Source: Solirubrobacteraceae bacterium (GTDB lineage Bacteria > Actinomycetota > Thermoleophilia > Solirubrobacterales > Solirubrobacteraceae). From it: a stretch of DNA of 64,000 nucleotides. The DNA is taken from assembly GCA_035508735.1 (NCBI GenBank), contig DATJMM010000008.1:9021-73020 (forward strand), in the 5' to 3' direction. This document shows positions 1 through 64,000 of this stretch, in pieces. Every line of letters starts with the position of its first letter. Position 1 is the first letter of the stretch. The notes beneath the pieces are model-generated. The model saw only the letters and a list, made by a program, of their open reading frames with translations, was not told the DNA's origin and did no database searches. The translations under genes were made by a program, and so were the position numbers.

Positions 1-55
1 GATAAATGAGCACCGGGATCGCGGTCGCGTTCGGGATCGATCGGTTCGCCAGCAT
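1..55 (-). CDS. VOC/glyoxalase-family protein, 5' end only (runs off the left edge)
   Basis: ATG at 55 reads MLANRSIPNATAIPVLIY, resembling VOC N-termini (..IPVLxY). A TAAGCT hexamer lies 8 nt upstream. Not in the ORF track because it has no stop in the window. Confidence 0.55.
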   Translation of the reverse strand, partial: MLANRSIPNATAIPVLIY

Positions 56-217
56 GGCAGAGCAGCTTACGAGAGCGCGCCACGAAGCTGTACCCCCGCG
101 GTTTCGCAGGCTGTGAGCGGCCACCCGAGACCGCCCGCGACATCGAGGTCGCGCGACATCGTCGTGAGGTGGCTGGCGCCGTTGCGTCGTTCGAGAGCTC
201 CGGAAGGCTGGCGCGAC

Positions 218-379
218 CGGTCGCACGTCGAAGAGGGTGAAAACCCTTGCCCAGCAGTCGCGCAACATCGTCTCGGCGCCGTCATAGACGCCGCCCAGCT
301 CCTCGGGCATCCCGTCCGCGACCACGCCGCGGAAGTCGGGGGTGAGCGCTGCGAGCAGCTGCCTGGGGTCCCGCTGCTC
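218..379 (-). pseudogene. Fragment of a SnoaL/NTF2-like (ketosteroid isomerase-like) gene
   Basis: The frame starting at 379 reads [54 protein letters not shown], like the N-half of a SnoaL fold. The ATG at 381 coupled to the sigma stop is in another frame, and the resemblance stops after about 54 codons. Confidence 0.45.
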
Positions 380-1571
380 ATTTGGGCATTTCCTCGAGGG
401 TGGCGAGCCGGCGTTCGAGCAGCTGCCGCTCGGCCGCATCGTGAGCAAGGGCGATCGCACGGGTGTAGGCGAGGTGCGCCTCGGAGGCGCGGCTGAGGCG
501 GCGAAGCATCTCTGCGCGCGCCGAGTGCAGGTAGCGGTAGCCCTGCAGCGGCAGCTGCTCGAGGATGCCCAGTCCGGCCTCCGGTCCTCGAGCTTCAGCG
601 ATCGCGATCGCGCGGTTGAGCTGCACCACCGGTGAGTCGGTGCGTGCGGCCAGCTCGTCGTAGAGCGCAGCGATCTGCGGCCAGTCGCGGTGCGGCTCCA
701 GATGAAGCGAGGCGATTGCGGCTTGGAGGACGTAGACCCCACCGCGATCGCGCCCGTAGAGGGCGATCGCGCGGTCGAGCTCGGCTCGTCCGCGCGCGAT
801 CTGGTCGAGATCCCAGAGCGATCGGTCCTGCTCGGAGAGCAGCATGAGCTCGCCCTCGGCGTAACGCGCGTCGCGGCGCGAGTTGTGGAGCAGCATCAGC
901 GCCAGCAGGCCGTGGACGTCGGGCTCGTCGGGCATCAGCTGGGCGAGCGCCTGGCCGAGACGAATCGCCTCGTCCGCCAGATCTCGACGGGTCAGCGGCG
1001 CTGAGTACCCCTCGTTGAAGATCAGGTACACGACCGCCAGGACCGCGGCGAGTCGATCGGGCAGCAGGTGATCGGGAGGTACCCGGAAGGGGATCCCGGC
1101 GGTGCGGATCTTGCGCTTGGCTCGCACGAGCCGCTGCGCCATCGTGGCCTCGCCAACGAGGAACGCGCGGGCGAGCTCGGCGGTGTCGAGGCCGCCGAGG
1201 GTGCGCAGTGTGAGCGCCACCTGCGCGTCGGTGCTCAGCGCCGGGTGGCAGCAGCTGAAGATCAGCTCCAGGCGCTCGTCGGGAATCTCCACTGGGTCCA
1301 TGTCGTCGGGGTCGGCGAATCGAGGTGCTTCGATCAGCAGGTGCGCTTTGGCGGCGAGCGTTCGGTCCCTCCGGATGCGGTCGATCGCGCGCCGGCGGGC
1401 GGTTGTGACGAGCCAGCCGGCCGGGTTGGTGGGCGGGCCGTCCTCGGGCCATCGTTCGGCGGCCGCCGCGAACGCGTCCTGTGCGGCCTCCTCGGCGAGA
1501 TCGAAGTCGCCGAGGAGGCCGACGAGCACGGCCAAGACCTTGCCCCAGTGCTCGCGGAACGCCTGCCCTAC
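378..1571 (-). CDS. ECF sigma factor with C-terminal DUF6596/TPR extension (ECF42 type)
   Basis: Region 2 [27 protein letters not shown]; [15 protein letters not shown]; region 4 [32 protein letters not shown]; TPR-like tail [17 protein letters not shown]. Lies next to a YCII gene. Start uncertain (GTA at 1571 or GTG at 1676). Confidence 0.9.
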
Positions 1572-1912
1572 CCCGCGATCGGCCGGATCTCGACCTTGCC
1601 GCCCATCGTCGCCGCCGGGATCTTCGCGGCCAGCTCTATCGCCGCGTCCAGATCCGCTGCCTCGTAGATCAGCCACCCGTCCAGCGCCTCCTTGATCTCC
1701 ACGAACGGCCCGTCCGTGGTCAACGTCTGACCGTCCTCGACGCGGACGGTGGTCGCGGTCTCGGGACCCTGCAGTCGAAGCTCGTTAGGCGTCACGCCAG
1801 GAGTCTGGTTGACCTCCTGGTAGCCGGCCGCGATCTCCTTCTGCTCCTGCTCGGTGAGGTTACGCCAGTCGCGGGCCCGCGGCCCGAGGTTGATCAACAT
1901 CGCGTACTTCAT
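1568..1912 (-). CDS. YCII-related (DGPF) protein
   Basis: [43 protein letters not shown]; AAGGAG SD upstream. Confidence 0.92.
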
Positions 1913-1945
1913 AGCTCGCTCCTTGGTTGTGATGGTCGGGGCTAA

Positions 1946-1972
1946 GACGAACGCGAGGGCCGGAAATCGACA
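1946..1972 (-). promoter_or_regulatory. ECF42-type promoter, TGTCGA-N17-CGTC
   Basis: Minus strand reads TGTCGA (1972-1967), 17 nt, then CGTC (1949-1946), upstream of the YCII-sigma operon. This matches the ECF42 -35 TGTCGA / -10 CG(A/T)C consensus. Confidence 0.7.
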
Positions 1973-2043
1973 GGTCCCCGCCGATCAGGGCTCCAGGCGC
2001 CGGTCGCGGGCGCCCTGACCGGCGCCGACCCATGTCTTTCGGT

Positions 2044-2103
2044 TCAGTCGGTTCCGGCCGATGCGCGCTCCCACAAGAACCCGTCGGGATCGGCGAAGGC
2101 ACC
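2044..2103 (-). pseudogene. 3' remnant of a glyoxalase/VOC gene
   Basis: Reads GAFADPDGFLWERASAGTD*. FxDPDGxxWE is the VOC C-terminal motif. There is no 5' part, because the SDR stop lies 12 nt upstream. Confidence 0.5.
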
Positions 2104-2114
2104 GCCGGGCGCGC

Positions 2115-3041
2115 TCAGGCGAAGTAGTGGCCCTCTTCGAGGTCGGCGATCAGCCCCTGGCGCGTCGGCTCCCAGCCGAGCAGCTCATGTGTGATCTGCG
2201 CCGAGGCGGGGCTGTCGAGGCCCCAGAAGCCGCCGAGCCAGCCCACGTAGTCGCCGGCCTGCTCGGGCGTCACCGATACGGCGGGCACGTCCAGGCGCGA
2301 GGCGAAGACCTCGGCGACCTCGCGGATCGGCACGCCCTCGTCGCCGATCGCGTGCAGCGCCGACCCGGCCGGCGCCGACTCGAGCGCGAGGCGAAACACG
2401 CGCGCTGCGTCGTCGCGGTGCACCGCCGGCCAGCGGTTGGCGCCGTCGCCCACGTAGGCCGCCGCGCCGCGCTCGCGCGCGAAGCCGATCGCGATCGGGA
2501 TGAAGCCGTTGTCGCCCTCGCCGTGACAGGTCGGCGGCAGCCGCACGATCGAGGAGCGCACGCCGCGCTCGGCGAGGGAGAGCGCGAGCTGGGCGTTGGC
2601 CAGCCGCCGCTCGGCGCCGCTGACCGGCGCCTCGCGCTCGCCGCCTTGCGCGGCGAGGCCGTCGCGCTCGGTGGCCACGCGTCCGGGCGCCAACCCGAGC
2701 ACGCCGGAGGCGATCACCAATGGCCTGCCGCTGCCGGCGAGGGCCTCGCCGAAGGTCTCGATCGCTCGTCGATCGGCGTCGGCGGCGCCGGCGAAGTCGC
2801 CGGCGAAGGCGATGTCGTGCTTGAACGCGAGGTGGATCACGCCGTCACAGCACGCGGCGGCGTCGCGCAGGGCGTGGAGGTCATCGAGCGACCCCGCGCA
2901 GACCTCCGCACCGGCGGCCCGCAGAGCCTCGGCAGAGGCGTCCGAGCGGGCGAGGGCGAGGGTCTCGTGGCCGGCGCCGGTCAGCTCGGGCACTACGGCG
3001 CGACCGATCCAGCCTGATGCTCCAGTGACGAAGACACGCAT
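2115..3041 (-). CDS. NAD-dependent epimerase/dehydratase-type (atypical SDR) oxidoreductase
   Basis: MRVFVTGASGWIG Rossmann motif; DGVIHLAF; RWPAVHRDDAARVF. Confidence 0.9.
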   Translation of the reverse strand: MRVFVTGASGWIGRAVVPELTGAGHETLALARSDASAEALRAAGAEVCAGSLDDLHALRDAAACCDGVIHLAFKHDIAFAGDFAGAADADRRAIETFGEALAGSGRPLVIASGVLGLAPGRVATERDGLAAQGGEREAPVSGAERRLANAQLALSLAERGVRSSIVRLPPTCHGEGDNGFIPIAIGFARERGAAAYVGDGANRWPAVHRDDAARVFRLALESAPAGSALHAIGDEGVPIREVAEVFASRLDVPAVSVTPEQAGDYVGWLGGFWGLDSPASAQITHELLGWEPTRQGLIADLEEGHYFA

Positions 3042-3091
3042 GGGGGAACCTCCCGGATGGTGGTTGCCCGGCGGTCGTCCGGGCCGCGGGC

Positions 3092-3146
3092 AACCTGATG
3101 TCAGTTGCTGACATCAGGTTAGCAAATCCGTTGTCAGTCGCTGTCA
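3092..3146. promoter_or_regulatory. TetR operator: perfect 13-bp inverted repeat plus a second imperfect site
   Basis: AACCTGATGTCAG-ttg-CTGACATCAGGTT (3092-3120) and TGTCAG-tcg-CTGTCA (3132-3146), between the divergent SDR and tetR genes. Confidence 0.7.
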
Positions 3147-3162
3147 TCATTACCATCGCACC

Positions 3163-3756
3163 ATGAGCCGCTGGAAGCCCGACGCCCGCGGCCGCCTCGC
3201 GCGAGCGGCGATGGAGCTCTACGGCGAGCACGGCTTCGAGCAGACCACCGTCGCCGAGATCGCGGCGCGGGCGGGGCTCACCGAGCGAACCTTCTTCCGT
3301 CACTTCGCGGACAAGCGCGAGGTCCTGTTCGAGGGCGCGGCTGCGCTCGAAGCGCGCCTCGTAGACGGCGTGGTCGCCGCACCAGCCGACGCCGCGCCGA
3401 TCGAGGTCGTCGCCGCGGCGCTGCGCTCGATCGCGCCGATCTTCGCCGAGCGCCGGCCCTTCGCCCGCCAGCGTCAGGCGATCGTCGCCGCCAACCCCGA
3501 GCTGCGGGAGCGCGAGCTGATCAAGCTCGCCGCGCTCGCCGCCGCCGTCACCGCGGCGCTGCACGAGCGCGGCGTGGACGAGCCACAGGCGAGCCTCGCC
3601 GCGGAGGCCGGGATCGCGGTGTTCCGCATCGGCTTCGATCGCTGGGTCGCCGCCTGTGACGACGGCGCCGAGCTCGGCGAGGTGATGGACGAGCTGTTCG
3701 GCTCGCTCAGCGCGCTCGTGGCGGCGGGCGTCGCTCCGCGCAAAGCGCGTCGCTAA
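3163..3756 (+). CDS. TetR-family transcriptional regulator
   Basis: HTH GFEQTTVAEIAARAGLTERTFFRHFADKREVLF; divergent from the SDR. Confidence 0.93.
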   Translation: MSRWKPDARGRLARAAMELYGEHGFEQTTVAEIAARAGLTERTFFRHFADKREVLFEGAAALEARLVDGVVAAPADAAPIEVVAAALRSIAPIFAERRPFARQRQAIVAANPELRERELIKLAALAAAVTAALHERGVDEPQASLAAEAGIAVFRIGFDRWVAACDDGAELGEVMDELFGSLSALVAAGVAPRKARR

Positions 3757-4121
3757 CGATGGGCGACGCTGCTCGAGGCCGGTGCACGCGCGGGGAAGCG
3801 CTGCTCGTTGCGCTCGATCTTCCTGTATGCGGCGTTCAGCGGATCGACGCCCAAGACGTCACACAGTCGGACCAGGTAGATGAGCACGTCCGCGATCTCG
3901 TCTTCGAGCTCATCGAGGAGCGGGCCCACGTCTTGATCTGCCGTCGCCCATTGCAGGATCGCGGCCAGCTCGCCCGCCTCGGCCGACACGGCTGTGGTGA
4001 GGTTCTTGGCCGTGTGCAAGCGCTCCCAGGAGCGTGCGTGCGCGAACTCCCGCAGCCGCCGCTTCAGCCGCTCGATCTCCGAGGGGCTGCGGGCCAGCGT
4101 CGCCGGCTCGCTCCGCATCAT
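3753..4121 (-). CDS. MazG-like nucleotide pyrophosphohydrolase (DCTPP1/RS21-C6-like)
   Basis: FAHARSWERLHTAKNL..EAGELAAILQW..EDEIADVLIYLVRLCDVLG..KIERNEQRFP. ATG at 4121 overlaps the upstream TGA (ATGA), so the track's 4439 start is too long. Confidence 0.85.
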   Translation of the reverse strand: MMRSEPATLARSPSEIERLKRRLREFAHARSWERLHTAKNLTTAVSAEAGELAAILQWATADQDVGPLLDELEDEIADVLIYLVRLCDVLGVDPLNAAYRKIERNEQRFPARAPASSSVAHR

Positions 4122-5125
4122 GCGCTCAGCAGGCGCGGAGCGTCGAGCGCTGCGGCCACCTCCCGTCGATGCCACGCCAGATAGCCCTCGTTCGCCGGCC
4201 CGAAGCAGGTGAACGCCCGCCCGTCGAGGTGCGCCAGCATCTCCCGCCGCCATTGGCTCATGTCGGCCGCCTCGGTCGTCCTGATCACACCCGCGCCGTC
4301 CACGAACACCGCGCCGCTGTCGAAGCAGTGATGACACGTCACGCACGCCAGCACGGCCACGCCTGTATCGAGCCGCTCCTGCTCGCTGCAGACGCGCCGC
4401 TTCTTCAGATGCGCCACCTCGAGGTCCTCGGCGACGCATTCCCGCTCACAGAACGCACACGGGGCGCTCGAGCGCCCGGCGAGCAACGCCCTGCGCATGC
4501 CGCTCGCCTCGCGGCGCTGGACGATATGGCCGAGAACGTCGGTCGAAGCGCCCCCCGCCGGCAGGCGCGGAGCACCGCTTGCAGGTGGGCTGCCGAGCGT
4601 CGCGGGAGCGATCACCCAAGGCATCGAGGCGAAGATGCCCGACATGCGAATCGCCTCCGCGATCGCAGGGTTGATCTCGGCCATGCGCAGCTCCACGTTC
4701 TTCTCGTGCGCGTAGACGTTGATCGGGACGCGCAGGTCCCACTCGTCTGGTTCGCGTTGGCTCCACACCCGCGAGGTTGCGGTGTAGGCAGGACCCTCCA
4801 CTTCGAAGAGCGCGAACTCGGAGAACTGCGCCTTCACGAAGTGCGCGAGCGGTGCGCGCGGGCCGTAGGCCGATCCCGCCTCGTTGCGCGGCGGCTGCGC
4901 CGGGTTCTGCCAGCTGAACCCGTGCACGGCGATGCCGAGCTGTCCCGGCTGGATGCGCTCGAACGCCGGCCTGTGACTCATCTTGTCCGCGGTGCTGCCC
5001 TTCGAGCCCCACAAGCCGCGAGCGACGCAGATCGGAAAATCCCGCCCCCAGTGCTCGCCCACCGCCGAGCACGCGATCGTCAGCGCCTGTTCGGCGACCA
5101 TCTGCTGCGCGTAGAGTCCAGACAT
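4118..5125 (-). CDS. Putative EVE/PUA-like reader fused to an HNH endonuclease (type IV restriction-like)
   Basis: C-terminal CAFC..LEVAHLKKRR..LACVTCHHCFDSG is HNH_2-like with Zn ligands. The N-terminus has ICVARGLWG, FERIQPGQ, FALFEVEGPAY and WDLRVPI, resembling EVE. AAGGAG SD present. Confidence 0.6.
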   Translation of the reverse strand: MSGLYAQQMVAEQALTIACSAVGEHWGRDFPICVARGLWGSKGSTADKMSHRPAFERIQPGQLGIAVHGFSWQNPAQPPRNEAGSAYGPRAPLAHFVKAQFSEFALFEVEGPAYTATSRVWSQREPDEWDLRVPINVYAHEKNVELRMAEINPAIAEAIRMSGIFASMPWVIAPATLGSPPASGAPRLPAGGASTDVLGHIVQRREASGMRRALLAGRSSAPCAFCERECVAEDLEVAHLKKRRVCSEQERLDTGVAVLACVTCHHCFDSGAVFVDGAGVIRTTEAADMSQWRREMLAHLDGRAFTCFGPANEGYLAWHRREVAAALDAPRLLSA

Positions 5126-5281
5126 TGCTCTCTCCTTCGAGTCGGAAATGGGAGATGGGACGAGGGCCAGCAGGCTCCGAGACGTCCCGGCCAGAAGCTA
5201 ACGGGCCTACCGGACGGCGATCGACGGTCTCGGTGACGCCGGCACCGGCGGCGAGGGGCCGGCGGAGCAGACCGGCGTCGT

Positions 5282-6603
<1,322 letters not shown>

Positions 6604-6607
<4 letters not shown>

Positions 6608-7287
6608 CGCGCCCCCTGCTCCAGCTCGATGCGCATCGCGCGCGCCAGTTCGCCGCCGAGCGCCAGCTCGCGCTCGCGCACGCGCACGAACACCGGGCCT
6701 CCGAAGGGCTGGCGGCGCATCACCTCCAGTCGCTCGCCGAGCACGATCCCCTCCTCGTCGAGGTAGCGCAGCATCTCCGGGTCGGAGTCCGACACCCGCA
6801 CGAAGCGCCCTGCGGCCCCCGCCTGCAGCTCGCCGAGGCTGTACGTCTCGCCCTCGTCGATCTCGAACGCGTGCGTGGGAATCGGATCGCCATGGGGGTC
6901 GATCCTGGGGTTGCCCAGGCGCTCCGCGATCAGCTGCTCGAGCTCCTCGGAGATCACGTGCTCGAGCACCTCCGCCTCGGCGTGCACGCGATCCCACGGC
7001 ATTCCCAGCTCCTGCGCCAGGAACAGCTCGATCAGCCGGTGGTGGCGAAGCACCTCGAGCGCTGCCTCGCGCCCCCGTTCGGTCAGGCGCACGCCGCGAT
7101 AGCGCTCGTGCTCGACCAGGCCCAGCTCGGCCAGCTTGCGCACCATCGCCGAGACCGAGCCCGGCGTCACCTCCAGGCGCTCCGCCAGGTCGTTGGTGGC
7201 GACCGCTGCGCCGGCGCGCGTCTCCAGCGCGTAGATCGCCTTCACGTAGTCCTGCACATGGGGAGAAACAGAATCTACCACCGGCAT
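6604..7287 (-). CDS. mntR: DtxR/MntR-family metal-dependent regulator with FeoA-like C-terminal domain
   Basis: QDYVKAIY..VTPGSVSAMVRKL..RHHRLIELFL..HAEAEVLEH..DPHGDPIP; ATG at 7287 preferred. Confidence 0.92.
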
Positions 7288-7295
7288 AAAGAAGA

Positions 7296-7311
7296 TTTTG
7301 GCATACCAAGA
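7296..7311. promoter_or_regulatory. Candidate MntR/DtxR-type operator
   Basis: TTTTGGCATACCAAGA, 12/16 palindromic, in an AT-rich patch 9 nt upstream of the mntR start. Confidence 0.5.
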
Positions 7312-7405
7312 GCAATTGTTCAAGGCGCCTCCTGCCCAGGCTGCGCGCGCCTACGCGGTCCGGGCGCACGCTCTCCAGGGAGGCCTTCTCTAACCTCGTC
7401 GCACG

Positions 7406-8128
7406 ATGAGTGCTGCTCGCGCCCCGGCGATCTCCGTGCGCGACCTGCGCGTGCGGCGGGGCGGCCGCGAGGTCCTGCACGGGCTCACGTTCGAGCTGGG
7501 GACGGGCCTCGTGGCGGGTCTGATCGGGCCGAGCGGGGGTGGCAAGACAACGCTCATGCGCGCGCTGGTCGGGGTGCAGCGCAGCGCTCGCGGCGAGTTG
7601 CGCGTGCTCGGGATGGCGCCGGGAAGCTCCGAGCTCAGGCGACGCCTGGGCTACGGCACGCAGAGCCAGGCCTGCTACGCGGACCTGACCGTGCGAGAGA
7701 ACCTGCGCTACTTCGGAGCGCTGGTGGGCGCGCGGCGCGAGCAGGCGGAGGAGCTGCTCGAGCAGGTGGACCTGCGCGACGCCGCCGGGCAGCTGGCCCG
7801 CTCGCTATCCGGCGGCCAGCGCTCGCGGCTGTCGCTCGCCACAGCGCTGCTGGGCGAGCCCGAGCTGCTGGTGCTGGACGAGCCGACGGTGGGTCTGGAC
7901 CCGCTGCTGCGCGAGCGTCTGTGGCGGATGTTTCGAGGGATTGTCGAGCGCGGCGCCACCCTGCTCGTCTCGAGCCACGTGATGGAGGAGGCGGCGCGCT
8001 GCCAGGAGGTGCTGCTCCTGCGCGACGGCTCGCTGCTGGCGCACGCGACGCCGTCCGAGCTGATGCGCGCCACCGGCGCCGGCGACCTCGACGCGGCCTT
8101 CCTGGCGCTGGTGGCCGAGCGCGCGTGA
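7406..8128 (+). CDS. ABC-2 type exporter ATP-binding protein
   Basis: GPSGGGKT Walker A, LSGGQ signature, LLVLDEP Walker B, SSH H-loop. Confidence 0.93.
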   Translation: MSAARAPAISVRDLRVRRGGREVLHGLTFELGTGLVAGLIGPSGGGKTTLMRALVGVQRSARGELRVLGMAPGSSELRRRLGYGTQSQACYADLTVRENLRYFGALVGARREQAEELLEQVDLRDAAGQLARSLSGGQRSRLSLATALLGEPELLVLDEPTVGLDPLLRERLWRMFRGIVERGATLLVSSHVMEEAARCQEVLLLRDGSLLAHATPSELMRATGAGDLDAAFLALVAERA

Positions 8129-8856
8129 CGCGCACGCTCAGCACAGCCGTGCGCGTGCTGCGCCAGCTGCGCCACGACCCCCGCACGGTCGCGTTGATCC
8201 TGGGCGTCCCGGCGCTGCTGATGACGCTCTTCCGCTTCGTCTACGAGCACCAGCATGCGGCCTTCGAGCGCTCCGGCCCGGCGCTGATGGTGCTGTTCCC
8301 GCTGGTCACGATGTTCCTGGTCTCCTCGGTGGCGCTGCTGCGCGAGCGCACCACCGGCACGCTCGAGCGCCTGATGACCACGCCGATCAGCAGGTTCGCG
8401 CTGCTCGGCGGGTATGGCTTGGCGTTCACGCTGCTGGCCCTGGCGCAGGCCGCCGTGGTCAGCTCGCTCAGCCTTGCCGCGCTCGGCCTGAGCCTGATGG
8501 GCAGCACCGCGCTCGTGGTGACGCTCGCCGCCGCGGTGGCCCTGCTCGGCCTGGGCCTGGGCCTGCTCGCCAGCGCCTTCGCGCGCAGCGAGTTCCAGGT
8601 GGTGCAGTTCTTCCCCGCCGCGATCCTTCCCCAGCTGCTGCTGTGCGGGCTGCTCGTGCCCCGCGCGCGCATGGGCGCGCTGCTGAGCGCGATCTCCGAC
8701 GCGCTGCCGATGTCCTACGCCATCGACGGCGTCCGGCACCTCGCCGTCGAGCGCGGAGCAAGCGGCGGCGCCCTGGGCGACCTGGCGATCGTGCTGGCCT
8801 ACGCCGTGGGGGCGATCATGCTCGGCGCGCTCACGCTCGGGCGGCGCAGCGAGTGA
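8125..8856 (+). CDS. ABC-2 type exporter permease
   Basis: VTRTLSTAVRVLRQLRHDPRT..LRERTTGTLERLMTTP..EFQVVQF..PMSYAIDG. GTG overlaps the ATPase stop. Confidence 0.9.
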   Translation: MTRTLSTAVRVLRQLRHDPRTVALILGVPALLMTLFRFVYEHQHAAFERSGPALMVLFPLVTMFLVSSVALLRERTTGTLERLMTTPISRFALLGGYGLAFTLLALAQAAVVSSLSLAALGLSLMGSTALVVTLAAAVALLGLGLGLLASAFARSEFQVVQFFPAAILPQLLLCGLLVPRARMGALLSAISDALPMSYAIDGVRHLAVERGASGGALGDLAIVLAYAVGAIMLGALTLGRRSE

Positions 8857-8878
8857 TGCCGCGGCGAGGCGCAAGCGC

Positions 8879-8978
8879 CGCGATCCCGGCGGTGCGGTCC
8901 GACGGCGCCACCCCGGCGGTGCGGTCCGACGCCGCGATCCCGGTGGTGCGGTCCGGACGGCGCGACCCCGGCGGCGGC
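8879..8978. repeat. 27-bp tandem repeat, about 3.6 copies
   Basis: CGCGATCCCGGCGGTGCGGTCCGACGG / CGCCACCCCGGCGGTGCGGTCCGACGC / CGCGATCCCGGTGGTGCGGTCCGGACGG / partial, between convergent genes. No spacers. Confidence 0.85.
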
Positions 8979-8997
8979 GAGTTCCGCGCCGAGCACG

Positions 8998-9873
8998 CTA
9001 GTCCTCGCCGCGGGCCACCTGGACGACCGGGCTCTCGAGCGCCGCGCCGAGGCTCTGGATCGCCCCATGCGAGCCCGCCTGCCGCTCGTAGGGCGCGCGC
9101 TGGACGTCGCGCCTGGCCACCGTCACGTATGCCACCAGCGCCACGAAGATCACCAGCGCCACCGCGCTGACGGGCCCGTCGCCGAGGCCGAGGCCGGTGA
9201 TCGACGGCGGCTTGCCGAACCAGTCGGCGAACGAGGCGCCGAGCGGGCGGGTGAGGACGTAGGCGAACCAGAACGCCACGATCGGGTTCATCAGCTGGCG
9301 CCGCCAGGCGAACGCCGGGATCGAGATGAGCGAGGCGAACAGCACGATCGAGACCAGCAGGCCGAGGTTCAGGTAGAAGGCGGTGAGGTCACCGGCGGCG
9401 GTGCCCAGGGCGAAGGTGCCGAACACCGCCGCCCAGTAGAAGCGCTCGCGCCGCCGCGTGTTGATGCTGTGGATCGACAGCGTGCCCTCGGAGCGGTACC
9501 AGAACCAGAACACCGCCGCCGTGGCCGCCCCGTACAGCGCCGTGGTGGCCGGGTAGGGCATGCTGGTCGCGTCGTGCAGGGCGTCGGCGGCCATCGTGCC
9601 GAACACCGCCACCATCATCACCGTGAACCAGTACTGCGGCGCGCGGTACTCGCGCGTGCGCAGCTGCAGGCGCAGCGCCAGCCACATGCCGAAGATCCCG
9701 GTCACGCCGGCCAGCGGCACGCTGGTGTCGCCGAGGAAGTCCGACATGGCCTCGCCCATGCCGGTGGTGAGCAGCTTCAGCGCCCAGAACATCAGCGTGA
9801 TCTCGGGCACCTTGGCGGCCAGCGGCTGCAACTGCTCGAGCTTGTCCGTACCTACAGCGCGTTTGAACGCCAT
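8998..9873 (-). CDS. COG4705-family (DUF347-repeat) membrane protein
   Basis: KVPEITLMFWALKLLTTGMGE..YW..AVFGT..TFALGTAAGD..FWFAYVLTRPLGASFAD. Confidence 0.85.
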   Translation of the reverse strand: MAFKRAVGTDKLEQLQPLAAKVPEITLMFWALKLLTTGMGEAMSDFLGDTSVPLAGVTGIFGMWLALRLQLRTREYRAPQYWFTVMMVAVFGTMAADALHDATSMPYPATTALYGAATAAVFWFWYRSEGTLSIHSINTRRRERFYWAAVFGTFALGTAAGDLTAFYLNLGLLVSIVLFASLISIPAFAWRRQLMNPIVAFWFAYVLTRPLGASFADWFGKPPSITGLGLGDGPVSAVALVIFVALVAYVTVARRDVQRAPYERQAGSHGAIQSLGAALESPVVQVARGED

Positions 9874-9968
9874 CGCCGCTCCTTCGTGGTCGCAGGTTCA
9901 ACCCGGTGTCCGTCCCGGCGATCCCACGGCTCGCCGCCGAGCGCCGCAGGCTAGGGGCTCCCGCTTAC

Positions 9969-11571
9969 CCTGGATCCACCGTTTCTGTCCGGGGTTGGGC
10001 AAAGGATGACCTCCTGAAAAGGGCTTGGTAGCGGCTGTTTAGGCCAGCCGCGGCCCTCGTTCAGGAGGTCACCTTCATGGTGCACGATGACGGGCCGGTC
10101 GGACCTGACGGTCTGCGGGTGTTTTTCGATGATGAGCGCGTGGTGCAGGGAGCCGGGGTCGCGCTGGTCGCGGCGCTCGCTGACCGGCTGGGGATCGAGG
10201 CGCTCGCGCAGCGACGTGTGAGGTTGTGCCGCGAGATGCCGGGGGCGGCGAACGCGGCTCGGAAGGTGATGGCGCTGCTGTTCGCGATGGTGCTCGGCGC
10301 GGACTGCATCGATGACTGCGAGGTGCTGCGCGCCGGGCGCACGCGTCGGCTCTTGGGCGGCTGGGTGCCGGCACCATCGACGCTTGGCACGTTCTTGCGC
10401 GCGTTCACCTTTGGGCATGTGCGCCAGCTCGACGCGCTGCTCGGAGATGCGCTCGTCGCGGCGTGGCGGGCAGGTGCGGGCCCTGGCAAGGAGCGGCTTC
10501 TGGTCGACGTGGACAGCTTTGTTGGGCCGGTGTGCGGGCGACTGAAGCAGGGCGCGACGTTTGGATACACAGGCTTGCTCGGCTATCACCCGATCCTCGC
10601 CACGCGCGCCGACACACGCGAGGTGCTGCACATCCGCTTGCGCAAGGGATCCGCGAACACCGTGAAGGGGATGCTGCGCTTCACCGAGGAGCTGATCGCT
10701 CGCGTCAACCGCGCCGGCGCAACAGGAGTCAAGCTGCTGCGCGCCGACTCGGGGTTCTGGAGCAACAAGGTTTTCGCGCGGCTGGAGAAGTCAGGCTGGC
10801 AGTACTCGATCGGCGTGCGCATGCAGAAAGGGATCCGCCAGGCAATCGATGCGATCGACGAGAGCGCCTGGCAGCCGATTCCCGACTACCCCGAGGAGGG
10901 CGAGGCTCAAATCGCCGAGACCGTCTATGGCGAGCGGCGTCTGGTCGTCCGCCGCACCCGGCTGCTCGGCGCGCAGGCGCAGCTGTGGCCGGATTGGCGT
11001 CACTTCGCGTTCATCACCAACCGCAGCGAGGAGCTCGCCCTCGTTGAGGCCGAGCATCGCGATCACGCCGTCGTCGAGCAGGTCATCGCCGACCTCAAAG
11101 ACCAAGCGCTCGCGCACTTCCCTTCGGGTAATTTCAACGCCAACGGCGCCTGGACAGTGCTCGGCGCGCTCGCGCACAACCTGCTCCGCTGGACACACCT
11201 CATCGGACTGCCTGACAGCACTGTTCGCGCCGCCAGGACCCTGCGCCGGCGGCTGATCCAAGTCGCCGGACGGCTCACCCGCCACGGGCGCAGCTGGACG
11301 CTGCACCTCCCCGCCCGCTGGCCCTGGCACGGCGACTACCTCGACGCGCTCAACCGGATCCGCGCGCTCCCGGCCGCCTGACACCGCGGCCACCGACCGG
11401 TTCAACCAGAACAGCTGTCCGGCGTGATCACCCCTGCCCGAAAACGCCCGCCTCCTCGGTCGACCGACGCGAACCCACACCACCAGCGCCACCCCGTCAA
11501 TCAAGCATCCCCCTGAAAGGCCCGATCAACCCCAGACCCCGACCCTCACTCAGCCGGCCGGTGGATCCAGG
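9969..11571 (+). mobile_element. IS1380-family insertion sequence
   Basis: Perfect 13-bp terminal IRs CCTGGATCCACCG (9969-9981) and CGGTGGATCCAGG (11559-11571). Flanks read CTTAC on the left and CTTAG on the right, a near-perfect 4-5 bp TSD. Confidence 0.9.
10077..11381 (+). CDS. IS1380-family DDE transposase
   Basis: PAPSTLGTFL; VDVDS (D1); GYHPILA; LLRADSGF (D2); RDHAVVEQVIADLK (E); NGAW. AGGAGG SD. Confidence 0.93.
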   Translation: MVHDDGPVGPDGLRVFFDDERVVQGAGVALVAALADRLGIEALAQRRVRLCREMPGAANAARKVMALLFAMVLGADCIDDCEVLRAGRTRRLLGGWVPAPSTLGTFLRAFTFGHVRQLDALLGDALVAAWRAGAGPGKERLLVDVDSFVGPVCGRLKQGATFGYTGLLGYHPILATRADTREVLHIRLRKGSANTVKGMLRFTEELIARVNRAGATGVKLLRADSGFWSNKVFARLEKSGWQYSIGVRMQKGIRQAIDAIDESAWQPIPDYPEEGEAQIAETVYGERRLVVRRTRLLGAQAQLWPDWRHFAFITNRSEELALVEAEHRDHAVVEQVIADLKDQALAHFPSGNFNANGAWTVLGALAHNLLRWTHLIGLPDSTVRAARTLRRRLIQVAGRLTRHGRSWTLHLPARWPWHGDYLDALNRIRALPAA

Positions 11572-11613
11572 CTTAGGCCGCGATAAAGCCGCGCGCCCTA
11601 ACCTCACTGCACG

Positions 11614-12654
11614 ATGAGCGCAGCAGAGCTCGGCCTTGGCGTGTCGGTGTTCCTCGCGTGCGCCGTGGAGGCGGTCGAGGCGCTGACGATCGTGCTGGCG
11701 GTAGGCGCCACGCGCGGGTACCCGTCGGCCCTGGGGGGAGCGGGCGCGGCGGCGCTGGCCCTGGCCATGGCGGTGGCCGCGCTCGGCCCCGCGATCACGC
11801 AGCTACCGATCGACGCGCTGCGCGTGGTGGTAGGCGGCCTGCTGCTGGTGTTCGGGCTGCAGTGGCTGAGCAAGGCGATCCTGCGGATGGCGGGGCTCAA
11901 GGCCAAGCACGACGAGCTCGCGGTCTACGCCAGCGAGGTCGCGGCGGCACGAGCTGCGGCCGCACAGGCGGCCGGCTTCGACGGCTACTCGTTCGCGATC
12001 GCCTTCAAGGGCGTGCTGCTGGAGGGTCTCGAGGTCGCCTTCATCGTGCTCACGTTCGGCGCGAACCAGCACCGCATCGCGCTCGCGGCGGCTGCCGCAG
12101 CCGCCGCGGTCGCGCTCGTGATCGCCCTCGGCGCAGCCGCCCGCGCACCTCTGTCGAGGGCGCCCGAGAACGCGATGAAGCTGGCCGTGGGCCTGATGTT
12201 GTGCTCGTTCGGCACGTTCTGGGGCGCCGAGGGCGCCGGCGCGCACTGGCCCGCGGGCGAGGCGGCGCTGCTCGCGATCGTCCCGGCGCTGCTCGCGCTC
12301 GCGCTCGCGCTGGGCGCACGCCCGCAGCTGTGGCGAGCTTCGCCGGAGGAACGCCGCCGCGGCCGGCGGCCCCCCCTGGGCGTACGCCGGCGCGGCCAGC
12401 GCGCTCAGTCGGGTGGCAGCCCGCGGCGGCGCCCGCATCCGCCCTCGCGCGCGTTCGCGGCGGCTCTCGCATTCGCCCTGCCTGCATGGCGGTTCGTGGC
12501 GGGCGAGGACTGGGTCGCAGCGCTGGCGGTGGCGTGCGGGCTGGCGCTGACGGCGCTCGTGGCCAGCGCCGGCGCCGCCGCCTGGTGGGCGATGCCGGTG
12601 ATGGTTGCGAGCGCGCTCACGTTGTCGATCCGCCGCAGCGCGCCGATCGTGTAG
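11614..12654 (+). CDS. COG4280-family membrane protein with a C-terminal fused small membrane domain
   Basis: FLACAVEAVEALTIVLAVG..FKGVLLEGLEVAFIV..ENAMKLAVGLMLCSFGTFW..EG, then an Arg/Pro linker and a FVAGEDW two-helix tail. Confidence 0.8.
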   Translation: MSAAELGLGVSVFLACAVEAVEALTIVLAVGATRGYPSALGGAGAAALALAMAVAALGPAITQLPIDALRVVVGGLLLVFGLQWLSKAILRMAGLKAKHDELAVYASEVAAARAAAAQAAGFDGYSFAIAFKGVLLEGLEVAFIVLTFGANQHRIALAAAAAAAAVALVIALGAAARAPLSRAPENAMKLAVGLMLCSFGTFWGAEGAGAHWPAGEAALLAIVPALLALALALGARPQLWRASPEERRRGRRPPLGVRRRGQRAQSGGSPRRRPHPPSRAFAAALAFALPAWRFVAGEDWVAALAVACGLALTALVASAGAAAWWAMPVMVASALTLSIRRSAPIV

Positions 12655-12669
12655 AACGGCTGCGCGCGC

Positions 12670-12736
12670 GGAGCGGCGCTCGTCGCCAGTGGCGCCGGCC
12701 GCTCGCTGGCGGCGTTTGCCGCCTCGGCGCCGCTCC
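12670..12736. other. GC-rich stem-loop (10-bp perfect outer stem)
   Basis: GGAGCGGCGC (12670-12679) pairs with GCGCCGCTCC (12727-12736), with inner short stems. No U-tract. Confidence 0.35.
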
Positions 12737-12755
12737 TCTACGATCTCGATTCGCG

Positions 12756-14714
12756 ATGCCGGAACCGCTTGCGCCCCGCCAGCGCTACATGCCTGGGCTC
12801 GACGGGCTGCGCGCGGTGGCGGTGCTCGCCGTCGTCGCCTATCACCTCGGGTTCTCCTGGGCCGGGGGCGGCCTGCTCGGCGTGGGAGTGTTCTTCACGC
12901 TCAGCGGCTACCTGATCAGCGACATCCTGCTGGCGCAGCTGCAGCGCGGCAGCATCCAGCTGGGGCGCTTCTGGCTGGGTCGCGCACGGCGGCTGCTGCC
13001 GGCGCTGTTCGCGATGCTCGCGATCGTGGCGATCTGGGTGGCGTTGCTCGGCCCCGCGCAGCCGGCCCAGTTCGGCGAAGCGATCGGCGCGGCGGTGCTG
13101 TACGTGGCGAACTGGCAGCTGGTCTTCCAGCACGTGTCCTACTTCGCGCGCTTCGGGCCGCTGTCGCCGCTGGGGCACCTGTGGTCGCTGGGCGTGGAGG
13201 AGCAGTTCTACGTGCTGTGGCCGCTGCTGCTGGCGATCGGCGCGAGCCTGCTGCGAGAGCGCCACACGCCCTCCGGCGTGCGCCCTCGGCTGGCGCTCGC
13301 GACGCTCCTGCTGGCAGCCGGCTCCGCGGTGGAGATGGCGCTCCTGTACAAGCCGAGCCTGGATCCCTCGCGCGTGTACTACGGAACGGACACGCGCGCC
13401 TTCGAGCTGCTGGCGGGGGCGGTGCTGGCGATGCTGTGGCCGAGCGCGCGGCTGCGCTCGGAGATCGCTCCGCGCGCGCGCTGGCTGCTTGACGGCGCGG
13501 GCGCCGCCGCCCTGCTGGCGGTGCTGGCGATGGTCTGGCGCACGGGGGAGTACACGCCGTTCCTGTACCGCGGCGGCTTCGCGGCGCTGTCGCTGGCGAG
13601 CGCTTGCGCGGTGGCGGTGCTGGTGCACCCCGGCTGCCGGCTCGGGCACGTCCTTGGCGTGGCGCCGCTGCGCTGGATCGGCGAGCGCTCCTACGGCATC
13701 TACCTGTGGCACGTGCCGATCATCGCGCTGAGCACGCCCAGCGGCGCGCACGGGGTGGACCTGGCGCGCGGCGCCGCCCAGCTGGCCGCCACGATCGCGG
13801 TGGCGACGCTGTCGTGGCGCTTCCTCGAGCAGCCGGTCCGCCACGGCGCCCTGGGGCGGATGTGGACGCGGCTGCGCGGCGCCCGCTGGCGCCCGCTGGC
13901 GGTGCCGCTGCGCGACCGCGCCACGCTCGGGATCGCAGTGGGCCTGCTGACGGCGGCGGCGGTGGCCTTGCTCGCGTGGCACCCGGAGCGCGAATCGCTC
14001 GCCTTCCCTTCGGGCGACCCGCGCAACAGCGCGCTCGTCTCGCCGGTGTCGCGCTCGTTCACGGCCGCGGCCCAGCGCGCCGCCGCGGCCGCCTCCACCC
14101 GCTCGGCCTGCCACACAGTGGTGCACATCGGCGACTCCACCTCCGAGGGCCTGGTCTCGCCGGATTACCTGCCGGACCCGGCGCAGCGCATCGAAGCGCA
14201 GTACGGCCGCGTGGGCGCGACCGACCAGCACTACGAGATCTCGGGCGCGAGGTCGATCGTGGAACGCTACGAAGACCAGCCCAACGCCTACGAAGTGGCG
14301 CAGCGCTGGAAGCGCGCCGGATATCACGGCTGCTGGGTGCTGGCGCTCGGCACCAACGACACGGCGGACGTGTACGTGGGCTCGAGCGTGGGCCGGCTGA
14401 CGCGCATCGAGCGCATGATGTCGCTGATCGGCGGCGAACCGGTGATGTGGGTGAACGTGAAGTCGCTGCTGCCGAGCGGCCCCTACGCGGAGCAGAACAT
14501 GCGCCTGTGGGACCAGGCGCTCATGCAGGCCTGCGCTAGATATCCCGACATGCGCGTGTTCGACTGGGCCGCGCTGGCGAAGGACCGCTGGTTCATCGGC
14601 GACGGCATCCACTACAACACGCCCGGCTACGCCGCGCGCAGCCGCCTGATCGCGCAGGCCCTGGCGCACGCCTTCCCCGCCTCGGGGGCGCGATCGGGCT
14701 GCGTGGTGCGCTGA
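12756..14714 (+). CDS. Acyltransferase-3 (OafA/OatA-like) with C-terminal SGNH domain
   Basis: GLDGLRAVAVLAVVAYH; GVGVFFTLSGYLI; RRLLPAL; HLWSLGVEEQFY; IGERSYGIYLWH; C-terminal IGDS..LGTND..DGIH. ATG at 12756. Confidence 0.92.
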   Translation: MPEPLAPRQRYMPGLDGLRAVAVLAVVAYHLGFSWAGGGLLGVGVFFTLSGYLISDILLAQLQRGSIQLGRFWLGRARRLLPALFAMLAIVAIWVALLGPAQPAQFGEAIGAAVLYVANWQLVFQHVSYFARFGPLSPLGHLWSLGVEEQFYVLWPLLLAIGASLLRERHTPSGVRPRLALATLLLAAGSAVEMALLYKPSLDPSRVYYGTDTRAFELLAGAVLAMLWPSARLRSEIAPRARWLLDGAGAAALLAVLAMVWRTGEYTPFLYRGGFAALSLASACAVAVLVHPGCRLGHVLGVAPLRWIGERSYGIYLWHVPIIALSTPSGAHGVDLARGAAQLAATIAVATLSWRFLEQPVRHGALGRMWTRLRGARWRPLAVPLRDRATLGIAVGLLTAAAVALLAWHPERESLAFPSGDPRNSALVSPVSRSFTAAAQRAAAAASTRSACHTVVHIGDSTSEGLVSPDYLPDPAQRIEAQYGRVGATDQHYEISGARSIVERYEDQPNAYEVAQRWKRAGYHGCWVLALGTNDTADVYVGSSVGRLTRIERMMSLIGGEPVMWVNVKSLLPSGPYAEQNMRLWDQALMQACARYPDMRVFDWAALAKDRWFIGDGIHYNTPGYAARSRLIAQALAHAFPASGARSGCVVR

Positions 14715-14728
14715 TCAGCGCCGCGCAG

Positions 14729-14755
14729 GCGCGCCGGCACGGCGTGCTGGCGCGC
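14729..14755. terminator. Hairpin between convergent genes
   Basis: GCGCGCCGGCAC-ggc-GTGCTGGCGCGC, a 12-bp stem with one G-U pair. No U-tract. Confidence 0.3.
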
Positions 14756-14776
14756 CGGGCTCTCCATGACGGAGGG

Positions 14777-16579
14777 TCAGTCGAGCAGCAGCGCGACCAC
14801 GCGCGTGCCGCGCTCGACCTGCGGCTCGGTGGCGAGCACGGTGTTGTGGTAGAGGAAGGCCTCGGTCAGGCGCACCATCGCGTAGGCGAGGCTGCGCACG
14901 TCGGTTTTGGGCGTGAAGGCGCCGGCGCGCTGCTCTTCGAGCAGCAGCCGGCGCACCGCGGCGAGCGTGCGCGGGTGCACGTGGCCGTCGGCGGAGGTGA
15001 GGATCTCCAGCGCGGCCTGCGGCTCCTGTCGCAGGAAGATCTGCAGCGGCTGGGCGTTGACGAGGGCGCCGACGAACTGGCGGTAGACGGCGAGTATGCG
15101 GCTCACGCCGGAGTCCTCGCGGTGGTTCTCGGAGGCGGCTGCCAGCAGCGTCTCCGAGAGCGAGGCGAGCACCTCGCCGAGCAGCTGCTCGCGCTCGCCG
15201 CACCACCGCGCGAGCGTCTGCCCGGAGACGCCCAGCTGGGCGGCCAGCGCGGCCATGTCCAGGCGCCTGCCCATCAGGTAGGTCGTGCGGGCCGCGGCGA
15301 AGGCGGCCGCGGGCGTCGCCGCGAGCGGCTCGCCCGCGCCCGGGTCGCCGGCGAGCTCGCAGCGGCCGGCGGCCTGCGCGGCGAGCGAGGCGGGGGGCGG
15401 CTGCACCGCCACGCCGTCGGTGGCGCGGGACACGCACACGCGGTCGCGCCCGTCAGCCTTGGCGGCGTAGAGCGCGCGGTCGGCGGCCACCAGCAGGTCG
15501 TCGAGCTCGACGGCCGCCCCCGCTTGGGCGCACACGCCGACGCCGACCGAGATCGTCATGTCCAGGTCGGCGGGGCGCGCGAGCGCAACCGCGGCGCGCA
15601 GGCGCTCGGCGGCCGCGACGGCGGCGGCCTCGTCGCTGCCGGGCAGCAGCACGACGAACTCCTCGCCGCCGTAGCGGTAGATGTAGTCGAAGGTGCGCAG
15701 CGTGGTGCGCATAGTGTTGGCGAGCTCGCGCAGCACCTGATCGCCGATCATGTGCCCGTTGCGGTCGTTGACGTGCTTGAAGTGGTCGACGTCGCACATC
15801 AGCACCGCCACCGGCGTGTCGGTGAACCGCGCCTGCGCGATCAGCTCGCCGGCGCGGAGCGCCAGCGACTGGCGGTTGAACAGCCCGGTGAGGGGGTCGA
15901 TCGAGGCGGCCGCGCGGTGCTTGACGTCGGAGCGCATCAAAGCCGCGGAGAACAGGCCCACGCCGGCGAGCAGCGTGAGCGGCACGAGCACGCGCTGGGG
16001 GCTGGCGGCGACCTCGGCGGGGCTGACGGCGATGGTGACGGCGAGCGTGATGAGCGTGGTCCAGGTCACGCCGGCGATCACGCCACGCGCGTTGAAGCGG
16101 GCGCTGAGCGTGGCGGCGGGGATCGCCAGCCACGGCAGGAACACGCTGTCGGGGCCACCGGTGAACACGATCGAGACGCCGATCATGAGCTGCGCGAGGC
16201 ACCACGCGACCATGAAGTGGTACTCGGGCCGGCGGCTGCGCGCGCCGAGCCGGTCGGCAAGGCGGAAGCCGACCGCGGCGCCGGCGAGCGGCGCCAGCGG
16301 CCACCAGCCGATCCACGGTCCCAGCACGACCAGCGTGCCGGCGAGCAGCGCGAACACGGTGACGCGCGCGGGACGCAGGTGGTTCTCCATGTCGAGCATG
16401 CGCCGGCGCGTGGCCTCGTCGCGGCACAGCAGCGACGGTCCGCCGGCGAGCCGGTCGACCGGCACCGGCGAGGAAGCCAGCCCGGCCCAGGTCGAGCTCC
16501 TGCCATCGCCGTCGCCGCCGTCGCGCGCCGGACGCTTGACGTTTATGGCCTGTGGATGCGGAATCGTTGCGCTGCTCAC
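14777..16579 (-). CDS. Membrane diguanylate cyclase (GGEEF) fused to a QsdR/TetR-type DNA-binding domain
   Basis: About 5-6 TM helices, then DPLTGLFNR, DVDHFKHVND..GHMIGD, RTFD I-site and YGGEEF, ADRALYAAK. C-terminus RRLDMAALAAQLGVSGQTLARW..EQLLGEVL..LAYAMVRLTEAFLY. Exact start uncertain. Confidence 0.85.
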   Translation of the reverse strand: MSSATIPHPQAINVKRPARDGGDGDGRSSTWAGLASSPVPVDRLAGGPSLLCRDEATRRRMLDMENHLRPARVTVFALLAGTLVVLGPWIGWWPLAPLAGAAVGFRLADRLGARSRRPEYHFMVAWCLAQLMIGVSIVFTGGPDSVFLPWLAIPAATLSARFNARGVIAGVTWTTLITLAVTIAVSPAEVAASPQRVLVPLTLLAGVGLFSAALMRSDVKHRAAASIDPLTGLFNRQSLALRAGELIAQARFTDTPVAVLMCDVDHFKHVNDRNGHMIGDQVLRELANTMRTTLRTFDYIYRYGGEEFVVLLPGSDEAAAVAAAERLRAAVALARPADLDMTISVGVGVCAQAGAAVELDDLLVAADRALYAAKADGRDRVCVSRATDGVAVQPPPASLAAQAAGRCELAGDPGAGEPLAATPAAAFAAARTTYLMGRRLDMAALAAQLGVSGQTLARWCGEREQLLGEVLASLSETLLAAASENHREDSGVSRILAVYRQFVGALVNAQPLQIFLRQEPQAALEILTSADGHVHPRTLAAVRRLLLEEQRAGAFTPKTDVRSLAYAMVRLTEAFLYHNTVLATEPQVERGTRVVALLLD

Positions 16580-16691
16580 AACGGCGCTATCGACTCCGCC
16601 GAGAGCTGCTGACGAGGAATCAAGGCCTCTGGACGGACGTCCTAGGGAGCGGCGCGATCAGCTGCGCCAGCCCACAGGGGGGTGTCTCTTA

Positions 16692-16719
16692 TGGACACGT
16701 TTGTATACGCACGTGTCCA
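16692..16719. promoter_or_regulatory. 9-10-9 perfect inverted repeat, candidate operator
   Basis: TGGACACGT-ttgtatacgc-ACGTGTCCA, upstream of the DGC-TetR fusion. Confidence 0.45.
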
Positions 16720-16792
16720 GATGAGCGCGGCGCCAGGCGAGCGCAGCCGAGGCGCGAGCGAACGCGGCGGCGTGCGGCTGGTCGAACGGCGG

Positions 16793-17632
16793 CTAGCGCG
16801 AGGCGGCGATCTCGGCCAGCGCCTGCGCGCGCTCCTCGCGGTTGAGCGAGTCCACGAACACCACCGCCATGGCGATGCCGAACACCAGGAACTCGATCAG
16901 GCACACGGAGGCGCCGGCGATCTGCTGGTCGGCGATCGCCGACAGCCCGTAGCCGCGCGGGAAGCTCACGTACAGCGGGTAGAGGGTGCTGGTCATGAAC
17001 GTCAGCGGCACGCAGATGATCGCGCTGGTGACGCGCGAGAAGCCGATGTAGGCGAGCCGGCCGAAGCCGGGGTTGCGCCGCTCGGTGGGCAGCGGCGTGA
17101 TGATCAGCCACCACAGCGCGAAGCCCGTGTAGAAGAGCGTGAAGTGCTCGAAGTTGTGCAGCAGCTGGTGCTGCGCGGTGTAGTCGAACACCGGCGGCAC
17201 CGACCACGCCAGCAGCGTGGCCGACCACACCGGCAGCGCCACCCAGGGCTTCGTGACCACGCCCCACACGCGGCCGACTGCGCCGCGGGGCGCAAAGCGC
17301 CTGAGCAGCGGCGCTGGCATCCCCAGCGGCAGCACCGGCGCGCGCAGGCCGAGGATCACCAGCGGCGGCGCGATGTCGGCCAGCAGCACGTGCTGGATCA
17401 TGTGCGCCGAGAGCAGCCAGTGCACGGCGATCGTGTTCAGGGGCGAGCCGAGCGCGATCAGGATCGTGGCCAGGCCGCTGAAGTAGAAGGCCCAGTGCCC
17501 CGCACCCACCGGCTTGCCGGTGAGCCGCTTCACCCGCCGCAGCATCGAGACGTACCAGCCGCCCGCCACCAGCAGGCCGATCCACAGCAGCGGGACGACG
17601 CTCCAGGTGCCCCATCCGGGCGCGCTGCTCAT
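16793..17632 (-). CDS. Cytochrome c oxidase assembly protein (Caa3_CtaG family)
   Basis: LLSAHMIQHVLLADIAPPL; HNFEHFTLF; DQQIAG; multiple TM helices. Confidence 0.88.
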   Translation of the reverse strand: MSSAPGWGTWSVVPLLWIGLLVAGGWYVSMLRRVKRLTGKPVGAGHWAFYFSGLATILIALGSPLNTIAVHWLLSAHMIQHVLLADIAPPLVILGLRAPVLPLGMPAPLLRRFAPRGAVGRVWGVVTKPWVALPVWSATLLAWSVPPVFDYTAQHQLLHNFEHFTLFYTGFALWWLIITPLPTERRNPGFGRLAYIGFSRVTSAIICVPLTFMTSTLYPLYVSFPRGYGLSAIADQQIAGASVCLIEFLVFGIAMAVVFVDSLNREERAQALAEIAASR

Positions 17633-17719
17633 CGCTCGCTCAGGGCCTCTCTGCTCGCGTCGCCGGTTCCACTGGAGGCGTCAGGCTAGCACCAGGGCTT
17701 GGCGTATGCTGGCTTGATC

Positions 17720-17751
17720 ATGCGCGCAGGCTCGCTCACGGTGCCGTTCGG

Positions 17752-17755
<4 letters not shown>
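17720..17755 (+). CDS. Putative 11-aa upstream ORF (MRAGSLTVPFG) coupled to the Cu-ATPase
   Basis: TATGCT at 17705-17710, ATG 9 nt later, and TGA (17753-17755) overlapping the ATPase ATG (ATGA). Confidence 0.3.
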
Positions 17756-20040
<2,285 letters not shown>

Positions 20041-20106
20041 GCGGCCCGGACTGGCGCGTCACCGGCTCGCGTCGCGCGCCCGCCGCGGCCGGCGGCGCGC
20101 GTCCAC

Positions 20107-22764
<2,658 letters not shown>

Positions 22765-22766
22765 CT

Positions 22767-22806
22767 CTATGTCCTCTTGTGGATCGCTATGTCCTCTTGT
22801 GGATCG
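22767..22806. repeat. Perfect 20-bp tandem duplication at the hspR-clpB junction
   Basis: CTATGTCCTCTTGTGGATCG x2 (22767-22786, 22787-22806). On the minus strand one copy supplies the hspR stop, and both carry an AGAGGA SD-like sequence. Confidence 0.95.
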
Positions 22807-23254
22807 GCCTGAACGGCGAGCGTGCGTCGGCCGCGCGCACGAGCTCCACGCTGGGCGGGCGCGAGTTCGGAAACGGCATCAGCTCCGCGCGGAAGGAGCG
22901 GCGCACCTGCTCCAGCTCCTGGGCCAGGCGGACCTGCGCCTGCAGCGCCTCCAGCTCGAGCTGCTCGATGCGGGCGTGCATGCCCTCGATCTCCGCCTCC
23001 AGGCGCAGCACGCGCTCCACCCCGGCGAGGTTGAGCCCCAGCTCCGCCGTCATCTCCTGGATGCGCCTGAGCTTCTCCACGTCCTCCTGGGAGTACAGGC
23101 GCGTGCCCTTCGGCGAGCGCTGCGGCTCGATCAGCCCCCGCGTCTCGTACATGCGCAGCGTCTGCGGGTGCATGTTGGCGAGCTCCGCCGCCACCGAGAT
23201 CATGAACACGCCGCGGTCGCTCGCCACCTGGACGCTCGTGCGCTTAGGCGCCAT
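22787..23254 (-). CDS. hspR: Heat-shock repressor HspR (MerR family)
   Basis: [51 protein letters not shown]; follows dnaJ. Confidence 0.93.
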
Positions 23255-24392
23255 CGCCGGCTCCTTCCCCCTGCGCGGACGCCGCCTTCGCGAACAGGCC
23301 CGCACGCGGGTCGCCGTCGAGCGTCTTCGACAGCTCGTCGATCGCGCTCTGCTGCTCGGCGCTGAGGTGCTGCGGCACGTCGATCACGAAGCGGTAGTGG
23401 ATGTCGCCTCTCTCGCCAGGCTTGCTCAGCTTCGGCGGGCCCTCGCCGCGCAGCCGCTGCACGGTGCCGTGAGCGGTGCCGGGGCGCACGCGCAGGGTCT
23501 TGGTGCCGTTAAGCGTGGGCACCTGCACCTCGGCGCCGCGCAGCGCCTCGGGGATCGTGAGCGGCACCTCGACCTCGAGGTTGTCTCCCTTGCGCTTGAA
23601 GGTCGCAGACGGCGACACGTGGGTGATCAGGTACAGGTCGCCGGCGGGGCCGCCGTTGCGCCCCGGCTCGCCCTTGCCGGCCAGGCGGATGCGGCTGCCG
23701 TCGCGCACCCCCGCGGGGATGTTGACGCGCAGCTTCTTGACGGTGCGCACCGCGCCCGATCCGTGGCAGGTGGGGCAGGGGTCCTCGATGATCGTGCCGG
23801 CGCCGCCGCAGCGCGAGCAGGGGGTGGAGATGGAGAACATGCCCTGGCCCTGCGTCTCGATGCCACGCCCCTCGCAGCGCGGGCACACGCTCGGCGTGGT
23901 CCCCGGCTTGGCGCCGGTGCCGCGGCAGGTGGGGCAGGTGGCGTGCATCGGCACCTGCAGCGGCACCTGCGCGCCCGCGATCGCCTGGTCGAAGGTGATC
24001 GACACCTGCGCTTCGAGGTCCGCGCCGCGCTCGGCGCGCGGCTTCGTGCGCACGCGCCGGCCGCTGGCGGAGCCGCCGAACAGGTTGGAGAGGATGTCGC
24101 CCATGGAGGCGCCGTCGAAGTCGAAGTTGCCGAAGCCGCCGAAGCCGCCGCCGGGCCCCGCGCCGGTCGCGAACGGACCCGAGCCGGAGTCGTACTGCTT
24201 GCGCTTCTCGGGGTCGCCCAGCACGTCGTGCGCTTGCGAGATCTCCTTGAAGCGCGCCTCCGCCTCCTTGTCGCCGGGGTTGCGGTCGGGGTGATACTGG
24301 CGCGCCAGCTTGCGGTAGGCCTTCTTGATGTCCTCCGCGCTGGCGCGCTTGTCCACGCCGAGCGTCTTGTAGTAGTCGGGTCTGCTGGCCAT
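23244..24392 (-). CDS. dnaJ: Chaperone DnaJ
   Basis: J domain with HPD, G/F region, four CxxCxGxG repeats. Confidence 0.97.
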
Positions 24393-24405
24393 CTAGGCTC
24401 CCTCC

Positions 24406-25014
24406 CTAGGCTGCCACGACCACACGCGCGGGCCTGATCACGTGCTCGCGGCAGCGATAGCCGGCCTGGTAGACCTCGAGCACGGTGCCGCCAGGCTGGC
24501 CGCCGGGCGCGGGCGCGGTCGCGACCGCCTCGTGCAGCGAGGGGTCGAACTGCTCGCCCACCGGGGAGAACGACTCGATGCCGGCGCGCGCGAGCGCGGC
24601 GGCCATCTCGGAGCGCACCAGCCTCACGCCCTGCAGCAGCGGGTCGTCATCGGCGGCGTGCTCGATCGCGCGGTCGAGGTTGTCGAGCGCGGGCAGCAGC
24701 TCCTTCGCCAGCGCCACCGCCCCGCGCTCCTGTGCGACGGCCGCGTCCTTCGCCACCCGCTTGCGGTAGTTCTCGAAGTCCGCCTGGGTACGCTGGGCGA
24801 GCGCCAGGTACTCGTCTCGCTGCTTGGCCTTCTCGAGCAGCTCGTCGAGATCGCCCTCGACCTCCGTGACCTCGGGCTCCTCGCTGACGGCCTGCTGCTC
24901 GCTGGCCGCGAACGCCTCGCCGAAGCTCTTCGCGGCATCCCCCGACGCGTCCCCCTGCGGGGACGAGGCGTCGGGGGACTGCTGCTCCTCGATGGTCTGC
25001 CTGGTGTCGCTCAT
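24406..25014 (-). CDS. grpE: Nucleotide exchange factor GrpE
   Basis: [43 protein letters not shown]. Confidence 0.96.
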
Positions 25015-25025
25015 CTGGCCGCCCT

Positions 25026-26942
<1,917 letters not shown>

Positions 26943-26970
26943 GGATGATGCTCCTTCTCGTATGCTTTAT

Positions 26971-27012
26971 AAATCTGAGTGAGAGTATGTCAGATTTTGT
27001 GCCGGGGTTCAA
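26971..27012 (-). promoter_or_regulatory. dnaK promoter (TTGAAC-N17-CATACT) overlapped by a HAIR-like inverted repeat
   Basis: -35 at 27012-27007 and -10 at 26989-26984. IR AAATCTGA-N11-TCAGATTT (26971-26997) has the core TCTGAGT-N7-TGTCAGA versus HAIR CTTGAGT-N7-ACTCAAG. Confidence 0.7.
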
Positions 27013-27088
27013 GTGGCCGCAACGCGGCCCTGGAACGAGACGGCAGCGGTCAGACGGCGAGCGAAGCCGGTGGCGTTCACGCCGCCGG

Positions 27089-27116
27089 TTGACTGGACCG
27101 GCATAGCGACTATCGT
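27089..27116 (+). promoter_or_regulatory. Sigma70-like promoter TTGACT-N16-TATCGT
   Basis: Upstream of the small 27143 gene, whose ATG has a GAGGT SD. Confidence 0.45.
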
Positions 27117-27142
27117 TCTGGGGGTAACCTTTGAGGTCTCAG

Positions 27143-27337
27143 ATGCCGACTAGACCAGCAATGGCTTCGACGCTCGACACCACTGCCGCGAGCCCAGGAG
27201 ACAACTCCGAGGAGGTCGTCGCGGTCGTAGACGAGGCGGAGCTCGAGACAGCGCGCCACGATCCGCGCGTGAGGTCGTTCCTGGCAGAGGCCGACGCCTA
27301 TCTGGTCGAGCTGGAGCGGCGGGGTCGCAGCAGCTAA
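27143..27337 (+). CDS. Small acidic helical hypothetical protein
   Basis: MPTRPAMASTLD..DEAELETARHDPRVRSFLAEADAYLVELERRGRSS. It has an SD and a promoter, and its stop overlaps the GNAT stop (CTAA). Confidence 0.55.
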   Translation: MPTRPAMASTLDTTAASPGDNSEEVVAVVDEAELETARHDPRVRSFLAEADAYLVELERRGRSS

Positions 27338-27912
27338 GCGAGGGCCTGCAGCGGCAGCCATAGCCGCTTGGGCTTCCTGTCATCGGCCGATGGTCGAAAC
27401 CCGTAGCGCTCTCGCCACATGGCAGAAGTGTCGTCGTCGAACGGATCGACCACGAGGACCGTGGTTGCTTGCAGTTCAGCCGCGCGGCGAGAGACAGCGA
27501 CTGCATGAAGCAGCAGCTCCCTGCCGTGGATCTCGGCACGCTCGTCCTTGGCGATCCAGGTGATCAGCGCCGCCGGCACCCGCACGGGGTCGACTCCAAC
27601 GCGGCGCCGGTCGCGCTGACTGAGCTCGACCTGCGCCGAGGCCAGCGAATAGAAGCCAGCCAGGCGATGGCCGGCGATCAGCAGATGGGTCCTGGAGGTT
27701 TGATGAGCGGGGACCGCCTGAGTGCGCAGCCACTCAGCCGCCGCTCTCGCCGCCGGGCGCTCACCAGCGTGAAAGTCCTCGAGGGCAGTGCGCAACTCGC
27801 CCGGCATGTCTCCATCCACTGACGGGAGCGTGACCCACGAAGGCTCATTGGCTCGAAATGCCGTGACGATCGAAGCAGCGGTCGCGGCCTGTGCGCGCGC
27901 TTCGCGTGCCAT
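27334..27912 (-). CDS. GNAT-fold protein, TacT/AtaT toxin-like but degenerate
   Basis: LEDFHAG..EWLR; LAGFYSLASAQV; VPAALITWIAKD; GRELLLHAV; VLVVDPFDD..RYGF..RLWLPL. Start uncertain. Confidence 0.65.
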   Translation of the reverse strand: MAREARAQAATAASIVTAFRANEPSWVTLPSVDGDMPGELRTALEDFHAGERPAARAAAEWLRTQAVPAHQTSRTHLLIAGHRLAGFYSLASAQVELSQRDRRRVGVDPVRVPAALITWIAKDERAEIHGRELLLHAVAVSRRAAELQATTVLVVDPFDDDTSAMWRERYGFRPSADDRKPKRLWLPLQALA

Positions 27913-27962
27913 CTACGTCAGCCGATTCGCAGGCCGGACGGAGACGCGTCCTAGGTTTCCGC

Positions 27963-28496
27963 TCATCGGGGTCTCGCTCTTGCCCGAGCCTCTTCAGCCG
28001 CCTGGTCGATCTGCGCCTGGCTGACCGAGGGGAAGTGAGGGGGCAGCCTGAGGTAGTTCGTTGTCGGTCGGCCCGGCACATAGCCGGTCGGCGCGTATCG
28101 ACCGTGATCGAGACGTTGAATCACGCCTTCGTCGGCAAGCTTCCACAGCGCCCACGAGACCGTCTTGCGGCTGAACTCCGGCATGTGTTCAGCGACCTCG
28201 GCGATGTTCGTCGGGCCGTTGATCGCGATCACGATCTTCAACACACGGTCCTTGGAGGTGCCTTGCTCTTCACCGTCAGGCGGCGGCGTCTCGGCGTCGA
28301 GCTGCTCGAGCGTCGTCAGTATCGCCCTCAGGCGCTGGGCCTCGGTTTCGGCTTCGCCGGCGCGTTGGTACGCCTGCTGCGCCTCCTCGACCGCCGCGGC
28401 GACCCTCTGCTCGGCCTCGCGAATCAGCTCGTGCGCACGTGGAATGGCGCCCGAGATGCTGCCCGGATCGGCAAAGTCCACAAGAAGATCCTGCAC
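27963..28496 (-). CDS. Coiled-coil plus winged-HTH protein
   Basis: N-terminal heptad-rich helix; C-terminal NIAEVAEHMPEFSRKTVSWALWKLADEGVIQRLDHGRY. AT-rich upstream region. Confidence 0.6.
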   Translation of the reverse strand: MQDLLVDFADPGSISGAIPRAHELIREAEQRVAAAVEEAQQAYQRAGEAETEAQRLRAILTTLEQLDAETPPPDGEEQGTSKDRVLKIVIAINGPTNIAEVAEHMPEFSRKTVSWALWKLADEGVIQRLDHGRYAPTGYVPGRPTTNYLRLPPHFPSVSQAQIDQAAEEARARARPR

Positions 28497-28655
28497 ACAA
28501 CGATAATAGCAGGAAGCACAGATAAAAATTGAGGATGCCGATCAGGCCAGCAGATCCTTTAGAGACGCCGTGTCCGCCGGCGCAGGGCCCCCCCAAACAG
28601 GGGGTTGCAAGGGTCGTGCGGTAACGGCCTGCGCGCGCGTGGGTATGACTGCGCA

Positions 28656-29588
28656 GTGACGCGCCTCGAGCGAAACGTCAACATCGCCGCCGTGGTGGTC
28701 CCGTTCCTGGGGGTGATAGCGGCGGCGGCGGTGCTGTGGAACCACTTCCTCGGCGCGCGCGACCTGGCGATCTTCGCGGTGATGTACGCGCTCACCGCGC
28801 TCGGCATCACGGTGGGCTTCCACCGGCTGCTCACGCACCGCGCCTTCCAGACCCGCCCGTGGCTGCGCTGCACGCTCGCGGTGCTCGGCTCGATGGCGTT
28901 GCAGGGCCCGGTGATCGACTGGGTGGCCGACCACCGCAAGCACCACACCTTCACCGACGAAGAGGGCGACCCGCACAGCCCGCACGCAGGCCACGGCGCC
29001 GGCCTGCGCGGCATGCTCGCCGGCCTGTGGCACGCGCACGTGGGCTGGCTGTTCCAGACGCACGGGCAGGCCTCCTCCAAACGCTTCGCGCGCGACCTCG
29101 TGGAGGACGCCGCGATGAGGCGCATCAACCGCAACTTCCCGCTGATCGCGCTCGCCAGCCTCGCGATCCCGTTCCTCGCAGGCCTCGCGCTGAGCGGCGG
29201 CTCGCTCGTCGACGGGGGGCTGTCGGCGCTGCTGTGGGCAGGCCTCGTGCGCATCTTCCTGGTGCACCACGTCACCTGGTCGATCAACTCCATCTGCCAC
29301 TTCTTCGGCAGCCGCCGCTTCGACACCGACGATGAGTCCACCAACGTGTTCTGGCTGGCGCTGCCCTCGCTCGGCGAGGCCTGGCACCACAACCACCACG
29401 CCTTCCCGCAGTCCGCCTTCCACGGCCTGCGCTGGTACGAGCTCGACCCCTCCGGCTGGCTGATCCTCGGTCTCGAGCGCGTGGGGCTGGCCTGGGACGT
29501 GGTCAAGGTCACGCCCGAGCGCGCCCGCGCGAAGCTCGCGGGCGACGCCGAGACGAGCGCGGTCGGCGGCGCCACGCTGAGCGGCTGA
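28656..29588 (+). CDS. Acyl-CoA/acyl-lipid delta-9 desaturase
   Basis: His boxes HRLLTH, HRKHH and HHNHH; NSICH; GTG at 28656. Confidence 0.93.
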   Translation: MTRLERNVNIAAVVVPFLGVIAAAAVLWNHFLGARDLAIFAVMYALTALGITVGFHRLLTHRAFQTRPWLRCTLAVLGSMALQGPVIDWVADHRKHHTFTDEEGDPHSPHAGHGAGLRGMLAGLWHAHVGWLFQTHGQASSKRFARDLVEDAAMRRINRNFPLIALASLAIPFLAGLALSGGSLVDGGLSALLWAGLVRIFLVHHVTWSINSICHFFGSRRFDTDDESTNVFWLALPSLGEAWHHNHHAFPQSAFHGLRWYELDPSGWLILGLERVGLAWDVVKVTPERARAKLAGDAETSAVGGATLSG

Positions 29589-29627
29589 GGGCTCGCGCGA
29601 AGCTCGCCCGAGCGCTACCTTCTCGGC

Positions 29628-30287
29628 ATGAACGTGGTCCCGGCCGGGGCTGCCGTGAAGCCCAGCATGCGGGGCGTGCTGCACGAGTACGCCTTCTTCG
29701 TCTCGCTCGGCTGCGGCGTGGCGTTGATCCTGGCCGCCTCCGGCGGCCGCGCGCGCCTGGCCGCGTGCGTCTACGCGGGCGCGGTGTCGGCGCTGCTGGG
29801 CACCAGCGCGCTCTACCACCGCGTCACCTGGCGCCCGCGCGCGCGCCGCTGGATGCGCCGCCTCGACCACTCGATGATCTTCGTGCTGATCGCCGGCACC
29901 TACACGCCGGTGGCGCTGCTCGCGCTGAAGGGCGCGCTCGCGCACACGATCCTGCTGGTGCTGTGGCTCGGCGCGCTCGGCGGCGTGGTCTTCAAGCTGC
30001 TGTGGATCGACGCGCCCAAGTGGGTGTTCGCGATCGTGTACGTGGCGCTCGGGCTGGTCACCGCCGCCGTGATCGGCGAGCTGCCAGCAGCGATCGGCTG
30101 GCTGGGCGCCGCCGGGCTCGCCGGCGGCGGCCTGCTGTACGGCCTCGGCGCCGTCGTCTACGCCAGCGGCCGCCCCAACCCCTGGCCCAGGGTGTTCGGC
30201 TACCACGAGGTGTTCCACTCGCTAGTGCTGGCCGCCGCCGCCCTGCACTACGCCGTCATCGCCTTCGCGGTGCTGCCCCACCGCTGA
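29628..30287 (+). CDS. Hemolysin III/PAQR family membrane protein
   Basis: SALYH; RRLDHSMIFVLIAGTYTP; GYHEVFH. Confidence 0.93.
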   Translation: MNVVPAGAAVKPSMRGVLHEYAFFVSLGCGVALILAASGGRARLAACVYAGAVSALLGTSALYHRVTWRPRARRWMRRLDHSMIFVLIAGTYTPVALLALKGALAHTILLVLWLGALGGVVFKLLWIDAPKWVFAIVYVALGLVTAAVIGELPAAIGWLGAAGLAGGGLLYGLGAVVYASGRPNPWPRVFGYHEVFHSLVLAAAALHYAVIAFAVLPHR

Positions 30288-30990
30288 ACGCGCCGCGGCT
30301 CGGGCACATGCGCGCGAGCGCGCACTCGTCGCAGGCCGGGGCGCGCGCGTGGCAGGTGCGCCGGCCGTGGCGCAGCAGGTTCACGTGCAGCTCCAGCTCC
30401 TGGCCCGGCGGCGTCAGCGCCAGCATCTGGTCGTGCAGGCGCTCGAACGGCGCGCCCGGCTGCAGCAGGCGCAGGCGCGCGCCCACGCGCGAGACGTGCG
30501 TGTCCACCGGCACCTCGCGCAGGCCGTAGGCGAACAGCAGCACGCACGCCGCCGTCTTGCGCCCCACGCCCGGCAGCGACACCAGGTAGTCGCGGGCCTC
30601 GGCCAGCGGCACGTCCGCCAGCCAGTCGAGCGAGAGCTCGCGCCCCGGCGCGGGCGGGCGTTCGCCGATCGCGCGCAGGATCGCCTGGATGCGCGCCGAC
30701 TTCACCTTCGAGATGCCGCCCGGGCGGATCGCCTCCTCCACCTGCGCCAGCGGCGCGTCGCGCACCCGCTCCCAGCGAAAGCGAGACCCACCGAAGCGCC
30801 CGCGCAGGCGCAGGTAGGCGACGTCGCGGTTGCGGTCGTTGGTGGACTGCGAGAGCACCGTCAGCACCAGCTCGGCGATCGGGCGCCGATGCGGGCGCAT
30901 CAGCGGCACGCCGTAGACCTCGCGCAGGCGTTCGCGCACCCTCACCACGCGCGCCCGCGACGGCGGCTGCCAGCTGCGTGTCGAGCTCAC
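30256..30990 (-). CDS. Endonuclease III-like HhH-GPD DNA glycosylase with 4Fe-4S motif
   Basis: VLSQSTND; LPGVGRKTAACV; VPVDTHV; CHARAPACDECALARMC. GTG at 30990. Confidence 0.88.
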   Translation of the reverse strand: MSSTRSWQPPSRARVVRVRERLREVYGVPLMRPHRRPIAELVLTVLSQSTNDRNRDVAYLRLRGRFGGSRFRWERVRDAPLAQVEEAIRPGGISKVKSARIQAILRAIGERPPAPGRELSLDWLADVPLAEARDYLVSLPGVGRKTAACVLLFAYGLREVPVDTHVSRVGARLRLLQPGAPFERLHDQMLALTPPGQELELHVNLLRHGRRTCHARAPACDECALARMCPSRGAFSGGAAPRRR

Positions 30991-31016
30991 CGCTATATCC
31001 TCGCGCGATTCTCCAA

Positions 31017-32750
31017 GTGAGCGAGCACAGCGCGCGCAGCGGGCGATCCCGCTCGCGTCCGTGGTGGACGCTGCTGCCACCGGCCTGGACGATCACCGCC
31101 GCGGCCTCCGTGGCCTACCTGATCGCCGCGCCGCCCAGCCCCGACCTCGCCGCCGCCGGCTACCGCAGCTACCTCTTCTCCCACGCCGGCTTCACGCTGT
31201 GGGACAACTCCTGGTACGGCGGCCACCACCTGCTCGCCTACTCCGTGCTCGCCCCCGCGCTCGGCGCGCTGCTCGGCCCGCAGCCGCTGGCCGCGATCTC
31301 GATGGTGATCGCCACCGCGCTGTTCGCGATCCTCGTACGCGGCTGCTTCGCCGCGCGCCCGGCGCGCGTCGCCGCCGCCTGGTTCGCGCTCGGCGCCTCG
31401 GTGGCGCTGCTCTCGAGCCGCGTGCCGTTCGACCTCGGGCTGGCGGTGGGGCTCGCCGCGGCGCTGGCCGCCCAGCGGCGCAGGCTCGCGCCGGCGCTCG
31501 CGCTGAGCGTGCTGTGCGCGCTGGCCAGCCCCGTCGCCGGCGCCTTCGCCGGCCTCGCCTTCCTCGCCTGGGCGCTGGCCGGAGGCGAGCGCGCGTGGGC
31601 GTCGGCGCTCGCGCTCGCCTCGCTCGCCCCGATCGGCGCGCTCGCGCTGGCCTTCCCCGAAGGCGGCACGCAGCCCTACGTGGCCTCCGCCTTCTACCCC
31701 GAGCTAGCCGGCGTGCTCGCGATCGCCGCGCTGATCGAAAGCGCCCCCGCCGCGCGCGCCGCCCACGCCGCGCGCACGGCGGCGCTCTACGCGGGCGCCG
31801 GCGGCCTCGGCAGCCGCGCCGCCGCGCGCACCGCGCGGGCGCTGTCGCTGCTGCGCGTCGGCCTCGCGCTGTACGCGCTGGCGCTGATCGGCTCCTACCT
31901 GCTGCCCACCGCCGTCGGCGGCAACGTCGACAGGCTCGGCGCGATCGCCGCCGGCCCGGTGGCCGCCTGCGCGCTGGTGGACGCCACGCGCCTGCGCCGG
32001 ATCGCGCTGGCGGCGCTCGCGCCGCTGCTGCTCTACTGGCAGGCCAACGCCCCGGTCGCGGACTTCGCCGCGGCCGCCTCCGACCCCTCCGTGCACGCCT
32101 CCTACTACGCGCCGCTGCTGGGCGAGCTGCGCGCGCTCGGCGTCGGCTACGGCGCGCGCCCCGTGCGCATCGAGGTGGTCGCCACCGCCGACCACTGGGA
32201 GGCGCGCTGGGTGGCGGCGCACGCGATGATCGCGCGTGGCTGGGAGCGCCAGCTCGACACCTACCGCAACGGCCTCTTCTACGGCGGCCGCGCGCTCACG
32301 CCCGCGCGCTATCGCGCCTGGCTCGCGCGCAACGCGATCTCCTACGTGGCGCTGCCCGACGCGCCGCTGGACTACTCCGCCAAGGCCGAGGCGCGCCTGG
32401 TGCGCGCCGGCCCGCCCTACCTGCGCGAAGTGTGGCGCTCGGCGCACTGGCGACTGTTCGCCGTGCGCCACGCCACGCCGCTCGCCCAGGCGCCCGCCCG
32501 GCTGCTCGCCGCCACCAGCGACTCGCTCACGCTGTACGCGCCGCGGCCCGGCTCCTACACGGTGCGCGTGCGCTTCACCCCCTACTGGCAGCTCCAGCGC
32601 GCATTCGGCGCGCCGGGCGGCGCGGACGGCTGCGTGAGCGAAGGCCCGGAAGGCTGGACCGAGCTCGGCGTGCGCCGCGCCGGGCGCGTGCGCCTGGCGA
32701 TCTCCTTCTCGCTCGCGCGTGTGCTCGCCGACGGTCCTCGCTGCAGCTGA
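31017..32750 (+). CDS. Multi-pass membrane protein, GT-C-fold glycosyltransferase-like
   Basis: TM1 followed by a loop PDLAA..YR..WDNSWYGGH, more than 10 TM helices, and a C-terminal extracytoplasmic domain (RGWERQLD). Confidence 0.5.
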   Translation: MSEHSARSGRSRSRPWWTLLPPAWTITAAASVAYLIAAPPSPDLAAAGYRSYLFSHAGFTLWDNSWYGGHHLLAYSVLAPALGALLGPQPLAAISMVIATALFAILVRGCFAARPARVAAAWFALGASVALLSSRVPFDLGLAVGLAAALAAQRRRLAPALALSVLCALASPVAGAFAGLAFLAWALAGGERAWASALALASLAPIGALALAFPEGGTQPYVASAFYPELAGVLAIAALIESAPAARAAHAARTAALYAGAGGLGSRAAARTARALSLLRVGLALYALALIGSYLLPTAVGGNVDRLGAIAAGPVAACALVDATRLRRIALAALAPLLLYWQANAPVADFAAAASDPSVHASYYAPLLGELRALGVGYGARPVRIEVVATADHWEARWVAAHAMIARGWERQLDTYRNGLFYGGRALTPARYRAWLARNAISYVALPDAPLDYSAKAEARLVRAGPPYLREVWRSAHWRLFAVRHATPLAQAPARLLAATSDSLTLYAPRPGSYTVRVRFTPYWQLQRAFGAPGGADGCVSEGPEGWTELGVRRAGRVRLAISFSLARVLADGPRCS

Positions 32751-32773
32751 GCATCGTCTAGGCTTTCACGTCG

Positions 32774-33565
32774 ATGCTCGCCCGCGCTCGTGTCCTGCAG
32801 GCGCGCCTGTTGCCCCACGGCTGGCTCGACGCCCTGCGGCAGCTCTCGCTGTTCGGCGCCGCCTACATCGCCTACCGGCTCGTGCGCGGGCTCGTCGAGG
32901 GTGACGCCAACGCCGCCTTCGCGCACGCACGCGACGTGATCGAGCTCGAGCGCAAGCTGCACATATTCGTCGAGCCCTCGATCCAGTCGTGGGCGTCCGG
33001 CAGCCACTTCCTGATGGTGGTGTGCAGCTGGCTGTACGTCAACGCGCAGACGAGCGTCACCGTGGCCGCGCTCGTCTACCTCTACATCTGCCGCAACCGC
33101 AACTTCTACTTCGTGCGCAACATGCTGATGGTGGGGATGGCGCTCGCGCTCGTCGGCTACGTCATCTTCCCCACCGCGCCGCCGCGCTTCATGCCGGAGT
33201 GGGGCTTCGTGGACACCGTCGCCGACGTCACCGGCGTGCACGTCAACCACGACAGCGCCTCGCTCAACGCGCTCACCAACCTGTACGCCGCCGTTCCCTC
33301 CATGCACGTCGCCTTCGCGCTGATGATCGGCTGCTCGCTGTCACGGCTGGCGCGCTGGCGCCTCTCGCGTGCGCTGTGGCTCGCCTACCCGCTCGTGATC
33401 GCGTTCGTGATCATCGTCACCGCCAACCACTTCGTCACCGACGCCCTGCTCGGCGCCATCACCGCCGCCATCTCCGCCTACGCCGCCAGCTGGATGGCGC
33501 GCGCGCGACCGCAGGCCTGGCGCTTCTCCGCGGTCGGACCGGCGCAGCTGAGCGCCAGCGGATAG
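32774..33565 (+). CDS. PAP2-like AUR1/inositol-phosphorylceramide synthase-family protein
   Basis: FPTAPPRF; YAAVPSMHVAFA; TANHFVTD (His, His, Asp retained). Confidence 0.8.
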   Translation: MLARARVLQARLLPHGWLDALRQLSLFGAAYIAYRLVRGLVEGDANAAFAHARDVIELERKLHIFVEPSIQSWASGSHFLMVVCSWLYVNAQTSVTVAALVYLYICRNRNFYFVRNMLMVGMALALVGYVIFPTAPPRFMPEWGFVDTVADVTGVHVNHDSASLNALTNLYAAVPSMHVAFALMIGCSLSRLARWRLSRALWLAYPLVIAFVIIVTANHFVTDALLGAITAAISAYAASWMARARPQAWRFSAVGPAQLSASG

Positions 33566-33581
33566 GAGCGAGCGCACCCGC

Positions 33582-34262
33582 ATGGCTCCCACACCGCCCC
33601 GCCAGCGCGCCCCCACGCGGCGCGCGCGCAGGCGCGCTCGCCGCGCCGGCGCCCACGGCCAGCGCGCGCCGATCGGCGCAGGACAGCGGCGCGAGCTCGT
33701 GCGCAACCGCCTGATCGAGTCGCGCCTGACGCCCAACGCAATCTCGCTCACCGGCCTCGCGCTCAACCTGGTCGCGGCCGTGCTGGTGTGGGAGCGGTAC
33801 TTCTTCCTCGGCGGCATCGCCTTCATCGTCGGCTCGATCATGGACACGCTCGACGGGCGCTACTCGCGCATGTCCGGCAAGGGCACCCCCTTCGGCGCGT
33901 TCCTCGACTCCACGCTCGACCGCATCGAGGAGGGCATCGTGCTGACCGCCGTGGCCGGCTACTTCGCGCTGCACGGCCAGCGCGTCGCCGCCGCCGCCGT
34001 GGTCGTCGCCGTGCTCGCCTCGCTGATGGTCAGCTACACGCGCGCGCGGGCGGAGGCGCTCGGCGTCGAGTGCAAGGTCGGCGTCGCCACCCGCCCCGTG
34101 CGCGTCGTGATCCTCGCCGTCGGCCTGGTGTTCGCCCGCGGCGCCTCGCTCGGCAGCTTCGAGCTGCTGCGGCCCGCCGTCTACGTGCTCGCCGCGCTCA
34201 GCGTGTTCACCGTCGCGCAGCGCATCTGGCACGTGCGCCGCGAGCTCGCCGGTGTGACCTAG
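33582..34262 (+). CDS. pgsA: CDP-alcohol phosphatidyltransferase (probable PIP synthase)
   Basis: LTPNAIS; DTLDGRYSR..G..GAFLDSTLDR; SYTRARAEALG; directly upstream of ino1. Confidence 0.85.
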   Translation: MAPTPPRQRAPTRRARRRARRAGAHGQRAPIGAGQRRELVRNRLIESRLTPNAISLTGLALNLVAAVLVWERYFFLGGIAFIVGSIMDTLDGRYSRMSGKGTPFGAFLDSTLDRIEEGIVLTAVAGYFALHGQRVAAAAVVVAVLASLMVSYTRARAEALGVECKVGVATRPVRVVILAVGLVFARGASLGSFELLRPAVYVLAALSVFTVAQRIWHVRRELAGVT

Positions 34263-34352
34263 CCGAGCGGGCGGGGTAGTCTCCGCCATAGCCCACGGCT
34301 TCCTCGACCGCCCCGGTCCCCGCGCCGGGCCCATCAGCAAAGGACTTCTCTC

Positions 34353-35624
34353 GTGATCAAGCAGCACTCAAACGGCCGTGCGTCTGCGAACGGCTCGGCC
34401 TCCAAGAACGGTGCCGCCCGCTACCAGTCCGAGAAGGTGCGTGTGGCGATCGTCGGCGTCGGCAACTGCGCCTCGGCGTTCGTGCAGGGCGTGCACTACT
34501 ACCGCCACGCCGACCCCGCCGAGCGCGTCCCCGGCCTCATGCACGTGGACCTCGGCGGCTACCACGTGCGCGACATCGAGTTCACCGCCGCCTTCGACAT
34601 CGACGCCAAGAAGGTCGGCAAGGATCTCGGCCAGGCGATCTGGGCGGGGCAGAACAACACCATCAAGTTCGCCAAGGGCGCGCGCGCGGTGCCCGCCAAG
34701 CTCGGCGTGCCGGTGCACCGCGGCATGACCCACGACGGCCTCGGCAAGTACCTCAAGGAGAAGATCGTCAAGGCTCCCGGCGAGACCGCCGACATCGTCA
34801 AGATCCTCAAGGACACGCACACCGACGTGGTCGTCTCCTACCTGCCCGTCGGCTCCGAGCAGGCCACCAAGTGGTACGTCGAGCAGGTGCTCGAGGCCGG
34901 CTGCGGCTTCGTCAACTGCATCCCCGTGTTCATCGCCCGCGAGAGATATTGGGACAGGCGGTTCAAGGAGGCGGGGCTGCCGATCGTCGGCGACGACATC
35001 AAGTCGCAGGTCGGCGCCACGATCGTGCACCGCACGCTCGCGCGGCTGTTCGCCGACCGCGGCGTCGAGATCGAGCGCACCTCGCAGCTCAACGTCGGCG
35101 GCAACATGGACTTCTACAACATGCTCGAGCGCGAGCGCCTGGAGTCCAAGAAGATCTCCAAGACAAACGCCGTCACCTCGATCATGGATCACCAGCTCCC
35201 GGCGGACGACGTCTACATCGGGCCCTCCGACTACGTCCCCTGGCTCACCGACCGCAAGTGGGCGCACATCCGCGTCGAGGGCCAGGCCTTCGGCGACGTG
35301 CCGCTCAACGTCGAGCTGAAGCTCGAGGTGTGGGACTCGCCCAACTCCGCCGGCATCGTCATCGACGCCGTGCGCTGCTGCAAGCTCGCGCTCAACCACG
35401 GCGTCGGCGGCCAGCTCGACGGCCCCTCCTCCTACCTGATGAAGTCGCCCCAGAACCAGCGGCCCGACGAGCAGGCGCGCCGCGACACCGAGGCCTTCAT
35501 CGCCCGCCATGCCGGCCAGCCCCGCACCAGCGCGAAGGGGAGGCGCCCGGCGGCGGCGGGTCGCTCCTCGCGCCGCGGGCGCGCCGCCGCAGCCGGCGCC
35601 GGCAAAGCCGCAAAGAGCGAATGA
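34353..35624 (+). CDS. ino1: myo-inositol-1(3)-phosphate synthase
   Basis: [11 protein letters not shown]; [10 protein letters not shown]; LNVGGNMDF; [12 protein letters not shown]. Confidence 0.96.
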
Positions 35625-35672
35625 CCGCCGCCGGCGAGCGCCCGCCGCACGCGCCATAATCGCTGTCAGTCG

Positions 35673-37136
35673 ATGGCCGCCCCGTTCTCGATAGCCCACG
35701 TCACGCCGTACCCGTGGGAGGACGAGCACGGCGAGGTAAACGCGCACGTGCGGCGCGTCGCCTCGGAGCTCTCGCGCCGCGGCCACCGCGTGCTGGTGCT
35801 GGCGCCCTCGCGCTCGCAGGAGCGCGTGCGCGACTCGCGCCGCGAGCTGCGCGCCGCCCGCAGCTGCGCCGGCGGCGGCGCCACGCTGCTCGACGGCAGC
35901 GACGGCGGCACGCCGCGCGTGCTCGCCGTCGGCGAGGTGCTGGACTTCCGCGGTCCCGCCATCCCGCTCGTGCGTCGCCGCCCCGCCGCGCTGCCGATCG
36001 ACGTCGCGCGCACGCTCGAGGAACTGCTCAGCACCGTGCCGCTCGACTTCGTGCACGTGCACGAGCCGTTCGCGCCCAGCACCGCCGCCGCCGCGCTGCG
36101 CTGCTCGCCAGCGCTCAACGTCGGCTCCTTCCACTCCTCCTCGGAGCGGCTGCTCTCCACGGTCGTCGCGCGGCGCTTCGTGGAGAGCTTCTTCGGGCGC
36201 CTCGACGCGCGCACCGCCAGCCAGCCCGAGACCGCGCGGCTGATGGCCCAGCACTTCCCCGGCGACTACCGGCTCGTGCGCGACGACGAGCGCGCCGCCG
36301 ACGCGCTCGAGCGCATCTACCACGACCTCCACGCCCGGCGCCACTCCCACCACGGCGATCCGCAGCTCGCCCGGCGCCTCAGCCGCCGACCCCTCATAGA
36401 TGTCGACCTGCACATGCACACCGATCACTCCCACGACTGCGCCACGCCGGTGGAGGTGCTGCTGGCCAGCGCCCGCGAGCAGGGCCTCGGCGCGATCGCC
36501 GTCACCGACCACAACGAGATCTCGGGCGCGCTCGAGGCGCAGGCGCAAAGCGCCGCCGCCGGCGTCAAGGTGATCGTCGCCGAGGAGGTCAAGACCGCCG
36601 GCGAAGGCGAGGTCATCGGCCTGTTCATCGAGGAGAAGATCCCGCGCGGGCTGAGCCTCGCCGACACCGTCGCCGAGATCAAGCGCCAGGGTGGGCTCGT
36701 GTACGTGCCGCATCCCTTCGACCGCATGCACGCCGTGCCCGACTACCAGCACCTGCTCGAGATCCTCCACGACGTCGACGCCATCGAGGTCTTCAACCCG
36801 CGCGTCGCGATCAGCGCCTTCAACGACGAGGCCGTGCGCTTCGCCGCCAAGTACCGCATCCTCGCCGGCGCCGGCTCCGACGCGCACGTGCCGCAGGGGC
36901 TCGGCTCCGTGCGCGTGCGCATGCGCGACTTCGACGGCCCCGCCGAGTTCACGCAGTCGCTGCGCGACGCCGAGATCCTTACGCGCCCCTCCTCGCTGCT
37001 GTACGTGCAGGCGCTCAAGTTCCTGCAGACGCGCGCCACGCCGCGCTCCGCCCGCCGTGCCAGTCGCGCCAGGCGCCTGCGCCGCGTGCGCGCCGCCCAC
37101 CACGGTCGCGCGCGCGCCCGCGGCGGGCGCCGCTAG
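35673..37136 (+). CDS. GT4/PimA-like N-terminal domain fused to a PHP phosphoesterase
   Basis: IAHVTPYPW..HVRRVASEL..GHRVLVLAPS; VHVHEPFAPS; GSFHSS; then DLHMHT, AVTDHN, AEEV, PHPFD, EVFN, GSDAH. No GT-B C-terminal domain. Confidence 0.8.
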   Translation: MAAPFSIAHVTPYPWEDEHGEVNAHVRRVASELSRRGHRVLVLAPSRSQERVRDSRRELRAARSCAGGGATLLDGSDGGTPRVLAVGEVLDFRGPAIPLVRRRPAALPIDVARTLEELLSTVPLDFVHVHEPFAPSTAAAALRCSPALNVGSFHSSSERLLSTVVARRFVESFFGRLDARTASQPETARLMAQHFPGDYRLVRDDERAADALERIYHDLHARRHSHHGDPQLARRLSRRPLIDVDLHMHTDHSHDCATPVEVLLASAREQGLGAIAVTDHNEISGALEAQAQSAAAGVKVIVAEEVKTAGEGEVIGLFIEEKIPRGLSLADTVAEIKRQGGLVYVPHPFDRMHAVPDYQHLLEILHDVDAIEVFNPRVAISAFNDEAVRFAAKYRILAGAGSDAHVPQGLGSVRVRMRDFDGPAEFTQSLRDAEILTRPSSLLYVQALKFLQTRATPRSARRASRARRLRRVRAAHHGRARARGGRR

Positions 37137-37292
37137 GCGCGTGCTGCGGCGAGCGCACGCCGGCTTCGCGCGCCCCGAGCGCCCGCTGCCGAGCCCACGC
37201 GCGCGGGGCCCACGCCCGCCGGCCGCGCCCCCGCGCAACTACTGATGCACCGTCAAGGACAAGCCGGCGACCCGTCAAATCCCTCGGGGGCG

Positions 37293-37898
37293 ATGCCGGT
37301 GACCGACGACGAGATCCGCGAGAAGTACCTCGAGCGCGCAATCCGCGAGCTCAACAGCTTCACGCGCGAGCTGCAGGCCTGCCCCCACTGCCCGCGCGGC
37401 AACCTCATGCCGGTGCTCGGCTCCGGCCACCCGCAGGCCGACATCATGATGCTCAAGTACGCCGCGCTGCCCTCCGAGGTCGAGGAGGGCGTCGCCTTCT
37501 ACGGACGCGCCGGCAGCGCGCTGATGAAGTCGCTCAAGCGCCTGCAGATCGATCCGCTCGCCGTGTACGGCACGCTGTGCGTCAAGTGCCCGCTCAGCGA
37601 CGCCTCGCTCGCCGACCCCGCCTGCGTCGCGCGCGTCGTCGAGGAGATCGCCATCGTGCAGCCCAAGATCGTCGTCGTGATGGGCCCCGACGCGCTCGCC
37701 GCGCTCGCCGACATGCCGATCCCGCTCGCCCGGACGCTGCGCGAGAGCCTCGGCGAGGTCCAGCAGCTCACGCCAATGATCGACGCGCTCTACGTGCCCA
37801 GCATCGACGACGCGCTCGACGAGCAGGACGCCAAGCGCGCCTTCTGGTCCGCCTTCCGCGTGCTCGGCGACTGGTACGCCGCGCAGCCGCCGTACTAG
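37293..37898 (+). CDS. Family-4 uracil-DNA glycosylase-like protein with degenerate active site
   Basis: CPHC..VLGSGHPQADIM..E..G..FYGRAG..LCVKCP..C..EEIAIVQPKIVVVMG. The GEAPG and HP motifs are replaced. Confidence 0.7.
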   Translation: MPVTDDEIREKYLERAIRELNSFTRELQACPHCPRGNLMPVLGSGHPQADIMMLKYAALPSEVEEGVAFYGRAGSALMKSLKRLQIDPLAVYGTLCVKCPLSDASLADPACVARVVEEIAIVQPKIVVVMGPDALAALADMPIPLARTLRESLGEVQQLTPMIDALYVPSIDDALDEQDAKRAFWSAFRVLGDWYAAQPPY

Positions 37899-37961
37899 AG
37901 CCAGCCAGCAGCGCCTCGCGGTGAGGCCGGCTGTCGCTCGCGTGCCGGCGCCGTTCCGGTG

Positions 37962-39104
37962 TCAGCGGAAGGGCACGAACGGCGGCTTCGCCTGGCGGCG
38001 CATCCGCGGCGCGGCGAGCGGCTCGATCGCACACGGCGCGCTCGCGCTGCAAAGCGGCACGTCCGAGCCGCCGAACAGCACGCTCGGCACGAGTCCGTAC
38101 AGCTGGCCGTCGTCGTCCGCCACCGCCAACGCGACGCTCGCCAGCTTGCCGATGCGCGCATCGCCCGGCGCCGTGCCGTGGCTGCCCAGCACCGAGGCGT
38201 ACCGGTGAAAGCAGTCGTAGGCATACAGGTCGGGGAAGAGCGCCTGCGAGCCCGCCGCGATCGGCGGCTCCGGCCACACGTATTCGAGACCTGGACCTTG
38301 CGAAGTGCAGGCCTCGTGACCGAAGCCGCCCTGCGCGAGGGCGTCGCCCGAGCCGCTCGCCCGGTCCACCCTCACTTCCCAGGCTCCCTCGCCGACCACG
38401 CCCTGGCCTTCGACCGCCCACACGAACGTCACCAGCCGCCGGTCGCGGTCGAGTGCCTCGACCACGCCGTGCGCCGGCCGCCGGCAGCCATGGCGATCCT
38501 GCGGGCACGACGGGACGCGACCATGCGGCAGCGTCTCCAGCCTGCGCGGTGCGCGCGGGGACCACGACATCACCTGCCACACGTTCCCGTGGCCAGGAGC
38601 ACGGCGCGCGAAGGTCACCGCGCCGCGCCAAATCGAGGGCGTCGTGTCGGAGACCATGCGTGCCGCCGGGATCGGTACGGCCGTTTCTCCTCCGCCATCG
38701 AGGCCCAGCATCCGAATCCGGCAGCCCGCACCGGTCTGCGCCTCCAACAGGGTCCCTCCAGCTTGGGATTCGCCATCGGGGAGCACCATCCTCGGCGTGC
38801 GCCTGCAACGCGAGAAGACCACCACCGGCGCACCGCGCGCATCGGTGCCCACCGTCGCATCGAACGGTTGCGGGCGCGAAGCCACCGGCAGCTTCACCAC
38901 CTGCCCATCGTGAAAGCCCATCAGCACCCAGGCGTCCGACACGGGCGCGCTCCAGACCAGCCAGCCATCGCCGCCGGAGAGCGGCGTCACCCCGCCGACG
39001 GTCGTGATCGCAGCCAACGCCGGCGCCGCCGCCAGGCTGGTCGGCGCTCCGCAGAAGAGAGCCGCGCCCGCCACCGCACAGATGCCCCGCCGCCAACGCC
39101 CCAT
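37962..39104 (-). CDS. Secreted hypothetical protein
   Basis: N-terminal basic-hydrophobic signal ending ..SLAAAPALA; beta-rich, Cys-containing mature part. Confidence 0.6.
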   Translation of the reverse strand: MGRWRRGICAVAGAALFCGAPTSLAAAPALAAITTVGGVTPLSGGDGWLVWSAPVSDAWVLMGFHDGQVVKLPVASRPQPFDATVGTDARGAPVVVFSRCRRTPRMVLPDGESQAGGTLLEAQTGAGCRIRMLGLDGGGETAVPIPAARMVSDTTPSIWRGAVTFARRAPGHGNVWQVMSWSPRAPRRLETLPHGRVPSCPQDRHGCRRPAHGVVEALDRDRRLVTFVWAVEGQGVVGEGAWEVRVDRASGSGDALAQGGFGHEACTSQGPGLEYVWPEPPIAAGSQALFPDLYAYDCFHRYASVLGSHGTAPGDARIGKLASVALAVADDDGQLYGLVPSVLFGGSDVPLCSASAPCAIEPLAAPRMRRQAKPPFVPFR

Positions 39105-39149
39105 ACGAATCGTCAACCGCCTGCCAACCGTGGAGTTTCGTTCATCCGA

Positions 39150-40088
39150 TCATGCCAGGACGACCACCTTGCCCAGCTTGCCGCCCGCCGCGAAGCGCTC
39201 GTAGGCCGCCGCCGCCCGCTCCAGCGGGAAGGCGTCCGCCACCGGCACGCGCAGGCGGCCAGCGTCGAACAGCGCCAGCACCTCGTGTTCCAGGCGCCTG
39301 GCCACCAGCGCTTTCTCCTCCAGCGGGCGCGCACGCAGCGTCGAGCCGTGGATGCGCGCGCGCTTGCCCATCAGCGCCAGCAGGTTCAGCTCGCTCTTCG
39401 CGCCCGCCGCCACGCCGATCACCGTGATGCGCCCGCCGGTGGCCAGCGCGCCGAGGTTCTCCGGCATGTTCGGCGCGCCCACCAGCTCCAGGATCACATC
39501 GAAGGGCCCGTGCGCCGCGAAGCCCTCCGGCGCGATCGCGCTCGCGCCCAGCTCCTGCACCGCCGCCCTGTGCGCCGCGTTTCGCACCGTCGCCGTCACG
39601 CGCGCGCCCGCCGCGCAGCCCAGCTGGATCGCCGCCGTGCCCACGCCGCCCGCGCCGCCGTGCACCAGCAGGTGCTCGCCCATGCCCAGTTCGCCCTGCG
39701 TGAACAGCGCGTCGTGGGCCGTCGCGAACACCTCCGGCAGCCCCCCCGCCTGCGCCCAGTCGAGCGCCCGCGGCACCGGCATCAGCTGGCGCTCGTGCAC
39801 CACGCACAACTCCGCCTGGGCGCCGCCGCCCACGATCGCCATCACGCGGGCGCCCGGCTCGAAGCGCCGCGCGCCCGCGCCCAGCGCCGCCACCTCGCCC
39901 GCCAGCTCCATCCCCGGGATGTCCTGCGGCGAGCCCTCCGGCGCCGGGTACAGACCGCGGCGCTGCATCATGTCCGCGCCGTTCAGGCCCGCCGCGCGCA
40001 CCCGCACCAGCGCCTCGCCCGCGCCCGGCACCGGGTCCGGGTGCTCCTCGATCACTATCTCGCCGCCGCGGATCGTCGCTGCGCGCAT
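39150..40088 (-). CDS. NAD(P)H-quinone oxidoreductase (MDR/zeta-crystallin, PIG3-like)
   Basis: AAGLNGADMMQRRGLYP; LVHGGAGGVGTAAIQ; GKVVVL. Confidence 0.92.
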   Translation of the reverse strand: MRAATIRGGEIVIEEHPDPVPGAGEALVRVRAAGLNGADMMQRRGLYPAPEGSPQDIPGMELAGEVAALGAGARRFEPGARVMAIVGGGAQAELCVVHERQLMPVPRALDWAQAGGLPEVFATAHDALFTQGELGMGEHLLVHGGAGGVGTAAIQLGCAAGARVTATVRNAAHRAAVQELGASAIAPEGFAAHGPFDVILELVGAPNMPENLGALATGGRITVIGVAAGAKSELNLLALMGKRARIHGSTLRARPLEEKALVARRLEHEVLALFDAGRLRVPVADAFPLERAAAAYERFAAGGKLGKVVVLA

Positions 40089-40130
40089 CGCTCGCAGCCT
40101 ATCCGCAGCGGCCCCGCGCGCCGCCGGCGC

Positions 40131-40493
40131 TCACTCCAGCAGCTGCGTGTCCTCATCGCTGTAGGCGGGCGCGCACGCGCACACCACCCGCAACGGCCGC
40201 TCCCCGAGGTTGAACAGCTTGTGGGCCGCGCCAGGCGGGATCAAGGCGCAGTCGCCCGTCTCGAGCGTGCGCTCCTCGCCGTCCATCACCAGCCGCCCAC
40301 GCCCCTCCGTCACCAGGTACAGCTCCTCCGTGCTGCGGTGCAGGTGCTCGGTCGTCGCCCCGCCCACCGGAATCGTCGCCTCCGCCAGGCTCTGGTTTTG
40401 CGCCGGCGCCGACACGCGCCCCGCCCACTCCCTGATCTCAGAGCCGTCGAGCGTCGTGAACGGCTCGATCTGCGCGTAGGAGGTCACGTGCAC
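40131..40493 (-). CDS. Cupin-domain protein
   Basis: TEHLHRSTEELYLV..G.G; IPPGAAHKL; CAPAYS. Confidence 0.9.
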   Translation of the reverse strand: MHVTSYAQIEPFTTLDGSEIREWAGRVSAPAQNQSLAEATIPVGGATTEHLHRSTEELYLVTEGRGRLVMDGEERTLETGDCALIPPGAAHKLFNLGERPLRVVCACAPAYSDEDTQLLE

Positions 40494-40508
40494 GGAGATG
40501 CGCCAGCC

Positions 40509-42020
40509 CTACGCCCGCTCGAGCAGGGCCACGCACTCGATGTGGTGGGTCTGCGGGAATATGTCCACCGGGCGCACCTTGCGCAGCCGCCAGCCCGCCT
40601 GCGCCAGTTCGGCCGCGTTGGGCGCGAGCGTGGTGGGGTTGCACGACACGTACACGATGCGCCGGGGGGAGGCGTCGACGATGCGGTGCACCACCTTCTT
40701 GGAGAGGCCCGCGCGGGGCGGGTCGACCACCACCACGTCGGGACGCCCGGCGCGCTCGAGCAGCTCCGGCAGCGCCAGGCGCGTGTCGCCCGCGAAGAAG
40801 CGTGCGCCCGTCACGCCGTTGCGCGCCGCCGCCGCGATCGCGTCGGCCACCGCCTGCTCGGAGAGCTCGATGCCCCACAGCTCGCCCGCGCGCGGAGCCA
40901 GCGTCAACGCGATCGCGCCGATCCCGCTGTACAGGTCGTACACGCGCTCCCAGCCCTCCAGCGCCGCGAACTCGCCGGCCACGCCGTAGAGCACCTCCGC
41001 CATCTCCGTGTTGGTCTGGAAGAACGCCTCGGCGGAGATCGACAGCTCGAGCCCGCCCAGGCGCTCCGGCAACTCCGCCTCGCCCCACACGAGCTCCGTC
41101 TCGCCGCCCGCGGTCGTCTCCGCCAGGCTGCGCGAGCGCGTCCACAGCACGCCGCAGAGCGCCTCGCCGAGGCCGTCCGCGAGCGCCGCCGCGAGCGCGC
41201 CCGCGTCGAGCTCGCCGTCGGTGCTCACCACGCGCACCTGCAGCTTGCCCGTGCGCCTGCCTTCGCGCACCACCAGGTTGCGCAGGCGCGCGCGCCCGTC
41301 CGGCGCCGGCCCCGTGCGCTCGTGCTCGTGCGCCGGCGCGCGCGCGCCGCCCGAGCGCTCCCACGCGTCCAGCCCCTGCGCCCGGCACCAGCGCAGCGCC
41401 AGCTCGCGCGCGCGGTTGCCCGGCTCGGAGGCCAGCAGGCAGTCCTCCATCTGCTCCACGCCCCTGGCGCCGGCCGAGGCGTGAAAGCCGCAGACCAGCT
41501 CGGTTGCGCTGCCAGGACCGCCGCCGAAGGAGTACTCGAGCTTGTTGCGGTAGCGCCAGCGTTCGAGCGCCGGCACGATCTCCTGCAGCTCGTAGCCCTC
41601 CAGGCGGCCCAGCCGGCGCAGCGCCTCGTCCACCTGCTGCTGCTTGATCTGCAGCTGGCGCTCGTAGGGGATCACCTGCCACGGCACGCCGGGATGGGCC
41701 GCCACCGGCGCGATGCGCTCGGGGCTCGGCTCGAGGATCTCCAGCGCGCGGGCGTGCGCATAGCTGCGCTTGCGCTTGTGCACCAGCGCGCGCACGCGGT
41801 CGCCGGGGATCGCGCCGGCCACGAACACCACGTAGCCGCCCTCGCCCAGGCGCGCCACGCCCTCGCCGCCGAAGGCCAGCGAGTCGACCAACAGCTCGAG
41901 CTCCTCGCCGCGCTGCGGGCGCGGCGAGGCCGTCGAGGCGTGAACGTCCGGCGGCGCGGCGGCGACCTCGACGCTCGACGGCCCGGCGGCGGCGTGGGCG
42001 GTGGGCGCAGAGTCGCTCAT
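40509..42020 (-). CDS. rlmD: 23S rRNA (uracil-C5)-methyltransferase RlmD
   Basis: N-terminal TRAM; YRNKLEYSF; FFQTN; DLYSGIG; VDPPRAG; YVSCNPTT; DIFPQTHHIE. ATG at 42020 overlaps the argF stop. Confidence 0.9.
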   Translation of the reverse strand: MSDSAPTAHAAAGPSSVEVAAAPPDVHASTASPRPQRGEELELLVDSLAFGGEGVARLGEGGYVVFVAGAIPGDRVRALVHKRKRSYAHARALEILEPSPERIAPVAAHPGVPWQVIPYERQLQIKQQQVDEALRRLGRLEGYELQEIVPALERWRYRNKLEYSFGGGPGSATELVCGFHASAGARGVEQMEDCLLASEPGNRARELALRWCRAQGLDAWERSGGARAPAHEHERTGPAPDGRARLRNLVVREGRRTGKLQVRVVSTDGELDAGALAAALADGLGEALCGVLWTRSRSLAETTAGGETELVWGEAELPERLGGLELSISAEAFFQTNTEMAEVLYGVAGEFAALEGWERVYDLYSGIGAIALTLAPRAGELWGIELSEQAVADAIAAAARNGVTGARFFAGDTRLALPELLERAGRPDVVVVDPPRAGLSKKVVHRIVDASPRRIVYVSCNPTTLAPNAAELAQAGWRLRKVRPVDIFPQTHHIECVALLERA

Positions 42021-42925
42021 CGCCGCGGCTCGAGCAGCAGCTCCAGCAGCGCCTTCTGCGCGTGCCTGCGGTTCTCCGCCTGCTCCCAGATGCGCTGGCG
42101 CTCGCCGTAGAGCACCTCCGCGGAGATCTCCTCGCCCGGGTGCGCCGGCAGGTCGTGCATCGCGAACGCGCCCGCCGCGGCGGCGTCGAGCAGGGCGTCG
42201 TCGAGGTGATAGGCGGCAAGCGCCTCGCGGCGCTGCTCGGCGGTGTCCTCGTCGCCCATGCTCACCCACACGTCCGTGTACACCGCCTGCGCGCCGCGCA
42301 CCGCCTCGTAGGGGTCGGAGTGGCGGCTCACAGATCCCCTCGCGCCGTCCGCCAGCGCCAGGTCGCGCTCGAGCTCGTAACCGGCGGGAGAGGCGAGCGC
42401 CACGTCCACGCCCGCGAGCGTCCCCAGCAGCGCCAGCGAGCGCGCCACGTTGTTGGCGTCCCCCACATAGGCCAGGCGCAGGCCCACCAGCGAGCCGTGC
42501 GCCTCGCGCAGCGTCAGCAGGTCCGCCAGCGCCTGACAGGGATGGTGGCGCGCGCTCAGCATGTTCACGATCGGCACCGAGCTGTACTCCGCGAGCTCCT
42601 CCAGGATCGCGTCGGCACCGGTGCGCAGGCCGATCGCCGCCACCTGGCGCGAGAGCACCAGCGCGGTGTCGCGCGGCGCCTCGCCGCGCGAGAGCTGCAG
42701 CTCGTCCGAGCGCAGCACCAGCGCGTGCCCGCCCAGCTCCGCGATGCCCACGTCGAAGGACACGCGCGTGCGCGTCGAGGGCTTCTCGAAGATCAACGCC
42801 ACGCTGCGGCCCGCCAGCGCATGCGAGCAGAGCGGCGCGCGCTTGAGCTCGAGCGCGCGGTCCAGCAGCGCGTCTAGCTCGGCAGCGCTCAGCTCCGTGC
42901 CGGTGAGGAAATGGCGCGGTGGCAT
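42017..42925 (-). CDS. argF: Ornithine carbamoyltransferase
   Basis: FEKPSTRTRVSF; HPCQALAD; YTDVWVSMG; HDLPAHPGEE; QAENRRHAQKA. Confidence 0.92.
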   Translation of the reverse strand: MPPRHFLTGTELSAAELDALLDRALELKRAPLCSHALAGRSVALIFEKPSTRTRVSFDVGIAELGGHALVLRSDELQLSRGEAPRDTALVLSRQVAAIGLRTGADAILEELAEYSSVPIVNMLSARHHPCQALADLLTLREAHGSLVGLRLAYVGDANNVARSLALLGTLAGVDVALASPAGYELERDLALADGARGSVSRHSDPYEAVRGAQAVYTDVWVSMGDEDTAEQRREALAAYHLDDALLDAAAAGAFAMHDLPAHPGEEISAEVLYGERQRIWEQAENRRHAQKALLELLLEPRR

Positions 42926-43012
42926 GGAATCGGCCAGTGTAGGGGGTGGCGGGGGATCTGCCCTGCGGATCACGCCGTCGCCGGTCACGCGAGCACGCCT
43001 GCCCCGAGCCAC

Positions 43013-44059
<1,047 letters not shown>

Positions 44060-44063
<4 letters not shown>

Positions 44064-45226
44064 GCCGCCGCCCCGAGCGCTGCGCCGGCGAAGCGCTCCG
44101 GCGCGCACAGCGACAGCGCCGGGTCGGATGTCCCGCCGCGCAGCAGCTCCACCACCAGCGCGGCGGTCAACGGCGCCAGCAGGACGCCGTTGCGATAGTG
44201 ACCGGCGGCCCACAGCACGCCGCCGGCGCCAGCGGCGCCGATGCAAGGCAGGTTGTCGGGGGTGCCGGGACGCAGGCCCACGCACAGCTCCTCGATCTGC
44301 AGCTCGTCGAGGCCCGGCACCAGCTCGTGCGCGTCGCGCAGCAGCTCATACACCGCCCCCGCGGTCGCCGCCGTGTCGAAGCCGCGCTCCTCTACGCTCG
44401 CCCCAAGCACGTACGCCCCGTCCTGCCGCGGCACCAGGTAGCCGCCGCGGAAGCGCAGCACACGGCCCACCAGGCCAGCGCCGGCCGGGTCGCGCAACCG
44501 CACCGTCTGCCCCTTCACCGGCCGCACCGGCGCGCTGCGACCGTGCGGCAGCCCAGCGATCCGCTCGCTCCACGCGCCCGTCGCCAGCACCACCCGCCCG
44601 GCCGCGCACAGCTCCCCGTCCTCGAGCTCCACGCCCTCCACGCGCTCGCCCGCGTCGTCCAGCAGCACGCGCGCCACCGGCGAGCGCTCGCGCAGCTCCA
44701 CGCCGGCCTGCGCACAGGCGCGCGTCAGCGCCGCCAGCACCGCGCGTGGGTCCACCGCGTGGTCGTCCGCCACCTCCAACGCGAGGCGCACGCTCGGCGC
44801 GAGCGCCGGCTCGAGCTCGCGCGCCCGGCTCGGGAGCAGACGCCGCACCCGCAACCCGAGCGACTCGCGGAGCTCCAGCTGGCGCTCGAGCTCGCCCGCG
44901 TCGTCGTCGTCGCGCGCCAGCAGCAGCGTGCCCGAGCGCATCAGGCCGAGGCGCAGCTGCGAGGCGGCCTCGAGCTCGGTCGCGAACGACGGCCACATCT
45001 GCGCGGAGCGCAGGCCCAGCTCGAGCGCGCGCCGTCCGGCCTCGCCGAACTCCACCTCCGCGACCGGCGCCAGCATGCCAGCCGCCACGCTCGAGGCGCC
45101 GGCGCCCGCGCGCACGCGCTCGAGCACCGTCACCGACATCCCCGCACGGCGCGCGCGCCACGCGATCGCCAGCCCGATCACGCCGGCGCCCACCACCACG
45201 AGGTCCGCGCGTTGAGTCTCGCTCAC
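44060..45226 (-). CDS. thiO: Glycine oxidase
   Basis: VVVGAGVIG; ASSVAAGMLAP; VRPVKGQ; GLRPGTPDN; GHYRNGVLLAP. Confidence 0.93.
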
Positions 45227-45320
45227 AGCCTTTGATGCTAGTCCGCGCCGCACGGCACGCACAGCGCAAGGCTCGCTTCCCGAGCCAGGCTACGCCGGGC
45301 CTGGCACACTGAACGGCTCG

Positions 45321-45977
45321 ATGTCAGCCCCGCACCCAGACGGCGCTGCGCGCCGCGCCCGCCTGAAGGACGCGTGCCTGTACCTGGTGTGCAGCGCCGA
45401 GCCTCAGGGACGGGAGCTTCCCACGCTGCTGCGGGCCGCCGTCAGCGGAGGCGTCGACGTCGTGCAACTGCGCGAGAAGCGACTGCACGACGAAGAGCTC
45501 GTGTCGATCGCCGCCGCCGCGCAGGAGCTGTGCCACAGCCTCGGCGCGCTGCTGGTCGTCAACGACCGCCCGTGGGTCGCCCGCGAAGCGCGCGCCGACG
45601 GGGTGCACGTGGGCCAGGACGACATCCCCCCGGCCGACGTGCGCGCGCTCGTGGGGCCCCACATGCTGGTCGGGCTGTCCACCCACTCGCCCGCCGAGGT
45701 CGACGCCGTCGATGAGGACGTGGTCGACTACATCGGCGTCGGCCCGGTGCACGAGACGCCCACCAAGCCCGGCCGGCCCGCGGTCGGCCTGGAGCTCGTC
45801 GGCTACGCCGCCGCCAACGCACGCGTGCCCTTCTTCGCGATCGGCGGGCTGCACGCCGGTAACCTGGGCGAGGTGCTGCACGCGGGCGCCACGCGCGCCT
45901 GCGTGCTGCGCGCGATCGCCGACGCCGAGGACGCCGAGCGGGCCGCGCGCCGGCTGCGCGAGCTGCTCGCCGCGTGA
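45321..45977 (+). CDS. thiE: Thiamine-phosphate synthase
   Basis: VVQLREK; VNDR; GVHVGQDD; GLSTH; TPTK; FAIGG. Confidence 0.95.
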   Translation: MSAPHPDGAARRARLKDACLYLVCSAEPQGRELPTLLRAAVSGGVDVVQLREKRLHDEELVSIAAAAQELCHSLGALLVVNDRPWVAREARADGVHVGQDDIPPADVRALVGPHMLVGLSTHSPAEVDAVDEDVVDYIGVGPVHETPTKPGRPAVGLELVGYAAANARVPFFAIGGLHAGNLGEVLHAGATRACVLRAIADAEDAERAARRLRELLAA

Positions 45978-46438
45978 ACACGGGCGGCGGCAGGCGCGTG
46001 AGCACGCCAGCGGGCGGCGGCGAGCGAGACGGGCGCGCGCGCGAAGCGCTGCAGCCGCTCGGCCCCGGCGAGCGACCGCCGGCGCTGCTCGTCGCCGTCT
46101 GCGTCTGCGCGCTGCTGGCCGTCGCCGTGCTGGTCGGCGGGCTCACCGTCCACGACCTCTCCCGGCACGGCGGCTCCAAGCCCGGCGCGATCTTCCTGGC
46201 GGCGGTGTTCGCCGCCCTCGCGCTCGGCATGTACCGGCGCCGCTACCTCGCCGTGCTCGGCTTCGAGGCGCTGCTCGCCTTCCAGGTGATCGTCACCTCG
46301 CTCGCGCTCGTGGTCGCCGCCACGATCAAGGCCGCGGCGCTCTGCCTCGCCGCGATCTGCCTCGGCGGCTGGCTGTTCTGGAAGCTGGTGCGCGTGATGG
46401 GCCGCATCCAAGCGGGCCAGCGCCGGCCGCTCCCCTGA
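45974..46438 (+). CDS. Hypothetical membrane protein (4 TM)
   Basis: GTG overlaps the thiE stop; four hydrophobic segments. Confidence 0.65.
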   Translation: MNTGGGRRVSTPAGGGERDGRAREALQPLGPGERPPALLVAVCVCALLAVAVLVGGLTVHDLSRHGGSKPGAIFLAAVFAALALGMYRRRYLAVLGFEALLAFQVIVTSLALVVAATIKAAALCLAAICLGGWLFWKLVRVMGRIQAGQRRPLP

Positions 46439-46471
46439 CGCGCGCGCGAGCTTCGATAGGCTGGCGGCGCG

Positions 46472-47878
46472 ATGGCCGAGAGCTCCTACGACACGATCGT
46501 GATCGGCTCGGGGCCGGGCGGCTACGTGGCGGCCATCCGCGCCGCCCAGCTGGGCCAGAGGACGGCCGTGGTCGAGCGCGACCAGCTCGGCGGGCGCTGC
46601 CTCAACTACGCCTGCATCCCCGCCAAGGCGGTGCTCCGCTCCGCCGACCTGCTGTCCGAGATCCGCGAGGCGGCCGAGTTCGGGCTGAAGGTCGGCAGCG
46701 TCGAGGTCGACTACGCCGGCATCCAGGCCAGGCGCGCCAAGGTCGTCTCCACGCTCACCTCCGGCGTCGGCGGCCTCTTCAAGAAAGGCGGCATCGACGT
46801 GCTCGTCGGCGACGGCAAGCTCACCGCCGACGGCGACGTGCACGTGGACGTTTTCGACAGCGAGCCACACACGATCGGCGCCGCCAACGTGATCCTCGCC
46901 ACCGGCTCGATCCCGCGGGCGCTGCCCGGCGTGCAGTTCGGCGGGCGCGTGATCGGCACCGAGGAGGCGTGGGCGCTGGGCGAGCTGCCCGCACGGCTGG
47001 CCATCGTCGGCGCCGGCGCCTCCGGCGCCGAGATCGCCTCCGCCTTCGCGCGCCTCGGCAGCGAGGTGCTGCTGCTGGAGATGCTCGAGCGCGTGCTGCC
47101 CACGGAGGACGCCGACGTCTCCCGCCTGGTCGAGCGTGGCCTCAAGCGCCAGGGCGTGGGCGTTCACACCGGCACGCCGATCGCCGACGTGCAGCCCGGT
47201 GAGGACAGCGTGAAGTTCTCCTACGGAGAGCAGGCCGCGGAGGTCGACTACCTCGTGATCGCCGCCGGCCGCGGCGCCGACGTCGAGGGGCTCGGGCTGG
47301 CCGAGGCCGGCGTGCAGCTCGACACCCCGTCCGGGGCGCGCGCGGGCAGCGGGCTCGTGCAGGTCGACGGCGCGCTGCGCACCACGCGCGCCGGCGTGTA
47401 CGCGATCGGCGACCTCGTGCCCGGCCCCGCGCTGGCGCACAAGGCGTCCGACGAGGGCATCATCGCCGCCGAGGGCATCGCCGGGCGCCCCACCCACCCG
47501 ATCGCCTACGCCGACATCCCGCGCGCCACCTTCTGCACCCCCAACGTGGGCTCCTTCGGCCTCACCGAGGAGCAGGCGCGCGAGCAGGGCTACGAGGTGG
47601 TGGTGGGCAAGGTCCAGTACGGCGCCGTCGGCGGCGGCACCGTCTACGGCGACCGCACCGGGCTCGTCAAGGTGGTCGGCGAGAGCAAGTACGGCGAGTT
47701 GCTCGGCGGGCACATCGTCGGCTCGCGCGCCACCGAGCTGATCCAGGAGCTCGTCAACCTGCGCGCGCTGGAGGGCGGCTTCCCGGAGCTCGCCCGCATC
47801 GTCCATGGCCACCCCACGCTGTCCGAGGCGGTGATGGAAGCAGGACGCGCCGCCGACGGCTGGCTGATCCACGGCTGA
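46472..47878 (+). CDS. lpdA: Dihydrolipoyl dehydrogenase (E3)
   Basis: GSGPGGY; GGRCLNYACIP; GAGASGAE; YAIGD..LAHKA; HGHPTLSE. Confidence 0.95.
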   Translation: MAESSYDTIVIGSGPGGYVAAIRAAQLGQRTAVVERDQLGGRCLNYACIPAKAVLRSADLLSEIREAAEFGLKVGSVEVDYAGIQARRAKVVSTLTSGVGGLFKKGGIDVLVGDGKLTADGDVHVDVFDSEPHTIGAANVILATGSIPRALPGVQFGGRVIGTEEAWALGELPARLAIVGAGASGAEIASAFARLGSEVLLLEMLERVLPTEDADVSRLVERGLKRQGVGVHTGTPIADVQPGEDSVKFSYGEQAAEVDYLVIAAGRGADVEGLGLAEAGVQLDTPSGARAGSGLVQVDGALRTTRAGVYAIGDLVPGPALAHKASDEGIIAAEGIAGRPTHPIAYADIPRATFCTPNVGSFGLTEEQAREQGYEVVVGKVQYGAVGGGTVYGDRTGLVKVVGESKYGELLGGHIVGSRATELIQELVNLRALEGGFPELARIVHGHPTLSEAVMEAGRAADGWLIHG

Positions 47879-47888
47879 GGTCGAGACG

Positions 47889-48560
47889 ATCCTCTCCGAG
47901 GACAAGCACCCGGCGACCGCGGCCTTCTACTTCGACCTCGCCAGCCCGCTCTGCTACCTCGCCGCCGAGCGCGTGCTGCAGGTGCTCGGCGCGCCCGCCG
48001 AATGGCGGCCCTTGCGCGAGCGCGAGCTGGGCGCGAACGCCACCGAGAACACGAGCCGCGGGCGGGCCGCGGGCGGCGACCGGGACCGTGACGACGAGGG
48101 CGACGGCGAGCGCCGGCAGGCGCGCGCGAGGGCCGGCATCGAGGCGCGCGCGCGCCAGCTCGGGCTGCAGCCGCTGCGCTGGCCCGAGCCGTTCCCGTTC
48201 GACAGCTCCTTCGCGATGCGCGCCTGCGCCTACGCGGCCTCGATCGGGCGCTGCGTGCCGTTCGCGCAGGCCGCCTTCCGCCAGGCGTTCGCGGGCGGAC
48301 ACTCGCTCGAGGACCCCGACTTCGTGCTGATCGCGGCCGCCGCCTGCGAGATGCACCCGAACGCCGTGCTTCGCGGCGCGCGGCTGCGCAGCACCGCCGC
48401 GCGCCTGTCCGCCAACGCCGCCGCCGCCGCCGCGGCGGGCGTCCACGCGCTGCCCGCCCTCACCGTCGGCGCGCGCGCGTTCTGCGGCGAGGACGCCCCC
48501 GAGCGCGCAGCCACGCACGTACGAGCGCCGACCGGCGCCGCGCCGGCGCCCTCGCCATGA
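47889..48560 (+). CDS. DsbA/HCCA-isomerase (GST-kappa-like) thioredoxin-fold protein; non-canonical start
   Basis: FYFDLASPLCY lies upstream of the first GTG (47973). In-frame stop at 47865. GAGGT SD 7 nt before ATC at 47889. C-terminal GVHALPALTVG..FCGED. Confidence 0.7.
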   Translation: MLSEDKHPATAAFYFDLASPLCYLAAERVLQVLGAPAEWRPLRERELGANATENTSRGRAAGGDRDRDDEGDGERRQARARAGIEARARQLGLQPLRWPEPFPFDSSFAMRACAYAASIGRCVPFAQAAFRQAFAGGHSLEDPDFVLIAAAACEMHPNAVLRGARLRSTAARLSANAAAAAAAGVHALPALTVGARAFCGEDAPERAATHVRAPTGAAPAPSP

Positions 48561-48796
48561 GCGCCGCGCGCTCATACCGGATGATCCTCACGCGCGGCGG
48601 GCGCACGCCGGCGCTGCTCGCCGGCGCCGAGCGCGTCGACCACGTCGAGGTGGTGGAGATCGACAGCGGCGAAGTGGCGCTGTTCTGGGACCTGCCGCCG
48701 CGCGCCGCCTCCAAGCTCGCCGCCGCGCTGCGCGCCGACCTCGTGCGGCTCGACGCCGAGGACTTCATGGCCCGCTGGAGTACCGTGGAGCACTGA
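48557..48796 (+). CDS. Hypothetical 79-aa protein inside the PDH operon
   Basis: ATGA overlap with the upstream gene and TGATG overlap with pdhA; globular-looking sequence. Confidence 0.7.
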   Translation: MSAARSYRMILTRGGRTPALLAGAERVDHVEVVEIDSGEVALFWDLPPRAASKLAAALRADLVRLDAEDFMARWSTVEH

Positions 48797-50013
48797 TGCC
48801 CACATCGCCAGAGTCCAGCCCGCGATCGCAGCAGCTGCCCGAGCCCGAGCGAGCGCGCGAGTGGCTCGAGACGATGACGCTGATCAGGCGCTTCGAGGAG
48901 CGCGCCGGGGAGATGTACGCGCGCGCCAAGGTCGGCGGCTTCCTGCACCTGTCGATCGGCGAGGAGGCCACGATCGTGGGCAGCGCGCGGGCGCTGCGCG
49001 AGCAGGACTACCTGATCTCCACCTACCGCTCGCACGGGCACGCGCTGGTGCGCGGCACGCCGCCCGAGAACGTCATGGCCGAGCTGTTCGGGCGCGTCGA
49101 CGGCTGCTCGCGCGGCCGCGGCGGCTCGATGCATATGTTCGACCTCAGCCGCCGCTTCATGGGCGGATACGGCATCGTCGGCGGCAACCTGCCGATAGCG
49201 GCCGGCATCGCGCTCGCCAGCGACTACAAGGGCAGCGAGGAGGTCACGCTGTGCACCTTCGGCGACGGCGCCTCCAACCAGGGCACGTTCGGCGAGACGC
49301 TCAACCTCGCCGCGCTGTGGCGGCTGCCGGTGGTGTTCATGGTCACCAACAACCAGTTCGGGATGGGCACCGCGCTCGGGCGCCACTCCGCCGTCACCGA
49401 CCTGCAGCGCAAGGGCGAGAGCCTCGGCGTGCCCGGCCTGCGCTGCGACGGCATGGACGTGCTCGACACCTATGCGGTCGTCAGCGAGGCGGTCGCGCGC
49501 GTGCGCGAGGAGCGCCGGCCGCTGCTGATCGAGGCCGTCACCTACCGCTTCCGCGGCCACTCCATGGCCGACCCCGAGCAGTACCGCAGCAAGGACGAGG
49601 TGGCGCGCTGGCGCGAGCGCGATCCGCTGCCCGCCTTCGCCGAGCTGCTCGTGCGCGAAGGCGTGATCGACGCCGACGAGCGCGAGCGCGTCGACGAGCG
49701 CGCGATCGCGCGCGTCGACGCCGCCGTGCAGTTCGCCGAGGACTCGCCCTTCCCGGCGCCGGCGTCGCTCTACGACGACGTGTACGTGCTCGACGCCGAG
49801 GTGCGCGGCTGGTACTCCGTCGAGACCGCCGGCGACCGTGCCGGCGACGCGCTGGGCGAGGAGCGCGCCGACGCGCGACGGCAGGCCGCCAACGACGAGA
49901 TCCCGCAGCAGCTCACGCAGGCGCTCGCCGCCGGCGAGGACAGCCGCGAGAGCGCCGCCGCGGTCGCCCGAGACGGGGCCGCGGGCGCGGGCGGAGACGG
50001 CGCCGGTGGCTGA
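48796..50013 (+). CDS. pdhA: Pyruvate dehydrogenase E1 alpha
   Basis: GFLHLSIGEEA; GRGGSMH; GDGASNQG..NN (TPP motif); YRFRGHSMADP. Confidence 0.95.
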   Translation: MPTSPESSPRSQQLPEPERAREWLETMTLIRRFEERAGEMYARAKVGGFLHLSIGEEATIVGSARALREQDYLISTYRSHGHALVRGTPPENVMAELFGRVDGCSRGRGGSMHMFDLSRRFMGGYGIVGGNLPIAAGIALASDYKGSEEVTLCTFGDGASNQGTFGETLNLAALWRLPVVFMVTNNQFGMGTALGRHSAVTDLQRKGESLGVPGLRCDGMDVLDTYAVVSEAVARVREERRPLLIEAVTYRFRGHSMADPEQYRSKDEVARWRERDPLPAFAELLVREGVIDADERERVDERAIARVDAAVQFAEDSPFPAPASLYDDVYVLDAEVRGWYSVETAGDRAGDALGEERADARRQAANDEIPQQLTQALAAGEDSRESAAAVARDGAAGAGGDGAGG

Positions 50014-51082
50014 GATCCGCTACCGCGAGGCGCTGGGCGCGGCCCTGCGCGAGGAGCTCGCGCGCGACGAGCGGGTGGTGCTGATGGGCGAGGACATCGG
50101 CGTGTTCGGAGGCGCCTTCAAGGTCACCGAGGGCCTGCTCGAGGAGTTCGGCGAGCGGCGCGTGCGCGACACCCCGATCTCCGAGAACACGATCGTGGGC
50201 ATGGGGGTGGGCGCCGCCATGACCGGCCTGCGACCGGTGGTGGAGCTGATGACGATCAACTTCGCGCTGCTCGCGTTCGACCAGATCGTCAACCACGCCG
50301 CCCACATCCACTATATGTTCGGCGGCCAGGCCAGGGTGCCGCTGGTGGTGCGCATGCCGCAGGGCGCCGGCCATCAGCTCGGGCCCACCCACTCGCACTG
50401 CCTGGAGGGCATGTTCCTGCACGTGCCGGGGCTGCTGGTGGCCGCGCCGGCCACGCCCGCCGACGCCAAGGGGCTGCTCAAGACCGCCATCCGCGACGAG
50501 AACCCGGTGGTGTTCATCGAGCACGAGTCGCTCTACGCCGTGCGCGGCGAGGTGCCCGACGACGAGGACGAGCTCGTTCACTTCGGGCAGGCGCGCGTGG
50601 CGCGCGAGGGCCGCGACGTGACCGTCGTGGGGATCTCGCGCATGGCGCGCACCGCCGAGCGCGCCGCCGAGTCGCTCGCAAGCGAGCACGGCGTGCAGGC
50701 CGAGGTGATCGACCCGCGCACGCTGCGCCCGCTCGACCTCGACACGATCCTCGCCTCCGTCGCCAAGACCAACCGCTGCGTGATCGTCGAGGAGGGCTGG
50801 CCGCACGGCGGCGTCGGCGCCAACCTCGCCGCGCTGATCTCAGAACAGGCCTTCGACGAGCTCGACGCGCCGGTCGCGCGCGTCACCGGCGCCGACGTGC
50901 CGATGCCCTACTCCAAGCCGCTCGAGGACATCGCCTACCCGCACGAGCCCCAGGTCGTGGCCGCCGTGCTGGCAGCGCTCGGGCAGGGGCCGCCGGCGAG
51001 CGCCCAGCCGCCCGCCGGCGAACGCGGCCTCGCGCACGGGCCGCCGGCGAGCGCCCACCCCACCGCCGGCGGGCGCGCCTGA
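50006..51082 (+). CDS. pdhB: Pyruvate dehydrogenase E1 beta
   Basis: LMGEDIG; DTPISE; GPTHSH; IDPRTLRPLD. Confidence 0.95.
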   Translation: MAEIRYREALGAALREELARDERVVLMGEDIGVFGGAFKVTEGLLEEFGERRVRDTPISENTIVGMGVGAAMTGLRPVVELMTINFALLAFDQIVNHAAHIHYMFGGQARVPLVVRMPQGAGHQLGPTHSHCLEGMFLHVPGLLVAAPATPADAKGLLKTAIRDENPVVFIEHESLYAVRGEVPDDEDELVHFGQARVAREGRDVTVVGISRMARTAERAAESLASEHGVQAEVIDPRTLRPLDLDTILASVAKTNRCVIVEEGWPHGGVGANLAALISEQAFDELDAPVARVTGADVPMPYSKPLEDIAYPHEPQVVAAVLAALGQGPPASAQPPAGERGLAHGPPASAHPTAGGRA

Positions 51083-52464
51083 TGGCCGAGATCGTGATGC
51101 CGCGCCTGTCCGACACGATGGAGGAGGGCACCATCCTGCGCTGGCTGAAGGCCGACGGCGAGGAGGTGGCGCGCGGCGAGGAGCTGGTCGAGATCGAGAC
51201 CGACAAGGCCACGATGGTCTACGAATCAGATCAGGCCGGGGTGCTCGAGATCGTCGCCGCCGAGGGCGCCACGCTCCCGGTCGGCGAGCCGATCGCGCGG
51301 GTCGGCGGCGACGCCCCGCCAGCGCTCGCCAAGGAGCCGGCAGAGGCCGCCGCCCCCGCCAACGGCGCCGCCGGCGTGCCCGGTCGGGAAGCGCCCCGGC
51401 AGGCGGCATCGGCCCCAGGCGCGGCCGCCGGCCCAGCGCGCACTGCGGGCGCGGGCGCCGGCGAGCGCGTCAAGGCCTCGCCGCTGGCCAGGCGCATCGC
51501 CGGCGAGCGCGGCATCGATCTGCGCACGATCAGCGGCAGCGGGCCGGGCGGTCGCATCGTTAGGGTCGACGTCGAGCGCGGCGCCGGCGTCGCGGGCGCG
51601 CCCGGCGACGTCCCCGCCGCACCCGGCGGCATCCCCGCCGCGCCCGGCGGCGTCCCCGCCGCACCGGCCGCCGCGGGCTCCGCCGAGCCCCAGCGCGCCA
51701 CCGTCGAGGGCGTGAGGACCGCCAAGGGCGAGACCACCGAGGTCGAGCTCTCGCGCACGCAGCAGACCGTCGCCCGGCGCATGGCCGAGTCCAAGGCCAC
51801 GATCCCCGACTTCACGCTGCAGGTCGACGTCGACATGCAGGCGTGCGTAGCGCTGCGCGCCGAGCTGAAGCGGCTCGCGCAGCCCGATCACGGCGCGTCC
51901 GCAAGCGAGGCCGCCGCCGAGGCCGCCCGCGCGGCGCCGCGCGCCCCCACCTACAACGACATGGTCGTCAAGGCCTGCGCGCTCGCGCTGCGCGAGCACC
52001 CCTACGCCAACGGCAGCTACCGCGACGGCCGCGTGCAGCTGCACTCGCGGGTCAACGTCGGCGTCGCGGTGGCCGCCGAGAACGCGCTGGTGGTGCCCAC
52101 GGTGTTCGACGCCGACGCCAAGGCGCTCGGCGAGATCGCCCGCGAGACGCAGCTGCTGGCCGAGCGCGTGCGCACCGGCGAGATCACGCCGCCCGAGCTG
52201 GGCGGCGGCACCTTCACCGTCTCCAACCTCGGCATGTACGGCGTGCGCAGCTTCACCGCCATCATCAACCCGCCGCAGGCCGCGATCATGTCCATCGGCG
52301 CCGTCGAGCCGCGCGCCGTCGCGCGCGACGGCGCGGTCGCGGTCGCGCACGAGATGACGCTGCGCCTGGTGTGCGACCACCGCATCCTCTACGGCGCCGA
52401 AGCCGCCCGGTTCCTCGCGCGCGTGCGCGAGCTGCTGCAAGCGCCGAGCGCGCTCACGCTATAG
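51082..52464 (+). CDS. pdhC: Dihydrolipoamide acetyltransferase (E2)
   Basis: Lipoyl domain EIETDKA; PSBD ASPLARRIA..GSGPGGRI; catalytic domain GGTFTVSNLG..DHRILYG. Confidence 0.94.
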   Translation: MAEIVMPRLSDTMEEGTILRWLKADGEEVARGEELVEIETDKATMVYESDQAGVLEIVAAEGATLPVGEPIARVGGDAPPALAKEPAEAAAPANGAAGVPGREAPRQAASAPGAAAGPARTAGAGAGERVKASPLARRIAGERGIDLRTISGSGPGGRIVRVDVERGAGVAGAPGDVPAAPGGIPAAPGGVPAAPAAAGSAEPQRATVEGVRTAKGETTEVELSRTQQTVARRMAESKATIPDFTLQVDVDMQACVALRAELKRLAQPDHGASASEAAAEAARAAPRAPTYNDMVVKACALALREHPYANGSYRDGRVQLHSRVNVGVAVAAENALVVPTVFDADAKALGEIARETQLLAERVRTGEITPPELGGGTFTVSNLGMYGVRSFTAIINPPQAAIMSIGAVEPRAVARDGAVAVAHEMTLRLVCDHRILYGAEAARFLARVRELLQAPSALTL

Positions 52465-52495
52465 AGCCCGGATCGGCCGCTAGGCTGGATCGCAG

Positions 52496-53272
52496 ATGAA
52501 AGTCGCCGGGCGAGCAGCGCAGGAGATCTGGGTTTGTCACCTGGGGATCGTGCCGTATGCGCGCGGCCTCGCCATCCAGGAGCACGTGCGCTCGCTGCGC
52601 CAGGCCGGCGAGCTCCCCGACACGCTGCTGGCGCTCGAGCACCCGCCCACCTACACCCGCGGCCGGCGCTCCGGCGCCCAGGACCTGCCCTTCCCCGAGA
52701 GCTTCTACGAGCACAAAGGCATCGAGGTGCACGCCACCCGCCGCGGCGGCAAGGTCACCTACCACGCGCCGGGCCAGCTCGTCGGCTACCCGATCATGGG
52801 CGTGCAGGACGTCGTGCGCCATGTGCGCACGATCGAGGCCGCCATCGTCGCCGCGCTCGCGCAGCTCGGCGTGGCCGCCCGCGCCCGTCCCCAGGACGGC
52901 CCCGACTACACCGGCGTGTGGGTGCAGGAGCGCAAGATCGCCTCGATCGGCGTGCACGTCCAGCGCGGCGTCGCCAGCCACGGCTTCGCCGTCAACGTCG
53001 CCAACGACCTAGAGCCGTTCTCGTGGGTGCTCGCCTGCGGGCTGCCCCACGTGCAGATGACCTCGCTCGCGCGAGAGAGCGCCGGCGCCTGCGAGAGCCT
53101 CGGCTGCTTTCGCAAGCGCGTCGCCCACGCCTTCTGCCGGGCCCACGGACGCCGCCAGCGACTGGTTTCGCCGCACCGCCTGGGCATCGACACCACGAAC
53201 GCCTCCCCGCGAGCGCAGCGAGCGCCCATAGAACCCGTCTCCACGCCCGCCGGCGAGCCGCTCCCCGCATGA
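52496..53272 (+). CDS. lipB: Lipoyl(octanoyl) transferase
   Basis: LEHPPTYT; RGGKVTYHAPGQLVGYP; KIASIG; HGFAVN; ACG. Confidence 0.93.
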   Translation: MKVAGRAAQEIWVCHLGIVPYARGLAIQEHVRSLRQAGELPDTLLALEHPPTYTRGRRSGAQDLPFPESFYEHKGIEVHATRRGGKVTYHAPGQLVGYPIMGVQDVVRHVRTIEAAIVAALAQLGVAARARPQDGPDYTGVWVQERKIASIGVHVQRGVASHGFAVNVANDLEPFSWVLACGLPHVQMTSLARESAGACESLGCFRKRVAHAFCRAHGRRQRLVSPHRLGIDTTNASPRAQRAPIEPVSTPAGEPLPA

Positions 53273-54237
53273 GCGCCACACGTTCTCGAGCGAACCCCGG
53301 CGGCGTGGACGTGCTCACCGTGCTCGGCTCGCAGGTGCGCCCGCTGCGCGAGCGCAAGCCGCCGTGGTTCAAGGTGCCGCCGCCCGGCGGCGAGCGCTAT
53401 CGCGAGCTCACGCAGCTGATCCGCGACGAGAACCTGCACACCGTCTGCCAGGAGGCCGCCTGCCCCAACGTCGGCGAGTGCTGGGAGCGCGGCACAGCCA
53501 CGTTCATGATCCTCGGCGACACCTGCACGCGGCGCTGCGGCTTCTGCAACGTCAAGACCGGCAAGCCCACCTGGAACGACCCGCTCGAGCCCGCGCGGGT
53601 GGCCAGTTCGATCGCGAGGATGGGGTTGCGTCATGCCGTCGTCACCTCCGTCGACCGCGACGACCTCCCCGACAAGGGCGCCTGCGCCTTCGTCGGCGTC
53701 ATCCGCCAGGTGCGCCGCCAGGCGCCCCACTGCCAGATCGAGGTGCTCACGCCGGACTTCCAGGGCCAGGAGATGCCGCTCGCCAAGGTCATCGCCGAGC
53801 GACCCGACGTGTTCAACCACAACGTCGAGGTCGTGCCGCGGCTGTACCCGCTCGCGCGCCGCGGCTCCCAGTTCCAGCGCTCGCTGCGGGTGCTGCGCCT
53901 CGCCCACGAGCTCGGCGAAGGGCAGGTGCTCACCAAGTCCGGCCTGATGGTCGGGCTCGGCGAGAGCCACGACGAGCTGGTCGACGCGTTCGCCGCCCTG
54001 CGCGAGCACGGCGTGCAGGTGCTCACCGTCGGGCAGTACCTGCGCCCCTCCGAGCGCCACCTCCCCGTCGTGCGCTACTGGCACCCCGACGAGTTCGCCG
54101 CGCTCGAGCGCGCCGCCTACGAGCTCGGCTTCCAGCACGTCGCCGCCGGGCCGCTCGTGCGCTCCTCCTACCACGCCGACCAGCACGTGCCGCAGGCCAG
54201 GCCCGGAGTCGGGCCGCTGGCCGCCGCCGGCGCCTGA
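53269..54237 (+). CDS. lipA: Lipoyl synthase
   Basis: CQEAACPNVGEC; CTRRCGFC; FNHNVE; VRSSY. Confidence 0.97.
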   Translation: MSATRSRANPGGVDVLTVLGSQVRPLRERKPPWFKVPPPGGERYRELTQLIRDENLHTVCQEAACPNVGECWERGTATFMILGDTCTRRCGFCNVKTGKPTWNDPLEPARVASSIARMGLRHAVVTSVDRDDLPDKGACAFVGVIRQVRRQAPHCQIEVLTPDFQGQEMPLAKVIAERPDVFNHNVEVVPRLYPLARRGSQFQRSLRVLRLAHELGEGQVLTKSGLMVGLGESHDELVDAFAALREHGVQVLTVGQYLRPSERHLPVVRYWHPDEFAALERAAYELGFQHVAAGPLVRSSYHADQHVPQARPGVGPLAAAGA

Positions 54238-54346
54238 CCGCCGCCGTAGCGCCGGCAGAACGCCGCCCCACCACCGCCAGAGCGCCGAGCGTGCGCCCTC
54301 TCGGTGGCCGCCGACTAGAGTCGCCAACCGACGCGTCCAACTCGCC

Positions 54347-55165
54347 ATGCTTCCTTTCAGGGACAACATCCTGCTTGCTCGCCGGCCGCTGGTCACCGTT
54401 GCGCTGGTCACCGCCAGCGTCGCCGTGTACGCGGCGCTGGTCGGCGGTGGTGGCGACTTCCGCAACGGCCCGAGCGCGGGCGCGGCCGCGCGGCGCACCC
54501 TCGTCCCGTACGAGCTGACGCACCCGCGCGCAGCGTGCTGGCTCGGCCCGCCCCGCCATGCGGTCGCCACCGCGAGCCGCTCCGGCAGGACGAGCGCGGC
54601 GGACGCGATCCTCTGCGGCGAGCGTCCCGTCCGCGCCGGAGCCGAGCGGCTGTCGCGGCCGCCCGTGTTGGAGGCGGCGCTCGCGTCGCTGCTCGCATAC
54701 GGCAGCCTGCTGCCCATCCTCGCCGGCCTCGCCGCGCTGGCCGTGCTCGGACCCACGCTGGAGAGCACCCTCGGGCACGGCCGCTATGCGCTCCTGTACC
54801 TGGCCGGGGGCGCGGTCGCGCTCGGCGCGCGGCTGGCCGCCTCCCCCGGCTCGCCCGCGCCGGTGCTCGTCGCCCCCGCCGCCGTGGCCGCGATCCTCGC
54901 CGGCTACCTCGCCGCCCACCCCCGCGCGCGCGTGCTCGCGCTCGTGCCCGTCCCCTTCTTTGTCACCATCGTCGAGGTCCCCGCGCCGACGCTGATCGGA
55001 CTGTGGCTCGCCGCGCAGGTGTACGCACAGCTCGCCGGCCTCGCCGGGCCCGCGCACCCCGGCTCCGCGGCCGCGTTCGCCGGGCTCGCCGCGGCGATCG
55101 CGTGCGGCGCTCTGTCGATCCGCCTGCGTGCCCGCCGCGCCCATCCGGCGGGGGCGCCCGCGTGA
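54347..55165 (+). CDS. Rhomboid-family protein lacking catalytic residues
   Basis: MLPFRDN..VTVAL; PYELTHP; LESTLGHGRYALLYLAGG; GYLAAHPRARV. GASG is replaced by VAPA and no catalytic His is seen. Confidence 0.65.
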   Translation: MLPFRDNILLARRPLVTVALVTASVAVYAALVGGGGDFRNGPSAGAAARRTLVPYELTHPRAACWLGPPRHAVATASRSGRTSAADAILCGERPVRAGAERLSRPPVLEAALASLLAYGSLLPILAGLAALAVLGPTLESTLGHGRYALLYLAGGAVALGARLAASPGSPAPVLVAPAAVAAILAGYLAAHPRARVLALVPVPFFVTIVEVPAPTLIGLWLAAQVYAQLAGLAGPAHPGSAAAFAGLAAAIACGALSIRLRARRAHPAGAPA

Positions 55166-55338
55166 GGCACCTGCTCGTGCTCGGCGGCGCGCTCGTGTTC
55201 ATCGCCGGCCTCGCCTTCCTCACCGTCGCCGCGGCGATCCGGGACGGCTTCAGCGCCGCCACCGTGCTGTCCGCGCTCGTGCTGGCGCTGCTCTCGGTCG
55301 GCATCGTCGGGGCGCTGCGCAATCCTCCAGGCCGATGA
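55162..55338 (+). CDS. Small 2-TM membrane protein (58 aa)
   Basis: GTGA and ATGA overlaps on both sides. Confidence 0.6.
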   Translation: MRHLLVLGGALVFIAGLAFLTVAAAIRDGFSAATVLSALVLALLSVGIVGALRNPPGR

Positions 55339-56432
55339 GCCAGTCGCCCTTCCTCACGCCGGGGAGCAGCCGCGGCAGGCGCCTGCGCGCCGCGCGCCGG
55401 CGCCGCCGGCGGCGGCTGGGCGCGCTCGGCGCGCTCGCGCTGGTCGCGCTGGTAGCGCTCGCCGCGCAGATGGCGCTGGCCGGCAGGTCGAGCAGGGACC
55501 ACCACCACCGCGCCGGCGACCGGGGCGCCGCGCACGCCGGCGGCAGCGCCTCGCCGGCGCGGCCGCGGCTCTCCCCGGACGGCCTCGCGCTGGCGGCCCC
55601 CGCGCTCGCGCTGCGCGGCATCTCCACGCCGCAGCGCGACCCCGTCCACGCCTACTTCAGCCGCCCCCCGCGCGCCGGGCTGCTCTTCAACCTCACCACC
55701 GGACAGGTGCTGTGGCAGCGCAACCCCTATCGGCGCGTGCCCATCGCGAGCCTCACGAAGATGATGACCGCGCTGCTGGTGGTCCAGTCGGCTCCCGCCG
55801 ACGCGCCCGTGCTGATCACCAGGCAGGCCGTCGACATGGGCGGCTCGAAGGTCGGCGTGCTGCCGCTGGGTCGTCACGTCAAGCTCGAGAGCCTGCTCTA
55901 CGGGCTGCTGCTGCCGTCCGGCAACGACGCCGCCGTGGCGCTCGCCCAGCACGTCGCCGGCAGCGTCCACGCCTTCGTGCTGCGCATGAACCGGCAGGCG
56001 GCCAAGCTCGGGCTCGGCTGCACCCGCTACTCCTCGCCCTCCGGCTACTACGACCGCGAGAACTTCTCCTGCGCCGCCGACCTCGCGGTGCTCGCGCACG
56101 TCGACATGGAGCACCGGCGCATCGCCAAGGTCGTCGGCACCTACGAAGCGATCCTGCCGTTCCCCATCCACGGCGGCAAGCTGTTCCTCTACAACAACAA
56201 CCCGCTGCTGATCTACCGCTACCCCGGCGTCACCGGCATGAAGACCGGGCAGACCGAAGCCGCCGGACGCTGCCTCGTGGCCACCGCCGAGCGCCACGGC
56301 GTGCGCCTCGGGGCGATCGTGCTCGACTCCGAAGCCCCCGGCACGCAGGCGCGCCAGCTGCTCGACCTGGGCTTCGAGCGCGTCTACCACCAGCCGGTCG
56401 TGGCCGAGGCGCCGTTCCCGCCCGGCGTGTGA
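55335..56432 (+). CDS. D-alanyl-D-alanine carboxypeptidase (peptidase S11)
   Basis: SLTK, SGN and KTG motifs; N-terminal TM anchor. Confidence 0.92.
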   Translation: MSQSPFLTPGSSRGRRLRAARRRRRRRLGALGALALVALVALAAQMALAGRSSRDHHHRAGDRGAAHAGGSASPARPRLSPDGLALAAPALALRGISTPQRDPVHAYFSRPPRAGLLFNLTTGQVLWQRNPYRRVPIASLTKMMTALLVVQSAPADAPVLITRQAVDMGGSKVGVLPLGRHVKLESLLYGLLLPSGNDAAVALAQHVAGSVHAFVLRMNRQAAKLGLGCTRYSSPSGYYDRENFSCAADLAVLAHVDMEHRRIAKVVGTYEAILPFPIHGGKLFLYNNNPLLIYRYPGVTGMKTGQTEAAGRCLVATAERHGVRLGAIVLDSEAPGTQARQLLDLGFERVYHQPVVAEAPFPPGV

Positions 56433-56454
56433 TCGGAGCCGCGATTCGCTAGAT

Positions 56455-56468
56455 TGACTGGTCAGTCA
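56455..56468. promoter_or_regulatory. Perfect palindrome TGACTG-gt-CAGTCA, candidate TetR-type operator
   Basis: Lies just upstream of the GAGGAGG SD of the acyl-CoA dehydrogenase pair. Confidence 0.55.
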
Positions 56469-56483
56469 GCCAGAGGAGGCGAA

Positions 56484-57710
56484 GTGGATCTCGACGACAC
56501 ACCAGAGCAGGCCGCCTACCGCGCGCAGGTGCGCAGCTGGCTCGGCGAGCACAAGGACGAAGCGCCGGTAATCGGGGACCCCACCCACCCCGGCGCGCTC
56601 GAGGACGAGCAGGAGATCATCGCCGCGCGGCGCGTCTGGCAGGGCAAGCTGGCCGAGGGCGGGCTCGCGGGCGTGACCTGGCCGAAGGAGTACGGCGGGC
56701 AGGGGCTCGGGCCGATCGAGCAGGTGATCTGCAACCAGGAGATCGCCGCCGCCAAGGTGCCGGGGATCCTCGACGCGATCGGCGTGGGCATGCTCGGGCC
56801 GACGATCATCGCGCACGGCTCCGAGGAGCAGAAGTCGCGCTACCTGGGGCCGATGCTGCACGGCGACGAGGTGTGGTGCCAGCTGTTCTCCGAGCCCGCC
56901 GCCGGCTCGGACCTCGCGGCCGTGCAGACGCGCGCGCGCCAGCAGGACGACGGCGGCTGGCGGCTGAGCGGGCAGAAGGTGTGGACCACCAACGCGCAGT
57001 TCGCCTCATACGGACTGCTGCTGGCGCGCACCGACGCCGACGTGCCCAAGCACAAGGGCCTGACGATGTTCGTGGTGCCGATGGACGCCGAGGGCGTCAC
57101 CGTGCGCGGCCTGCGCCAGATCTCCGGCGAGGCCGAGTTCAACGAGGTGTTCTTCGACGACGTGGCGCTCGAGCAGGGCGCGGTCGTGGGCGGCGTGGGC
57201 AATGGCTGGGGCACCGCGCTGACCACGCTGATGTTCGAGCGCGTCACGATCGGCCTCGGCGGCGAGGGCCTCGGCTACAACTCCGGCCGCTTCGCCGCCG
57301 CGATCGCATCCGACGGGCACGCCCGGCGCGACGTCGAGGTCAGGCGCCAGCTGGGCGAGATCGCCAGCGAGCTGCTGGCGGTGCGCTTCACCGGCTACCG
57401 CACGCTCACCGCCCTGCAGAAGGGCCAGATCCCCGGACCGGAGGCCGGCCTCGCGAAGGTCACGATCGTCAACGGCGCGATCAAGGCCGGCGACCTGATC
57501 GCCGACGTGCAGGGCCCCGACGCGCTCGCCGCCGACAGCCAGTGGGCGTACATGATCTCCTTCCTGCCAGGCCTGAAGTCCGCCGGCGGCACCGAGGAGA
57601 TCCTGCGCAACACGATCGGCGAGCGCGTGCTCGGGCTGCCGCCGGAGCCGCGCCTGGACAAGGGCATCCCCTTCTCGGAGCTGCGCAGCAAGGAAGGAGC
57701 GCCGGCATGA
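56484..57710 (+). CDS. Acyl-CoA dehydrogenase, catalytic-type subunit
   Basis: WCQLFSEPAAGSDLA; GQKVWTT; EFNEVFFD; SAGGTEEILRN. GTG after GAGGAGG. Confidence 0.93.
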   Translation: MDLDDTPEQAAYRAQVRSWLGEHKDEAPVIGDPTHPGALEDEQEIIAARRVWQGKLAEGGLAGVTWPKEYGGQGLGPIEQVICNQEIAAAKVPGILDAIGVGMLGPTIIAHGSEEQKSRYLGPMLHGDEVWCQLFSEPAAGSDLAAVQTRARQQDDGGWRLSGQKVWTTNAQFASYGLLLARTDADVPKHKGLTMFVVPMDAEGVTVRGLRQISGEAEFNEVFFDDVALEQGAVVGGVGNGWGTALTTLMFERVTIGLGGEGLGYNSGRFAAAIASDGHARRDVEVRRQLGEIASELLAVRFTGYRTLTALQKGQIPGPEAGLAKVTIVNGAIKAGDLIADVQGPDALAADSQWAYMISFLPGLKSAGGTEEILRNTIGERVLGLPPEPRLDKGIPFSELRSKEGAPA

Positions 57711-58852
57711 ACCTCGCCCTCTCCGACGAGCAGGAGTTCCTGCGCGAGGCCGCCCGCGGGACGCTGTCGCGCTTCAAGACGCTGGCAGCGGCGCGCGAGG
57801 CGCTGGACGGGGACGAGGGCGCGCTGCCCGACCTGTGGCCCGCCGCCTGCGAGGCCGGCTGGCCCGGCCTGCTGATCGACGAAGCGCACGGCGGCGCCGG
57901 GCTGGACGTGTTCGACGCGATGCTCGTGCTCGGCGAGTGCGGGCGCGTGCTGGCGCGCGTGCCGCTGCTCGGCCACCTGCCCGCCAGCGCGATCGTCAAC
58001 GACTCCCCGAACGCCGCCGAGTGGGTCGGCATGCTCGCCAGCGGCGAGCGCCGCGCCGCCTACCTGCCGGCGCAGCCGCCGAGCGACCTGGACGGCAGCT
58101 GGAGCGCAGACCCCGCGCACGGCTCGCTGCGCGCCGGGCTGCCGACCGCCGGCGCGGCGGACGCCGACGGGCGCGTGCGCGTCGACGGACGCGTCGCGTT
58201 CGTGCCCGACGCCCCCGGAGCGAGCGGCTTCGTGGGGGTGGCGACGATGGACGGCGACCCCGTCGGCGTCGCGGTGCTCAGCGACTCGCCCGGCGTGGCG
58301 GTCGAGCCGGTCACCAGATACGACTCCACCCGCTCGCTCGGCCACGTCTCCTTCACCGATGCCCCCGCGGTGCTCCTCGACGCCCCCCGCGAGTCGCTCG
58401 TGGCCGCCTGGTACATAGCCCAGGCGCTGATCGCCGCCGAGTCGCTCGGCAGCGTCGAGACCGCCCTCGAGGTGTCCGTCGCATACGCCAAGGAGCGCTT
58501 CACCTTCGGCCGCGCGATCGGCTCCTACCAGGCCGTCAAGCACTCGCTTACCGAGGTGCTGCGCCAGCTCGAGAACGGCCGCTCGCTGCTGTACTACGCC
58601 GGCTGGGCGCGCAACGGGGCGCCCGCCGAGTTCCCGCTCGCGGCCAGCGCCGCGCGCTCGGTGGGCGGGCGCGCGCTCGACGCCGCGGCGCGCACGATGA
58701 TCTCCGTGCACGGCGGCATCGGCGCCACCTGGGAGCACGACGCGCCGCTCTACTTCCGGCGCGCGCAGCTCTCGCGGCGCCTGCTCGGAGGCACCGCCGG
58801 CGCCAGCGACCGCGTGGCCGGCGAGCTGCTCGCGCAGGCCGACGCCGCCTGA
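57707..58852 (+). CDS. Acyl-CoA dehydrogenase, partner subunit
   Basis: MNLALSDEQ; YAKERFTFGRAIGSYQAVKH; HGGIGATWEH. ATGA-coupled to the upstream gene. Confidence 0.9.
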   Translation: MNLALSDEQEFLREAARGTLSRFKTLAAAREALDGDEGALPDLWPAACEAGWPGLLIDEAHGGAGLDVFDAMLVLGECGRVLARVPLLGHLPASAIVNDSPNAAEWVGMLASGERRAAYLPAQPPSDLDGSWSADPAHGSLRAGLPTAGAADADGRVRVDGRVAFVPDAPGASGFVGVATMDGDPVGVAVLSDSPGVAVEPVTRYDSTRSLGHVSFTDAPAVLLDAPRESLVAAWYIAQALIAAESLGSVETALEVSVAYAKERFTFGRAIGSYQAVKHSLTEVLRQLENGRSLLYYAGWARNGAPAEFPLAASAARSVGGRALDAAARTMISVHGGIGATWEHDAPLYFRRAQLSRRLLGGTAGASDRVAGELLAQADAA

Positions 58853-59757
58853 GCCTTCGCCGCTTCGGCCGCTTCGGCTTCCAGCGCTTCCAGCACGGGG
58901 CGGCCGTAGGCGGCGTACACCGCCTGCACCATCGGCGCCTCCACGCCGCAGTTGACGCAGAAGCCGTGCTGAGACCAGCCGATCGCGCGCGCCAGCACCT
59001 GATCGGCGTAGCTCACGCCGGTGGCGTCGTGGCCGTAGTAGTCGTACGCAGCCCACCAGGAGGAGTCTTCGAGCCCGTAGCCCGCGCCGTCCGCCGAGAG
59101 CAGGTGCGCCGCCGCCATGATCGCGTCGAAGTCGTCGTAGACCGAGGGATGGGTGGCGGTCATGTGGTCGTAGCGCGCCGGGCGGGCGCCGTATACGTAG
59201 GAGTCGGCCACCAGCTCCCAGGTGGACGGCACGCCCGCCCCCCCGTTGCGCACGTTGAACTGCATCGGGCCGCCGCAGCAGTGGGCGAAGTTCAGCCCCA
59301 CGTAGGTGCCCGGCGCGGTCGAGAAGGCGCTCTCCTGCCGGTGGATCGAGGCGATCAGCAGCCAGTTCACGCCGAAGGTGCGCTGGGCGGTGGCGTAGAT
59401 CGGGTAGAAGCCTTCCATCCAGCGCCTGGAGATGTGCACTTCGCTCGCGTCCAGCAGGCTGCGCGCGGCGGCGCGCTGCTCGCCCGCGCCGGGGTGCGCC
59501 ACGATCGCGTCGTGCGCGCGCCCGCGCGCGCGGGCCCCCACGCGCGCCGCGGACGCAGACGCGGGCGCGGACGGCACGGGCGTGGCCACCGACACCAGCA
59601 CCGGCGGCGGCGCCACCCCCGCGCGCGTGCGCCCCACCACGCCGGTCAGCGCCAGCGCCAGCGCGGCCAGGCCCGCCGCCAGCACCGCTCCGGCGAGCGC
59701 CCAGGCCCGGCGTTCCGATCGCGGCTGCGGCGCGGAGGCGTAGCGTGCCGTGGACAC
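58750..59757 (-). CDS. Lytic transglycosylase/lysozyme-like protein, membrane-anchored
   Basis: N-terminal TM; GVNWLLIASIHRQES; GGPMQF; DAIMAAAHLL; YADQVLARA. Confidence 0.75.
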   Translation of the reverse strand: MSTARYASAPQPRSERRAWALAGAVLAAGLAALALALTGVVGRTRAGVAPPPVLVSVATPVPSAPASASAARVGARARGRAHDAIVAHPGAGEQRAAARSLLDASEVHISRRWMEGFYPIYATAQRTFGVNWLLIASIHRQESAFSTAPGTYVGLNFAHCCGGPMQFNVRNGGAGVPSTWELVADSYVYGARPARYDHMTATHPSVYDDFDAIMAAAHLLSADGAGYGLEDSSWWAAYDYYGHDATGVSYADQVLARAIGWSQHGFCVNCGVEAPMVQAVYAAYGRPVLEALEAEAAEAAKAQAASACASSSPATRSLAPAVPPSRRRESCARRK

Positions 59758-59834
59758 AGCGGCTCATGCTAGCCGCGGCGAGCGCGGATCATGCCGGCGT
59801 CAGGCTGCCGGCCACGCCCGGCCGCCCCGGCCGC

Positions 59835-60713
59835 TCACACCCCCAGCGCCCGCCGCGCCACGCGGTCGAACACGTGGTCGGGCAGCAGCCGCTTGGCGAT
59901 CAGCATCGCCCGGGCGTCGAGGCCGATCACGTAGCGCGCGCGCATGCGCGGCGCGGCCAGCGCACCGGCGATCGTGTCGGCCACGCGCTCGGCGGGCACG
60001 CCGCGGCCCGCCGTCTTCTCCAGCGTCTCGCGCATCGCCGCGAGCGCCGGGCCGTAGACCCCCTCGAGCTCCGGCGGCAGCGCCATGCCGTCGGCGTCCG
60101 CGCGCGCCTTCTCCCAGATCGGCGTGGCCACCGACCCCGGCTCGACCAGCGCCACCTGCACGCCGGAGCTGCGCAGCTCCACGCGCAGCGCGTCGGCCAG
60201 CGCCTCGATCGCGTGCTTGGAGGCGGCGTAGGGCGCCGTGAACGCCATCGCCACGCGCCCGCCGATGGAGGACACGAACACCACGCGCCCATGCGCGGCG
60301 CGCAGCGCCGGCAGCATCGCCTGCGTGACCGCCACCTGCGCCAGCACGTTCACGTCGAACTGCCTGCGCAGGTCCTCCGGCGAGACCAGCTCGAGCGGGC
60401 CGCCCACGCCGATGCCGGCGTTGTTCACCAGCGCGTCGAGGCCGCCGCCAGCCGCTTCGCCGGCGCGCGCCGCCTCCTCGGCGACGCGCTCGCGCGCGGC
60501 CTTCACCTGCCCGGCATCGGTCACGTCCAGGCCGAGCGGCACGATCCGCGCGCCGGCGCCTTCGCCGGCGCCGGCGCCCGCGTCGGCGCGCAGGCGCTCG
60601 CCGGCCGCCTCGTCGCGCACGCCAGCGAGCACCGTCCAGCCGCCCGTCGCGAGGCGCAGCGCGGTGGCGCGCCCGATGCCGGTCGACGCGCCGGTGACGA
60701 GTGCAAGCGGCAC
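59835..60713 (-). CDS. Short-chain dehydrogenase/reductase
   Basis: VTGASTGIG; LVNNAG; VSSIGG; YAASK. Confidence 0.93.
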   Translation of the reverse strand: MPLALVTGASTGIGRATALRLATGGWTVLAGVRDEAAGERLRADAGAGAGEGAGARIVPLGLDVTDAGQVKAARERVAEEAARAGEAAGGGLDALVNNAGIGVGGPLELVSPEDLRRQFDVNVLAQVAVTQAMLPALRAAHGRVVFVSSIGGRVAMAFTAPYAASKHAIEALADALRVELRSSGVQVALVEPGSVATPIWEKARADADGMALPPELEGVYGPALAAMRETLEKTAGRGVPAERVADTIAGALAAPRMRARYVIGLDARAMLIAKRLLPDHVFDRVARRALGV

Positions 60714-60787
60714 GTGCGCGACCTTACAGCAGCCGCGCCTGGCGGAAGGTGGATCGCGCAATTAGCGAGGACTTAACATCCAGGAGA

Positions 60788-62143
60788 ATGGTTGTCGGTG
60801 TGAGGCGCCTCCCCCGAGCTCGCCCGCGCCGCGGGCGCGCCGTCCGGCGCAGGAGCGCGGCCGCGCTGGCGGCGCTGGCCGCGCTGGCGCTGCTCGCCGG
60901 CTGCGGCGGCGAGGAGCTGCGCGACGCGCCCGCCGAGCGCGTGGCCGGGGACGTCGCCGCGCACGCCGTCCAGGTCTCGAGCGGCTGCTCGGCGGCGGTG
61001 CTGGGGACGCTCGCCAGCGTGCTCGCGCGCGTGTACAGGGAGGGCGTGCACAGCGAAAGGACGGCCAGCGCCGAATACATGATCACCCACTCCGCGCCGC
61101 TGCGCGAAGCCCTCGAAGCCCGCGACCGGACCGCCGCGCGCGCGGCTCTGCGCACCCTGATCGCCAGCGGCCACATGACCGACGTCAGCATCGAGCTCCA
61201 CGGCAGGCCGTTCGTGCAGGCTGGCGGGCCCGCGCTCGCGCCGTTGCGGGGAACGCTGCTCGATGCGCGCGGCGCGCCGCTGGCCACCTACACCGCCAGC
61301 GTGTGGGCCGACAGGGGGTTCCTCAGCGAGGGCGGCGGCATCACCCAGGGCGTGATCGTGCTGCGCTCCGGCGGGCACAGCCTCGGCGGCTCGATCTCGC
61401 TGCCGGCCGGCCTGGCCGGCGAAGGCGCGCTCACGCGCGCCGGCGTCCCCTACCGCTACACCTCTTTCGCCGCCGGCGCCTACCCCTCGGGGAGCCAGGT
61501 GCGCGTGTACCTGCTGATCCCCACCGCCAAGGTCGCGCCGCTGTGCGCCGCCGGCGCCACCGACACCACCGTCAACGCGCTGCGGCGCGTGGCGAGGCTC
61601 ATCTACGCCGCCGAGGTCGGCCGGGCCGCCCGCAAGCAGGTCGCGCGCGTGCAGCGCAACCTGCCGCTGCTCGAAGCGGTCGCGCGCCGCGAACCGGAAG
61701 CCACGCGTCTTGCGATCGACGCGCTGCTGCACGAGCACGTGGTGCGCATGCGCGTGACCGTCGCAGGGCAGCTGCTCTCCGACGTCGGCGGCCCCTACGT
61801 GCTCGGCCCGGTCAGCGCGCCGCTGCGCCTGCACGGCCGCAAGATCGGCGAGCTGACGCTGTCGGTCCAGGACGACGAAGGCTACCTGCGCCTGACCCGG
61901 CGCCTGGCCGGCCTGGCCGTGCTCATGTACATGCCGGCGGCCGAACCGTCCGGCCCTCCCCAGCTCGTCAAGGACAGCCTCGGCGGCCCCGCGCCGGCGC
62001 TCTCGCAGGTGCCGGAAAGCGGGCCCTACCGCGACGGCGCGCGCAGCTTCCGGGTGTTCACGCTGCACCGCGAGGCCTTCCCCTCGGGGCCGCTCACGAT
62101 CCGCGTGCTGGTGCCCCTCCCCTACGAACGGGTCACCTCCTGA
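60788..62143 (+). CDS. Lipoprotein with an internally duplicated Cache-like domain
   Basis: Arg-rich n-region, hydrophobic h-region and LAGC lipobox; two similar ~75-aa segments. Confidence 0.6.
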   Translation: MVVGVRRLPRARPRRGRAVRRRSAAALAALAALALLAGCGGEELRDAPAERVAGDVAAHAVQVSSGCSAAVLGTLASVLARVYREGVHSERTASAEYMITHSAPLREALEARDRTAARAALRTLIASGHMTDVSIELHGRPFVQAGGPALAPLRGTLLDARGAPLATYTASVWADRGFLSEGGGITQGVIVLRSGGHSLGGSISLPAGLAGEGALTRAGVPYRYTSFAAGAYPSGSQVRVYLLIPTAKVAPLCAAGATDTTVNALRRVARLIYAAEVGRAARKQVARVQRNLPLLEAVARREPEATRLAIDALLHEHVVRMRVTVAGQLLSDVGGPYVLGPVSAPLRLHGRKIGELTLSVQDDEGYLRLTRRLAGLAVLMYMPAAEPSGPPQLVKDSLGGPAPALSQVPESGPYRDGARSFRVFTLHREAFPSGPLTIRVLVPLPYERVTS

Positions 62144-62200
62144 GGCGGGCGCGCCCGGCGCGCCGCGGCCCGGCCCCGCCGCGCGGCGAGGCGGCCCGCG

Positions 62201-63349
62201 CTAGGCCGGCGCCAGCGACGCGCGCTTGGCGCGCAGCGACTGCAGCAGCTCCTCGAAGGAGGCCGAGAATTTCTCCACGCCCTCGCGCTCGAGCGTGTCG
62301 GTGACGTCCTCGTAGTCCACGCCCACGCGCGCCAGCTCGTCCATCACCGCGTGGGCGCCGGCGAGATCCTGCCGCAGCCGCGCCTGCGGCTGGCCGTGGT
62401 CCTGATAGGCCTTGATCGTCTCCTCCGGCATCGTGTCGACCGTGTCGGGGCCGATCAGCCCGTCCACGTACAGCGTGTCGGGGTAGTCCGGGTTCTTGGT
62501 CGAGGTCGACGCCCACAGCACCCGCTGCGGCGTCGCGCCCTTGCCCGCCAGGAACTCCCAGCGGGGGCCGCTGAAGGCCTCCAGGTAGTGGGCGTAGGCG
62601 AGCTTCGCGTTGGCGATCGCGAGCTTGCCGCGCAGCCCTGCCGCATCGGGGTGCTCGGCGCTCGCCTCCTCCAGGCGGCGGTCGGCCTCGGTGTCGATGC
62701 GCGAGACGAAGAAGCTCGCCACCGAGGCGACGCCGCTCGGGTCGCCGCCCTCGGCCACGAGGCGCTCGATGCCGCGGATGTAGGACTCCGCCACCTCCGC
62801 GTAGCGGCGCAGCGAGAAGATCAGCGTGACGTTGATCGAGCGGCCCTTGGCGAGCACGTCCTCGATCGCGGCGAGCCCCGGCTTGGTGGCCGGGATCTTC
62901 ACCATCAGGTTGGGGCGGTCGACGCGCTCGTGCAGCCGCATCGCATCGCGGAACGTCCGCAGCGTGTCGTAGGCCAGGCGCGGGTCGACCTCGAGCGAGA
63001 CGTAGCCGTCGCGCGCCGGCGGCGCACCCCGCTCTCCTGCCCAGACGGGGTGGAAGAGGTCGCAGGCGTCCTTGATGTCCTGGATCGCGAGCTCCCAGAA
63101 GACGTCGGCCACGTCGGGGGGGTCGGGGTTCCCGTCCACCAGCCCGTGCAGCTGCTCGTCGTAGGCGCTGCCTTCGCTCATCGCCTTCTCGAAGATCGTC
63201 GGGTTGGAGGTCGCGCCGACGACCGCGAAGTCGTCGATCAGCTCCTGCAGGTGCCCGCCGCGGATCGAGTCGCGCGAGAGGAAGTCCACCCACACGCTCT
63301 GCCCGACTGCCGACAGGCGTTGCAGGGGCGGGAGTGCGTCTGCAGACAT
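62201..63349 (-). CDS. tal: Transaldolase (actinobacterial type)
   Basis: VWVDFLSR; GATSNPTIF; MVKIPAT; NVTLIFS; SFFVSRID; LWAST. Confidence 0.96.
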   Translation of the reverse strand: MSADALPPLQRLSAVGQSVWVDFLSRDSIRGGHLQELIDDFAVVGATSNPTIFEKAMSEGSAYDEQLHGLVDGNPDPPDVADVFWELAIQDIKDACDLFHPVWAGERGAPPARDGYVSLEVDPRLAYDTLRTFRDAMRLHERVDRPNLMVKIPATKPGLAAIEDVLAKGRSINVTLIFSLRRYAEVAESYIRGIERLVAEGGDPSGVASVASFFVSRIDTEADRRLEEASAEHPDAAGLRGKLAIANAKLAYAHYLEAFSGPRWEFLAGKGATPQRVLWASTSTKNPDYPDTLYVDGLIGPDTVDTMPEETIKAYQDHGQPQARLRQDLAGAHAVMDELARVGVDYEDVTDTLEREGVEKFSASFEELLQSLRAKRASLAPA

Positions 63350-63360
63350 GGCGTCCTCCT

Positions 63361-64000
63361 TCAGTCTCGGCGGTCCAGTAGCGCGCGTGCGCGCGCGAGG
63401 ATGTTCTCGGCAGAGAAGCCGAGCTTCTCGAGCACCGTGGTTCCCGGTGCAGAGGCGCCGAAGCGGTCGAGGCCGAGCACCTCGCCCTCCAGCCCCACCC
63501 ACTTCCACCAGCTGATCGTCGCGCCCGGCTCCACCGCCAGGCGCGTGCGCACCGACGGCGGCAGCACCTCGTCGCGGTACTCCTGCGCCTGCGCTTCGAA
63601 CAGCTCGAAGCAGGGCATCGACACCAGCCGCACGCGCGCGCCGCCGCCGGCCAGCTCGCGCGCCGCCGCCAGCGTCGGTCCCACCTCGGCGCCGGTGGCG
63701 ATCAGGATGATCTCGGGCTCCTGCCCGGCGGCCGAGTCCCACAGCACGTAGGCGCCGCGCTCGAGGCCGTCCGCGCTCGCCACCTGCTCGCGATCCAGCA
63801 CCGGCACGTTCTGGCGCGAGAGCAGCAGCGCCACCGGGCCGTCGTCGCGTTCGAGCGCCATGCGCCAGGCCACCGCGGTCTCGTTGGCGTCGCCGGGTCT
63901 GACCACCCACAGCTGGGGGATCGCCCGCAGCGAGGCGTAGTGCTCGATCGGCTGGTGCGTGGGGCCGTCCTCGCCCAAGCCGACCGAGTCGTGCGTCCAC
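63361..64000 (-). CDS. tkt: Transketolase, C-terminal part (gene starts beyond the right edge)
   Basis: THDSVGLGEDGPTHQPIEH; RPGDANE; LSRQN; IATGAEV; VSMPC; FGASAP. Confidence 0.96.
   Translation of the reverse strand, partial: WTHDSVGLGEDGPTHQPIEHYASLRAIPQLWVVRPGDANETAVAWRMALERDDGPVALLLSRQNVPVLDREQVASADGLERGAYVLWDSAAGQEPEIILIATGAEVGPTLAAARELAGGGARVRLVSMPCFELFEAQAQEYRDEVLPPSVRTRLAVEPGATISWWKWVGLEGEVLGLDRFGASAPGTTVLEKLGFSAENILARARALLDRRD

Follow-up and report, generated by a model that had tools for sequence, protein, structure and literature searches.

Within the 64,000-nucleotide stretch of DNA analysed here (the window), a soil actinobacterium carries two adjoining genes that encode a reader-HNH nuclease (P0001) and a small MazG-like protein (P0002). 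We consider it reasonably probable that the pair is a horizontally shuffled accessory cassette, in which a type IV restriction nuclease, together with an optional pyrophosphatase, acts against base modifications foreign to the host. The gene structure, the folds, the conserved catalytic residues, the recurrent coupling of the two genes and their patchy, mobile distribution were all established.

Both genes lie on the minus strand, which clarifies the earlier description of the locus. The nuclease gene (5125..4118) encodes 335 amino acids, ends in a TGA codon at 4120..4118 and has its own Shine-Dalgarno sequence, AAGGAG (5132..5137, minus strand), 6 nt upstream of the ATG (5125..5123). The stop codon overlaps the start codon of the MazG-like gene (3753..4121, 122 amino acids) in an ATGA sequence at 4118..4121 (TCAT on the plus strand), and this overlap is, as read from the DNA, a translational coupling of the two genes. 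The stop codon of the MazG-like gene in turn overlaps that of tetR (PF00440; plus strand, 3163-3756) at 3753-3756, and an Nramp/mntH gene (PF01566; minus strand, about 6580..5282) lies on the other side of the pair. The arrangement announced in the original prediction, a 335-aa gene with its own Shine-Dalgarno sequence, overlapping a MazG-like gene between tetR and mntH, was thus recovered in every detail. Neighbouring genes in the window also include one for a DtxR-family repressor, and they do not form a defence island. The GC content of the locus is native rather than anomalous, and scans for composition, promoters and terminators revealed nothing distinctive. An empty-site comparison with the genome carrying the closest tetR orthologue (G022, 82% identity) allowed no clean insertion boundary to be defined: synteny breaks exactly at the 3′ end of tetR, and the neighbouring genes differ.

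The N-terminal part of the nuclease (residues 1-178; 4592..5125, minus strand) is predicted to adopt a divergent EVE/YTH-like fold of the PUA superfamily. The AF2 model of this domain has a pLDDT of 90.4 and a pTM of 0.86, and the top 50 Foldseek matches in the PDB are all EVE or YTH structures, with EVE ahead of YTH. The best EVE matches are 2hd9, 1wmm and 2p5d (E 2e-7 to 5e-5), with 2hd9 giving an E-value of 2.4e-7 and a TMt of 0.54, and 2p5d TM-scores of 0.50/0.59; YTH structures score at about 1e-4. TM-scores against EVE structures are only about 0.5-0.6. By the fold of the model, which contains a superposable PUA-like beta-barrel, the domain would belong to the EVE/YTH clade. It was this fold comparison that linked the domain to EVE; the sequence methods found nothing. 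Pfam EVE (PF01878) does not match P0001 at E<=1, and a six-frame search of the whole host genome with the same profile gave no match, although it found matches in 20 other genomes of the phylum. The domain finds nothing in Pfam, NCBIfam, PADLOC or the PDB (phmmer and hmmsearch), and hhalign, run with its alignment on 14 actinobacterial EVE proteins, gave no significant result (probability 0.2%). Against 1.84 billion representatives, the profile of the domain retrieved only nine matches, none with a Pfam reader annotation. The original prediction had assigned the N-terminus to EVE from motifs matched by eye. The fold comparison, an AlphaFold-Foldseek check against the PUA clan suggested at the time, upholds a PUA/EVE-like assignment, but the motif match itself is not recovered by sequence methods. 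The motifs are nevertheless present (ICVARGLWG, residues 32-40; ERIQPG, 56-61; FEVEGPAY, 107-114; LRVPI, 131-135), and most of their positions, including those of the C-terminal CxxC pairs, are invariant or nearly so in 32 homologues. In VcaM4I, the flipped modified base is held in a pocket formed by P24, W82 and Y130, and in YTH domains by a Trp cage. The reader of P0001 has invariant aromatic residues (W26, W39 within W39-G40-S41, F70, W72, W121 and W129), which are possible candidates for such a pocket.

A linker that is poorly conserved and modelled with low confidence (residues about 179-206; 4508..4591, minus strand) leads into a predicted helix before the HNH core. The pLDDT is below 50 at residues 174-206, the helix spans residues 199-215 and the linker columns are variable in the alignment. 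The remainder of the protein (residues about 207-335; 4121..4507, minus strand) is a zinc-finger HNH (beta-beta-alpha-Me) nuclease domain, whose profile matches the HNH domain of VcaM4I in the PDB (6yex, E 4.6e-5). The HNH with two CxxC motifs noticed originally is a zinc-stabilised nuclease domain of the VcaM4I type. In the profile alignment, the candidate catalytic residues H239, H265 and D269 correspond to VcaM4I H224, D250 and D254, which have been shown to be catalytic (PMC7897488). Zinc would be bound by C223 and C226 (CxxC at 223-226) and by C261 and C264 (CxxC at 261-264), and none of the seven residues varies among 32 sequences. The C-terminus also matches NF045808, a family of PT-DNA restriction endonucleases (E 3.6e-6). 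The AF2 model of full-length P0001 has VcaM4I (6yex) as its best match in the PDB (Foldseek, E 1e-8). P0001, which has 36 homologues at 48-99% identity, thus shares with the EVE-HNH type IV group (VcaM4I/TspA15I) the order of a PUA-superfamily reader, a linker with a helix and a C-terminal nuclease of the HNH_2/VcaM4I type, together with the equivalents of the catalytic His and Asp residues and a C-terminal 'YL.WHR..V' helix. It differs from VcaM4I in its reader, which is matched neither by Pfam EVE nor by profile-profile comparison and carries a 16-residue insertion, and in its HNH domain, which has a CxxC...CxxC zinc site and, at the positions of VcaM4I D250 and the structural Asn, a canonical His and a Val, respectively. 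The P0001 family is also confined to Solirubrobacterales and has a DCTPP1-like gene coupled downstream; no partner of this kind came up in the literature searched on VcaM4I and TspA15I.

The identification of the partner as a DCTPP1/MazG-like pyrophosphatase was confirmed. P0002 matches DCTPP1/RS21-C6-type all-alpha NTP pyrophosphatases of known structure (phmmer against the PDB): archaeal AF1178 (4qgp, 3.3e-22), the mouse enzyme (2a3q/6sqw, about 2e-15) and human DCTPP1 (7mu5, 1.3e-13). Its Pfam scores lie close to the cut-offs, with 23.0 bits for MazG (cut-off 22) and 26.6 bits for MazG-like (cut-off 27). P0002 shares with DCTPP1/RS21-C6 (XTP3TPA; 2oig, 6sqw, 7mu5) and AF1178 a MazG-fold core of about 100 residues and the ExxE...ExxD metal site. 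Residues E48, E51, E75, D78, W32, W58, H36 and Y82 are conserved, and the metal ligands E48/E51 and E75/D78 as well as the Trp sandwich W32/W58 are invariant in eight MazG partners. The roles of the corresponding DCTPP1 residues in metal binding, in the Trp sandwich and in the His filter have been described (PMC13291643). Equivalents of DCTPP1 Trp47/Trp73, His51 (H36), Asp98, Ile101 and Tyr102 are kept. Of the two histidines of the cytosine filter, only His51 is retained: His38 is replaced by L23, a Leu that does not vary among the aligned partners, and Tyr129 by Phe109. Because of these two replacements, the specificity of P0002 for cytosine is not secured. P0002 further differs from DCTPP1 in that it lacks the eukaryotic N- and C-terminal extensions and that its gene follows, as a partner, that of a nuclease.

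The two genes recur together in other genomes. In the nuclease family of P0001 (family A), a MazG gene follows immediately on the same strand in five of 11 loci; another locus carries a convergent MazG gene of a different type, and in the other five MazG is absent, with no remnant. In a sister family (family B), homologous to family A over its full length (hhalign, E 8e-36), MazG is directly downstream in all four loci, one of them in Nocardioides. According to the gene calls, L002, L005, L141 and L142 also have four-nucleotide overlaps between the two genes. Chance adjacency was rejected, since the order nuclease-then-MazG, often with the 4-nt overlap, is found again where the genomic flanks are unrelated. 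This type of MazG occurs in two of 61 related genomes, in both only where it adjoins such a nuclease. A reader-MazG fusion was found as a single protein (P0038) on one contig, and a search for further fusions returned P0038 alone. On the other hand, MazG has been lost independently at least three times, and two whole genomes (G023 and G033) encode an intact nuclease without MazG. The two-gene module proposed in the original prediction is therefore recurrent (5/11 loci in family A, 4/4 in family B) but its pairing is not obligatory. Any role of MazG must be dispensable because half of the family-A nucleases have neither MazG nor a remnant of it; in our reading, MazG optionally enhances the system or makes it safe, and is not an obligate subunit. 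We found no description of such a reader-HNH nuclease paired with a DCTPP1-type partner in the literature searched.

The distribution of the module supports an accessory, mobile, defence-like character. The nuclease is present in three of the 37 genomes of the genus and in none of the 24 genomes that represent other families of the order, and its family is represented by only nine loci among 185,579 species genomes. Both families are tiny. The flanks of the cassette are different in every genome; beyond the gene itself, two loci (L020 and L022) share only about 60-160 bp on each side. Defence-type neighbours, Mrr_cat-NACHT and ScoMcrA_N-HNH, are found in two loci. A search with PADLOC (PADLOC-DB v2), proposed earlier as a check on the defence role, recognised neither protein, with weak similarity of P0001 to the PtuB HNH (E 0.003) and nothing for P0002. 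Phage and plasmid collections contained no full-length relatives, only HNH-domain matches on actinobacterial plasmids, and a viral structure library gave only weak PUA-like matches.

We propose that the first gene encodes a modification-dependent (type IV) restriction endonuclease of VcaM4I-like architecture, in which the divergent EVE/YTH-like PUA reader would flip a modified base into an aromatic pocket and the linker helix would gate the zinc-stabilised HNH domain, which would then cut the DNA. The second gene would encode a dNTP pyrophosphatase converting the triphosphate of the same, probably pyrimidine, modified nucleotide into its monophosphate. Modified dNTPs, salvaged or made by a phage, would thereby be barred from host DNA, so that the nuclease spares the chromosome, and a hypermodifying phage would be robbed of its special precursor; the cassette would most likely have a defensive role. 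In a bolder and rather unlikely reading, MazG would be a dedicated second layer of immunity at the level of the nucleotide pool, and its monophosphate product might also be the ligand by which the PUA-like reader releases the HNH; restriction and nucleotide surveillance would then form one coupled system.

The base recognised by the nuclease may be other than the modified cytosine that was originally suggested. The host lacks a C5-methyltransferase and possesses N6/N4 and Dam-like methyltransferases, which fits a reader blind to host marks. An anti-correlation of the nuclease with C5-methyltransferases fails across the genus, however: full-length C5-methyltransferases are encoded in two of the four nuclease-carrying genomes (G033 and G001), and plain 5mC is for this reason doubtful as the trigger. 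The same logic could apply to 6mA, 5-hydroxymethyluracil or other hypermodified thymidines, 7-deazaguanines or phosphorothioate contexts, with MazG tuned to match; we regard a target of this kind as possible, though unlikely. The coexistence of C5-methyltransferases with the nuclease in those two genomes points this way, as do the significant structural matches to YTH m6A readers, the resemblance of the HNH to PT-dependent ScoMcrA-type enzymes and the missing His38 filter. Nicking by an actinomycete PUA-HNH group (ScoA3V) is stimulated by 6mA, and 5hmdU DNA is among the substrates of TspA15I (PMC6765204). Against such a target, EVE structures outscore YTH, P0002 keeps His51 of DCTPP1 and the Trp sandwich that stacks on pyrimidines, and a context-independent 6mA reader would conflict with the Dam-like and N6/N4 methyltransferases of the host. 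The main rival to the DNA-reading view, somewhat less probable still, is nucleotide sensing of the abortive-infection type, in which the PUA-like domain would bind a free modified mononucleotide and unleash the HNH. Breakdown of methylated host DNA could release this ligand, or it could be a modified dNMP produced by the phage; MazG would either make it (modified dNTP to dNMP) or be a second, dNTP-depleting effector. A precedent exists in a 2026 bioRxiv preprint, where free m6-dAMP is sensed by a PUA-like domain that in turn switches on an effector depleting dNTPs, and the network presented there includes PUA-HNH fusions and rare systems with MazG replacing the effector (10.64898/2026.01.15.699771). 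The P0038 fusion fits such sensor-effector logic, YTH (m6A) folds come second among the structural matches, and the Dam-like and N6/N4 methyltransferases of the host could supply methylated mononucleotides. The pair has in common with those PUA-Cal-HAD systems a PUA-like, here putative, modified-base sensor and nucleotide-directed enzymes, but their MazG variants keep a HAD partner, whereas no HAD or calcineurin gene (calcineurin-CE in those systems) lies beside the pair or in related loci. MazG is here a separate small protein of 122 amino acids without a sensor domain, and unregulated dNTP depletion would be toxic. Furthermore, P0001 at full length has its best structural match in VcaM4I, a DNA-reading restriction enzyme, which is also its sole match at the sequence level.

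Two further readings fare much worse. The pair might serve housekeeping, as a damaged-base nicking endonuclease and a nucleotide-pool sanitiser like human DCTPP1, which is a house-cleaning enzyme in mammals (PMC13291643); the locus indeed has ordinary genes of metabolism and regulation around it and a native GC content, and many distant MazG relatives stand beside housekeeping genes. We rejected this very improbable reading since the nuclease is missing from 34 of the 37 genus genomes and from all 24 sampled from other families of the order, this MazG type is missing from 59 of 61, the cassette position differs in every genome and both families are tiny. Two small, translationally coupled genes with a patchy and mobile distribution also recall an addiction pair, with the HNH as toxin and MazG as its neutraliser. 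This is the least probable reading of all, and as a type II toxin-antitoxin pair it fails: the nuclease persists intact without MazG in five of 11 loci and in two whole genomes, at least three MazG losses are independent, the nuclease gene comes first and the MazG gene second, and the nuclease has a regulatory reader domain built in.

The cassette reading has a partial parallel in type IV enzymes of the SauUSI type: a figure legend mentions in passing that a MutT/Nudix homologue lies next to them (Bell, Wolf & Koonin 2020, PMC7641849). There too, a modification-dependent restriction enzyme stands beside a small NTP pyrophosphohydrolase. The pyrophosphohydrolase is a Nudix protein and not of the all-alpha MazG fold, and the nuclease and reader are others.

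To our knowledge, type IV restriction enzymes have been regarded as single-protein or McrBC-type systems that act on DNA only. A coupled DCTPP1-family pyrophosphatase, if its proposed role is true, would add a nucleotide-pool layer to type IV restriction. Such a layer would solve the problem of self-restriction when modified nucleotides are salvaged, and it might work against phages in which one base is fully replaced. The divergent EVE/YTH-like reader may offer a new specificity for epigenetic-base tools, and the compact bacterial DCTPP1 homologue, with its likely narrow substrate range, is a possible reagent.

The nuclease and MazG-like open reading frames lie on the minus strand of the window. 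That of the nuclease P0001 (335 aa, 5125..4118) is preceded by AAGGAG, 6 nt before its ATG (reverse complement of 5132-5137), and its TGA overlaps the ATG of the MazG-like frame P0002 (122 aa, 4121..3753) in an ATGA at 4118-4121. The original prediction of a nuclease gene with its own Shine-Dalgarno sequence, coupled to a MazG-like gene and placed between tetR and mntH, agrees with these verified coordinates and with the flanking genes, a TetR regulator (3163-3756, plus strand) and an Nramp/MntH transporter. The tetR and MazG genes are convergent, with stop codons overlapping at 3753-3756 and without intergenic space or terminator between them; in the closest relative, G022, synteny breaks off exactly at the tetR 3′ end. 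Other genes near the pair encode a DtxR-family repressor, an ABC transporter, an NmrA-like epimerase and an ECF sigma factor. The GC content of the pair (0.69-0.70) equals that of its surroundings, a scan of the locus revealed no promoter or terminator consensus, and the locus sits outside any defence island.

P0001 gave no significant match in Pfam (HNH_2 at E 0.09, nothing for the N-terminus). In NCBIfam, residues 204-323 align with the C-terminus of a phosphorothioate-DNA restriction endonuclease model at 3.6e-6, below the cut-off. A profile of 32 homologues convincingly matched one solved protein, the EVE-HNH restriction enzyme VcaM4I, in its HNH domain (6yex, E 4.6e-5). In the profile alignment H224, D250 and D254 of VcaM4I, whose replacement by alanine abolishes activity (PMC7897488), correspond to H239, H265 and D269 of P0001. 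VcaM4I lacks in this alignment the CxxC...CxxC zinc site of P0001 (C223, C226, C261, C264), and its structural Asn, N241, is replaced by Val in P0001; the N241A mutation has only a mild effect in VcaM4I. Since the catalytic equivalents match and both catalytic and zinc residues are invariant among the 32 homologues, the HNH domain looks catalytically competent. The C-terminal HNH with paired CxxC motifs had thus been correctly recognized; all other motifs named from the sequence were also found, the majority being invariant or nearly so in the homologues.

The proposal that the N-terminus is EVE-like held by fold but not by sequence. In the PDB, the full-length AlphaFold model (pLDDT 75, linker 174-206 disordered) is matched best by VcaM4I (E 1e-8), followed by the EVE proteins PH1033 and MJECL36 and then by YTH domains. 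The model of the reader domain alone (residues 1-178) is confident (pLDDT 90.4, pTM 0.86), and its best 50 PDB matches are exclusively EVE or YTH, with better scores for EVE (2hd9, E 2.4e-7; 2p5d, TM 0.50/0.59) than for YTH (about 1e-4, TM 0.35-0.41). In contrast, the Pfam EVE model matched neither P0001 nor a six-frame scan of the whole host genome, placing the reader outside that family by sequence, and hhalign gave no significant match to 14 canonical EVE proteins from actinobacteria. The reader is therefore predicted, from its modelled structure, to have an EVE/YTH-like fold of the PUA superfamily, yet outside Pfam EVE. Its invariant aromatic residues W26, W39, F70, W72, W121 and W129 are candidate pocket residues; the base pocket of VcaM4I is formed by P24/W82/Y130. 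Two proteins, P0040 (214 aa) and P0043 (194 aa), consist of a stand-alone reader domain without nuclease or MazG domain.

P0002 matched, over nearly its full length, an archaeal pyrophosphatase (4qgp, 3e-22) and mouse (2e-15) and human (1e-13) DCTPP1. With residue functions taken from a published description of DCTPP1 (PMC13291643), we found that it retains the ExxE...ExxD metal site (E48, E51, E75, D78), the Trp sandwich (W32, W58), the equivalent of His51 (H36) and those of Ile101 and Tyr102, whereas Leu23 replaces His38, the second cytosine filter, and Phe109 takes the place of Tyr129. As originally predicted, P0002 can be securely assigned to the DCTPP1 family on these sequence features; its specificity for cytosine is plausible but not established.

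The predicted co-conservation of the two genes was only partly observed. In family A, to which P0001 belongs, the nuclease gene at 5 of 11 loci is immediately followed, in the same orientation, by a gene for a MazG of the P0002 type, often with the 4-nt overlap; one locus carries a second-type MazG convergent to the nuclease, and at the remaining five not even a remnant was found. The sister family B (316 aa) is homologous to family A across the entire protein, including the reader (hhalign E 8e-36). All four of its loci examined, one of them from Nocardioides, carry this MazG immediately downstream of the nuclease. When the nuclease tree is rooted with family B, solo and paired nucleases are intermingled, a pattern implying that the ancestor was paired and that MazG was lost at least three times. 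Conversely, among 61 related genomes the MazG type of P0002 occurs in only two, both times abutting such a nuclease. MazG depends on the nuclease context and the nuclease is independent of MazG, which is a presumably functional but optional partner. In a Baekduia MAG, a gene of the second MazG lineage (L004:6014-6364, minus strand), convergent to the nuclease, encodes a protein 38% identical to the window MazG and 66% identical to the MazG part (residues ~205-327) of P0038, a singleton from one contig in which a reader domain is fused to a second-type MazG. The latter identity suggests that the fusion arose by rearrangement from an L004-like locus.

The nuclease family is very small, with 36 clusters among 5.8 billion proteins (the named ones all from Solirubrobacterales MAGs) and nine loci in 185,579 species genomes; the reader profile retrieved only nine proteins among 1.84 billion representatives. 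It is carried by 3 of 37 genomes of the genus and by none of 24 from other families of the order. Flanking genes differ in each genome, and the close relatives L020 and L022 share no more than the gene with about 160 bp upstream and 60 bp downstream. The nuclease thus shows the distribution of a shuffled accessory gene and not that of a housekeeping gene. Two related loci have defence-type neighbours. At L005, the gene immediately upstream of the family-A pair that is most divergent (1379-4303, minus strand) encodes a Mrr_cat-NACHT protein of 974 aa, a STAND NTPase of defence type that bears a restriction-like nuclease domain. At L140 (1894-2883, minus strand; Nocardioides sp. contig JASLGR010000018.1), a ScoMcrA_N-HNH gene adjoins a family-B pair in divergent orientation, so that two different modification-directed HNH nucleases are adjacent.

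Besides a Dam-like methyltransferase, the host genome encodes three of the N6/N4 type, and no C5-methyltransferase was found in it, which fits a reader ignoring 6mA/4mC host marks. Full-length C5-methyltransferases are present in two of four carrier genomes of the genus, G033 (solo family-A nuclease) and G001 (family-B pair). Reader-HNH nucleases therefore coexist with 5mC-producing enzymes, and context-independent 5mC is unlikely to be the trigger. Candidate targets are a hypermodified base such as 5hmC, preferred by the TspA15I group (PMC6765204), or a non-cytosine modification.

The distribution data contradict chance adjacency of the two genes, as well as a housekeeping or a toxin-antitoxin reading of the pair. 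The best-supported interpretation would be a VcaM4I-like type IV restriction enzyme accompanied by a pyrophosphatase for its cognate modified nucleotide. By hydrolysing the triphosphate form, MazG would keep the salvaged modified nucleotide out of the chromosome and would starve hypermodifying phages. The main rival is that the reader senses a mononucleotide, as in the PUA-Cal-HAD system of a 2026 preprint (10.64898/2026.01.15.699771), whose PUA-like domain detects free m6-dAMP and in which MazG occasionally stands in for the dNTP-depleting effector. This appears less likely because no HAD partner is present here and the nuclease is specifically similar to VcaM4I.

The nuclease is new and very divergent, though its kind is already known; what is new relative to type IV restriction is the coupled DCTPP1-like partner, with its predicted role. 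Full-text literature searches returned no paper in which 'EVE domain' occurs together with MazG, nor any naming DCTPP1 alongside both restriction endonuclease and phage. A survey of EVE proteins does not mention MazG and notes only in a figure legend that a MutT homologue adjoins SauUSI homologues (PMC7641849); in DefensePredictor, MazG is one of the predicted but unvalidated defence domains. We also surveyed 80 loci from metagenomes whose DCTPP1-like genes are more distantly related (39-58% identity), and most of the neighbouring genes there look ordinary. At 13 of them (L047, L050, L053, L063, L079, L084, L088, L089, L091, L097, L105, L113 and L121), a same-strand neighbour of ~620 aa carries a Schlafen-group-3/DUF2075 helicase domain (PF09848). 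An HNH_2 nuclease lies upstream of the DCTPP1-like gene at two of the 80 loci, in one case with a PUA-like N-terminus, and the gene order at L063 and L121 is HNH_2 nuclease, MazG, helicase. Members of the DCTPP1-like MazG family may have several kinds of defence gene, nuclease or helicase, as partners.

Follow-up and report, generated by a model that had tools for sequence, protein, structure and literature searches.

A predicted membrane diguanylate cyclase of Solirubrobacteraceae with a C-terminal QsdR-type TetR module whose DNA-contact residues appear to have lost constraint

In Rhodococcus erythropolis the qsd operon for quorum quenching is repressed by QsdR, a TetR protein that responds to lactones (PMC4640858, PMC6262395). 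The cavity of QsdR-type proteins is described as small and as excluding CoA-sized ligands (PMC4640858). Sensor diguanylate cyclases are well known; a search of the literature gave no description of a TetR-family module in a sensory or regulatory role on a cyclase or any other enzyme. [quoted passage not shown] P0001, encoded on the minus strand of the window (the whole 64,000-nucleotide stretch analysed), combines the two types of protein in the order cytoplasmic N-terminal motif, six-helix membrane domain, GGDEF domain, Ala/Pro linker and QsdR-type TetR module. Its features and the upstream repeat are as follows.

14777-16579, minus strand: whole ORF of 600 aa plus stop (P0001), fusion of a six-helix membrane domain, a GGDEF domain and a QsdR-type TetR module
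16379-16435, minus strand: conserved cytoplasmic N-terminal motif SLLCRDEATRRRMLDMENH, residues 49-67, common to TetR-less TM-GGDEF paralogues
15932-16363, minus strand: six-helix membrane domain, residues 73-216, with conserved loop motifs RPEY, TGGP and RF..RG
15428-15907, minus strand: GGDEF diguanylate cyclase domain, residues 225-384
15686-15697, minus strand: I-site RTFD, residues 295-298, R295 and D298 invariant in the family
15656-15670, minus strand: active-site motif GGEEF, residues 304-308, invariant
15314-15427, minus strand: linker rich in Ala, Pro and Gly, residues 385-422
15194-15313, minus strand: N-terminal three-helix bundle of the TetR module, once DNA-binding, residues 423-462
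15203-15226, minus strand: recognition helix SGQTLARW, residues 452-459, lacking R453 and Y457
14780-15193, minus strand: QsdR-type ligand-binding and dimerisation domain (TetR_C_36), residues 463-600
16692-16719, no strand assigned: perfect inverted repeat with 9-bp arms, TGGACACGT-N10-ACGTGTCCA

P0001 is a single reading frame without an internal stop. It starts with GTG, and this start is backed by a close homologue that begins MSSLT. The window DNA is about 73% GC, chance long ORFs are frequent in it, and many of its ORFs are spurious. The domain E-values and about 60 homologous clusters mark the frame of P0001 as genuine, and 14777-16579 is a real, conserved soil-actinobacterial gene, predicted to encode a membrane c-di-GMP synthase with a C-terminal TetR module. 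The earlier note had described one stop-free ORF with five or six TM helices, a GGEEF with RTFD five residues before it, an Ala/Pro linker and a complete TetR module of the QsdR type. The architecture stands on all of these points, with the number of helices settled at six. In NCBI the fused proteins are named 'QsdR family transcriptional regulator', a label that probably misstates their function and that the present finding corrects.

The membrane domain has an N-in/C-in topology, with six helices both by hydropathy and in the AF2 model and with the Lys/Arg-rich loops on the cytoplasmic side. Pfam and NCBIfam gave no match to the first 225 aa, even at E<=10, and the AdrA equivalog scores 100.5 bits, below its cut-off of 402, which places P0001 outside the MASE2/AdrA type. 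By sequence comparison, the six-helix domain is assigned to no described family, MASE2 and the other MASE domains included. The N-terminal SLLCxDE motif was considered as a place where the TetR module might dock, and C52 as a fusion-specific redox or metal ligand. Both were rejected because they also occur in the TetR-less paralogues.

The GGDEF domain is matched by Pfam GGDEF at residues 225-380 (E 3e-40), with 138 bits for PF00990 (cut-off 23.8) and 154 bits for TIGR00254 (cut-off 37.4). In direct translation R295-T-F-D298 is followed by YIYRY and then G304, so that the RxxD lies exactly five residues upstream of GGEEF. The invariant columns among 25 aligned family members are D263, D265, N271, D280, R295, D298, GGEEF 304-308, K374 and R378. 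From PleD and WspR we take D263, D265, N271, D280, K374 and R378 to serve in binding metal, guanine or phosphate. Foldseek aligns the domain with GcbC, DosC and V. cholerae GGEEF domains at a TM of 0.80-0.88. With motifs and residues intact across the family, the cyclase is expected to be catalytically competent and inhibitable by its product. Conserved, fusion-specific positions on the GGDEF surface were considered as a map of the interface and rejected as too weak, as they amount to only A318, A322, P336, A365 and R368.

Of the 38 linker residues, 11 are Ala, 5 are Gly and 5 are Pro. The linker holds a conserved short helix at about residues 399-410, and P395, S398, A400 and A401 are near-invariant. 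Its length of about 40 residues varies among relatives, and P0038 has a 20-aa insert, which argues against rigid mechanical coupling. The AF2 model of the cytoplasmic half of P0001 has a pTM of 0.70, with pLDDT of 74-94 in the linker, and hints indirectly at a fixed mutual arrangement of the GGDEF and TetR domains.

The TetR module is complete. TetR_C_36 matches residues 490-599 (E 7e-30; PF18598, 103.6 bits, cut-off 33.7), and the sequence match to QsdR (PDB 4ZA6, residues 11-181, E 1.3e-14) spans the whole module including the HTH. The fold also matches 4ZA6 (Foldseek TM 0.87, RMSD 1.8 Å, 177 columns), and pLDDT across the module is about 90-97. The three-helix bundle retains its structural core in F427, A430, L445, A446, L449, W459 and G461. 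Pfam TetR_N is absent from P0001 at E<=1; this was dropped as a sign of HTH loss because true stand-alone members of the QsdR type frequently lack the hit as well, or only just attain it.

With pocket positions transferred from QsdR (PMC4640858), the conserved residues that line the pocket are Y499, F502, L512, L527, V534, H535, V569, E573, L576 and Y577. Polar residues are kept or newly fixed in the fused set (Y499 96%, H535 80%, E573 98%, Y577 96%, Q/H513 97%). Mean entropy in the fused set is 0.97 in the pocket vs 1.19 in the rest of the ligand-binding domain, a slight difference that leaves ligand binding unproven over a purely structural role. The best-conserved stretches of the fused module are the alpha7-alpha8 loop (LTSxxGHVHP) and alpha9 (LAYAIVRLAEAFLYND), which coincide with dimer-interface elements of QsdR (PMC4640858). 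The hinge motif WCGxRxxLLGE is almost invariant in the fused proteins. C460 of this motif was rejected as a fusion-specific redox or metal ligand, since it is already present in the sister stand-alone TetRs.

The recognition helix of P0001 reads GVSGQTLARW, as had been noted, and 113 stand-alone relatives give the consensus GVSRxTLYRW. The contact residues of TetR repressors in this subfamily are R-x-T-x-Y/F/H-R, and those of P0001 are G-x-T-x-A-R: T455 and R458 are retained along with W459, and R453 and Y457 are lost. Stand-alone relatives were sought by an exhaustive HMMER search, and 113 of them were compared with 55 fused proteins, neither set being phylogenetically independent. Position 453 is R in 12% of the fused and 96% of the stand-alone proteins, and 455 is T in 60% and 97%, respectively. 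Position 457 is E, A or Q in the fused set vs Y, F or H in 93% of the stand-alone set, and 458 is D or E in 57% of the former vs R in 93% of the latter. Among these non-independent sequences, contact-position entropy is 1.35-3.1 in the fused and 0.2-1.5 in the stand-alone proteins, and the mean net charge of the helix is -0.93 vs +1.99. The four contact positions are the most variable of the module in the 55 fused proteins, whereas the rest of the module is less variable in this set than in the stand-alone one (entropy about 1.0-1.2 vs 2.2-2.5). These comparisons show that the DNA-contact residues lost constraint, as read from sequence, after the fusion. P0001 is among the least decayed fused proteins (helix charge +1, DNA-binding region net +3) and sits in an early-branching, less decayed subclade with 62-69% overall identity. 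In this subclade position 453 is G, S, A or R, 457 is A, F, Y, Q, S, E or N, and 458 is R, K, S or G; SSATLYRW persists in the relatives P0003 and P0008. A 38-member subclade of fused proteins has acidic recognition helices.

About 57 near-full-length fused relatives (clusters) have both domains in common at 52-69% identity, and stem from uncultured Solirubrobacteraceae. The fusion is rare, being present in at least two of 401 genomes of the family, and the copy in the same genus is not syntenic. In the tree the fused TetR modules group together as a single clade (UFB/aLRT 100/100) nested in a grade of stand-alone TetRs, all of which have SR(A/P)TLYRW and lie in classical TetR contexts. The phylogeny thus shows a TetR module that was apparently gained in a single fusion, the partner being a TetR gene of the canonical, DNA-binding kind, with the decay of the HTH coming afterwards. 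A precursor arrangement, with a TM-GGDEF gene adjoining a QsdR-like gene, was not seen in 40 genomes of relatives.

The preferred reading, with a probability of roughly 0.6, is that P0001 is a product-inhibited membrane cyclase in which an ex-repressor TetR module now acts as a ligand-sensing, dimerising regulatory domain. The earlier note had leaned towards such a repurposing over DNA binding, and the comparison with relatives bears this out: the contacts are near-fixed in the stand-alone proteins and unconstrained, often acidic, in the fused ones, the pocket and dimer helices are conserved, and phylogeny puts the decay after a single fusion. The TetR module would still dimerise and take a small amphiphilic ligand into its pocket. 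The resulting shift of the former DNA-binding lobes may travel through the conserved linker helix or through direct GGDEF-TetR contact, and would decide whether the two GGDEF domains of the dimer meet productively, setting the c-di-GMP output. The six-helix domain may add a second input, from the membrane, and be the first point of dimerisation.

A fused frame could also be produced by a sequencing or assembly error that joins adjacent genes, or by a recently lost stop. Apart from the high-GC context, which yields long spurious ORFs, nothing was found for such an artefact. The fusion is continuous in the 57 or so clusters, which come from many independent assemblies and include contigs of 2-3 Mb, the linker itself carries conserved residues, and no relative has separate adjacent genes. 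This explanation was rejected, and its probability is negligible. The earlier note would have been undone by orthologues consisting of two genes or by a C-terminus without a TetR fold; the orthologues are single fused genes and the fold is complete. A bifunctional protein, a membrane-tethered one-component system that makes c-di-GMP and represses a promoter in the manner of ToxR, at least in the early-branching subclade, is improbable. It would suit the retained T455, R458 and W459, the net charge of +3, the SSATLYRW helices of P0003 and P0008, and a linker long and flexible enough to bring the module to DNA. It would also suit the 9-bp inverted repeat, 113 nt upstream of the P0001 start and 73 nt downstream of the stop of a ctaG-like gene. 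This palindrome, proposed earlier as an EMSA target, is real, but it occurs only once in the genome and does not recur upstream of orthologues, and so has no support as an autoregulatory operator; its RNA fold is no better than that of shuffles (z -0.85). P0001 moreover lacks the R453 and Y457 of the stand-alone proteins, positions 453, 457 and 458 vary freely within its own subclade with no recognition code maintained, and the helices of the 38-member subclade are acidic. Like ToxR and CadC, P0001 has a membrane anchor, but its DNA-contact residues are not conserved as those of a tethered regulator under purifying selection would be. No neighbouring gene is conserved as a target, as the contexts differ in all orthologues examined, for which reason the copper genes and ctaG next to P0001 were rejected as a clue to the signal. 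P0001 is thus unlike a small soluble repressor, being a 600-aa membrane protein with differing neighbourhoods and an unconserved palindrome. Residual weak DNA binding by P0001 is possible, given the +1 charge of the helix and the T455, R458 and W459 that it keeps.

The TetR module may instead act independently of any ligand, only as a constitutive dimeriser, a scaffold or a domain for partner binding that steadies the cyclase dimer or brings in another protein. This is unlikely, though less so than promoter repression. Conservation is highest in the helices of the dimer interface, the pocket is only marginally more conserved than the remainder of its domain, no metabolic neighbour points to a ligand, and TetR-less paralogues with the same TM-GGDEF core exist and are presumably functional. 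However, a mere dimeriser needs none of the buried polar residues that are kept or newly fixed in the pocket (Y499, H535, E573, Y577 and Q/H513), nor does it account for the almost invariant hinge between pocket and DNA-binding domain. Some actinobacterial TetR-family regulators are reported to bind cyclic dinucleotides, and the module is tethered beside the site of synthesis, so that it might sense c-di-GMP or a similar nucleotide messenger, as an extra layer of feedback or a local effector. This is very improbable: the analysis of P0001 gave no sequence evidence for it, the canonical RxxD I-site already provides product feedback, and the small QsdR-type cavity has no room for CoA-sized ligands (PMC4640858). 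A more detailed form of the preferred reading is tentative and falls somewhat short of an even chance. In it, the TetR fold has been exapted as the allosteric sensor of the enzyme, and the docked GGDEF domain reads ligand movement through a fixed interface of GGDEF, linker helix and TetR, giving a small-molecule-gated c-di-GMP switch. The family would still display the stages of HTH decay that followed the fusion, from the near-canonical SSATLYRW through SGQTLARW to the acidic PAERLDDW.

If the preferred reading is true, the largest bacterial family of small-molecule-binding repressors joins the input domains for c-di-GMP, and the TetR allosteric mechanism drives an output other than release of DNA. 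The fused clade would show, in natural stages, how a DNA-binding domain decays after fusion and takes on a structural or regulatory role, with the canonical stand-alone sisters as controls. It would also suggest a design principle for ligand-gated enzymes drawn from the very large repertoire of TetR pockets.

QsdR (4ZA6) resembles the module in the fold throughout, in the conserved helices of the dimer interface, in the hinge glycine (G45 in QsdR, G461 in P0001) and in five cavity positions (Y18/Y434, V151/V569, D155/E573, L158/L576 and Y159/Y577). The two are only about 28% identical, and QsdR is a free repressor of about 190 aa whereas the module is the C-terminal domain of a membrane enzyme. 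R37 and Y41 of the QsdR recognition helix are G453 and A457 in P0001, R96, a predicted lactone contact, is Q513, and the P0001 gene has no qsdA or qsdC neighbours. The direct sister lineages of the module are the Solirubrobacterales stand-alone TetRs of the QsdR type (P0124-P0130, P0125 above all), at 50-58% identity to it and with the same 'TPAxAF' lead-in to helix 1 and a WCG/WTG hinge. They differ in being soluble proteins of 190-220 aa with the canonical SR(A/P)TLYRW helix, encoded in classical contexts with an MFS transporter or methyltransferase gene in divergent orientation.

TetR-less TM-GGDEF paralogues (P0060-P0120) occur several per genome in Solirubrobacterales. At about 45% identity they have the same N-terminal motif, six-helix domain (RPEY, GGP, RF..RG) and GGDEF domain, but they end near P0001 residues 384-402 (approximate), without the TetR module. 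PleD, WspR, DgcZ, GcbC and SadC resemble P0001 in the GGDEF fold (TM 0.8-0.88 on isolated domains) and in a GGEEF with RxxD five residues upstream. By analogy with sensor cyclases that have an I-site, the activity of P0001 is expected to need dimerisation controlled by accessory domains. The known regulators of such cyclases are N-terminal REC, CZB, PAS, GAF, CHASE and MASE domains, whereas P0001 has a six-helix membrane module and a C-terminal TetR.

P0001, the fused protein of the window, is encoded by a single open frame in which both the GGDEF and the TetR_C_36 domains are recognized. Its elements are as follows.

14777-16579, minus strand: ORF of P0001, open for 600 codons, GTG start
Residues 225-380: GGDEF domain (Pfam, E 3e-40)
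Residues 295-298: I-site RTFD, five residues upstream of GGEEF (direct translation)
Residues 304-308: GGEEF (direct translation)
Residues 385-422: Ala/Gly/Pro-rich linker of 38 residues (direct translation)
Residues 452-459: recognition helix SGQTLARW (direct translation)
Residues 490-599: TetR_C_36 (Pfam, E 7e-30)

NCBIfam also matches the cyclase part (TIGR00254, E 2e-45) and gives a weak TetR-type match in the HTH region. The earlier note had read from the sequence a stop-free ORF with five to six membrane helices, an intact GGEEF and I-site, an Ala/Pro linker, an HTH with SGQTLARW and a complete QsdR-type TetR module, and all of these were recovered. Residues 420-600 align with QsdR, the lactone-responsive repressor of Rhodococcus erythropolis (PDB 4ZA6), over the full length including the HTH (E 1.3e-14). 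The AF2 model of P0001 (mean pLDDT 76.7, TetR part 90-95) superposes on 4ZA6 with a TM score of 0.87 and an RMSD of 1.8 Å over 177 columns, so a complete QsdR-type TetR makes up the C-terminus, and the lack of a TetR fold that the note had named as grounds for refutation does not hold. The GGDEF part of the model resembles active cyclase domains (TM 0.80-0.88).

By hydropathy and in the AF2 model, the stretch from residue 73 to residue 216 contains six membrane helices. Since Lys and Arg cluster at the N-terminal end and in loops 109-121, 159-166 and 215-228, the topology is predicted to be N-in/C-in, and the GGDEF and TetR parts therefore to lie in the cytoplasm. Neither Pfam nor NCBIfam has a family that matches the first 225 residues, even at E<=10. 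The N-terminal motif S[LW]LCxDE..RxRLLDME, with C52, was considered as fusion-specific and rejected; it belongs to the TM-GGDEF core and, like the membrane-loop motifs, is found in TetR-less paralogues. This motif and the six-helix domain (RPEY, TGGP, RF..RG; residues 49-216, window 15932-16435) constitute an undescribed membrane module. It heads many Solirubrobacterales GGDEF proteins, with several paralogues per genome, including contigs C55 and C30 of the window's genome, relatives, and tandem arrays in another genome, G010 (contigs C78, C183, C267 and C374).

A search of 5.8 billion proteins found the same combination of GGDEF and TetR_C_36 in about 57 clusters of near-full-length proteins (520-640 aa, 52-69% identity), along with TetR-less TM-GGDEF relatives of 330-420 aa; the contigs of some fused homologues are 2-3 Mb long. 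An alignment of 25 sequences shows R295/D298 and the catalytic residues to be invariant, in a set that includes D263, D265, N271, D280, GGEEF, K374 and R378, and linker residues P395, S398, A400 and A401 are nearly so. The presence of the fusion in orthologues, which had been proposed as a check, is thus borne out. Named carriers are soil MAGs of uncultured Solirubrobacteraceae (Thermoleophilia, Actinomycetota). The fusion is absent from all 40 close relatives, which have TetR-less paralogues (~45% identity) and separate QsdR-like genes of ~200 aa. Within the GTDB family only 2 of 401 genomes carry it, and among 401 sampled from the class only 1 does. A second copy in the same genus (genome G794, 65% identity) is not syntenic with the window. 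The neighbourhoods of three other orthologues have nothing in common, and in each the fused gene looks monocistronic. The fusion is genuine and old; it is also rare, and its distribution is patchy. On the contig of the closest orthologue (L015, 3854-8342), the fused gene directly follows a GGDEF-HD-GYP gene and precedes one for a cNMP-binding protein, a local second-messenger cluster with no counterpart in the window.

An exhaustive HMMER search with the TetR module alone gave 797 relatives, almost all stand-alone proteins of ~200 aa. Among them are two of unusual architecture: in P0200 (421 aa) a QsdR-like TetR is joined N-terminally to an enoyl-CoA hydratase (ECH_1), and in the tandem protein P0240 (443 aa) a second QsdR-type module comes after TetR_N. 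The window's genome also encodes a stand-alone 201-aa QsdR-type TetR with the near-canonical HTH LARATMHRW (contig C1, locus L001 1477-2082, minus strand); a gene for an Fe/Mn superoxide dismutase lies next to it in divergent orientation.

HTH residues in 55 aligned fused modules and 113 stand-alone proteins (P0001 numbering).
Position 439: stand-alone R 84%; fused P/R/A
Position 453: stand-alone R 96%; fused P/L/S/R (R 12%)
Position 455: stand-alone T 97%; fused T 60%, R 32%
Position 457: stand-alone Y/F/H 93%; fused E/A/Q/H
Position 458: stand-alone R 93%; fused D 32%, E 25%

Entropy at 453, 455, 457 and 458 is 0.2-1.5 bits in stand-alone proteins and 1.35-3.1 bits in fused ones (0.90 and 2.31 at 439), whereas the fused ligand-binding domain is the less diverse (mean about 1.0-1.2 versus 2.2-2.5 bits). 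It is thus precisely at the DNA-contact positions that the constraint pattern reverses. The four positions correspond to R37, T39, Y41 and R42 of QsdR, and to those at which helix 3 touches bases and phosphates in TetR-operator complexes. The mean net charge of the recognition helix is -0.93 in fused modules and +1.99 in stand-alone proteins. The central finding is that the HTH of the fused modules lost its DNA-reading residues after fusion. The structural positions F427, A430, L445, A446, L449, W459, G461 (hinge G45 of QsdR), R463 and L466 are kept. The 'WCG' cysteine C460 was rejected as a special feature of the fusion, being inherited from stand-alone ancestors.

In a tree that includes the closest stand-alone proteins, the fused modules group in a single clade (UFB/SH-aLRT 100/100) nested inside a grade of these TetRs, with P0125 as sister (96/88), and a quick tree agrees. 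The closest stand-alone proteins, P0124-P0130, have 50-58% identity to the module, come from genuinely separate genes in surroundings typical of TetRs, and all read SR(A/P)TLYRW. The nesting and this uniform helix support the view that a canonical DNA-binding TetR was fused once and that decay came afterwards. Fused lineages show this decay to different degrees: those that branch early, including that of the window, read SSATLYRW, SGQTLARW or SRATLQSW, and the crown group of 38 members reads VSEERLHDW, VPAERLDDW and similar. P0001 is therefore an intermediate: it branches early and has lost R453 and Y457, as had been claimed for the HTH Arg and Tyr, but retains T455 and R458.

The 21 reported cavity residues of QsdR (PMC4640858) were transferred onto the fused module. 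These positions are well conserved (mean entropy 0.97), among them Y499 (96%), F502 (81%), L512 (98%), L527 (92%), V534 (98%), H535 (80%), V569 (98%), E573 (98%), L576 (98%) and Y577 (96%). In fused modules Q or H replaces QsdR R96, the residue put forward as the contact for the lactone carbonyl (PMC6262395), and the ligand may be something other than a lactone. Conservation is highest in LTSxxGHVHP (alpha7-alpha8 loop) and LAYAIVRLAEAFLYND (alpha9 and the loop after it), which coincide with dimer-interface elements of QsdR (PMC4640858). In an AF2 model of the cytoplasmic half (residues 225-600, 50-sequence alignment; mean pLDDT 89.9), the linker has pLDDT 74-94 and a helix at 399-410. The pTM of 0.70, for one domain of about 160 residues and another of about 180, hints at a defined mutual arrangement of the GGDEF and TetR domains.

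The surroundings of the gene include the following.

11658-14714, plus strand: Acyl_transf_3 and GDSL/SGNH protein, OafA-like O-acetyltransferase architecture
16692-16719: perfect 9-bp inverted repeat TGGACACGT-N10-ACGTGTCCA, in a stretch of higher AT content, after the ctaG-like stop and ahead of the cyclase start
16793-17632, minus strand: Caa3_CtaG-like membrane protein
17752-20040, plus strand: copper-type P1B ATPase (HMA, E1-E2 and HAD domains), divergent from the ctaG-like gene

The ~350-aa Arg/Gly-rich N-terminal extension of the first ORF is probably a high-GC artefact, and the true start probably lies near 12.7 kb. The copper-handling locus lies directly upstream of the cyclase, a linkage not kept in orthologues. 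The repeat, put forward earlier for DNA-binding assays, is perfect, but it is single copy in the 3.2-Mb genome and was not found upstream of orthologues. As RNA it is no more stable than shuffles. It may be the site of another regulator or the end of the ctaG-like transcript.

With the contact residues lost and the pocket kept, the reading preferred by the earlier note, a TetR ligand pocket repurposed on a cyclase, is favoured. P0001 would be a membrane-anchored, product-inhibited diguanylate cyclase in which an ex-repressor has become the cytoplasmic ligand-sensing and dimerising regulatory domain (probability roughly 0.6). The conserved interface elements would also suit a ligand-independent dimeriser or scaffold, which we consider rather unlikely given the conserved pocket. 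A bifunctional membrane-tethered regulator is more doubtful still, and owes its weight mainly to the only half-decayed recognition helix of P0001; the helices of the crown group and their negative charge speak against it. It is very improbable that the module is a nucleotide receptor, and an artefactual fusion can practically be dismissed with the architecture shared by so many clusters.

In full-text literature searches, no paper combined GGDEF with TetR/QsdR in a single protein or mentioned TetR_C_36 by name. Automatic database labels call the fused family 'diguanylate cyclase' or 'QsdR family transcriptional regulator'. Sensor cyclases are already known, and an exapted TetR input domain on one would be unprecedented.

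Follow-up and report, generated by a model that had tools for sequence, protein, structure and literature searches.

A gene in the 64,000-nucleotide stretch of Solirubrobacteraceae DNA analyzed here (the window) encodes a fusion of the N-terminal half of a PimA-type glycosyltransferase with an intact PHP phosphoesterase domain. We propose that its product works in the inositol-phospholipid pathway as a cytoplasmic, peripherally membrane-associated phosphomonoesterase and is most likely a phosphatidylinositol-3-phosphate (PIP) phosphatase, a reading that we put at a probability of about 0.45. The gene lies in a conserved neighborhood, and the glycosyltransferase part of its family lost first the donor site and then, in the lineage of the source genome, the donor domain. 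From these observations we infer what the substrate is, how the N-domain is used and that the protein associates with the membrane. Our literature search turned up neither a GT4-PHP fusion nor a PHP-type PIP phosphatase.

Architecture of the fusion protein

The fusion reading frame had a GC3 of 0.96, a value typical for real genes of the source genome, and the same short architecture was present in more than 8000 90%-identity clusters in public data. The fusion is a real conserved protein, and neither a chance reading frame nor the product of a frameshift. Long opposite-strand or overlapping reading frames, such as one of 956 aa at 34368-37238 on the minus strand, had low GC3 and no family matches and were set aside as high-GC artefacts.

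Table 1. The fusion gene, its parts and its neighbors, with positions in the window.
Feature	Position	Strand	Basis or remark
Polytopic membrane protein, 590 aa, with C-terminal soluble part; GT-C-like by appearance	30978..32750	+	First gene of block
PAP2_3 membrane protein (AUR1/IPC-synthase-like PAP2 branch)	32774..33565	+	Pfam PAP2_3 2.3e-40
CDP-alcohol phosphatidyltransferase, PIP/AIP-synthase type (PIPS)	33582..34262	+	Pfam CDP-OH_P_transf 6.9e-16
myo-Inositol-3-phosphate synthase (ino1)	34353..35624	+	Pfam Inos-1-P_synth 2.6e-37
Fusion ORF	35673-37136	+	487 aa, stop-free translation
Residues 1-205, PimA-type GT-B N-terminal (acceptor/membrane) Rossmann domain	35673..36287	+	Pfam, PDB match, Foldseek, family profile
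Residues 206-240, retained last GT-B helix AADALERIYHDLH and linker to PHP	36288..36392	+	Alignment with long forms, model
Residues 241-440, PHP and PHP_C metal-dependent phosphoesterase domain, full ligand set	36393..36992	+	Pfam, NCBIfam
Residues 441-487, conserved C-terminal helix SLLYVQALKFLQT, polybasic tail, stop codon	36993..37136	+	Alignment, model
Divergent family-4-like UDG-fold protein	37245..37898	+	Pfam UDG 1.9e-8

Pfam placed Glyco_transf_4 at residues 22-196 (E 7e-12), PHP at residues 245-378 (E 2e-13; 51.3 bits against a cut-off of 26.4) and PHP_C at residues 384-433 (E 8e-11; 41.8 bits against 21.3), and found no match to Glycos_transf_1, the C-domain, in the fusion protein. 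The AlphaFold2 model (pLDDT 86, pTM 0.81) showed a single Rossmann half followed by a cross-over helix, with a pLDDT mostly above 90 across PHP and PHP_C. The protein has no transmembrane segment. Its PHP domain is acidic, two residues of the C-terminal helix (L448 and K449) are invariant, and the polybasic tail carries a net charge of +14 across 33 residues.

The N part is specifically PimA-derived. Its top PDB sequence match was M. smegmatis PimA (4n9w/2gej), the family profile scored 6e-51 with PimA and 1e-21 with the next GT4, Foldseek ranked PimA before BshA and MshA, and the model of a long relative superposed on PimA 2gej with a TM score of 0.79. The preliminary description had called the N-terminus GT-B/PimA-like and had proposed an AlphaFold and Foldseek check, and both halves came out as it predicted; the motifs it quoted (PYPW, HVHEP..PS, FHSS, HMH, DH and DAH) are all present. 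Comparison with PimA residues of described role (PMC9202250) showed that Y9 and H118 are kept as Y13 and H154, as is the HEPxAPS motif (HVHEPFAPS), that G16 is lost (E21), and that the basic membrane patch 77-RKVKK-81 is not conserved (RTLEE). The positions of R196, K202, E274 and E282 fall inside the deleted domain. With its PimA-type fold and acceptor-side residues the fusion belongs among GT4 N-domains; it is not a GT4 enzyme, having neither the C-terminal nucleotide-sugar-binding domain nor the donor-site residue set. The fusion is not the genome's own PimA, since a canonical PimA is present on contig C62 (5.8e-48 to 4n9w) and in most relatives. The canonical PimA of the source genome is itself fused to a multi-TM domain.

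Relatives elsewhere in Thermoleophilia are longer, at 600-700 aa, and combine a whole PimA-like GT-B fold with PHP. Donor-site elements are replaced in these long forms, namely the GG loop, the PRKG lysine (K202) and the first Glu of EX7E (E274); with these GT4 residues gone, their glycosyltransferase part is probably inactive. Compared with them, one Solirubrobacteraceae sub-lineage, which includes the source genome, lacks ~170 aa corresponding exactly to the donor-binding Rossmann domain. The alignment places this in-frame deletion at residues 206-240 and indicates that the domain was removed from a full-length ancestor, the clean excision that had been suspected from the sequence of the fusion. 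The helix that follows the N-domain, taken in the preliminary description for the last helix of the GT-B fold, is just that: in full-length relatives the helix aligned to AADALERIYHDL is the last one of the GT-B fold (DELEALYHAL), and the helix AADALERIYHDLH spans residues 208-220 in the AlphaFold2 model. The tree was compatible with one deletion event for the short forms (n=39; AU p 0.6). A second, distant short form, P0160, was also seen. The Arg of an 'ERAA' remnant lies at or next to the position of PimA R201, HMMER and MAFFT differing by 1 residue, and for that reason it does not enter our argument.

The PHP domain is the constrained part of the fusion family. Mean pairwise identity was 56% in PHP, 29% in the N-domain and 25% in the C-domain, with 35, 1 and 0 invariant columns, respectively. 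D245, H247, H249, D279, H280, E305, H347, D350, E372, N375, D403 and H405 were invariant in 19 diverse family members, and the PHP ligand residues were invariant also in the A2 set of 26 family members, so the metal-ligand set is as complete as first described. PHP and PHP_C scores above gathering, together with the His/Asp/Glu ligand motifs, place the protein in the PHP superfamily. Its PHP part nevertheless scored below every curated NCBIfam cut-off, with 72.3 bits against 80 for the CehA/McbA family metallohydrolases (NF038032). The CehA/McbA name is used in some public annotations of fusion relatives.

Conservation of the gene neighborhood

The fusion gene lies in a same-strand block in the order GT-C-like membrane protein, PAP2_3, PIP synthase, ino1, fusion and UDG-like gene. 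The 590-aa membrane protein has no Pfam family, a GC3 of 0.96 and many hydrophobic segments in its first ~380 aa, and most of 80 Solirubrobacterales loci have a homologue in the corresponding position. The pgsA-ino1 pair previously reported upstream of the fusion is indeed there: PIPS matched the NCBIfam models archin_ph_syn (8e-41) and PIPSynth (1e-39), both under curated cut-offs, and pgsA at 3e-7, while ino1 matched TIGR03450 at 2.6e-161 (537 bits, under the 638-bit equivalog cut-off). A promoter and terminator scan of 30.5-38.5 kb found nothing, which speaks neither for nor against an operon.

PIPS, ino1 and the fusion were same-strand neighbors in ~17 of the 22 class genomes, remained together in three distant representatives (38-43% identity), and were linked in essentially all 80 loci with enough flank, a set that came from a scan of genome contigs and is Solirubrobacterales only. 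The linkage that the preliminary description looked for in other genomes thus holds to ~40% identity. The fusion gene itself was present in 55/55 high-quality genomes of the family. Its tightest conserved neighbor, however, is the UDG-like gene, which adjoins it in 79/80 Solirubrobacterales loci; where the cluster splits, the fusion remains with the UDG-like gene and not with ino1. The region as a whole is a broadly syntenic housekeeping block, so gene order weighs less than it otherwise might.

Proposed function and competing readings

Bacterial and archaeal PI synthesis proceeds via PIP. In 2019 the PIP phosphatase of actinobacteria was still described as 'yet-unidentified' (PMC6506517), which bears out the earlier remark that the PIP-to-PI step had no assigned gene there, and Solirubrobacter produces PI and PIMs (PMC10722151). 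In the pathway that we propose, the neighboring PIP synthase would make PIP and the fusion would convert it to phosphatidylinositol, with the multi-metal PHP domain performing the chemistry. The PimA-derived N-domain and the retained cross-over helix would be out of glycosyl transfer, and the N-domain would be a module for membrane docking and inositol-phosphate head-group recognition. PI may then pass to the separate canonical PimA for PIM synthesis. We suggest, tentatively, a more general view in which the PimA acceptor half is a portable lipid head-group and membrane module that hands phosphatidylinositol-3-phosphate to the multi-metal PHP site, within a family undergoing stepwise, reciprocal domain death: the glycosyltransferase donor site degenerates and, in the lineage studied here, is afterwards removed cleanly, elsewhere the PHP domain dies or is lost, and the PimA N-domain is always kept.

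We favor PIP as the substrate because the gene context, the lack of PgpA and MshA and the gap in the literature all fit. The PgpA family (PF04608) had no match in the source genome and 11 Thermoleophilia relatives, while control genomes matched. The same reading is weakened by family f4, whose members keep PIPS and ino1 with a dead or absent PHP, by the co-clustering of PAP2_3, by the lack of this type of PHP in Corynebacterium glutamicum, and by the unrelated contexts of stand-alone PHP relatives. The latter (37-47% identity) adjoin TldD/PmbA, UppP, purine genes, xseAB or glycosyltransferases; neither PIPS nor ino1 was found beside them in the seven contexts read, and they occur also in genomes without ino1. 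At best, the fusion as PIP phosphatase is a lineage-specific solution and not 'the actinobacterial' one.

The f4 genomes bear most directly on an alternative in which PIP is dephosphorylated by PAP2_3 or by a phosphatase shared with f4, the core of the fusion being its N-domain, which might bind PI or PIP as a scaffold with no catalysis of its own, or regulate PIPS or PimA, and PHP being an accessory activity. In the fusions of G184 and G015, DLHMHT has become DLRVRT or DLRLRP and GSDAH has become GSAAA or GSGAS, leaving the PHP dead, and G131 carries a PimA-like paralogue without any PHP. All retain PIPS and ino1, so another PIP phosphatase must exist there; no replacement was found in the f4 cluster, no PgpA in f4 members and no PAP2_3 in G184. 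That f4 copes without an active PHP agrees with the scaffold role, as does the N-domain being the sole part common to short, long, dead-PHP and PHP-less forms. PAP2 enzymes include lipid-phosphate phosphatases, and the PAP2_3 gene directly precedes PIPS in most Solirubrobacterales (upstream and linked in f1-f3 and f7); its product, which weakly matched the NCBIfam phosphoinositol dihydroceramide synthase (1.7e-7), is a candidate rival PIP phosphatase or inositol-phosphotransferase. However, outside f4 no part is conserved nearly as strongly as the PHP domain, all of whose metal ligands are invariant, quite unlike the decay of an accessory. PAP2_3 is also absent from several genomes that retain PIPS-ino1-fusion: a search at E<=1e-8 gave no homologue in G045, G030, G060, G075 or G184. 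Synthesis of PIP takes place on the cytoplasmic side of the membrane, while PAP2 active sites usually face outward. We regard this alternative as unlikely.

The context evidence for a PIP phosphatase would serve equally for a PHP domain acting on another inositol or phospholipid phosphate, with the PimA half recognizing inositol or lipid: soluble inositol-3-phosphate, phosphatidylglycerol phosphate (PGP), phosphatidyl-alcohol phosphates in general or a phosphorylated PIM-type intermediate. The conserved PIPS-ino1-fusion context is the same. Stand-alone PHP-subfamily members are also carried by genomes that lack ino1 yet have a CDP-alcohol transferase; in family f36 they adjoin UppP or PAP2_3, in line with a broader lipid-phosphate role. 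With no PgpA found in the class, PGP phosphatase likewise lacks an assigned gene there. Nothing singles out such substrates, however; the PIP-synthase pathway requires no free inositol, and PIP is the simplest reading of the PI-binding PimA half and of the place after PIPS-ino1. We consider these substrates improbable.

Structural comparison directs attention elsewhere. Foldseek matched the PHP part to RNase AM, TM0559 and Cv1693; its best structural neighbors were RNase AM (7ug9, 4.7e-10), Cv1693 and the PolC PHP domain, with EndoQ also among the matches, and the characterised PHP structures nearest to it are phosphoesterases of nucleotides or RNA. The fusion could accordingly hydrolyse nucleic acids or nucleotides, as an RNase AM/TrpH-like enzyme, a pAp phosphatase or a 3'-end or AP-site processing enzyme, with a UDG-fold partner, and its inositol neighborhood would be conserved synteny only. 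The UDG-like gene is the closest companion, the polybasic tail might serve in nucleic-acid binding, and one stand-alone relative follows xseA-xseB while another lies in a purine cluster. Yet the scores for NF047791 (RNase AM/RNase RNM; 34.3 bits against 375) and NF041577 (3',5'-nucleoside bisphosphate phosphatase; 45 against 400) were far under cut-off, and the alignments reached only the first ~70 residues of the PHP domain. The UDG-like protein (5e-7 to PDB family-4 UDGs) keeps Cys residues but has KYAALP for the GEAPG motif and is without the family-4 catalytic motif, and its gene adjoins the fusion in f1-f5 and f7 but is unlinked in f6. In G131 the UDG-like gene follows the PHP-less PimA-like gene, so the UDG link is not to PHP. 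A PimA-paralogue fusion kept through the whole family history would also stay unexplained, and we judge a nucleic-acid role distinctly improbable.

Very improbable, and rejected for lack of MshA, is a role of the fusion in mycothiol synthesis as the missing GlcNAc-inositol-phosphate phosphatase (MshA2), which is not known to have an assigned gene, with the GT4 N-domain binding inositol phosphate, the acceptor of MshA: ino1 is adjacent and its best match is the 'mycothiol_INO1' model, but no MshA (TIGR03449) scored above the curated 462.5-bit cut-off in 12 class genomes (best in the source genome, 165 bits), the GT module is PimA-type over MshA by 30 orders of magnitude, and the partner gene is a PIP synthase.

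Significance and comparison with known systems

If PIP is the substrate, the fusion would be the first lipid-phosphate phosphatase of the PHP superfamily, extending PHP chemistry to lipid head groups; as far as the literature searched shows, none has been described in that superfamily. It would also be a second, non-homologous solution for the PIP-to-PI step, after the PgpA-type BT_1525, the only assigned bacterial PIP phosphatase and one from a family not found here. A conserved, single-gene, soluble candidate makes the step directly testable for a soil-dominant class, with the short form as the simplest protein to express. The short form also indicates that one half of the GT-B fold can persist by itself as a recognition domain, which is relevant to pseudoenzyme evolution and protein engineering. 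Its importance is limited in that Corynebacterium, and probably also Mycobacterium, is without this PHP type, so the question for medically relevant actinobacteria is not solved by the fusion alone.

The fusion N-domain, and the whole GT-B fold of the long relatives, is a paralogue of PimA (GDP-mannose:phosphatidylinositol alpha-1,2-mannosyltransferase, GT4). The acceptor-side Y9, H118 and HEPxAPS are retained, and the fusion follows PIP synthase as pimA does in the mycobacterial pgsA1-patA-pimA operon. Unlike PimA, the fusion is without the donor-binding domain and has a PHP phosphoesterase attached, and the long relatives lost G16, K202 and E274. BT_1525, the PgpA-family PIP phosphatase of Bacteroides thetaiotaomicron, is supported by genetics and lipidomics (Heaver et al. 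2022, PMC9246714). In the laboratory strain iSPT delta-BT_1525, PIP accumulates. It shares with the fusion the proposed step and a cluster type of MIPS, PIP synthase, phosphatase and PAP2-type PI-DHC synthase, but is not homologous to it.

Fold and His/Asp/Glu metal-ligand motifs are shared with RNase AM/YciV (7ug9, 9etk), the 3',5'-nucleoside bisphosphate phosphatase Cv1693 (2yb1), TM0559 (2anu) and BAD_1165 (3e0f). PHP phosphoesterases with PHP_C or TrpH-like domains are, however, only ~17-24% identical to the fusion, which differs from known PHP phosphoesterases in carrying a glycosyltransferase half and lying in a lipid gene cluster. Like sucrose-phosphate synthase (GT4) with its SPP-like domain, the fusion joins a GT4 module to a phosphatase module in one pathway. 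Here, in contrast, the phosphatase is PHP and not HAD, the GT module has lost catalytic residues or the entire donor domain, and the logic would be recognition plus phosphatase rather than two successive reactions.

Domain architecture and loss of the second Rossmann domain

The window is high-GC and derives from a MAG of 3.2 Mb (91% complete), placed by its nearest relatives in Solirubrobacteraceae (class Thermoleophilia), and the ORF of interest encodes P0001, a 487-residue protein for which a Pfam scan returned three domains (Table) and no GT-B C-domain. Its PHP part falls under all curated NCBIfam cut-offs, the closest being CehA/McbA (72 bits versus 80). The top match of the N-terminal part among solved structures was M. 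smegmatis PimA. Foldseek searches with an AlphaFold2 model (pLDDT 86, pTM 0.81) matched the PHP enzymes RNase AM, TM0559, PsfC, BAD_1165 and Cv1693, and ranked PimA before BshA and MshA for the N half. The architecture proposed in the preliminary description, a PimA N-domain joined to a PHP domain, was borne out in all details. P0001 has no TM segment; its PHP domain is acidic, and a +14 polybasic tail comes after a conserved helix. These sequence features are compatible with a peripheral protein working on anionic membranes.

P0001 aligned in two pieces, separated by ~500 nt in one frame, to genomes from elsewhere in the family, order and class. The long form, exemplified by P0121 (650 aa), carries Glyco_transf_4, Glycos_transf_1/Glyco_trans_1_4, PHP and PHP_C. 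Alignment with long forms placed the ~170 residues missing from P0001 between FPGDYRLV..ERAA and DALERIYHDL; they correspond precisely to the second Rossmann domain, and the last GT-B helix is retained, in line with the clean removal of the nucleotide-sugar-binding domain that was first suggested. A long-form model folded confidently (pLDDT 89.5, pTM 0.86), and its GT part superposed on PimA 2gej with a TM score of 0.79 and an rmsd of 3.6 Å. The family profile matched PimA at 6e-51, the next GT4 at 1e-21 and MshA at 6e-18; the GT module is a PimA paralogue. We consider the architecture solid, and this natural "domain-deletion experiment" strengthens it.

The fusion gene was found in 79 of 81 genomes of the family, including all 55 of high quality, and within this sample the short form was confined to the window's genus. 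The 80 species genomes closest by PHP sequence included 42 short and 34 long forms. In a PHP-only tree, short forms clustered (2 changes versus 22.7 with shuffled labels) and a single clade was not rejected (AU p 0.6), so that the simplest reading is a single deletion in a Solirubrobacteraceae sub-lineage. Linker length between N-domain and PHP is not constant among members of the short-form clade (+32 to +36 aa in L082, L114 and L128; +18 aa in L105 and L124; -21 aa in L068, L101 and L102), suggesting that more residues were trimmed, or that remnants persist, following the main deletion. P0160, a second and distant short form, is sister to the long P0161 and comes from a single 1.7-kb contig; since it has its own deletion boundaries, its lineage appears to have lost the GT-B C-domain independently.

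Most Solirubrobacterales have a canonical PimA alongside the long fusion. That of the window's own genome (5.8e-48 to 4n9w, M. smegmatis PimA) keeps the GG, ERKG and GGESFG..TEA motifs intact and carries a C-terminal multi-TM domain of ~400 aa; this architecture (~780-810 aa) was found in most Solirubrobacterales. Relative to the PimA of the window's genome, the long fusions have lost features listed for PimA as GDP-mannose-binding and essential residues (PMC9202250), namely the GG loop, the PRKG Lys and the EX7E first Glu; Y9, H118 and HEPxAPS on the acceptor side are retained. The GT part is unlikely to be an enzyme. Across 20 diverse long forms, pairwise identity averaged 29% in the N-domain (1 invariant column), 25% in the C-domain (0) and 56% in the PHP (35), and every PHP metal ligand was invariant in family alignments except in family f4 of the same class.

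The inositol-lipid block and its conservation

Gene calls, filtered by GC3 and then subjected to family scans, gave a block of six genes on one strand with intergenic gaps of 16-108 nt and, by consensus scans, no internal promoter or terminator.

Features of the window, of P0001 and of related loci
Feature	Location	Strand	Remark
Fatty-acid desaturase and haemolysin-III/PAQR-family membrane protein	28605-30287	+	just upstream of block
HhH-GPD glycosylase	30256-31080	opposite	between desaturase/PAQR pair and block
Polytopic membrane protein, 590 aa	30978-32750	+	no Pfam/NCBIfam match; GT-C-like by appearance; heads block in most Solirubrobacterales
PAP2_3	32774-33565	+	family scans
PIP/AIP-synthase-type CDP-alcohol phosphatidyltransferase (PIPS)	33582-34262	+	family scans
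ino1	34353-35624	+	family scans
Fusion gene	35673-37136	+	after ino1
Divergent UDG-fold gene, 217 aa	37245-37898	+	family-4 Fe-S cysteines kept
Glyco_transf_4	P0001 residues 22-196		Pfam
PHP	P0001 residues 245-378		Pfam
PHP_C	P0001 residues 384-433		Pfam
Canonical PimA, 811 aa	C62:29672-32104	minus	own genome, outside window
Reversed-order PHP/GT4 protein, 795 aa	C41:~34800-37186	+	own genome, outside window
Second PAP2_3 copy	C61:41662-42366		own genome
P0160, 455 aa	L043:183-1550		Logan SRR25727065 contig; 39% identity
f4 dead-PHP fusion, G184	L038:8033-9850		
f4 dead-PHP fusion, G015	L133:827-2455	minus	
f4 PHP-less PimA-like paralogue, G131	L132:1662-2855		
PAP2_3, f36 genomes	L039:12011-12952		~3 kb from stand-alone PHP
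Stand-alone PHP_C protein, 229 aa	L050:14327-15016	minus	~5 kb downstream of long fusion, beside YjbQ and HSP70

PIPS, ino1 and the fusion adjoin on one strand in ~17 of 22 class genomes (loosely linked in 4, unlinked in 1). The same order occurs in essentially all of 80 Solirubrobacterales loci with sufficient flank and in 3 distant representatives at 38-43% identity; the expected linkage to ino1/pgsA is seen beyond this genome. The tightest conserved neighbour over most of the class is the UDG-like gene, unlinked in family f6, whose product has lost the family-4 catalytic motif (GEAPG reads KYAALP, HPS reads VPS). Interruptions of the block fall between ino1 and the fusion, which remains beside the UDG-like gene; this counts against a PIP phosphatase role. 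Gene order taken by itself supports a function less strongly than it appears to, because the surrounding region belongs to conserved housekeeping synteny.

Alternative roles and decay of the PHP in family f4

The substrate could be a different inositol or lipid phosphate. Two observations weigh against a PIP phosphatase. Stand-alone PHP relatives (37-47% identity) sit in unrelated contexts, also in genomes without ino1: TldD-PmbA-PHP-UppP or NTP-transferase, purD-purB-purQ-PHP, xseA-xseB-PHP, and a GT4/GT2/ATP-grasp cluster. No PHP_C protein was found in C. glutamicum. The reversed-order protein of the own genome has a PHP-like N-terminus (MHCHSSAS, TDHDT, GSDDHAG; PHP_C 23 bits) and an intact C-terminal GT4 with canonical KEKG and EX7E-type motifs.

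A second rival would make the fusion a scaffold, the phosphatase being PAP2_3 or another enzyme. In family f4, G184, G197 and G015 encode fusions with a dead PHP (DLHMHT reads DLRVRT or DLRLRP, TDHN reads AAPG or SSPQ, GSDAH reads GSAAA or GSGAS), and G131 has a PimA-like paralogue without any PHP, flanked by the UDG-like gene and PIPS. What survives is the PimA-like part, with an EX7E-like motif, and its N-domain is the sole constant of short, long, dead-PHP and PHP-less forms. Since PIPS and ino1 are retained despite the dead or absent PHP, these genomes must have another PIP phosphatase, which speaks against that role for the fusion; they have no PgpA, G184 also lacks PAP2_3, and no substitute was visible in the f4 cluster. 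PAP2_3 lies upstream of PIPS in families f1-f3 and f7, and no homologue at E<=1e-8 was found in G045, G030, G060, G075 or G184. The window's copy weakly matches the Bacteroides phosphoinositol-dihydroceramide synthase and may not be a phosphatase but an inositol-phosphotransferase. A third rival would be a nucleic-acid phosphoesterase; RNase RNM and nucleoside-bisphosphate phosphatase models scored far below CehA/McbA on the P0001 PHP.

Pathway argument for a PIP phosphatase

Solirubrobacter contains PI and PIMs (PMC10722151). PgpA domains were absent from 12 class genomes, while control genomes did match, and no MshA match reached the curated cut-off in the class genomes searched; on this ground a mycothiol alternative was rejected. 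Given the PI/PIM pathway need, the lack of PgpA and MshA and the peripheral-protein features, PIP phosphatase is the most economical assignment for the fusion, a good if unproven hypothesis to which we give slightly less than even odds (roughly 0.45). Neither a GT4-PHP fusion nor a PIP phosphatase of the PHP type was found described in the literature searched. Mycobacterial PI is made via PIP by a phosphatase described in 2019 as "yet-unidentified" (PMC6506517), and the Bacteroides PIP phosphatase is the PgpA-like BT_1525 (PMC9246714).
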